From: Desulfosarcina sp.
Lineage (GTDB): Bacteria; Desulfobacterota; Desulfobacteria; Desulfobacterales; Desulfosarcinaceae
Reading direction: 5' to 3'
NCBI GenBank assembly: GCA_030642405.1
Contig: DAOWNV010000001.1
Coordinates: forward strand, 1 to 33,583
Length of the DNA: 33,583 nucleotides
Shown here one piece after another: positions 1-33,583 of this stretch; the stretch's first letter is position 1, and each line of letters begins with the position of its first letter. The notes under the pieces were generated by a model, which ran no database searches, had not been told where the DNA came from, and saw nothing but the letters and a program-made list of their open reading frames with translations. Both the position numbers and the translations under genes were made by a program.

Positions 1-233
1 ATCCTGAAATTCATATACTATTAACTGATGTGGTAATGCCGGAAATGAATGGAAAAATTCTAAGTGAAAAAATAAAGAAGATCAGATCTGACATTAAAGT
101 CATCTTTATGTCAGGATATACTGCCAATATGATCGCTCATCATGGCATCCTTGATAAAAACATAAATTTTATCAATAAACCGTTTTCGATGAATGAATTA
201 TTAGGGAAAATTCAAGAGGCAATCGAACAATAA
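1..233 (+). CDS. C-terminal receiver (REC) domain, probably of a hybrid sensor histidine kinase; 5'-truncated by the window
   Basis: The frame is open from the window edge (PEIHILLTDVVMPEMNG...). It has the phospho-acceptor Asp motif TDVVMP, then IFMSGY and KPF, typical of REC domains ending hybrid kinases. Confidence 0.85.
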   Translation, partial: PEIHILLTDVVMPEMNGKILSEKIKKIRSDIKVIFMSGYTANMIAHHGILDKNINFINKPFSMNELLGKIQEAIEQ

Positions 234-251
234 AAAAGGAATAGGGTTCCC

Positions 252-788
252 ATGATATTATCTTTTAAAGACAACCATCCCACTATTTCACCAAATGCTT
301 TTATCGCTCCGACCGCTACCATTATCGGTGACGTAACCATCGCCGAAGGTGCCAGCGTATGGTACGGTACCGTATTGCGAGGCGACCTGGCTGCCATTCG
401 GATCGGTGCCAATACTAATATTCAGGACAACGCCACGATCCATGTTGACCTTGATACGCCGGCAACCATTGGAGAAAATGTCACCATCGGTCACAATGCC
501 GTGATCCACGGCTGCACGATTGAAAATAAATGTCTGGTAGGTCTTGGCAGCGTGGTGCTGAACAACGCCCACCTGAAAACCGGTAGTATGGTGGCCGCAG
601 GCTCCGTCGTCAAACAAGGCCAGGTAGTAGGTCCTTGCCAGTTGGTGGCAGGGATACCGGCAGTGGTGAAAAAAGAGCTCTCCGAAGAAAACCTTGCAGC
701 AATAGAGTTGCCCGTCAAAGGATACATGCAACTTTCAAAAATGCATCAGGAGGAATTGGAAAAATTGCATCAAGGGAAAAACTCCTGA
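252..788 (+). CDS. gamma carbonic anhydrase family protein (YrdA/PaaY-like left-handed beta-helix)
   Basis: Hexapeptide repeats, LRGD, NIQDN and three metal-ligand His (TIHVD, IGHNAVIHGC). AAGGA RBS upstream. Confidence 0.9.
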   Translation: MILSFKDNHPTISPNAFIAPTATIIGDVTIAEGASVWYGTVLRGDLAAIRIGANTNIQDNATIHVDLDTPATIGENVTIGHNAVIHGCTIENKCLVGLGSVVLNNAHLKTGSMVAAGSVVKQGQVVGPCQLVAGIPAVVKKELSEENLAAIELPVKGYMQLSKMHQEELEKLHQGKNS

Positions 789-834
789 GTTGCATTCAGG
801 ATCGTTGGCGTTTACTCATCTGGAGAAAAGCGTG

Positions 835-1275
835 ATGAAGGTTACATTAAAACCCATAGGAACAGCACACACGGATGCGGACAGCATACCCCGACACTGG
901 ACCGTATCTGATGTGGAAGGAAGGTTAGTAATTGATTCTCAATATACCGAAGCACTTTCAGATATCACCGTCGGTCAACAAATCGCAGTACTTTTTCATT
1001 TTCACAAAAGCCCGCCATTCTCACCCGATCTTTTGAAACAAACCCCACCGCATCGAGATAATCCATTGGGTGTGTTCAGCATCTGTTCTCCACGGAGACC
1101 CAACCCGATCGGACTGTCGATTTTGAAAGTATTGGGTCTCAATGACAATATCATTCACGTGTGTTGGATGGACATGATCGACGGCACACCGATTTTTGAT
1201 ATCAAACCCTTTATTATTGACAATGATGGATTACCGAGCCGAGAGGCCTCTTTAATTAGAAACACAAGCAGATAG
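835..1275 (+). CDS. trmO: TsaA/TrmO-family tRNA (t6A37) N6-methyltransferase / SAM-binding protein, N-terminal domain only
   Basis: LKPIG, GVFSICSPRRPNPIGLS and DMIDGTPIFDIKP motifs. ATG 835 follows GGAGA (822-826); the ORF track starts at 790. Confidence 0.85.
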   Translation: MKVTLKPIGTAHTDADSIPRHWTVSDVEGRLVIDSQYTEALSDITVGQQIAVLFHFHKSPPFSPDLLKQTPPHRDNPLGVFSICSPRRPNPIGLSILKVLGLNDNIIHVCWMDMIDGTPIFDIKPFIIDNDGLPSREASLIRNTSR

Positions 1276-1296
1276 CTGCTTGTGTGCTTTCGTTTT
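1262..1296 (+). terminator. probable intrinsic terminator after trmO
   Basis: Perfect 10-bp stem ACACAAGCAG-atag-CTGCTTGTGT with the stop codon in the loop, followed by GCTTTCGTTTT. Confidence 0.55.
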
Positions 1297-1379
1297 AAAA
1301 TGGAAGTCGAGGTCGGACTCAGGACATCGGCCCAGTCTTTCGGTTAAGGCCGGTCTTTCAGTTTAAGGATAGATTTGAC

Positions 1380-1532
1380 ATGTCAACAAAAACTCAGATT
1401 TTAATCTATATCATTTTTTTGGCAATTTTTGATACGGTCATTCCTATCCCCATCACCGCATTTGTACTAATATACGTTCTTTATCAAAAGCCCCAATGGT
1501 TTATCGATTGGGTGAAGGATATTTACGAATAG
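1380..1532 (+). CDS. small hydrophobic membrane protein (50 aa), absent from the ORF track
   Basis: Reads MSTKTQILIYIIFLAIFDTVIPIPITAFVLIYVLYQKPQWFIDWVKDIYE*. AAGGA lies upstream, and two hydrophobic stretches flank D-x-x-I-P-I-P. Confidence 0.7.
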   Translation: MSTKTQILIYIIFLAIFDTVIPIPITAFVLIYVLYQKPQWFIDWVKDIYE

Positions 1533-1636
1533 GAGACCCTGACACCTTCTCAGCATCGTATTAATTAGCGGCTATCCATCAACCACAGGGTAGACAAAGT
1601 CCCGGACAAGTGCGGCAGTAAGGGGGTTTGTATGTG

Positions 1637-1680
1637 TATAAAAAGAAGCAACCCGCAACCAACTCCGGCGGGTTGCCTCT
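1637..1680 (-). terminator. intrinsic terminator downstream of glnA
   Basis: GCAACCCGC...GCGGGTTGC stem, followed on the minus strand by TTCTTTTTT. Confidence 0.7.
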
Positions 1681-1721
1681 CATCCATCCGACCGTTTTAT
1701 TGCAAGGAGGTATCGGTCGGC

Positions 1722-3134
1722 TTAGATGTCGTAGTACAGATGGAACTCGTGCGGATGCGGCCGCAGTTTCACCGGATTAACTTCATTTTCAGTTTTGTAT
1801 TCCACCCACATGTCGATGACATCCTGGGTGAAAACGTCGCCTTTGAGCAGGAAGTCATGATCTGCCTCCAAAGCTGCCAGGGCTTCCTCAAGAGAACCTG
1901 GGGCGGAATCCAATTCGGATAGTTCCTCAGGCGGTAGATCGTAGATGTTTTTGTCAAGCGGATCACCCGGATCAATTTTGTTTTCGATGCCATCAAGGAC
2001 GGCCATCATTATGGCCGAGAAAGCCAGGTAACCATTACAGGACGGATCCGGTGTTCGGAACTCGATTCGTTTGGCTTTGGGAGAAGCTGAATACATGGGG
2101 ATCCGGATGGCCGCACTGCGGTTGCGGCTGGAGTAGGCCAGGTTCACGGGAGCCTCGAAACCGGGAACCAGTCGTTTGTACGAGTTGGTTGTCGGATTGG
2201 TGAATGCGCACAGGGACTTGCAATGTTTCAAGATACCACCGATGGCATACAGGGCTTCCTGGGATACCCCGGCGTATTTGTCTCCGGCGAACAGGGGCTT
2301 GTCCCCAGTCCAGATGCTGATGTGGGTGTGCATACCGGTACCGTTATCTTCAAACAGGGGTTTGGGCATGAAGGTTACGGTGTGACCGGCTTTGTACGCC
2401 ACATTTTTCAAAACGTATTTAAACCACATGAGTTGGTCGGCCATCTGCAGCAAGGGTTTGAAGCGCATGTCGATTTCCCCCTGACCGGATGTGGCCACCT
2501 CGTGATGCTGGCACTCGATATCGATGCCCAGGCCTTCCAAGGTAAGTGTCATCTCGGTTCGCAGATCCTGGAATTTGTCGGTCGGGGGTACGGGAAAATA
2601 ACCTTCCTTGTGACGCGGTTTGTACCCCAAGTTAGGCTCTTCGCAGCGGCCGGTGTTCCAGATGCCCTCCACGCTGTCGATGGCATAGAAAGCGCCGTTT
2701 CGCTGGCTGTCGTAACGGATATCGTCAAAAATAAAAAATTCCGCTTCGGGACCGATGAAGACGGTTTCGCCAATACCGGTACTCTTGAGGTAGGCTTCCG
2801 CTTTTTTCGCGATGTTTCTGGGATCCCGGGAGTATGCTTCACGAGTGATGGGATCGGCGATGTCACCGATCAGCACCATGGTCGACACCTTGAAAAAGGG
2901 ATCGATTTTTGCTGTATCGGAATCGGGGATTACCAGCATGTCACTGGCGTTGATTGGCTGCCACCCGCGAATACTGGACCCGTCGAAGCCAAAACCATCT
3001 TCGAAGCTCCCCTCGTTCAGTTCACCGATAGGCACGGAAAAATGCTGCCATATTCCCGGAAAATCCATGAAACGAATATCAACCATCTTTACATCGTTTT
3101 CTTTCGCCATTGCCAAAACTTGTTCAGGGGTCAT
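1722..3134 (-). CDS. glnA: glutamine synthetase type I (GSI-beta)
   Basis: [43 protein letters not shown] and the adenylylation-site motif [12 protein letters not shown] 3134 follows GGAGGG. Confidence 0.97.
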
Positions 3135-3264
3135 AGTTCCCTCCACTTAATATGGATTTTAGGTGTTTAGTTGTTGCGGTTGAAGGGGAACGGATATCTG
3201 ATTATTTTCAAATTTGCCTCATTTCCCTCTTCAGTCTAAAGGCCTTCGGCCTCTTTACCTACGA

Positions 3265-3621
<357 letters not shown>

Positions 3622-3667
3622 TTAATAACCGGATTGGCGGCAAGGCCTTTTCCGGTTGTTTAATAGA

Positions 3668-4957
3668 TTACATAATTTCAAAGCCGCGCTCACCATGAAA
3701 CACGTTGTCTAACCCTTGGATCTCATCGTCATGCTCTACCCGAATGCCGCCAGTCAGAAACTTGGTAACAAAAATTACAATCAGTGTTCCAATGGCTGTA
3801 TAAGTGGCAGTCGCAATAATGGAAACAAACTGTATCCATAACTGACCAGGATTGCCGTAAAAAAATCCTGCCGCACCTTCAGTGATGCTGGGATTGGCAA
3901 AAAGCCCTGTGGCCAAAGCCCCCCAGATACCACATATGCCATGAACACCGAAAGCATCCAAAGAATCGTCGTACCCTGCTTTATGTTTCACAACAACGAC
4001 GAAAAAGAAACCCAGGGCGCCGGAAACCAGACCTATAATCAATGATGCCGGAAGATTGACAAACCCGGCAGCCGGTGTAATTGCCACCAATCCTGCAACC
4101 ACGCCGGATGCAATACCCAAAACAGTGGGTTTGCCTGTTGCAATCCACTCAATGAACATCCAGGATAATGCCGCCGTTGCAGCAGAGGTATTGGTAACCA
4201 TAAATGCCGATGCCGCTACGCCGTCGGCAGCCAATTCACTCCCCGCATTGAATCCGAACCAACCGAACCACAACAATGCCGCTCCCAAAACGGTGAGAGC
4301 AATACTGGAAGGAAACATTGCCTCTTTTCCGTAACCTACTCGTTTTCCCAGCACCAACGCAAGAACAAGTCCTGCTATACCGGCGTTGATATGAACCACA
4401 TTGCCGCCGGCAAAATCGAGGGCGCCCATTTCACCCATCCAACCGCCACCCCAAACCCAATGGGCAATTGGACAGTATATAAAGGTAACCCACAAAACGG
4501 TAAAAACGATCCAGGAGGAAAATTTCATCCGGTCGACGATGGACCCCAGTACCAGTGCCACAGTGATCGCTGCAAAGGTCATCTGAAACATGGCGAATAC
4601 ATAGGTAGGAATAGTACCGGAAAGGCTGTTGATGTCTATACCGGACATAAAAAAATGCTCGAAACCGCCAATGATGCCCCCTTTACTCGATCCAAAGGCA
4701 AGGGTATATCCCCACATCATCCATATAACACTGGCCAAGCAATAGGAAACAAACGTCATCGCCAACGTGTTGAGTAAATTTTTATAGCGGGACATGCCAC
4801 CGTAAAACAGCGCCAGCCCGGCCGGTGTCATCATCATCACAAGGGCTGTGCTAACAATAATCCATGCTGTATCACCGCTATTTAACGTATCTTCCGCCGA
4901 AACCGGGCTCGCAATCAATCCCAAAAAAAGGGTTAGCCATAGGTGTTTTACTTTCAT
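3668..4957 (-). CDS. amtB: ammonium transporter (E. coli AmtB-like)
   Basis: Signal peptide, GLALFYGG, FQMTFA, HWVWGGG, DFAGGNVVH, WFGWFGFN and FGVHG; both pore His are present. Confidence 0.95.
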   Translation of the reverse strand: MKVKHLWLTLFLGLIASPVSAEDTLNSGDTAWIIVSTALVMMMTPAGLALFYGGMSRYKNLLNTLAMTFVSYCLASVIWMMWGYTLAFGSSKGGIIGGFEHFFMSGIDINSLSGTIPTYVFAMFQMTFAAITVALVLGSIVDRMKFSSWIVFTVLWVTFIYCPIAHWVWGGGWMGEMGALDFAGGNVVHINAGIAGLVLALVLGKRVGYGKEAMFPSSIALTVLGAALLWFGWFGFNAGSELAADGVAASAFMVTNTSAATAALSWMFIEWIATGKPTVLGIASGVVAGLVAITPAAGFVNLPASLIIGLVSGALGFFFVVVVKHKAGYDDSLDAFGVHGICGIWGALATGLFANPSITEGAAGFFYGNPGQLWIQFVSIIATATYTAIGTLIVIFVTKFLTGGIRVEHDDEIQGLDNVFHGERGFEIM

Positions 4958-5012
4958 CTTTCTCCTTATAAAGTGGTTACAGATTAAAACCAGTACTCAT
5001 ATCAAGGTCAAC

Positions 5013-7655
5013 TCATTCGTTACTTGTATCTTCACCCGGGAGAAGAGCCAATATGGCTTCCTTGATAGCCTCGACCTGATGGGGTGCGTCCACCTTCTGG
5101 CCGTCAAAATCCCTCACATAAAAAACATCCACCACCTGGTCCACTTTGGTGGCGATTTTTGCGACCCAGACATCCAGGCCACACTTAAAAAGAGCATCCG
5201 TCACCTTGAACAAAAGGCCCGTGAAGTCAAAAATCACTATTTCGATGATGGTAAAAAAGCTGGAGGTTTCATTATCAACTTTGATCATGGTGGGACGATG
5301 TGCCGTGTAGGGCTGGATCGGGGTGGCGTCGTTTTCTTTATGGGTCAATTCCCTTCCCAGATCCAAACGGCCCGCCAGAGCTGCCTCTAAGTTGCGGTGG
5401 GCGCGTTCCCATCGTTCGTCCTCAAAAATAGGGTCCGGTGGAGGAGTAACTTCGAAAATATCCAGGGCGATGTTATTGCGCCAGGTAAACACCTGAACAT
5501 CTAGGATGTCGATGTTGTTCAAGGTGAAAACGCCGGCAATCTTGGAAATCAAACCAGGGCGGTCCTTACCACAAATGGTTACGGTTCGGGTCTGCGAATC
5601 CACTGACTTTTCGACCAGCCACACAAAAGAACGGTCTCCGAGGTCAGAATAAAGCCCGATATGTTTCGGGATGATGTCTGCAGGCGTGTAGAGCATATAA
5701 CGGGGAGACATGAATTTTAGCAGCAGATTCAATTCATCGGAATCCATGTCCACTGTCAGACCCTCAACGATGGTCTTTCGCTTTTTCTCAACGGTCTTGA
5801 CTGCACGACCCGTGGCCAGTTCGCCCTTTTCCAGGACGTTGAGCACTTTAAAAAAGAGGTCCTTGAGCAATGACGCAGTCCAATCGTTCCATGCTTTCGG
5901 GCCTGTGGCCATGGAATCTGCAACCGTTAGAAGGTATAGCATTTTTAATAATTCGATTTTTTTAATGATCCGCGCCATGGCAATGGCTGTCTGCTCGTCG
6001 TTGAGGTCTCGCCGTGTTGCGGTCTGAACCAAAAGGAGGTGATGCTCGATAAGAAATGCAACTGTTTTGGCATCGGCGGGGTTTGCGCATCTTTCCAACA
6101 AAATTTTTTCCGCCATAGTTGCACCACGCTTGGCGTGACCGCCGGTGGGCTCCCCTTTTCCAATATCGTGCAGTAACGCGGCCCACAATATTGTCTTCTT
6201 TTTTTTTAGCTCCTTGTACAGACTATGGGATAGAGCGTCCTCTTCGGCACCGGCATCGGAATCAAATTGTTTTAGTTTTTTAATGGTATAAAGCTGATGT
6301 CGGGCCACGGGATAAAGATGGTACTGGTCAAATTGAATCCGGTTGGTCACCGCTTTGAATTCAGGAATAAATCGCTCAAGAAAGCCTGTGCTAAGCATTT
6401 GGTTAAAAACGTCGAATGCCATGGAGGATCGAATTAAGATTCGCTCAAATTGCTTCACGATCTCCTGATCTCTTATGAATCGGTCATCCACCAGATAACT
6501 GAACTCTTTGACCAATCGTCTGGCTTCACTGCTCAGCGGCGCTTTCTGTGACGCTGATTCCGCGAAAATATCCATAAGCAGCCGTGGTTTTTTGAGGATT
6601 CGCTCGGGTGATGAAAAATTCAGCATTCCACGGTTGAATTTTAGCCCCTCCACCTGCGTTGTCTTGAGCCTCTTGTTTTTTCTATTGAGCTTCTTTTTCT
6701 GCTCCATCTCGTAAAGGAACATTTCATGCTGCTGTTTGACATACTCCATGTGGCCGTGAAGTTCGCCCAAAAAATGCTCCACGGGCAGGTGGCCGTTGTC
6801 TGCGGCAATCCCCATGACATCCGCCAGTTTGCGTTGTTGAGCCAAATGAATTTGATCGCTTTTGCGACCCATCAACAAGTGAAATCGGTTTCTGACATCC
6901 CAAATAAAAGCGAGTGCTTCGGATAAGCGCTGGTAATCATCATATGAAAAATAGCCGTAATATTCCAAATCCCGACGCTGCTTGATACCTGATTTGATTT
7001 TGGCGATCCACAGCATGGTGTGGTAATCTCTAAGCCCCCCCTGCCCCTCTTTGAAATTCGGTTCCAGCAGATAGGAAGAGTCGCCAAGCCTCCGATGCCG
7101 CTCCTTGTTGGTATCCACCAGCCAGGAGATAATCTTGTCTGGTTTGAGGTTTATGAACTTTGTACGAATCATGTCCATCAATTTCATAAAAAGGGGTGAC
7201 ATACCGCAGATAAACCTAGCGTCAAGGATCGAGGTCAGCACTTCAAAATCCTTGCGTGCCAGGGTGACACATTCTTTAATGGAACGCGTCGCATGCCCCA
7301 CATCCAACCCCATGTCCCATAGGGGGTAAACGATTTCACGGACCAAATCCTCGGCCATAAGAGGGACTCGCTTTTCAAACAGAAACAACAGATCCACGTC
7401 GGAAAAAACGCATTGCTCCGACCGTCCATATCCACCTAATGCGACCACTGCATATGGATTTTTCGCGATATCCATCTTCGGCCCAACAACGCTTTTTTCG
7501 TAACTCTGACGGAAATAGTCATCGACAAGATGAGCGTTGTCTTCGAGAAAATGAGGGGCGTTTCCCGCTAAGAGGTCCTCGATGAGTTTCGCTCGCCCGT
7601 TTTTAAGTACCAGCGAGGCATCGGCATAAATGCTGTGTGAAGTCATGTCTGCCAC
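5013..7655 (-). CDS. glnD: [protein-PII] uridylyltransferase / uridylyl-removing enzyme
   Basis: Nucleotidyltransferase motif ALGGYGR..SDVDLLFL, EPNFKEGQGGLRD, HD motif LLHDIGKG and two C-terminal ACT domains (DRPGL; VVDVFYV). GTG start after AAGGA. Confidence 0.95.
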   Translation of the reverse strand: MADMTSHSIYADASLVLKNGRAKLIEDLLAGNAPHFLEDNAHLVDDYFRQSYEKSVVGPKMDIAKNPYAVVALGGYGRSEQCVFSDVDLLFLFEKRVPLMAEDLVREIVYPLWDMGLDVGHATRSIKECVTLARKDFEVLTSILDARFICGMSPLFMKLMDMIRTKFINLKPDKIISWLVDTNKERHRRLGDSSYLLEPNFKEGQGGLRDYHTMLWIAKIKSGIKQRRDLEYYGYFSYDDYQRLSEALAFIWDVRNRFHLLMGRKSDQIHLAQQRKLADVMGIAADNGHLPVEHFLGELHGHMEYVKQQHEMFLYEMEQKKKLNRKNKRLKTTQVEGLKFNRGMLNFSSPERILKKPRLLMDIFAESASQKAPLSSEARRLVKEFSYLVDDRFIRDQEIVKQFERILIRSSMAFDVFNQMLSTGFLERFIPEFKAVTNRIQFDQYHLYPVARHQLYTIKKLKQFDSDAGAEEDALSHSLYKELKKKKTILWAALLHDIGKGEPTGGHAKRGATMAEKILLERCANPADAKTVAFLIEHHLLLVQTATRRDLNDEQTAIAMARIIKKIELLKMLYLLTVADSMATGPKAWNDWTASLLKDLFFKVLNVLEKGELATGRAVKTVEKKRKTIVEGLTVDMDSDELNLLLKFMSPRYMLYTPADIIPKHIGLYSDLGDRSFVWLVEKSVDSQTRTVTICGKDRPGLISKIAGVFTLNNIDILDVQVFTWRNNIALDIFEVTPPPDPIFEDERWERAHRNLEAALAGRLDLGRELTHKENDATPIQPYTAHRPTMIKVDNETSSFFTIIEIVIFDFTGLLFKVTDALFKCGLDVWVAKIATKVDQVVDVFYVRDFDGQKVDAPHQVEAIKEAILALLPGEDTSNE

Positions 7656-7692
7656 TTACGTTTCCTTTCCATAGGTCTGACGGCTTAAGTAC

Positions 7693-7708
7693 AGCAACCG
7701 TCGTGCCA
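7693..7708 (-). promoter_or_regulatory. sigma-54 (-24/-12) promoter of glnD-amtB-glnB-glnA
   Basis: The minus strand reads TGGCAC-GACGG-TTGCT, an exact TGGCAC-N5-TTGCW match about 40 bp upstream of the glnD start. Confidence 0.85.
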
Positions 7709-7786
7709 TCCACTAAATTTTAATATATTTTTTATTTAAATAGATACTTACAGCATATCTATGATTTTGCAAAACAATTACCAGCA

Positions 7787-7831
7787 TTTCAAAAATGTAA
7801 TATTCTTTCTAAATATATTACATTTTTGAAA
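7787..7831. promoter_or_regulatory. candidate upstream activator (enhancer) site for a sigma-54 activator
   Basis: Perfect 17-bp inverted repeat TTTCAAAAATGTAATAT-N11-ATATTACATTTTTGAAA, 80-120 bp upstream of the -24 box. Confidence 0.55.
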
Positions 7832-7871
7832 ATGTTGCTGAATAACACCAAACTATAGTCCAATAATTCAG

Positions 7872-7924
7872 AAAAGCAGGAATGCACCTTGAAGCGGTGG
7901 GAAAAACCGCAACAAGGTACATTC
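7872..7924 (-). terminator. hairpin / probable terminator downstream of the second amt gene
   Basis: Imperfect long stem GAATGCACCTTG..GCGGT / ACCGC..CAAGGTACATTC, followed on the minus strand by CTGCTTTT. Confidence 0.5.
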
Positions 7925-7989
7925 ATTAGGGAGGGAGGAATAGATGGGGCTAATAGGTCATTAGCAATACAATTCTCATATATAGTCGA

Positions 7990-9402
7990 TTACAGTGGAG
8001 TAACCGGTTTAGGGGCAGAGGCAAAGTCGGGTGTGCCTGCATCCGGAGTACTCGGAAACGTTGATACACCACCATGGGTGGATGGGCCGAAGTCCGGATA
8101 AGCGATACCACCGTGCTCGGAAAGGTCCAGACCTTCAAGTTCCTCTTCCGGGGAAACCCTAAGACCAATCGTTTTGTTAATGAGTTTGAACATCAAGAAA
8201 GCAGCCGGGAAGGTCCAGAGAAAACATGCGGCTATCCCCAAAAGCTGAACGCCGATGATGCTTGCAGAGGTACCGCCGATGTTGAAAATTCCGGCCGCCA
8301 GTGTGCCCCATGCACCGTTTACACCGTGAACGGAGATGGCGCCGACCGGGTCATCAACTTTGATTTTATCGAAAAACAAGACGGAAAAGACCACGATAGT
8401 ACCGGCAATGGCACCGATGATAATGGCGCTTGAAGGTGTTACGTTGGCGCATCCTGCCGTGATGGCCACCAAGCCGGCCAAGGCACCGTTGAGGCTCATT
8501 CCCACCTCGGGTTTGCCGAATTTCATCCAGGAAACGATCATGGCCAGAATGGCGCCTGCTGCAGCGGCCAGGTTGGTGTTGACGAAAATCATAGCAATAC
8601 TGGTGTCGGCCGTGGTTGTAGAACCGGGGTTGAATCCGAACCAACCTAACCAAAGAATAAACACACCCAGCGCGGCCAATGGCATGTTGTGCCCCATGAT
8701 GGGTTTTACTTTACCATCTTTTGTGTATTTGCCCAGCCTGGGACCAAGAACAACGGCACCAGCCAATGCAGCCCAGCCACCAACTGAGTGAACAACCGTG
8801 GAACCGGCAAAGTCGATGAAACCAAATCCTTCCAGCCAACCGCTGCCGTTAAACAGGCTGCCCCAGGCCCAGGAACCGAAGATTGGGTAAATTACGCCGG
8901 AGATAAAAATACTGTAAATAAGATAACCGGTGAATTTGGTCCGTTCCGCCATGGCACCGGAAACAATGGTTGCGGCAGTAGCGGCAAACACAACCTGGAA
9001 CATCCAGAAAGCCAGTATCCATGGATCTCCATCTGGAGTAAAATCGCTGAGAAAAAATCCGGAAGTGCCAAACCAACCGGTCGTCGTGGCCCCAAACATA
9101 ATGCCAAACCCGATGGCCCAGAAGGCAATGGATCCGATAGAAAAATCCATAAGATTTTTCATCATAATATTGATGGAATTCTTGGCTCGGGTAAATCCTG
9201 CCTCCACGAGCGCGAAACCGGCCTGCATAAAAAAAACGAGACAGGCGGCAACCAGGGTCCACACATAGTTAGCATGGGTCTGAACCAATTCAATTGCAGT
9301 TTTATTCGTCATTACCGTTGACGGTTCGGCGTCTGTTGCCATAGCAACGGGAACACTCAATAGAGCAACCAATATCAAAAGGGTAAACACTTTCAGCTTC
9401 AT
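7990..9402 (-). CDS. amtB: ammonium transporter (second, divergent Amt)
   Basis: FFMQAGFALVEAG, KNLMD, SGAMAER, DFAGSTVVH, WFGFNPGS, DDPVGAISVHG and a signal peptide. AAGGAG RBS. Confidence 0.95.
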   Translation of the reverse strand: MKLKVFTLLILVALLSVPVAMATDAEPSTVMTNKTAIELVQTHANYVWTLVAACLVFFMQAGFALVEAGFTRAKNSINIMMKNLMDFSIGSIAFWAIGFGIMFGATTTGWFGTSGFFLSDFTPDGDPWILAFWMFQVVFAATAATIVSGAMAERTKFTGYLIYSIFISGVIYPIFGSWAWGSLFNGSGWLEGFGFIDFAGSTVVHSVGGWAALAGAVVLGPRLGKYTKDGKVKPIMGHNMPLAALGVFILWLGWFGFNPGSTTTADTSIAMIFVNTNLAAAAGAILAMIVSWMKFGKPEVGMSLNGALAGLVAITAGCANVTPSSAIIIGAIAGTIVVFSVLFFDKIKVDDPVGAISVHGVNGAWGTLAAGIFNIGGTSASIIGVQLLGIAACFLWTFPAAFLMFKLINKTIGLRVSPEEELEGLDLSEHGGIAYPDFGPSTHGGVSTFPSTPDAGTPDFASAPKPVTPL

Positions 9403-9450
9403 TTTTCTCTCCTTGTCAATTAATATTGAAATGAATAAAGGGTAATGGTT

Positions 9451-9810
<360 letters not shown>

Positions 9811-9860
9811 TTAGATGATTTTGCAATTGTTGGTATTTTTTGCTTTCTGATTATGGCATG

Positions 9861-9876
9861 AGCAACAGCCATGCCA
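9861..9876 (-). promoter_or_regulatory. sigma-54 (-24/-12) promoter of glnK-amtB
   Basis: The minus strand reads TGGCAT-GGCTG-TTGCT, with the invariant GG and GC correctly spaced. Confidence 0.8.
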
Positions 9877-9954
9877 TAATATTATTACAATAACGTAACG
9901 ATGCGTTATTACTGGATATTTCTATATTGGAAAAGTTTCTTATTCCATATCACC

Positions 9955-9998
9955 ATACACTTTTGTATGCGTATAGACATAATTGTTACATTTTTCGT
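9955..9998. promoter_or_regulatory. candidate tandem activator binding sites upstream of the glnK promoter
   Basis: ATACA-CTTT-TGTAT (9955) and AGACA-TAAT-TGTTA (9975) are 20 bp apart and lie 80-115 bp upstream of the -24 box. Confidence 0.45.
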
Positions 9999-10295
9999 TG
10001 CTGTGTATATATTTATTACTTATTTGTAGTTTTTCTTTATTTTTCTTTGCAATCAAGGATTAACCCCCAAAAAACTATTCATTATTGCTTGAAGATAGAC
10101 TGTCGCGCAGGATTACTATCACTAAAAATTCATGAAAAAACAGTTCGTTGTTGTTGGTTACAATAATGTAAGTAGCAAATGCGATAGCAATACCGGAGTG
10201 TCTTCGAATTTCTTTTTGCTTGTTTTCTAAAAAAGGGAATGCTACCTGATTTTTTCAAAACCGTTACTTATAATTAAAACAAAAAGGAGGCGTAG

Positions 10296-10703
10296 TTGTT
10301 GAAAGTTTTAAAAATTGATCATTTGGGCATCGCGGTAAACAGTATTGAAGACGGGAAAAATTTTTGGTCCGACATTATGGGATTGGAATTTGAAGGCTCT
10401 GAAACCGTTACTGAGCAGAAGGTCACCACGGCCTTTTTTCCAGTAGGTGAGAGCGAAGTGGAATTGCTGGAATCCACTGCACCGGACGGACCCGTTGCTA
10501 AATATATCGAAAAACGAGGACAAGGCATTCAGCATGTGGCGTTTCGGGTCGAGAACATCGATGAAGCCCTTGCCGAATTGAAGGAAAAAGGTGTCAAACT
10601 GATCGATCAGCAACCCCGTATCGGTGCAGGTGGGGCAAAAATCGCCTTTTTGCACCCCAAAGCGACAGCAGGAGTGTTGGTAGAACTGTGTCAGCGAGAT
10701 TAA
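10296..10703 (+). CDS. mce: methylmalonyl-CoA epimerase (VOC fold)
   Basis: IDHLGIAV, VELLE, GIQHVAFRV, IAFLHPK and GVLVEL. AGGAGG RBS with TTG start (10296 or 10299). Confidence 0.92.
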   Translation: MLKVLKIDHLGIAVNSIEDGKNFWSDIMGLEFEGSETVTEQKVTTAFFPVGESEVELLESTAPDGPVAKYIEKRGQGIQHVAFRVENIDEALAELKEKGVKLIDQQPRIGAGGAKIAFLHPKATAGVLVELCQRD

Positions 10704-10743
10704 CAGGTTAAAGTAAGATCATCGATTGTTATATAATTTGAAA

Positions 10744-10790
10744 GCGGGTATTCACTGATTGCTGCAGTGGATATCCGTATTTTTATTTTT
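10744..10790 (+). terminator. intrinsic terminator after mce
   Basis: GCGGGTATTCACTG / CAGTGGATATCCGT stem followed by ATTTTTATTTTT. Confidence 0.65.
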
Positions 10791-10912
10791 ATTTGTAGGC
10801 TTCATACGCTATAGTTGTGAAAAAGAACCCATAGTCTTGGAAGAGATACACATGAACCGCTTTTTTGGAAGGTAAACACAACACTATTGTTGGAATTCAG
10901 GAGTGTGTAATT

Positions 10913-12916
10913 ATGGAAAAAAAATCCAAATCGCTATCATCCTCCCACCCCATGCTCTCCACATTGCCTCCAAATCGGGCCAGGAAAGGCAAGGTCGTTT
11001 CCGCCCAAGAGGCCATCAGGCTCATTAGGGACGGAGATACCGTGGCCACGGGAGGTTTTGTCGGCATTGGTTTTCCCGAACAAGTTGCAATTGAGCTGGA
11101 ATCACACTTTCTCGAAAACGGTCATCCTCGTGACCTTAACTTGATGTATGCAGCCGGCCAGGGAGATGGAAAGGATCGCGGACTCAACCACATGGGACAT
11201 TCAGGTCTGGTCAAAAGGGTGGTTGGAGGTCACTGGGGCCTGGTTCCCAAATTGCAAAAGCTGGTTTTCGAAAACCGGATCGAGGCGTACAACTTTCCTC
11301 AGGGCGTGATTTCCCACATGTATCGGGACATTGCCGCAAAAAAACCACGCACCATTACAACAGTCGGCTTGGGTACCTTTGTCGACCCGCTCAACGGCGG
11401 AGGAAAATTGAATGATATCACAACAGATGACCTGGTGGAACGGGTTCAATTCGATGGCTCCGATTACCTTGCTTATAAGACTTTCCCCATTCATGTGGCC
11501 ATTTTACGGGGAACAACGGCCGATACGGATGGCAACATCACCATGGAAAAGGAGGCGCTGACCCTGGAAACCCTGGCTATTGCCACGGCGGCCCGCAACT
11601 CCGGCGGTTTTGTTATTGTTCAAGTGGAGCGAATAGCTGATCGGGGAACTCTAAAGGCGAGAGATGTAAAGATTCCAGGAATCATGGTGGATTGCGTTGT
11701 GGTTTCCGAAGCCCAATACCACTGGCAGACCTTCGCCACCAAGTACAATCCCTCCTTTAGCAGTGAAATCAAAGTACCTGTTCAGTCTCTTCCTTCCATG
11801 GAGATGGGAGACAGAAAGATCATCGCCAGGCGGGCTGCCTTCGAACTGGTACCCAACAGTGTTGTGAACCTGGGGATTGGAATGCCCGAAGGGATTTCCA
11901 ATGTGGCCAATGAAGAAAAAATCATCGAATACTTGACCCTTACCGCAGAACCCGGTGTCATCGGCGGGTTGCCTGCCGGCGGCCTGGATTTTGGTGCGGC
12001 CGTCAACGCCGAAGCCCTGATAGACCAACCGTCCCAATTCGATTTTTATGATGGTGGGGGGTTGGATCTGGCTTTCCTCGGCCTGGCCCAAGCGGATGAA
12101 AGCGGCAACCTCAATGTGAGCAAATTTGGTCCCAAACTGGCTGGTGCTGGTGGTTTCATCAATATCAGCCAGAATGCCAAAAAAGTGGTATTTGTAGGTA
12201 CCTTCACCGCAGGCGGGCTGAAAATTTCCATAAACAATAAAAAATTGAGCATTGACCGGGAAGGCAGGGTAAAGAAGTTTGTCAGCCAGGTGGAGCATGT
12301 CACTTTCTCAGGCGAATATGCTGTTTCCAAAGGGCAGCCGGTACTTTACGTGACCGAACGATGTGTTTTCAAGCTGACACCGGAGGGTCTGGCGCTTGTT
12401 GAGATTGCGCCGGGAATCGATATCGAAAAGGATATTATCGGACAAATGGAGTTCACACCGATCATCAACGGAACCCCATCCCTGATGGACCAACGTCTTT
12501 TCAATCCCGAGCCCATGGGGCTAAAAGTGGACCTGTTCTCAGTATCTTTGAATAATCGCCTTGTTTACGATCGCCGTGAGAATAAATTTTTCGTTAACTT
12601 CGAGGGGTATTCCATTAGAACCAAGGAGGAAATCGAAGAGGTAAGAACCTCTGTCGGAAAAATCCTTAACCCCCTGGGCCATCGCGTTTACGCCGTGGTC
12701 AACTATGATAATTTCAGCATTGTGCCCGAACTGATCGGACCCTACACCGACATGGTAAAAGGGTTGGTGAACCGCTTTTATTCCGGAGTCACCCGCTATA
12801 CGACCAGTACTTTCTTGCGAATGAAAATCGGAGCCGCACTCAAGGAACGCAAGCTGGCGCCACATATCTATGAAACCAGGGAAGAGGCGGAAGCGGCACT
12901 GAAAGGCGATCGCTGA
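10913..12916 (+). CDS. family I acyl-CoA:acetate/propionate CoA-transferase (YdiF/Pct-like, fused alpha-beta) with a C-terminal extra domain
   Basis: [32 protein letters not shown], catalytic [16 protein letters not shown] and YVTER. ATG 10913 follows AGGAG. Confidence 0.9.
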
Positions 12917-13497
12917 TGCCGAAAGCCATTCGATGCGGATGGGTAACCGACGATCCCGACTATCTTGCCTACCACGACAACGAGTGGGGGGTGCCCGTCC
13001 ATGACGACCGAAAGCTCTTTGAATTTTTAATCCTTGAAGGTGCGCAGGCGGGGTTATCCTGGCTGACGATACTAAAACGTCGGCAAGGTTATCGCAAAGC
13101 CTTTTCCGATTTCGATCCTAAAAAAGTCGCCCGATACAGCGATAAGAAAATTGAAAAATTGCTTCAGGACAAAAGGATCATACGCAACCGGCTTAAAATC
13201 AATTCAGCCGTGAAAAATGCCCGGGCTTTTTTGAAAATACAAGAGGAATTTGGCAGCTTCGATGCCTACTCATGGCGTTTTGTGGGCGGACGGCAGCAGG
13301 TCAACGCATTCAAGGACCTTGAAGAAGTCCCCGCTAACTCACCAATTTCGGATTCATTTTCCAAGGATCTTAAACAGCGCGGCTTCTCCTTTGTTGGCTC
13401 AACGATCATGTACGCCCACATGCAGGCGGTAGGCATGATCAACGATCACCTGGTTTCCTGCTTTCGCTATCAGGAAGTGATCAATGATCCGAGGTAG
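12916..13497 (+). CDS. tag: DNA-3-methyladenine glycosylase I
   Basis: RCGW, YHDNEWG, LEGAQAGLSW, IIRNRLKI, FVGSTI and NDHLVSC. TGATG overlap with the upstream gene. Confidence 0.95.
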   Translation: MPKAIRCGWVTDDPDYLAYHDNEWGVPVHDDRKLFEFLILEGAQAGLSWLTILKRRQGYRKAFSDFDPKKVARYSDKKIEKLLQDKRIIRNRLKINSAVKNARAFLKIQEEFGSFDAYSWRFVGGRQQVNAFKDLEEVPANSPISDSFSKDLKQRGFSFVGSTIMYAHMQAVGMINDHLVSCFRYQEVINDPR

Positions 13498-13677
13498 TCT
13501 TTGTTCAACTCGCCATAAGCAACGGTTATGACCAGCTCATAGAAATCATCTTAAAGGGCGACAAACTCATTACCGATTAAAGTTATGGCGCTTTTGTAAT
13601 TGTGTCAGAACCAATGTTTCCGAACAAGTCGCAAAACGGTAATTTCGGACGGTGCACCAATTCTCAAACCTTGGGGT

Positions 13678-13944
13678 TTACATTCCCAGCAGCAAGGTCA
13701 TCAGTACTGCGAACAAAACGCCCCCTGCCATCACAAAGCAGTCCCAAGCCGCCTTTATACAACATTTAAGATAGTCATCTTTCCAGGATCGGAGTGAAAA
13801 AATGTTGTACAGCCGAAAACGAAAACCGATGATGATGTTTTCAAATAGCGAACAAAAGGCTTGCTTATCCTTTCCGGTGCTAATTGGTATAGGGCTCACT
13901 CTCGGTGGATTATAACCATATATGATTTGCTCTGTTGTATTCAT
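13678..13944 (-). CDS. small hypothetical protein with a C-terminal transmembrane helix
   Basis: Starts 6 bp after the repressor stop, with a GAGGT RBS. Hydrophobic C-terminus FVMAGGVLFAVLMTLLLGM. No family recognised. Confidence 0.55.
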   Translation of the reverse strand: MNTTEQIIYGYNPPRVSPIPISTGKDKQAFCSLFENIIIGFRFRLYNIFSLRSWKDDYLKCCIKAAWDCFVMAGGVLFAVLMTLLLGM

Positions 13945-13950
13945 TGTTTT

Positions 13951-14601
13951 TTACCTCAATTCTCTGCAAATCCATAGTACCTTTCCAATAATGCGGACAC
14001 GGTCCATCTCATCATTGGATAAGAAAATCGGCACATAATTCTTGTTGTCGCTCAACAAGACAAGTTTACGCGGATGCTTTTCGATCCGTTTTACCATAAT
14101 GGTGTCTTCGACCCCCACAGCGTAAACCGTACCGGCATATATATCGGTTTGGGACTGGTCGATCAGAACCGTATCCCCGTCTTTAATCTCCGGATACATA
14201 CTGTTGCCGAATACATCCATCAGTACCATTCGTTCTTTGACCCCTTTGCTCTGCAGCCACTTCTTTTGGAATGAATGGCTCTCTTCAAGCTGATCCCCGA
14301 CTTCAAAAGATCCCGCCCCCGCGCACAACCGTGCTTGAACCTTCGGAACTTGGAAAAGATCGCTTTCGAAAGTTTCGCCATATTTCAACCATTGAGGGCC
14401 ATCGCCACCTTCCAGCCAATCGGGATTCAACCCATGGCTGCGGAACAGTTCAAGCAGCCAGTTGGCAGGCACAGAGTCTTTTTTACGGGCCTGGGTGATG
14501 GAGGAACGATTGACATTTAGGGTGTTAGCCAGGTCGGAAAGGCTTGAAATATTCAGGGCGCTGGAAGCACGATTAAAGAATTTATCGAATTTTTTAGTCA
14601 T
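13951..14601 (-). CDS. CI/LexA-like transcriptional repressor (HTH plus S24 autopeptidase)
   Basis: N-terminal HTH (SDLANTLNVNRSSIT...NPDWLEGG), Ala-Gly cleavage site LCAGAG, catalytic Ser in GNSMYP and Lys in VKRI. Confidence 0.9.
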   Translation of the reverse strand: MTKKFDKFFNRASSALNISSLSDLANTLNVNRSSITQARKKDSVPANWLLELFRSHGLNPDWLEGGDGPQWLKYGETFESDLFQVPKVQARLCAGAGSFEVGDQLEESHSFQKKWLQSKGVKERMVLMDVFGNSMYPEIKDGDTVLIDQSQTDIYAGTVYAVGVEDTIMVKRIEKHPRKLVLLSDNKNYVPIFLSNDEMDRVRIIGKVLWICRELR

Positions 14602-14629
14602 ATCTGTTGCTCAAACACGCTATTTATTT

Positions 14630-14652
14630 GTTGTATGTTTGTTTAATACAAC
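14630..14652. promoter_or_regulatory. candidate autoregulatory operator of the repressor
   Basis: Palindrome GTTGTAT-N9-ATACAAC, 30-50 bp upstream of the start. Related half-sites TGTTGC (14605) and GCAACA (14669) flank it. Confidence 0.45.
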
Positions 14653-14704
14653 GATCAGTTAAGATAATGCAACAAAAAAGTGAGAAAAATATAATAATGG
14701 GTTC

Positions 14705-14788
14705 CAGCGCAATGCAATGGGTTATAACGATGCAGCAGCAGCTCTCGGCAATAATCAGCTGGACGCATTCCGGCTTTTTCCGCCTTTA
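14705..14788 (+). pseudogene. short remnant resembling a TAXI-family TRAP solute-binding protein
   Basis: Translates as QRNAMGYNDAAAALGNNQLDAFRLF, matching my recollection of the TAXI 'GYxDAAxAxGNxQLDAFW' segment. GC-richer than its AT-rich flanks, with no full-length ORF. Confidence 0.5.
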
Positions 14789-14846
14789 AATTTTCCAAAT
14801 TTTTATACCTTGGACCATTTTTGTTCGGGTATGTACCGGGGTTTTA

Positions 14847-15902
14847 TTATGGTAAAATCACCCAGCGGTCATTCACTTTTAACCCAAATATGGGCAAATC
14901 GGCATCCTGAACCAGGTTGACGGTATGTAAACCGAAAGTGCGTTTCAATTTATCAATATTTTGTTTTTTTTGGCCTTGAACGCGTGAAACAAGGTTTGGA
15001 TGCGAAGTAATGGTAAGCAAGCGGGGTTGATGATCCATTTTTTTGAAAACCGTCTTCATGGCATCGAAAACAATTTCACTATGGACCAGATGGCCGAAGG
15101 CCGGATGGTAGGGGCCTGCAATAAGTTCACCCGATGGAATCAACTCCTCCGAAACCTGCAGGCCCATGCGAATAACCGGAATATGATGCGTTTTGAAATA
15201 GAGGAAGAGACGCTTAACCAGTGTTATACAAGTTGCCATGGGCATGGGATTGTATCTGCCGGCATTGAATTGATCGGCTAGTTTGCTGCCTTTCAGAACC
15301 ACCGTTGGATAAATCCTGACAAAATCGGGTTTCAGCAATTCGATCCGGGAGGCTGTTTCCATGGCCCCCTCGTCATCGTCTGAGGGCAACCCCACCATCA
15401 TCTGCAATCCTACCTCGTAGCCCCTTGATTTCAGCAATTTAGTCGCTCGGATCGTATCCTTTGCCAGGTGTCCTCTTCGGGCCGCTTTGAGAACTCCGTC
15501 GTTCATGGACTGGACCCCCAATTCCACTGTCGAAACCGGATAGGCCGATAAAAGGTCCAACTTTTGGTGATCAATCGTATCCGGCCTCGTCGAAAAACGG
15601 ATGCTATCCACATCCCCTTTTATTACGAAGGGTCGGACGGATTTCAGCAAAAATAAAATGGTTGAAATGGGAAGTCCCAAAAAGTTACCGCCAAAAAAAG
15701 AGATCTGGGTGGTAGATGATGGCCTTCTCCCGAATCCTAAATATCGATTCACCTCTCGATGGATCCGTTCAGTAGACAAGATGCCCGAAGGTTGTCCGGA
15801 TATTGCTTTCTGGTTACAAAAAATGCAACGATGGGGGCATCCCATGTGGGGAATAAATAGAGGGATAATTAGAGGTCGGGACAGGGTTTCCGCGTTTTCC
15901 AT
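14847..15902 (-). CDS. radical SAM protein (Elp3/YhcC-like family)
   Basis: FIPHMGCPHRCIFCNQ (CxxxCxxC), FFGGNF, STRPD, ELGVQS, RIYP and GPYHPAFG. Likely start is ATG 15902; the longer ORF overlaps rnc. Confidence 0.88.
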   Translation of the reverse strand: MENAETLSRPLIIPLFIPHMGCPHRCIFCNQKAISGQPSGILSTERIHREVNRYLGFGRRPSSTTQISFFGGNFLGLPISTILFLLKSVRPFVIKGDVDSIRFSTRPDTIDHQKLDLLSAYPVSTVELGVQSMNDGVLKAARRGHLAKDTIRATKLLKSRGYEVGLQMMVGLPSDDDEGAMETASRIELLKPDFVRIYPTVVLKGSKLADQFNAGRYNPMPMATCITLVKRLFLYFKTHHIPVIRMGLQVSEELIPSGELIAGPYHPAFGHLVHSEIVFDAMKTVFKKMDHQPRLLTITSHPNLVSRVQGQKKQNIDKLKRTFGLHTVNLVQDADLPIFGLKVNDRWVILP

Positions 15903-15951
15903 AGATTGGTGCTGAATATACAGCGTTGAATGATTTTCAAAGCTATTATCT

Positions 15952-16674
15952 TTATTCCGTCGAATCCAGCAGTTCAAGTACAGCCTTGGCAGCCGCCTGC
16001 TGCGCCAATTTCTTGCTCTTTCCTTCTCCTTCCGCGATAATTTTCGCAATGGTCACTCGCACCCGGAAGGTTTTGTCATGATCCGGACCAATCTCATCAA
16101 CAACCCGGTATAGGGGTACTTCATGGTAAGCAGACTGAACACGCTCTTGCAGTTTGCTTTTGTAATCGGTTTCAAAGCGGGCTCGCGTTACACAACACAG
16201 CCGCTCATTAAAATGCTTTTCGACAAACGCAAAAGCGGCATCAAATCCGCCGTCGAGATAAATGGCCGCAATAACCGCTTCAGTTGTATCGGCCAGTATG
16301 GAGTTTTTCTCCCTGCCGTCGGTCAGTGCCTCTCCTTTGCCCAACAGAAGGAAGGGGCCGATGCCGATTTCTCTTGCAATCGTAGCGAGTTTGTTTTCAT
16401 TGACCAGATGCGCCCGATTCCTGGACAGGTCACCTTCTGCCAGATCCGGATATCGCTCCATTAAAAGGTGGCTGATGGTCAGATTCAGTACGGCATCCCC
16501 TAAAAACTCCAGCCGTTCATTGTTGTCCAACACGGCACCAGGCAATTCATTGACGTAGGAACTATGACGAAGAGCTGCCGTTAACTGCTCGGTATCCTTG
16601 AAATGGTAACCAAGGGCCTGTTCCAGGGCTTTTGAAGAATACCTATCGGGTGTCGACCCATCCATTGTTATCAA
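15952..16674 (-). CDS. rnc: ribonuclease III
   Basis: ALRHSS, signature NERLEFLGDAVL, EAVIAAIYLDGG and a dsRBD (DYKSKLQE...GKSKKLAQQAAA). The start may instead be ATG 16665. Confidence 0.96.
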   Translation of the reverse strand: MITMDGSTPDRYSSKALEQALGYHFKDTEQLTAALRHSSYVNELPGAVLDNNERLEFLGDAVLNLTISHLLMERYPDLAEGDLSRNRAHLVNENKLATIAREIGIGPFLLLGKGEALTDGREKNSILADTTEAVIAAIYLDGGFDAAFAFVEKHFNERLCCVTRARFETDYKSKLQERVQSAYHEVPLYRVVDEIGPDHDKTFRVRVTIAKIIAEGEGKSKKLAQQAAAKAVLELLDSTE

Positions 16675-17558
16675 TCCATGACCTTCATCAAGGCTTCATA
16701 GTGCTTATAGGGCACATAAAAACCTCCGTCCCCAACCCCCATCCGGATGTGCGGTGTAACATCACCATGAAAGTCCGTACCGCCTGTGATTAACAGATTG
16801 TGCCGGTAGGCCAGGTCACAATACCCGGCTGTGGTCTTAAGGCTGTGGTCCGGATAGATGGCCTCGATTCCCTTTAAACCCATGGATATCAAAGTCAAAA
16901 GAAACTGTTCGAATAGTTCCGGATCGTTCAGGCCGTAAAGAAACGGATGGGCCAGCACGGCGACGCCACCTGCATCTTCAATCGCTTCAATGGCCTCAAC
17001 CACAGGAATGCGGTATTTTTCGACATAGGCAGGTTTGCTTTTCCCCAAAAACCGATCAAAAGCCTCGTCGACGGAAGCAACGAACCCCTTTTTCATCATT
17101 AACAGTGCGATATGGGGTCGGCCGGCGATACCGTCTCCGACGATTTCGGCCAACTCTGATCCATTCAGGTTGATTCCCAATTCACTGAGTTTTTTGATAA
17201 TTTTCGGGGTTCGGTTGTCTCTGGAACGCTTCAGAACCTGAATAAGAAGATTCAGTTTCGAATTGTTGTAATCGATTCCATACCCTAAGATATGCACACT
17301 GCCTTTCACCCGAAACCCATCGGGTGCTTGGGCACTGATTTCAATTCCGGATAAAAACTGTAATCCTGATGGGACGCCACCGGAAATGGCGGCAATAGAA
17401 CCGGTTAGGGTGTCGTGGTCGGTTATCGCAACGGCCTTCAGGCCGATCCGGATCGCCTCTGCCAGAATCTCGGCCGGGGTCAGGCTGCCGTCGGAGGCCG
17501 TCGAGTGGAGATGTAAGTCTATACCGGTACCCGGGTCAGATACCAAGGGCTTTTTCAA
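16671..17558 (-). CDS. PHP-domain phosphoesterase (TrpH/YciV-like)
   Basis: DLHLHSTASDG, AITDHD, GIEIS, HILGY, GRPH, LAHP and GGTDFHG. Confidence 0.9.
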   Translation of the reverse strand: MKKPLVSDPGTGIDLHLHSTASDGSLTPAEILAEAIRIGLKAVAITDHDTLTGSIAAISGGVPSGLQFLSGIEISAQAPDGFRVKGSVHILGYGIDYNNSKLNLLIQVLKRSRDNRTPKIIKKLSELGINLNGSELAEIVGDGIAGRPHIALLMMKKGFVASVDEAFDRFLGKSKPAYVEKYRIPVVEAIEAIEDAGGVAVLAHPFLYGLNDPELFEQFLLTLISMGLKGIEAIYPDHSLKTTAGYCDLAYRHNLLITGGTDFHGDVTPHIRMGVGDGGFYVPYKHYEALMKVMD

Positions 17559-17898
17559 AAGCCTCCTCTTTGGTCTTGCAGTCGATGCACTGTGTGGTTA
17601 CCGGCCTTGCCTTGAGACGCTCAACGGAAATGTCTTCACCGCATTTTTCACAAATACCGAAAGTATCGTTTTCCATGCGGTCCAACGCTTTTTTGACTTT
17701 TTTTATCAGTTTGTACTCACGGTCTCGGATTCGCAGCATGAAGTTCCGATCCGATTCAAGCGTCGCTCGATCCGTAGGATCAGGGAAATTTTCTTTTTGT
17801 TCCGTCATCCCTGAAACGGTGTCACCGGCATGGTTCAAAAGTTCTTCCAGCCGTCTATGAAGAAGCTCTTTAAAAAATTCTATTTCTTTTTTATCCAT
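17536..17898 (-). CDS. dksA: RNA polymerase-binding transcription factor DksA
   Basis: Coiled-coil tip DPTDRA and C4 zinc finger CEKC...CIDC with RLKARP. Start is ATG 17898 or 17901 after AGGA. Confidence 0.93.
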   Translation of the reverse strand: MDKKEIEFFKELLHRRLEELLNHAGDTVSGMTEQKENFPDPTDRATLESDRNFMLRIRDREYKLIKKVKKALDRMENDTFGICEKCGEDISVERLKARPVTTQCIDCKTKEEAFEKALGI

Positions 17899-17983
17899 CA
17901 TTCGATCCTGAAATATATTTTTTGTCAATTATAACGAAAAGCGGAAGGTAACACAAGGCATTAAAGATGTAAAGTAATAATTA

Positions 17984-18919
17984 TTAACTTTTGGAAACAA
18001 AGGTTTCCAGTGTTTTCATGTTGTTAACGTTAAAAACAACATGATCATAATCTTTGGGAAGGATCTTTTTCAGCAGGCCTGCCAGCACCTTGCCTGATCC
18101 CACTTCCACAAAAACATTCACCTGCTCGGCCATCAACCTACGAACGGTATCAAACCATTTTACCGGGCTGCACAATTGCAGCGCCATGAGGTGACGAATC
18201 TCTTCACAATCTTCGCAATGGTCTGCCGTAACATTATGAATCACCTTGTTTTCAGGCGCCCCAAACGGAAATGCTCTTAAAAAAGACTCGAACTCCTTTT
18301 CGGCACCCTTAATCAGGTCACTGTGCCAGGCACCGCTTACTTTTAGCGGGATGGCTCTAGCACCCTTTGTTTTAACTGTTTCCGAGACGGCCGCCACCGT
18401 GTCCGTAGATCCGGTTATGACAATCTGCTGTTCTGAATTATGATTGGCAACGGACACAATCCCCTTTTTCCGACCTTCGTCCACCAAGGCCGCCACCCCC
18501 GCAATGTTCAGGCCCACAATGGCGCTCATAGCACCTTTGTGTTTCATCGATTCCCGGTGCATCAGTTCTCCCCGTTTGAAAACCAGACGAAGCGTGTCCG
18601 CCATGGAGAGCACTTTGGCCGAAGTCAACGCACTGTATTCACCCAAGCTGTGACCAGCGGAAAAGGTGCAGGAAACACCCGCGTGATTAATTGCGGCCAG
18701 ACAGGCCAGGTTTACCGCTATTACAGCCGGTTGCAGGTTGACGGTTTCCGTTAAGGTCTCCATGGGACCTTTAAAGCAAAGTCGTGAAATATGAGCACCG
18801 GCGATATCGTCGGCAGCATCGAAGATTTCCCTGACAAAATCATATTCCTGGTATAGTTCCTGGCCCATTCCCACTGTTTGTGAACCCTGACCCGGGAATA
18901 AAAAAGCAATTTTTTTCAA
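17984..18919 (-). CDS. fabD: malonyl-CoA:ACP transacylase
   Basis: FPGQGSQ, GHSLGEY, RGELM, VSGAWHS and EVGSGKVL. GGAGG RBS with TTG start. Confidence 0.95.
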   Translation of the reverse strand: MKKIAFLFPGQGSQTVGMGQELYQEYDFVREIFDAADDIAGAHISRLCFKGPMETLTETVNLQPAVIAVNLACLAAINHAGVSCTFSAGHSLGEYSALTSAKVLSMADTLRLVFKRGELMHRESMKHKGAMSAIVGLNIAGVAALVDEGRKKGIVSVANHNSEQQIVITGSTDTVAAVSETVKTKGARAIPLKVSGAWHSDLIKGAEKEFESFLRAFPFGAPENKVIHNVTADHCEDCEEIRHLMALQLCSPVKWFDTVRRLMAEQVNVFVEVGSGKVLAGLLKKILPKDYDHVVFNVNNMKTLETFVSKS

Positions 18920-18987
18920 TTCACGACCTCCGTCTCTTGTTTAATATCGATCCTTGAGGACTGGGTATTTAATAAAATTCACAATCC

Positions 18988-20253
18988 TTAGTCTAACTTG
19001 AAAAGTCTACGCGTCAGATCCAGGTATTCGGATTTATTTCCGTAACAACCATTATTTTTCAAAAATGCCGTTGGTTCGTGGAGAATTTTGTTCACCAGAG
19101 CACCGGTCATTCGTTGAATGGCCTTCTTGTCATTTTCAGAAAGATGGTCGAGGGCTGATAGTGTTCTATTCAATTCCTGCCTGGCGATGGCTTCCACTTT
19201 TCCACGCAAAGAGACAATAGTGGGCACAACTTCAAGGGTATCGTACCATCTACGATAACCGATAACCGCTTCATCGATAATTCGCTGGGCCTTGACAGCC
19301 TCCCGGTTGCGGTCCTCCATATTTTCATCCACAATACCTTTCAAGTCGTCAATATCGTAGACATAGGCGTTATTGATCCGGTTGATGGCCGGATCAATGT
19401 CTCTGGGAACAGCGATATCGATGAAAAAAAGCCTCCGGTTGCGGCGGGCTTTCATGGCTTCTTTGATCTGGTTTTTCTTAAGCACATATTCGGTTGAACC
19501 GGTGGAACTGATAACGATGTCCACCTCCTTTACGGCATCTATAATCTCTTCAAATCGAATGGCCTTTCCGGAAAAACGTTCCGCCAGCTCAAGGCCGCGT
19601 GCAAAGGTTCGATTGGCTACGGTAATCAATCCAGCCCGGTTGCGGAGCAGATGCTCAACGGCCAATTCAGCCATCTCTCCTGCACCGATGAGAAGGATTT
19701 TCTTCCCTTCCAAATCGCCGAATATCTTCTTGCCCAGCTCGATGGCGGCATAGCTGATGCTTACCGCATGGTCACCGATACCGGTTTCGGTTCGCACTTT
19801 CTTTGCCACGAAAAAGGTACGATGGAGAAGTTTGTTCAAGATAACACCGGAGGTTTTCTCCATGGTCGCTTTGCGGTAGGCCTCCTTCATCTGTCCGAGA
19901 ATCTGGGGCTCTCCCACAACCATGGAATCCAGGCTGGAAGCAACCTGAAAAGTATGTCGCACGGCCTCATCACCGGAGTATTGATAAAGCGAGTTTTCAA
20001 ATTGAGAAAGGGGTACCTTTTTGAATTGGGAAAAGAAATGTTTGGCCGCAGCAATTCCTACCTCTTGGCTATCGACGGCCATGAGCAGTTCAATTCGGTT
20101 GCAAGTGGAGAAAAGAACAGATTCCCCAACGGAAGGATGGTCCCGAAGAATCACCAGTGCTTGATCGGTTTCATCCGCCGTAAAGGCTATACACTCCCGT
20201 ATGTCAACGGAAGCAGTTTTGTGATTCATTCCAAGGAGTATTATATCGCGCAT
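18988..20253 (-). CDS. hemA: glutamyl-tRNA reductase
   Basis: NHKTA, STCNRIE, SLDSMVVGEPQILGQ, GAGEM and DIAVPRD. Confidence 0.96.
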   Translation of the reverse strand: MRDIILLGMNHKTASVDIRECIAFTADETDQALVILRDHPSVGESVLFSTCNRIELLMAVDSQEVGIAAAKHFFSQFKKVPLSQFENSLYQYSGDEAVRHTFQVASSLDSMVVGEPQILGQMKEAYRKATMEKTSGVILNKLLHRTFFVAKKVRTETGIGDHAVSISYAAIELGKKIFGDLEGKKILLIGAGEMAELAVEHLLRNRAGLITVANRTFARGLELAERFSGKAIRFEEIIDAVKEVDIVISSTGSTEYVLKKNQIKEAMKARRNRRLFFIDIAVPRDIDPAINRINNAYVYDIDDLKGIVDENMEDRNREAVKAQRIIDEAVIGYRRWYDTLEVVPTIVSLRGKVEAIARQELNRTLSALDHLSENDKKAIQRMTGALVNKILHEPTAFLKNNGCYGNKSEYLDLTRRLFKLD

Positions 20254-20267
20254 AGTATGATTATTAC

Positions 20268-21089
20268 CTACATGGCCGTAAACGTCCCATGGTGGCCCTG
20301 CAGTAAGAAATTTACACCTAAAAATGTGAATAGAAGTACGCCAAAACCGACAACAGCCATGATGGCCGCCCTTTTTCCCCGCAACCCTACGGTCAGCCTT
20401 TCATGGAGCAATACTGCATAAAACAGCCAGGTAATAACCGACCAAATCTCCTTGGGGTCCCAACTCCAAAATCGTCCCCAAATCGCTTTGGCGTATATAA
20501 TTCCGGTTATCAAACCAATGGTAATCAACGAAAACCCTGCCACGATACAGGCGTAGCCGGTGGTGTCCAACAACTCCAATGAGGGGAGCCGTTTGAAAAA
20601 AAAGCCCATGTTTTTCTTTTTTATGGCATTTTCCTGGAGTAGGTACAAAAGGCCGAGGCCACATGCCAGCGAGAAGGCCGCATTACCAAGAAAAAGGGTG
20701 ACGATGTGCGCAACCAGCCAAAAGTTTTTAAACAATGTGGGGTCCTGAGGAGATACTTTTGGCAATTGATAGGCGATAATCAATGTCAACGTAATCAAAG
20801 GTGCTGCGTAAATGCCTAATATTTTCAATCTATAAATGTAAGAAAGAACGAGGAAAACGGCGGCAATAGCCCAACCGGTGAAACACAGGGTCTCGTGCAG
20901 GTTGTTGATGGGAAAATGACCGGCACGGATGCCGTTTATTACAAGTAAAGTCGAATGAAGAACAAACCCAACGATCATCAATCCGATGGCTATCCGCTGA
21001 AGGCTATTTTTCTGAAAAAAAAGATACCCGAAATAAAAAGCACAGCTGGACAGGTAGATCATGGTCACGAGGATGAAAACAGGTTCCAT
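20268..21089 (-). CDS. ccsA: cytochrome c assembly protein (CcsA/CcsB/HemX-like, WWD domain)
   Basis: Multiple TM helices, the WWD motif WGRFWSWDPKEIWS and conserved His. Lies between sirC and hemA. Confidence 0.88.
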   Translation of the reverse strand: MEPVFILVTMIYLSSCAFYFGYLFFQKNSLQRIAIGLMIVGFVLHSTLLVINGIRAGHFPINNLHETLCFTGWAIAAVFLVLSYIYRLKILGIYAAPLITLTLIIAYQLPKVSPQDPTLFKNFWLVAHIVTLFLGNAAFSLACGLGLLYLLQENAIKKKNMGFFFKRLPSLELLDTTGYACIVAGFSLITIGLITGIIYAKAIWGRFWSWDPKEIWSVITWLFYAVLLHERLTVGLRGKRAAIMAVVGFGVLLFTFLGVNFLLQGHHGTFTAM

Positions 21090-21090
21090 A

Positions 21091-21768
21091 TTATTTCCCG
21101 GACTGTCGGTTGGATGACATCAACTCATCGTATCGGTAGTTGGGGCCTAAGACTCGCTCCAGCAAACGATCAATCTGCTCAATGTCATTTTCCCTGACCA
21201 ATGTGAGCATATCTTCGGAAATGAGTTTCTCAAACAAGGGTTTGTGCACCTCCGGTTCATGAGCCTCCGCCAGAAGTCCGGCCCGGATGGCACCCATGAG
21301 ATCCAGCAAATGGCCATATTCGGGGCCAAACCGGGTTTCGAGGTTTTTTCTGACATGCTTGGCAAAGGCGGGGCTTTTACCAGCCGTGGAGATGGCCATG
21401 ACAAAATCACCGCGTTGGATAATTGAAGGAAGAATGAAATTGCAGATTTTCGGTCGGTCGGCAATATTACATAACAGATTTCCGGCTTCCGCATCGGCAT
21501 GGATTCGCCGGTTCAGCGCCTCGTCATCGGTGGCTCCGATAACCAAAAACATGCCCACCAGGTCAGAAGACCTGTACGGTCGCGTTTTTAAAAGAATGTC
21601 GCCTTCCTTGGCCATTTGAATAATCTTCGGCAAAACTTCGGGGCTGACAACGGTTACTGATGCACCACATTGGACAAGCGTGCCGACTTTACGAACTCCA
21701 ACCCGTCCACCGCCCACAACCAGGCAATTTCGGTTTTGTATATCAAGATTTACCGGATAGTATCGCAT
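21091..21768 (-). CDS. sirC: precorrin-2 dehydrogenase / sirohydrochlorin ferrochelatase (SirC/Met8, CysG N-terminal type)
   Basis: YYPVNL, VVGGGRVG, GATDD, CNIADRP and ISTAGKSPA. Confidence 0.9.
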   Translation of the reverse strand: MRYYPVNLDIQNRNCLVVGGGRVGVRKVGTLVQCGASVTVVSPEVLPKIIQMAKEGDILLKTRPYRSSDLVGMFLVIGATDDEALNRRIHADAEAGNLLCNIADRPKICNFILPSIIQRGDFVMAISTAGKSPAFAKHVRKNLETRFGPEYGHLLDLMGAIRAGLLAEAHEPEVHKPLFEKLISEDMLTLVRENDIEQIDRLLERVLGPNYRYDELMSSNRQSGK

Positions 21769-21776
21769 TATATACT

Positions 21777-22547
21777 CTATAGATTCAGACGCATCAAATC
21801 TTTTGCCAGTACAATCTCCCCATTATAAGTGCTGCGACATTGTTTTTCAATATCGACATTATCGCAGGCCGGATAAAAATGGGTGAGCACCAGCCGTTTG
21901 ACCCTTGCAGCTTGCGCGATTTTTCCGGCAAGGGATGGGGTGAGATGGCCTTCTACTTTTTGTGCATCGGGAAAGGCCGATTCACAGATCATTAGATCGG
22001 CGCCGGAGGAAAGCTTCGCCAGACGATCGCTGACATCCGTGTCTCCCGAGTATACCAATACCTTCCCGCTTTCATCTACAATTCGGTAAGCCAGGCTTTC
22101 CGGCCGATGAACTACAGGTGAGGAGGTGACGGAAAAAGATGGAAACCTGTGACCGTCTTTTTTTTCCGTATCCAATTCAATAACCTTAAATTCTTCGGCT
22201 GGAAGGACGATCTGATTACCGTAAACCACCTTCAAGTCATCGAAAAATCTCCGGAAGCCCTTTCCTGCAACAATAGTCAACGGCTTTTTTTGCAATGATA
22301 GGGCCGGGTGTTTTAAGGAAAATAGAAAGGACGCTAATTCACCAATGTGATCCGGGTGAAAATGACTGAGAAAAATGTATGAAATGTCAAAAATCGACAC
22401 ACCAACCTCCAAAAGGCGGCGCACAATACCAGGTCCGCAATCAAAAAGAAGGTTTTGACCACCTGTTTGCATTAAAAATGAGCAGGGAGCACGCTCAAGG
22501 GAGGGCACACAGGTTCCTGAACCCAGGATAGTGATTCTGCTGGTCAT
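21777..22547 (-). CDS. metallo-beta-lactamase-fold hydrolase (RNase Z-like)
   Basis: ILGSG, FDCGPG, SHFHPDH (HxHxDH), YSGDT, GHLTP and LTHFYP. Confidence 0.88.
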   Translation of the reverse strand: MTSRITILGSGTCVPSLERAPCSFLMQTGGQNLLFDCGPGIVRRLLEVGVSIFDISYIFLSHFHPDHIGELASFLFSLKHPALSLQKKPLTIVAGKGFRRFFDDLKVVYGNQIVLPAEEFKVIELDTEKKDGHRFPSFSVTSSPVVHRPESLAYRIVDESGKVLVYSGDTDVSDRLAKLSSGADLMICESAFPDAQKVEGHLTPSLAGKIAQAARVKRLVLTHFYPACDNVDIEKQCRSTYNGEIVLAKDLMRLNL

Positions 22548-22680
22548 AGTTTAATATCTCCCTTCCAAATAGACAGAATGCTAACATTCGGAATGTTTCA
22601 TTGGTAATTTGACATTTTTTGCAAAATGCGTTCGAAAAAGTGATGGACAAAAAAAATCAGATACAGTCCGCTTGTGGCGC

Positions 22681-22710
22681 TTGACAATGCTAAATGATAT
22701 TTGCTATCCA
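22681..22710 (+). promoter_or_regulatory. probable sigma-70 promoter of the Fo operon
   Basis: Perfect -35 TTGACA at 22681, then an extended -10-like TG-C-TATCCA at 18-bp spacing. Confidence 0.5.
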
Positions 22711-22779
22711 TCTCGCTATTGAAATCAAGTTAATTCTTTTTTTTAGATTTACCAGGGTAGACCAAAAGGGTCGGTTTCC

Positions 22780-23061
22780 TTGGACGAACGGAAATATAGG
22801 TTGTTCAATTACCGAAAAAATAGAGATTGGGTTGAAAACCTAACGATTGTTATGCAGCTGGGCCTGACAATGGCCGGCTGTATTGTTTTTTGCCTTTTTG
22901 TAGGGTACGCGATAGATAAATGGTTGGGCCTTAAGGGGATATTCACAACAATTTTTATCCTTTTAGGCATTGTTGGTGGTGGTAATGTCTGCTACAGACA
23001 GATCCTTGAGGTGATAAACCCAAAAACCGAGGAAGATCCCAATGACCGCCGTACCACCTGA
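22780..23061 (+). CDS. AtpZ/AtpQ-family ATP synthase accessory protein (ATPase gene 1)
   Basis: Two TM helices with GLTMAG...VGYAIDKWLG...LLGIVGG. First gene of the atp cluster. Confidence 0.85.
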   Translation: MDERKYRLFNYRKNRDWVENLTIVMQLGLTMAGCIVFCLFVGYAIDKWLGLKGIFTTIFILLGIVGGGNVCYRQILEVINPKTEEDPNDRRTT

Positions 23062-23431
23062 TCGTGAAATTCAAAAACGCTACGGATCCTCCGCAATGGC
23101 GCTTGCCATCAGTATTGGCCTGGTTTTTCTGATTTTAGACTATAAAGCCATGTGCCGGGGCATCGTGATGGGTTCTCTTTTCAGCACAATTAACTTTGTG
23201 TTAATGGGGGAAACGATTCATAAGGCGGTTAAGCGCGAGCGGTCCAAAGCCTCCCTTTCCGCATTCGGGAACATTCTTTTCAGATATACAATCTTGGCCA
23301 TTCCACTCTATTTGGCAATCAAGCTGCCCCGATTCGATTTGTTCTCAACGATCGCAGGACTTTTGATGGTACAGTTCGTCATCCTGGCTGATCATATTTC
23401 CCATCGGTTCATTTACTCTTGGCGCAGGTGA
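23042..23431 (+). CDS. atpI: ATP synthase protein I (c-ring assembly factor)
   Basis: 129 aa with four hydrophobic helices and GSLFSTINF...FRY. Located directly before atpB. Confidence 0.8.
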   Translation: MTAVPPDREIQKRYGSSAMALAISIGLVFLILDYKAMCRGIVMGSLFSTINFVLMGETIHKAVKRERSKASLSAFGNILFRYTILAIPLYLAIKLPRFDLFSTIAGLLMVQFVILADHISHRFIYSWRR

Positions 23432-23447
23432 TAAAAAAGGAACGTCA

Positions 23448-24122
23448 ATGGAAGAATTAGGTAAGGTATACCAACTTATTATTCCTCTGTCCGGCCACAA
23501 AATGGTCTTTAATCTTGATGCCATTGTTTATAGCTGGATCGTTATGCTTTTGATCCTGGTGTTCGGTGTTATGGCCACCCGCAAGCGGGGCGTCATACCC
23601 AATTACATGCAGGTTCTGGGCGAATTGTTCGTATCCAAGCTTTACGCACTGACCGAAGATGCACTGGGCGAAGATATGGCAAAAACTTACGCACCTCTGG
23701 TCTGCGCGCTGTTTATGTTTCTGGTGCTTTGCAACTGGATCGGTATCATCCCCCACCTGGAAGAACCAACCAAGGATCTCAACACGCCGTTGAGTCTTGG
23801 TGTCATGGGTTTTTTCATCGCCCACTATGTAGGGATTAAAACCAAAGGCTTCAAGGCCTATGCCAAAGAGTATTTCGAACCCTTTTTCATTATGGCTCCG
23901 CTGAACATAATAGGAGAGTTAGCCAAAATCGTGTCTATCTCTTTTCGTTTGTTCGGAAATATCATGGGAGGGGCAATCATTATTCTTGTTGTATCCTACC
24001 TTACTTACAGCATCTTGCTGCCACCATTTCTTAACGCATTTTTCGGTATTTTTGTCGGAGCGATTCAGGCTTTCGTTTTCACCATGTTAACCGTTGTTTA
24101 TATTTCCGTACAGGCGAAATAA
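23448..24122 (+). CDS. atpB: ATP synthase Fo subunit a
   Basis: PTKDLN, essential Arg in SISFRLFGN, and IQAFVFTML. Confidence 0.95.
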   Translation: MEELGKVYQLIIPLSGHKMVFNLDAIVYSWIVMLLILVFGVMATRKRGVIPNYMQVLGELFVSKLYALTEDALGEDMAKTYAPLVCALFMFLVLCNWIGIIPHLEEPTKDLNTPLSLGVMGFFIAHYVGIKTKGFKAYAKEYFEPFFIMAPLNIIGELAKIVSISFRLFGNIMGGAIIILVVSYLTYSILLPPFLNAFFGIFVGAIQAFVFTMLTVVYISVQAK

Positions 24123-24125
24123 TCC

Positions 24126-25100
24126 ATGGAACAAGACATTCAAACTTGGGTCAATTTGGCGGCATATCTAGGTGGTGGGCTTTCTATCGGATTCGGCGCA
24201 ATTGGTGCCGCCATCGGCGAAGGCTATACGGCCTCTCAGGCGAATTCGGCAATTTCACGAAACCCGGCCTTGGCAGGCGATGTATTTAAATCCATGCTGG
24301 TGGGTCAGGCCATCGCAGAGTCCGCTTCCGTCTTTGCATTGGTGGTCGCAATGATTCTGTTGTTTTCGAACATACCGGCCGACTCTTTTGTTACTGTCGC
24401 AGCCGTATTTGCAGCAGGACTATCCATGGGATTCGGTGCGATTGGATCCGGTGTTGGTGCTGGTTTTCCAGCAGGGGCGGCCTGTGTAGGCATGGTTCGA
24501 CAGCCGTCTGTGAGCGGTAAACTTACCACCAACATGCTCATTGGCTCTGCCGTTTGCCAAACCCCATCTATTTTCGCCCTTGTTGTTTCTTTCATTTTGA
24601 TTTTTTCTGATTTTGGAAGCTATCCTCTCTGGCCTACCTGGGGAGCGATCCTTGGTGCCGGATTGGCAGCTGGGTTAAGTGCCATCGGTTCAGGTATCGG
24701 CGGAGGTATCGTTGCCGGTGCCAGCTCTGAAGGAATAGCCCGCCAGCCGGCAGCAGTCACACCAGTTACCAATATTATGCTGTTGGGACAAGCAATTGCC
24801 CAAACTCCGGCGATACTGGGGCTCTTGGTGGCTTTTATTTTGATTTTCAAGGAATTCGGAGCCTCGGACACCATCGCCCCGGCCATGGCTTTGCTGGGTT
24901 CCGGGCTATGTATGGGGATTGGTGGAATTGGACCTGGAATCGGGGAAGGAATTGCTTCCAGCGGCGGTGTCAAGTGGATAGCCAGAAACGAAAAAGACAT
25001 AGGAACACTGACCCGTACGATGTTAGTCGGCATGGCCGTCGCAGAATCCACGGCCATCTATGCAATGGTAATCTCTTTGGTTTTAATTTTTGTCGTTTAA
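24126..25100 (+). CDS. atpE: ATP synthase Fo subunit c, four fused hairpin repeats (324 aa)
   Basis: Four ~81-aa repeats, each with a glycine-zipper helix and an R(N/Q)P or RNE loop. Ion-site positions are E65, Q145, Q226 and E307. Confidence 0.92.
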
Positions 25101-25183
25101 TAACAAGGCCCTGCAGATGGCCGACGTGCGCGGTGTGCATACCAGCAACCCCGCGAAAATATTACGTAACAGGAGGAAACATC

Positions 25184-25432
25184 ATGGCAATTGAAGGCGC
25201 AGACTTAATCAAGGCAGCTGCTTTTCTGGGTGCAGGTCTCTCCATGGGGTTGGGTGCTATCGGCCCTGGCGTTGGTGAAGGCATGGCCGCTGCTAAAGCT
25301 TGTGAAGCAATCGGCAGAAATCCAAAGGAAGCAGGCCTTCTGACACGTACGATGCTGGTCGGACAGGCCGTCTCGGAATCGACGGGTATTTATTCGCTGG
25401 TTGTAGCCCTGCTGTTGCTGTTTGTCGTATAA
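25184..25432 (+). CDS. atpE: ATP synthase Fo subunit c, single hairpin (82 aa), Na+-binding signature
   Basis: AGGAGG RBS then ATG 25184. Contains PGVGE32G, the RNP loop and V63-S-E65-S66-T67-G-I-Y70. Confidence 0.95.
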
Positions 25433-25463
25433 ACATAGGCAACCGGAGCGTCATTCTTTCAAC

Positions 25464-25485
25464 GGATCAGGTGCAAACCTGATCC
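25464..25485 (+). other. intergenic GNRA-tetraloop hairpin after the small atpE
   Basis: GGATCAGGT-GCAA-ACCTGATCC, a perfect 9-bp stem with no U-tract. Confidence 0.6.
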
Positions 25486-25520
25486 AATCGTCTTAATTGG
25501 AATAGACGGAGCGATCTACC

Positions 25521-25970
25521 ATGGAGATCATTAGCGCTGTTGCATTGATCAGCATCAATGAGACTTTCTTTGTTCAATTGATATCATTCCTGGTTTTTAT
25601 ATTTATCCTCAACCGGGTTATGATTCGTCCGCTGATCAGCACCATGGAACAGCGAAAAGAGTACCTTGCCGACGTAAAAACAGATATTGAAAAAGCCGGG
25701 TTGGACCTTGATGATCTTAATCAAGAATTGGATCGCCGACGTCTTACCGTTCGTAAAGAGGCAGATACCGCTGTTCACGAATTAGAAGAAGAAGCGGATC
25801 ATCGAGCCGGCGAAGTGACTCAAGCAGCTCGGCTGGAAATTGTTGCGTTACGTCAGGAAACGGAAAAAAAAATTAATCAGCAACTCTCGGATGCGAGGGC
25901 TCAACTGACCGGGGAGGTGGCCGCTATTACTACAAAAATTATGGAAACCTTGCTGGGGCGGAGGCTGTAA
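25521..25970 (+). CDS. atpF: ATP synthase Fo subunit b'
   Basis: INETFFVQLISFLVFIFILNRVMIRP membrane anchor, charged coiled coil, and C-terminal LLGRRL. Confidence 0.88.
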   Translation: MEIISAVALISINETFFVQLISFLVFIFILNRVMIRPLISTMEQRKEYLADVKTDIEKAGLDLDDLNQELDRRRLTVRKEADTAVHELEEEADHRAGEVTQAARLEIVALRQETEKKINQQLSDARAQLTGEVAAITTKIMETLLGRRL

Positions 25971-25972
25971 TT

Positions 25973-26548
25973 ATGAAACGAATTGATATCATAAGAGATA
26001 GACCGCTTTTGATCCTTTTGGTATTGTTGCTGGTTATAATTCCGGGAACGGCAATTGCGTCCAGCCAGGAATGGCGCCCCACGTACGATCGAATCATGAT
26101 GTATGTCAACTTCGCCATTATCGCCGCTGTAATTTTTAAATATGCCCGCGATCCGTTCAAAGCCTTTCTCAAACAGCAAAAAGCAGATGTGGTTGACGAA
26201 ATTGATATGCTGAAGACGGAGAAAAAACGGATTGCTGATGAAATAGAAGCAGCTCGGACACGGTCTACGGATAATCAGCAACGGCTAGAAAAAATGAAAG
26301 CTCGCCTGATTGCCCAGGGGAAGACCAAAAAACAGCAGCTCATTGATCAAGCCCAGCGACAAAGCGTTATCATGATCGAAGAAAGCCGAAAAAAAATGGT
26401 AAATCGAATTCGGCAGGCAAAACACCAACTCAAGTTGGAGCTTGCGGACTTGGCCTTTGAAGAGGCCAAGCAAAAATTGCCCTTGGCGATTACGGAGGAA
26501 GACAATAAGCGATTCCTGGACCTTTATATGAAAAGTGCTCATAAATAA
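25973..26548 (+). CDS. atpF: ATP synthase Fo subunit b
   Basis: N-terminal hydrophobic extension, VNFAII..P anchor, coiled coil, and a C-terminal ITEEDNKRFLDLY helix. Confidence 0.85.
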   Translation: MKRIDIIRDRPLLILLVLLLVIIPGTAIASSQEWRPTYDRIMMYVNFAIIAAVIFKYARDPFKAFLKQQKADVVDEIDMLKTEKKRIADEIEAARTRSTDNQQRLEKMKARLIAQGKTKKQQLIDQAQRQSVIMIEESRKKMVNRIRQAKHQLKLELADLAFEEAKQKLPLAITEEDNKRFLDLYMKSAHK

Positions 26549-26586
26549 AGGCCCTCATCAAGTCTTGTGATACTTCTACAACAAGA

Positions 26587-29076
26587 TTAAGCCTTATGAT
26601 CACTTAATAGCGTTGTAATCATAGAGCTGTCTTCGGTTACAGCCGCCTGTCGGTTGGATGAGCTGTCCGGCTGAGGAATCGTGTTCCATTGAGACGTATA
26701 CATCACTCGATAGGCAATCTGGAACATGGCTTCCAAAAGGGAAAAGGCTGAGATTTGTCGGCCGGCGGAGGTGAGAGTTAAGAGCATACTGATTTTTTCA
26801 GCTTTACTCATCTTCATCCGATTCAAATTACGCAGAAAAGCCACCATTTTTGGAGCAAGGTGACTATGCTGCTCGGATAAACCTTCAGAAGATTCCCACT
26901 TGGCTATTTGTTTTTGAATCTCCTCACTGGAAGCCTCAATTAAGAAGGCTTTATTTTTCTCATTTTTGACAAGCGGAGAAACGGAAACATGCCTTCGGAT
27001 GGCCCTTTCGAGGCATTTCTGTTCCCGCCTCAATTCTTTTTCAAATTCCGGGACCATCGCATCGGGCACAATCAGTGTTAACTGATTTAATTCATCTGAA
27101 AAAACAGCCAGCCCTTTTTTCATATCCGCCAGTGCCGCCGACCAGAATTTTTCACTCATAGCCTTTACGGTTTTTTCATCCGGGGCGGCTTTAGAACGGC
27201 TCTGTTTGATCATCCTTAAAGCAACGGGAAAGGATCGCGAAGCACGCACAAACAGATTTTTCCCGGTGGTCACCCGAAAAATATTAGCAATCACTGCATA
27301 CCAGTCCTGGAAATAATGCACATCGGACAGGTTTGTAAAGCAGGATGCAAGGATTTCATTTTTCAATAAATGGAGAGGCGTCGCATATAGAGGTGTTCCT
27401 CCTAGAATGGGCTGTTCAATCCTGCCGTCTTTTGCCGAATCCAAGGAAACTGCCGTTTCCACATCGATGACACCGATGGAAAAGGCGGCACGATCATTTA
27501 AAAATCCTGGATAATGATCCGGATTGGCATCCATGAATAAATTATCCGGTTTCAAATCTCTCAGTGCAATTTTTCTTTCTTTAAGCCGGCAAAGCAATTG
27601 AAGCATGTTTGATGAGACATTTTCGATTTGGTGCCGGTATTGAACGAAAACCTTTGTCGCCAACTGAGATTTCAACAATTGAAGCAGATCATTAACGATC
27701 TGTTTGTTGGATTCGAAAATACGGGTAAAATCGTCTTCAATCCGAATGATCAGATCCTCTCCAATTTCTTTTTCAGCCCTGTCGAGTGGTTCTCCTGCAA
27801 TCCGTGAAAGGAACCAGTTTTTAATCTGGAATGTGTGGATATTCACCTTTTTATTAGAGGCATGGATAGTTCGTTTTACTTCGGTTTCACAAAGCCGGTA
27901 AAGAGTTTGAAGGTTGTTAAAGACCGTAAGGGACCCCAACCCGTACCGGGTTGTGAAAGCCTCCTGGTCCCAGGCCACATCCGGTACCTCACGAATTTCG
28001 TCACCGATTTTATTCTTGAACGCATGTATTTCGTCGATGACCCGTGCTAAAAAAATATTGTTGGTTAATTCCATAAAAAAGGCAAACCGCCCACCGATTT
28101 TCAGGTACTCTTGATAATCCGGTTTTTCTTCGACTAAGCGAATGTATTGCTTCTCCAGTTGCGCTTGAGTAAGACTTGACGCGTAGGGTAATGTTGTAAC
28201 TTTTTTAAGCACCACGGTTATCATCGGAACTATGCATGCGACAGGAGAAAGCTGGGATGAGATCTTTCCCTCCTTACGAATCGCTTTCACATAGGTGCCC
28301 ATATCGGTTACCGGAACCGGAGGTACCTTAATAACCATATGGGTGTCGTATATGGCGTAGAAGCACTTGCTTTTGCTTCCGGTATCCTCCCCTAAAGGGC
28401 CAATGGACATACGACGGGTCAACCATTCCCGGCCACTCATGACGCTCAACTCAAAAATTTTCATTTTCCGGGAGGATGCATGGTCGGTCATCTGATAACG
28501 GGCAGGAGCATCCTTCCCCAATCCGTTTTGAACCTTGAACAGTTCGAGAAAAAACAGTGCGATATCCCGTAAATCTGAATTCACCAGGATCTCGTCCTGT
28601 TTATGGTTCGCCTCACCTACAGGTCCTATATGTGCTTTCTCTTCCTTTTTTGTAAAACCTATTGTCTCTATCCACCGAAAAAAGACCTGAAATAGTTTGA
28701 ACAGCAAAGAAATAACGGCCAGAATAGCGAAAAAAAACAAAATGCGGCTATCAAACATCTTTTTTCCGACTATATCCCAACCAGTCCTTTTTTTTATGAC
28801 GCGATCTTTCCATTGTTCAACAATTTGAGTCAGCGATATCTGCTTTTCAACCGCGATCGAGCCGACGGAAGCAACATCATTTTTCATAAACATTCCTGAT
28901 TGCCCATCGGACTCATAAAAAATGAACTGATCGGATTTGCTGACATGATCGGCGATCACCGGTTCTCCGCTTTTAATATAAATGATTTGCTTTTCCGCTG
29001 TCACATCAACCTTCATGAAAGAGACAACCGCTGTGCAGCATGCTGAAAGAGCAATAATAAAAATCCATTTTTTCAT
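26587..29076 (-). CDS. membrane-anchored atypical Ser/Thr protein kinase-like protein (829 aa)
   Basis: N-terminal signal/anchor and a second TM helix. Kinase motifs MVIK, FFMEL, LRDLKPDN, IDVE, GGTPLYATP and QDWYA. Confidence 0.78.
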   Translation of the reverse strand: MKKWIFIIALSACCTAVVSFMKVDVTAEKQIIYIKSGEPVIADHVSKSDQFIFYESDGQSGMFMKNDVASVGSIAVEKQISLTQIVEQWKDRVIKKRTGWDIVGKKMFDSRILFFFAILAVISLLFKLFQVFFRWIETIGFTKKEEKAHIGPVGEANHKQDEILVNSDLRDIALFFLELFKVQNGLGKDAPARYQMTDHASSRKMKIFELSVMSGREWLTRRMSIGPLGEDTGSKSKCFYAIYDTHMVIKVPPVPVTDMGTYVKAIRKEGKISSQLSPVACIVPMITVVLKKVTTLPYASSLTQAQLEKQYIRLVEEKPDYQEYLKIGGRFAFFMELTNNIFLARVIDEIHAFKNKIGDEIREVPDVAWDQEAFTTRYGLGSLTVFNNLQTLYRLCETEVKRTIHASNKKVNIHTFQIKNWFLSRIAGEPLDRAEKEIGEDLIIRIEDDFTRIFESNKQIVNDLLQLLKSQLATKVFVQYRHQIENVSSNMLQLLCRLKERKIALRDLKPDNLFMDANPDHYPGFLNDRAAFSIGVIDVETAVSLDSAKDGRIEQPILGGTPLYATPLHLLKNEILASCFTNLSDVHYFQDWYAVIANIFRVTTGKNLFVRASRSFPVALRMIKQSRSKAAPDEKTVKAMSEKFWSAALADMKKGLAVFSDELNQLTLIVPDAMVPEFEKELRREQKCLERAIRRHVSVSPLVKNEKNKAFLIEASSEEIQKQIAKWESSEGLSEQHSHLAPKMVAFLRNLNRMKMSKAEKISMLLTLTSAGRQISAFSLLEAMFQIAYRVMYTSQWNTIPQPDSSSNRQAAVTEDSSMITTLLSDHKA

Positions 29077-29164
29077 TGACTCACTTCTATCTCGACCTGT
29101 TTTATATAGCGTCTGCCGTTGGGTGATGCCTACTAAGGATTGTGGATTTAATTAATTACCAATC

Positions 29165-29893
29165 CTAATCCATTGTGAACTGAAGAATCATCCCACAAAT
29201 TTCTATTTTGTCCATATCCTTCAGCCGTACCGGCATTCGGACTGCTTTCCCGTTCACTTTTGGTTTCACCCAACCCCTACCGCTATTGACATAGTAGTGC
29301 TGAGGCGTTTTGCTGATGGTGACGGCGGGATCTCCTGATAGGAAAGAAAAAAAACCTTTAACAATAATATCGCATCGTTTTGTCCTGCCGATGGTCACTA
29401 AGCTTTGGGTCAGTTTGATTTTTCCGTTTCCACCTGCCAAAAAAACCACATGGGCCTGTGGTTCGGCGATCGTCGGCACGTCTTCACTTTCAGCCAACAT
29501 CTTCCTATAAAGCTCAGACTCCATGAACATGGTATGTTTCGGTCCCGGATCACCGGGCATGGCTGAAGTCTTCAACCCTCCCCTGCCAAATGGGTCAGCT
29601 CTTCCCCGATCTAAAAAAACAAGGACGTGATTACCGATGGTTATGACGTCCCCGTTTTTTAAAACAGCTTTTTTAATCGGTGTGCCATTTACGAATGTGC
29701 CGTTTTTGCTTCCCGTATCTTTTAAATGGTATCTGTTGCCCTCTTTTTTTATGACAGCGTGGTTCTCGGAAACGGCATAGTTGTCGATTACCAGATTATG
29801 ACGGCTGTTTCTCCCTATGGAAACCGTTTCTATCTGATCCAGGGATAATTCCTTAATCCTGCGATCCTTGAATTTTACAAGCAATCTAACCAT
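29165..29893 (-). CDS. tandem FHA-domain protein
   Basis: FHA1 has IGR, VSENHA and SKNGTFVNG. A second, degenerate FHA has TIGR...KVNG...LKDMDKIEI. Confidence 0.9.
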   Translation of the reverse strand: MVRLLVKFKDRRIKELSLDQIETVSIGRNSRHNLVIDNYAVSENHAVIKKEGNRYHLKDTGSKNGTFVNGTPIKKAVLKNGDVITIGNHVLVFLDRGRADPFGRGGLKTSAMPGDPGPKHTMFMESELYRKMLAESEDVPTIAEPQAHVVFLAGGNGKIKLTQSLVTIGRTKRCDIIVKGFFSFLSGDPAVTISKTPQHYYVNSGRGWVKPKVNGKAVRMPVRLKDMDKIEICGMILQFTMD

Positions 29894-29911
29894 CTATCCG
29901 CCGTCTTGCCC

Positions 29912-30763
29912 CTAAGTTGAGCGTTTTCCACCAAGACATGATCCGATCCATATTGGAAGGGCTAACAACCGACCCAGCAGCCCTTTCGTTGGTTTTACGC
30001 CTTCAGAAAGAATTTTAACCACAATCACGGTTACGTTATCCTCACCGCCCCTTTCGATGGCCAAATCCGTAAGGTTCTTGCAGGCAGTTTCAGCATCGCT
30101 TTTGACCACCAAAGCCCCGACTTCTTCTTTGGTAACCTTTCCGCTAAGCCCGTCACTGCACAAGACGATGATATCGTCTTTGAAACAGGGCGTTTTCACA
30201 TGGTCGATGCGCAGGTGCTGATGAATCCCAACGGCTCTGGTAAGAATATGGGCCATTTTGCTTGGAGAAAACCGGCCTTCCATTGATTTCGGAATCTTTT
30301 TTCGTTCGTGGAGTAATGTATGTGGTGTATAAAGTGTTTCGATTTCACCGTTTCTCAACAAATAGATGGGACTGTCTCCCACATTGGCTGTGATAATGAA
30401 ATTATCGGAAAGGAAAAGTGCTGAGACCGTAGTCCCCATCCCCCGGCAAGATTCATCTTTAACGGAAAGTGTATAAATTTTCTTATTCGCCAGGTGGATA
30501 CCCTTAAGAAGGTGGTTGATATCCTCTGCTCGGGAATCTTCAGCTTTGGATGTGTCGGGTTTTAAGGCTGGGCTGCACGTAGCTTCCATACATGTACCCA
30601 TGGTTTTTGTAGCAAGACGACTGGCCACGGCACCACCGCGATGACCACCCATACCGTCCGCCACAACGAACAATCCGATTGATTCGTTGATAAGAAAACT
30701 GTCTTCATTTGCTTTGCGCACTTTTCCGATATCACTGTAACCTGCGGATTGAACTCTTATCAT
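29912..30763 (-). CDS. PP2C-family (Stp1/PrpC) Ser/Thr protein phosphatase
   Basis: GKVRKANED, VADGMGGH, GMGTT, NVGDS, LTRAVG, CSDGL and GGEDNVT. Confidence 0.93.
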   Translation of the reverse strand: MIRVQSAGYSDIGKVRKANEDSFLINESIGLFVVADGMGGHRGGAVASRLATKTMGTCMEATCSPALKPDTSKAEDSRAEDINHLLKGIHLANKKIYTLSVKDESCRGMGTTVSALFLSDNFIITANVGDSPIYLLRNGEIETLYTPHTLLHERKKIPKSMEGRFSPSKMAHILTRAVGIHQHLRIDHVKTPCFKDDIIVLCSDGLSGKVTKEEVGALVVKSDAETACKNLTDLAIERGGEDNVTVIVVKILSEGVKPTKGLLGRLLALPIWIGSCLGGKRST

Positions 30764-30880
30764 GTATCGACCCCTTTTTCTTCTAAAAACAATAAATTGG
30801 ATAGGCTGTCAAGTAAAACAGCCGCATTTTCGTTGTATTCAAATACCAAAAAAAGGGGGGGGGTGGGTGATGCAAAGGAG

Positions 30881-31648
30881 TCAAATCACACTAACCTCTA
30901 CCTTTTTTACCCAGCCGATTTTATCTTTGGTATAGCGAATGAGCAAGTGGGTAGCGGATTGGCGTTCTACGCGAACCTTGGTGCCGGCGTGGAGGATAAA
31001 CAGCTCGGTGGCTGAATCGGTAAGACCGGAGCGGACAGCAACTTTCTCAAGTAATACGACTGCATGGTTGATCCGTTTGGCTTCAAAATAGTTGTATGCG
31101 GATGTGAAGGTAAAAATAAGCGTTAACACCGCGGCCACGATAATACTGGGTCGTAAAAGGCGTTTTTTCCTGATCACCAGAACGGAAAGAGCAATCCAAA
31201 CAGATGCATTGAGAAAAATAGCCCCCCAGCAGACAATGGGTGCACTCAATCGGTATTTCCAGAAAAACAGGATACGGAGCAGGGGCGATCGGTCGTCAAC
31301 TCTCTCATCGCGGGTAAGGGTCAGTGCGTAGTCGTAATTGAATCGCAGATCCGGGTCGTCTGGAATATGCTTTAACGCTCGCTCATACCACAAAAGGGCT
31401 TGGCCAAGGTCATCGTTTTTCAAATACGCGTTTCCCAGATTGTAAAAGAGAGAGCCGTTCTCTAACCCGCGATCAGCTACGTGTTCAAAAGCCTCAATGG
31501 CGGTCTGCCAATTACCATTTTCATAAGCTTTTGTACCCTCCATAAAGATTCGGGCGGTTTCCGATGCCGAGGCCTGGATGCCCGGGCTAAAAACCAGAAA
31601 TAACCCCATCATTGCAATGACAATTGTTTGTATGGCAGTTCGTTTCAT
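30881..31648 (-). CDS. batE: BatE-like TPR + TM + SH3-like protein
   Basis: Signal peptide, TPR (YNLGNAY...YERAL..PDDPDLRFN), two TM helices and an SH3b-like end (LHAGTKV...GWV). Overlaps the batD stop. Confidence 0.8.
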   Translation of the reverse strand: MKRTAIQTIVIAMMGLFLVFSPGIQASASETARIFMEGTKAYENGNWQTAIEAFEHVADRGLENGSLFYNLGNAYLKNDDLGQALLWYERALKHIPDDPDLRFNYDYALTLTRDERVDDRSPLLRILFFWKYRLSAPIVCWGAIFLNASVWIALSVLVIRKKRLLRPSIIVAAVLTLIFTFTSAYNYFEAKRINHAVVLLEKVAVRSGLTDSATELFILHAGTKVRVERQSATHLLIRYTKDKIGWVKKVEVSVI

Positions 31649-33381
31649 CGCGTAAGCTTTCGTACTGCTTTCCGGGTCCGGCCCAAAAGTGCCTCCCGCT
31701 TTTCACCGTCCAGGGTGCCTCCGGAGTAATTGAATGATTCGATGCGTTCCAGCAGATTCGCTGTGTCGGCAGCATCTTCAGTTGTCCATCCGAGCTCGAC
31801 AAGCTGTATTTTTGCTTCTGACCAGGTCAAAGAGGTACCCGCCACACCCTTTTTGCTGTAAACGGCTGAAACCAACGCCCGGTAGAGGGCCGAAAGAAAC
31901 TCAGTGTCGGTGGCATCAGGAGCCATGGCCGTTTTCAGTGCCTGTTTGGCCTTGTCGGCCATTACCTTGACCGGAGAATCATCTTTTCGGTTGAGTTTCA
32001 ACACGGCTGTAGTTGTGAAAAAACCCATAATAGGAAGCAGTAACAATAGACCAAACCACCAAACAGACAGGGTCCGTTGAGGCTTAATCGCCGCAAGACC
32101 TGTTTTCAGCGGCAGAATGTCCCGACCGGTAAATTCCACCCGCTTTTTTGCCGAGAGAATCTGCAAAGGCGTGGCACGAAACACCTTTGCATCCGTGGCC
32201 GCTGTTTTTGAAGGAGATGCCGTTACATCAAACGCGGCCGTCGAGAGAATTCGATACTCACCGGCATCCACATCAAAATAGGCCAACTTGATGGGATCGA
32301 TTCGAAACTGTCCTGGTTCGACTGGAACCAGGGCCGTACGAAACGTTTTGCTGCCCGTATAGCCACCCGGACCCACTTGAATTTGCTCTTCAGGGTTGTC
32401 GGCGTACGTTTTGAAACTCTTTGGCACGGGAATCGCCGGAGCGGCGGCATCCATGATGTTGCCGTTACCGCTTACGGTTACGGCAAGGGTCGTGGAGTCA
32501 CCCACCTCGATTTTTGCCTTGTCCATGCCGGCATCGATTTCGAAACGTCCCACCAGTCCCGTATACGGTGCTCCCGGTGGTTTTGGTGGAAGATCGTTCA
32601 CCTGAACCTCAATGGGTTCGGTTTCCAGAAGCCGGGTGGTCATTTCCGTTCGTCCGAAAAAAGAGTCCATGCCGGAAAAGGGTCGCGGCCGGTTGCTGCG
32701 ATGGACCAATCCGACATGCAGCACCGCCGGTTCGATGGTCAAAGCACCTGATTTTACGGGAACCAGAATTACGACCACCTCGCTCACCATAAACTCCTTG
32801 CCGTTAATCACGGTACGATAGGTCTTCTGGTCCTTCAGTTGCTTTGCACTGAAACCGCTAAATTCAGGAGGTTGAAACTTTGCGTCCGCCACTTGGATGG
32901 CGTTGAAAAGGCGGAAAGTATAGGCGAATTGCTGCCCGATCCATGGAGAAAGATTTGAAATTTCAGCTGTGACATAAACATCTCGCCGGCCGCTGTCAGC
33001 TGGTGGTTCCCTGGTAATGGATAGACTAATAGGAATCGTATGGTGAACCTTCCCATCGATGGTCACCGGGATAGCCGGAAGGGTCAGGCGGCCTGCTTGT
33101 AGAGGAATGATAATGTAATTATAGATCTTCTGCCGGGATGTCCTGCCATTGATCATCTGAAAATTGCTGCTGGTACCTCGGGAGATGATCTTGAAATCCG
33201 TCAGTCCACTAAGATCGATCTTTCCATCACCGCCTTCCATGACGAGTTGAAGAGAGATGGATTCTCCAACCATGGCCTGGTTGCGATCCACCACGGCGCG
33301 CACGGTGGCAGCTTCTGCTAATGCCGCCGTCACCAACAATAAAACTATTAAATAAACAATATTTTGTGCCGCGTTAATCAC
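31645..33381 (-). CDS. batD: BatD family protein
   Basis: Signal peptide, VDRNQ..GE, SSNFQMING, GLVGRF, VSGNGN and YFD motifs, plus a late TM helix. Bat operon context. Confidence 0.85.
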   Translation of the reverse strand: MINAAQNIVYLIVLLLVTAALAEAATVRAVVDRNQAMVGESISLQLVMEGGDGKIDLSGLTDFKIISRGTSSNFQMINGRTSRQKIYNYIIIPLQAGRLTLPAIPVTIDGKVHHTIPISLSITREPPADSGRRDVYVTAEISNLSPWIGQQFAYTFRLFNAIQVADAKFQPPEFSGFSAKQLKDQKTYRTVINGKEFMVSEVVVILVPVKSGALTIEPAVLHVGLVHRSNRPRPFSGMDSFFGRTEMTTRLLETEPIEVQVNDLPPKPPGAPYTGLVGRFEIDAGMDKAKIEVGDSTTLAVTVSGNGNIMDAAAPAIPVPKSFKTYADNPEEQIQVGPGGYTGSKTFRTALVPVEPGQFRIDPIKLAYFDVDAGEYRILSTAAFDVTASPSKTAATDAKVFRATPLQILSAKKRVEFTGRDILPLKTGLAAIKPQRTLSVWWFGLLLLLPIMGFFTTTAVLKLNRKDDSPVKVMADKAKQALKTAMAPDATDTEFLSALYRALVSAVYSKKGVAGTSLTWSEAKIQLVELGWTTEDAADTANLLERIESFNYSGGTLDGEKREALLGRTRKAVRKLTR

Positions 33382-33436
33382 TTTTGTTACACCGCCACCA
33401 TGCTGTGATGAGCCTTCATTTTTGTTACAAAGCCGC

Positions 33437-33583
33437 CTACCAGTCTTTGTCCACCCTCCGCTTCCCAGTACTCGGCATCAGCGCCCGTCCCGGGTGGTCC
33501 TCCAATCGGTTCAACATCCGTTCGGCCTGCCCTTGGTCATCTTCCGGCACCTCCCCCCGGGATGCAGTGGACTGAGCTTTTGC
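33437..33583 (-). CDS. C-terminus of a BatB/BatC-like TPR protein; 5'-truncated by the window
   Basis: Open frame ...QAERMLNRLEDHPGRALMPSTGKRRVDKDW*, with the typical 'AE..L..L.D.P...KDW' ending upstream of batD. Confidence 0.75.
   Translation of the reverse strand, partial: AKAQSTASRGEVPEDDQGQAERMLNRLEDHPGRALMPSTGKRRVDKDW

Follow-up and report, generated by a model that had tools for sequence, protein, structure and literature searches.

Introduction

Hybrid F-type rotors with two-hairpin c subunits are already known (accessible parts of PMC7911925 and PMC9171764), and the Acetobacterium woodii rotor, in which one ion site is missing, was the only one with a solved structure among our hits. 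The available text of both papers proposes a low ion/ATP ratio as an adaptation to low phosphorylation potential, and that of PMC9171764 reports ATP synthesis by enzymes with site-depleted rotors at 87-90 mV. The ion site of a c ring is built from Q/E32 and E65 of one hairpin together with V63(O), S66, T67 and Y70 of its neighbour, which in fused c subunits is the preceding hairpin (PMC2359735, in part; ProAD supplement, PMC11738941). The two-carboxylate Na+ motif was demonstrated in the c subunit of Fusobacterium nucleatum, whose extra proton is not translocated according to the accessible sections (PMC3692424). Multi-hairpin c subunits are handled generically in the available part of ProAD, with logos for one- and two-hairpin forms only (PMC11738941). 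Two to four atpE copies have been reported in Desulfatiglandales, hairpin detail not being given in the accessible part of the paper (PMC13343851), and a 2026 preprint (10.64898/2026.10.01.756066) mentions "several multi-hairpin structures", its available text containing no match for "Desulfo".

In marine sulfate reducers and other anaerobes, the energy floor is set by the ion/ATP ratio. No description of three- to six-hairpin F-type c subunits or of the Fo-only operon described below was found in the searchable literature, the scope of which did not include a 2015 study by Brandt and Müller that reportedly surveyed operons with several c genes and could list carrier organisms. We analysed a 33,583-nt stretch of DNA from Desulfosarcina sp. 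(NCBI GenBank assembly GCA_030642405.1, contig DAOWNV010000001.1, positions 1 to 33,583; the window), in which a sequence-only reading had pointed out a four-hairpin F-type c subunit with two inactivated inner sites.

Gene organization of the Fo module

Open reading frames and Pfam profiles revealed a forward-strand module in the order atpQ (gene 1)-atpI-atpB-atpE1-atpE2-atpF'-atpF. It contained neither a delta nor an F1 gene and was flanked by unrelated opposite-strand genes. Its features are as follows.

22780..23061 (+): atpQ, gene-1 family membrane protein (PF09527, E 1.9e-14), first module gene at the loci examined
23042..23431 (+): atpI, c-ring assembly helper family (PF03899, E 5e-10)
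23448..24122 (+): atpB, subunit a (PF00119), with the R-L-F-G-N arginine conserved; member of a module-specific clade
24126..25100 (+): atpE1, four-hairpin c subunit of 324 aa, starting 3 nt past the atpB stop and lacking a strong Shine-Dalgarno sequence
24126..24368 (+): hairpin 1 of atpE1, E32/E65 retained, own donors degenerate (S66, A67, F70); complete Na+ site predicted with a preceding 82-aa c
24369..24611 (+): hairpin 2 of atpE1, A112/Q145-T-P..F150, without carboxylate; dead site
24612..24854 (+): hairpin 3 of atpE1, G193/Q226-T-P..L231, without carboxylate; T67/Y70 donors for the hairpin 4 site missing
24855..25097 (+): hairpin 4 of atpE1, E274/E307 retained in a degenerate site; S308-T309..Y312 a full donor set for a following 82-aa c
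25171..25176 (+): strong Shine-Dalgarno sequence of atpE2
25184..25432 (+): atpE2, 82-aa single-hairpin c with the full two-carboxylate Na+ motif (E32, E65-S66-T67..Y70)
25521..25970 (+): atpF', subunit b' (PF00430), with a C-terminal motif common to housekeeping b'
25973..26548 (+): atpF, subunit b (PF00430), the final module gene, followed by neither delta nor F1 genes

The start codon of atpQ is uncertain, and the protein is 88 aa long in many relatives. Gene order was fixed across the loci examined. The nearest named relatives were Desulfosarcina, with 92% identity to D. alkanivorans. A promoter and terminator scan gave a result at chance level.

The reverse strand of the window encodes, at positions 26587-30763, an 829-aa product with some likeness to kinases (weak match, E 4e-4), along with an FHA protein and a PP2C phosphatase; this cluster adjoins the Fo module in several Desulfosarcina loci. 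Some Desulfosarcina loci (L004:10559-12966 and L006:10524-12837) carry a cytidylate-kinase-like gene (PF13189) and a CitMHS/Na+-sulfate-symporter-family transporter on the same strand, 3' of the module. The PF13189 gene and CitMHS-type transporter of some Desulfosarcina are both missing from the window.

Sequence, fold and selection of the four-hairpin subunit

The reading frame at 24126-25100 (+) encodes a 324-aa protein with four PF00137 stretches (E 8e-58). Since its PF00137 repeats exceed the Pfam cut-off and its operon includes F-type a and b, atpE1 was identified as an F-type subunit c and not an A/V-type subunit K: F0F1 c profiles scored 213 bits vs 94 for K profiles, and the neighbours are F-type a, b' and b. 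The residues named in the sequence-only reading were all present (E32/E65-S66-A67..F70; A112/Q145-T146-P147; G193/Q226-T227-P228; E274/E307-S308-T309..Y312), as were the loops R-N-P, R-Q-P, R-Q-P and R-N-E in hairpins 1-4.

An AlphaFold2 model based on a 70-row alignment showed eight long helices (pLDDT 94.4, pTM 0.90) and was used instead of single-sequence folding, which performed poorly (pLDDT 54). Among solved structures, the best match in both sequence and fold was A. woodii c1 (PDB 4BEM chain J; E 6e-22, rmsd 1.5 A over 165 columns), which bears out the kinship proposed earlier. Against the two closest loci, dN was 0.04-0.05 and dS 1.6-1.8, the latter near saturation, and the inner hairpins behaved like the rest in dN/dS. 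With dN this far below dS, the earlier preference for selection over decay holds, and atpE1 is a real, conserved gene under purifying selection, a product of neither chance nor decay.

Ion-site composition

A Na+ site was defined as Q/E32 and E65 plus S/T66, S/T/Q67 and Y70 of the preceding hairpin. The 82-aa c carries these residues, and hairpin 1 would form such a site with a presumed preceding 82-aa c; the hairpin 3/hairpin 4 site, where E274/E307 face T227-P228..L231, does not fit the rule. Because the glutamates of hairpin 4 find no T67/Y70 donors in hairpin 3, only hairpin 1 is predicted to hold a complete Na+ site. By its residues, the insert is thus predicted to bring a single complete Na+ site, with two of its positions dead and one degenerate; by the ProAD rule, the hairpin 3/4 site would be H+-type or of low affinity. 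Since the hairpin 4 site deviates from the Na+ rule in addition to the two dead ones, the predicted loss is two to three sites and not exactly the two counted earlier.

The hairpin 4 glutamates occurred together with T-P-x-x-L/C in hairpin 3 in 60 of the 64 close four-hairpin homologues (59 T-P-L, 1 T-P-C). Four inner sites in loci drawn from genomes had E65 without a Y70 donor, three of them of the window type. A quick hairpin tree of 78 columns, for which the careful search is unfinished, nested window hairpin 3 among T-T-x-x-Y forms and paired window hairpin 4 with the dead N/Q terminal hairpins in a sister relationship (SH-aLRT 99). Stepwise loss of the last site, with the window form midway, tentatively fits this tree.

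The retention of the hairpin 4 glutamates in those 60 homologues, and their H+-binding class under the ProAD rule, would also suit a functional H+ site at E274/E307, through which the ring would co-transport H+ and Na+ or tune its pH dependence. We consider such a site very unlikely; the sister relationship in the quick tree fits a half-dismantled site too, and the extra proton of F. nucleatum c is not translocated (accessible part of PMC3692424).

Hairpin number and residue patterns among relatives

The best 120 of 2192 hits, ranked by likeness to the query, comprised 64 four-, 39 five- and 17 six-hairpin proteins. Within this set, position 65 read E/Q/Q/E in 63 of the 64 four-hairpin proteins, and only the first E was kept in 38 of 39 five-hairpin and 13 of 17 six-hairpin proteins (one of the 17 partial). 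Because the hits are ranked by likeness to the query, loci were drawn from genomes as well, giving 32 distinct loci after removal of two duplicates and 30 intact loci after two broken genes (L015, L020) were dropped. The intact loci encode 5 three-, 22 four- and 3 five-hairpin proteins, and the four-hairpin proteins read E/Q/Q/E (11), E/Q/Q/Q (7), E/Q/E/E (3) or E/Q/E/Q (1) at position 65. The E/Q/Q/E pattern, whose conservation the sequence-only reading had proposed to test, was therefore near-universal among the four-hairpin proteins in the best 120 hits but present in only half of the genome-drawn ones, and is one state of several rather than the family pattern.

A multi-hairpin frame was found in 25 of 30 sampled relatives among the matches listed (16/18 in the genus, 9/12 others in the order); since the remaining five had no multi-hairpin gene among those matches, the module is dispensable. 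The two broken genes (L015:3425-4401 in G010 and L020:3011-4672 in G026) are interrupted after about hairpin 3, by sequencing error or as pseudogenes. One genome (G021; L017, L018) carries two module copies, with four- and five-hairpin inserts.

Among representatives at 50% identity there were also forms with two or three hairpins, as well as a remote set of four-hairpin proteins that differ in their residue pattern (P0204, P0211-P0276; about 318 aa, 25-34% identity, position 65 often E/Q/E/D). P0137 (434 aa) has five hairpins with E65 in all and I/L at position 32, and P0121-P0126, P0155 and P0187 are rotors of 6-15 hairpins in a single chain; one of these carries the label Nanoarchaeota, and in some the glutamate is missing from at least one hairpin. 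A search for longer forms (568-2000 aa) returned six proteins, all distant and archaeal/K-like with 6-13 repeats, which argues weakly against F-type forms above six hairpins.

Fixed ends and probable insertion into a ring with the 82-aa c subunit

The two ends were invariant in the 30 intact loci drawn from genomes: E65 is present and Y70 absent in every first hairpin, and every last hairpin carries S/T66-T67-Y70, its own E65 being lost in 12 of them. At the inner interfaces of these loci, 18 of 22 E65 residues came after a hairpin with Y70, and in 65 of 66 cases both were absent, while E65 and Y70 of the same hairpin showed no association (21/31 vs 28/38). The relatives are not independent, so p-values for this ligand co-variation overstate it. 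The rule was weaker in the 50 usable of 73 more distant representatives (8/30 and 84/85). Donors on a terminal hairpin are useful only beside another c subunit and are therefore the best sequence evidence for a ring shared with the 82-aa c. Fixed ends, as in A. woodii c1, argue for insertion among single c subunits, so the ring insertion envisaged earlier gains support and appears probable.

End residues that make sense only with ring neighbours, the fixed gene order and dN far below dS all speak against atpE1 acting outside any working rotor, as a vestige or in a separate membrane function. The broken gene in 2 of 32 loci points the other way, and we regard this option as highly improbable.

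In a complex model, the 82-aa c packed onto hairpin 4 (residues 249-324) through an interface that includes positions 32 and 65 of the 82-aa c; no confident contact was listed at hairpin 1. The score was 0.76 vs 0.08 for the best of three controls, contacts agreed by at least 97% between runs, and partner pLDDT was at least 77. Of solved pairs, 116 of 157 attain the mark applied to such models, as do 2 of 215 mismatched ones, and likeness to solved c-rings may explain the pass.

In 26 of 30 loci, no more than 4 nt separate the atpE1 start from the atpB stop; the Shine-Dalgarno sequence was stronger at atpE2 in all 30 (median -10.3 vs -3.3 kcal/mol for atpE1). An atpB-coupled start with a weak ribosome site at atpE1, against a strong site at atpE2, suggests that insert and subunit a are made in roughly equal number and single c subunits in large excess.

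The rings of cyanobacteria and chloroplasts are c14-c15, and those of Ilyobacter tartaricus, F. nucleatum and A. woodii have 11 hairpins. No gap was needed to align the atpE1 hairpins with the c chains of cyanobacteria and chloroplasts, whereas alignment with the three Na+-type chains (I. tartaricus, F. nucleatum, A. woodii) required a gap of one residue. The gapless fit to c14-c15-type chains makes a ring larger than 11 hairpins plausible, and the 11-hairpin ring used for illustration in the sequence-only reading found no support. By arithmetic, a ring of 11 hairpins with one insert would move 2.7-3.0 ions per ATP and have a gap of 98-131 degrees; for a ring of 15, the values would be 4.0-4.3 ions per ATP and 72-96 degrees.

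Fo and F1 gene sets in carriers

The genome that contains the window (86.7% complete) has a second atpI-B-E set on contig C299, whose c reads Q32/E65-S-L-C..Y; lacking T67, it is H+-type by the published rule. Neither this separate a/c pair nor the absence of delta and F1 genes from the module figured in the sequence-only reading. Housekeeping b'-b-delta-alpha lie on contig C187, the end of which cuts alpha at 79 aa. The F1 operon being interrupted in this way, head counts rest on relatives. PF00006 matches in this genome were rejected as alpha or beta, as they look like Rho.

Subunit-a genes outnumbered beta genes in 23 of 25 carriers, the exceptions being G012 and G013 (both drafts), and three non-carriers (96-98% completeness) had one a and one beta each; G005 and G017 were uninformative. 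Five one- or two-contig congeners each had 3 a, 2 beta, 2 gamma and 1 delta over the cut-off. In G018, the second F1 belongs to a self-contained N-ATPase with its own a/c, and the sets in this genome are housekeeping Q-I-a-c, housekeeping b'-b-delta-alpha-gamma-beta-epsilon, the N-ATPase and the multi-hairpin-c module. In G012 (94% complete draft), the module a was the sole subunit a found, with one beta.

F1 genes lay 3' of the module in only 2 of 34 annotated loci, of which two repeat another locus and several end less than 1.5 kb past b. In G044 (one contig) and G060, the module runs on into delta-alpha-gamma-beta-epsilon, with the only beta found per genome; in G044, there is a single b'/b pair, and an H+-type a/c lies apart from the module. 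This Fo lineage is therefore co-encoded with an ordinary F1 in some genomes. Both arrangements have two Fo sets per ordinary head.

Phylogenetic analysis placed the module a subunits in one clade (32 rows, support 100/98) apart from housekeeping and N-ATPase a, in a tree that is subject to long-branch effects and includes a single N-ATPase row. The C-termini of b and b' bind delta and alpha, and the C-terminal motifs of the module b and b' are conserved and resemble those of the housekeeping pair. Head sharing with the housekeeping F1 is likely, judging from gene content and these motifs. A lysine seven residues before the subunit-a arginine, taken as a marker of Na+ specificity, was rejected as diagnostic, as it also occurs in chloroplast and mycobacterial a.

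Instead of setting the ion ratio, the insert might serve mainly in structure or regulation, as a pre-curved seed for ring size or for assembly with subunit a, or as a parking arc that limits Na+ leak through an F1-free Fo, the change in ratio being a side effect. Translational coupling of atpE1 to atpB agrees with this, and the free variation of inner-hairpin number and live sites among close relatives is more what one would expect of a spacer than of a tuned gear; an Fo waiting for a shared head would also be expected to gain from a leak brake. The insert is kept even where F1 is in the same operon (G044, G060), however, and the hairpin 1 carboxylate is kept in 30 of 30 loci, and we find such a role quite unlikely.

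Proposed mechanism

On balance, we lean towards a rotor in which the four-hairpin c of the Fo-only operon is likely inserted, in about one copy, into a Na+ ring made mostly of the 82-aa c, with this Fo likely mounted on the housekeeping F1 as a second motor that spends fewer ions per ATP. The proposal draws on gene content, residue pattern, conservation and the excess of Fo over F1 sets in relatives. The atpE1 protein would fold as an arc of four hairpins. An 82-aa c at its N-terminal side would complete the Na+ site of hairpin 1, and S308/T309/Y312 of hairpin 4 would complete the site of an 82-aa c on the other side. The two inner interfaces would be ion-free and the hairpin 3/4 interface weakened, possibly H+-preferring, such that each insert copy would take two to three sites from an N-hairpin ring. 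The delta-alpha3-beta3-gamma-epsilon head, whose genes lie elsewhere, would be bound by the module a and b'/b where otherwise the H+-type housekeeping a/c would serve. The lower Na+/ATP ratio would make ATP cheaper in ions at low phosphorylation potential, as has been proposed for A. woodii c1, and the enzyme would probably be reversible.

A lower ion/ATP ratio thermodynamically favours pumping as readily as synthesis, and the same hybrid ring with a borrowed F1 could instead work in ATP-driven Na+ export with a V-ATPase-like low gearing. By arithmetic, the one-site five- and six-hairpin relatives would leave 120-196 degrees of an 11-15-hairpin ring without an ion site (144-196 degrees for the six-hairpin forms), a long arc that is hard to reconcile with ATP synthesis under load and that an F1-driven rotor would cross more easily. 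Such one-site forms are common (38/39 five- and 13/17 six-hairpin proteins in the best 120 of 2192 hits), and an H+-type Fo is on hand for synthesis. Several carriers, however, also encode an N-ATPase, presumed to be a Na+ pump, the module of G044 belongs to the only complete F1Fo operon found there, and enzymes with site-depleted rotors do synthesise ATP at 87-90 mV (available text of PMC9171764). We therefore view export as the main task as unlikely, though not far-fetched, and retain synthesis by a second, lower-geared motor as the preferred reading.

Possible, although we would stop short of calling it probable, is a wider arrangement in which many Desulfobacterota run one F1 head on interchangeable H+ and Na+ motors, the Na+ rotor being geared by a single three- to six-hairpin insert with up to five consecutive ion-free positions. 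The window form would then stand midway, with its last site altered in tuning, possibly towards H+.

Expression and physiological context

RNA-library contigs of relatives (mostly <90% alike) span the multi-hairpin gene in three of four runs, DNA origin being possible. One example is a 592-nt contig over hairpins 1-3 in run X2, a metatranscriptome, which may likewise be DNA. Word shares in these runs were small (0.06-0.09) and the contigs show neither level nor strand, so that they are weak signs of expression. Proteomics of Desulfobacteraceae found the Na+-pumping Rnf2 to be abundant, ATP synthase being mentioned once in the accessible text (PMC11887813), and the genome of the window has two RnfD genes over the cut-off. 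Cultured carriers are Desulfosarcina alkanivorans and D. variabilis.

The natural series lacking one to five adjacent sites would allow tests of an old question about mechanism, namely how large a torque-free arc a rotary motor can cross, and whether a lower ratio aids synthesis or pumping. If this Fo does borrow the housekeeping F1, coupling ion and gear ratio would be switchable by swapping the membrane half, and metabolic models assuming one H+ ATP synthase for carriers would need revision.

Comparison with known systems

The closest described system is the F1Fo of A. woodii (and Clostridium aceticum) with its c1 subunit (PDB 4BEM). As in the window, a multi-hairpin c gene precedes a single-hairpin Na+ c gene in one F-type operon, and the ends of c1 are the same (E-T-S-G-I-F, then Q-T-T-G-I-Y), the first hairpin carrying E without T67/Y70 and the terminal hairpin the donor set. 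The window protein differs in having four hairpins (3-6 in the family) where the large subunit of A. woodii has two and one site, in having two adjacent dead sites and one degenerate site vs one dead site, and in having E rather than Q at position 32. Unlike the A. woodii operon, which includes F1, that of the window lacks it, encodes a b'/b heterodimer and is found in a genome that also has an H+-type Fo.

The F. nucleatum c ring (PDB 3ZK1; PMC3692424, in part) has E32, E65, S66, T67 and Y70 as in the 82-aa c, but it is a homo-oligomeric c11 in a complete enzyme, and its helix 1 register differs by one residue. N-ATPases (Dibrova et al. 2010, as summarised in ProAD, PMC11738941) resemble the module in being accessory, Na+-type and located beside a housekeeping F-ATPase. 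Their operon (beta-epsilon-X-X-a-c-(b-delta)-alpha-gamma), with its own beta, epsilon, alpha and gamma and a b-delta fusion, is not matched by the module, which has neither and whose a forms a separate clade; both occur in one genome (G018). Archaeal A-type K subunits (Methanocaldococcus jannaschii x3, Methanopyrus kandleri x13; PMC2359735) show tandem hairpin multiplication with loss of some sites, as in the window, but they belong to A/V-type operons, a single-hairpin partner not being described in the accessible part of that paper, whereas the context in the window is F-type a, b' and b. The atpE1 system is thus a variant of the hybrid rotor and not a new kind of machine, and what stands out in it most is that consecutive dead sites form a graded series and that two motors appear to share one head.
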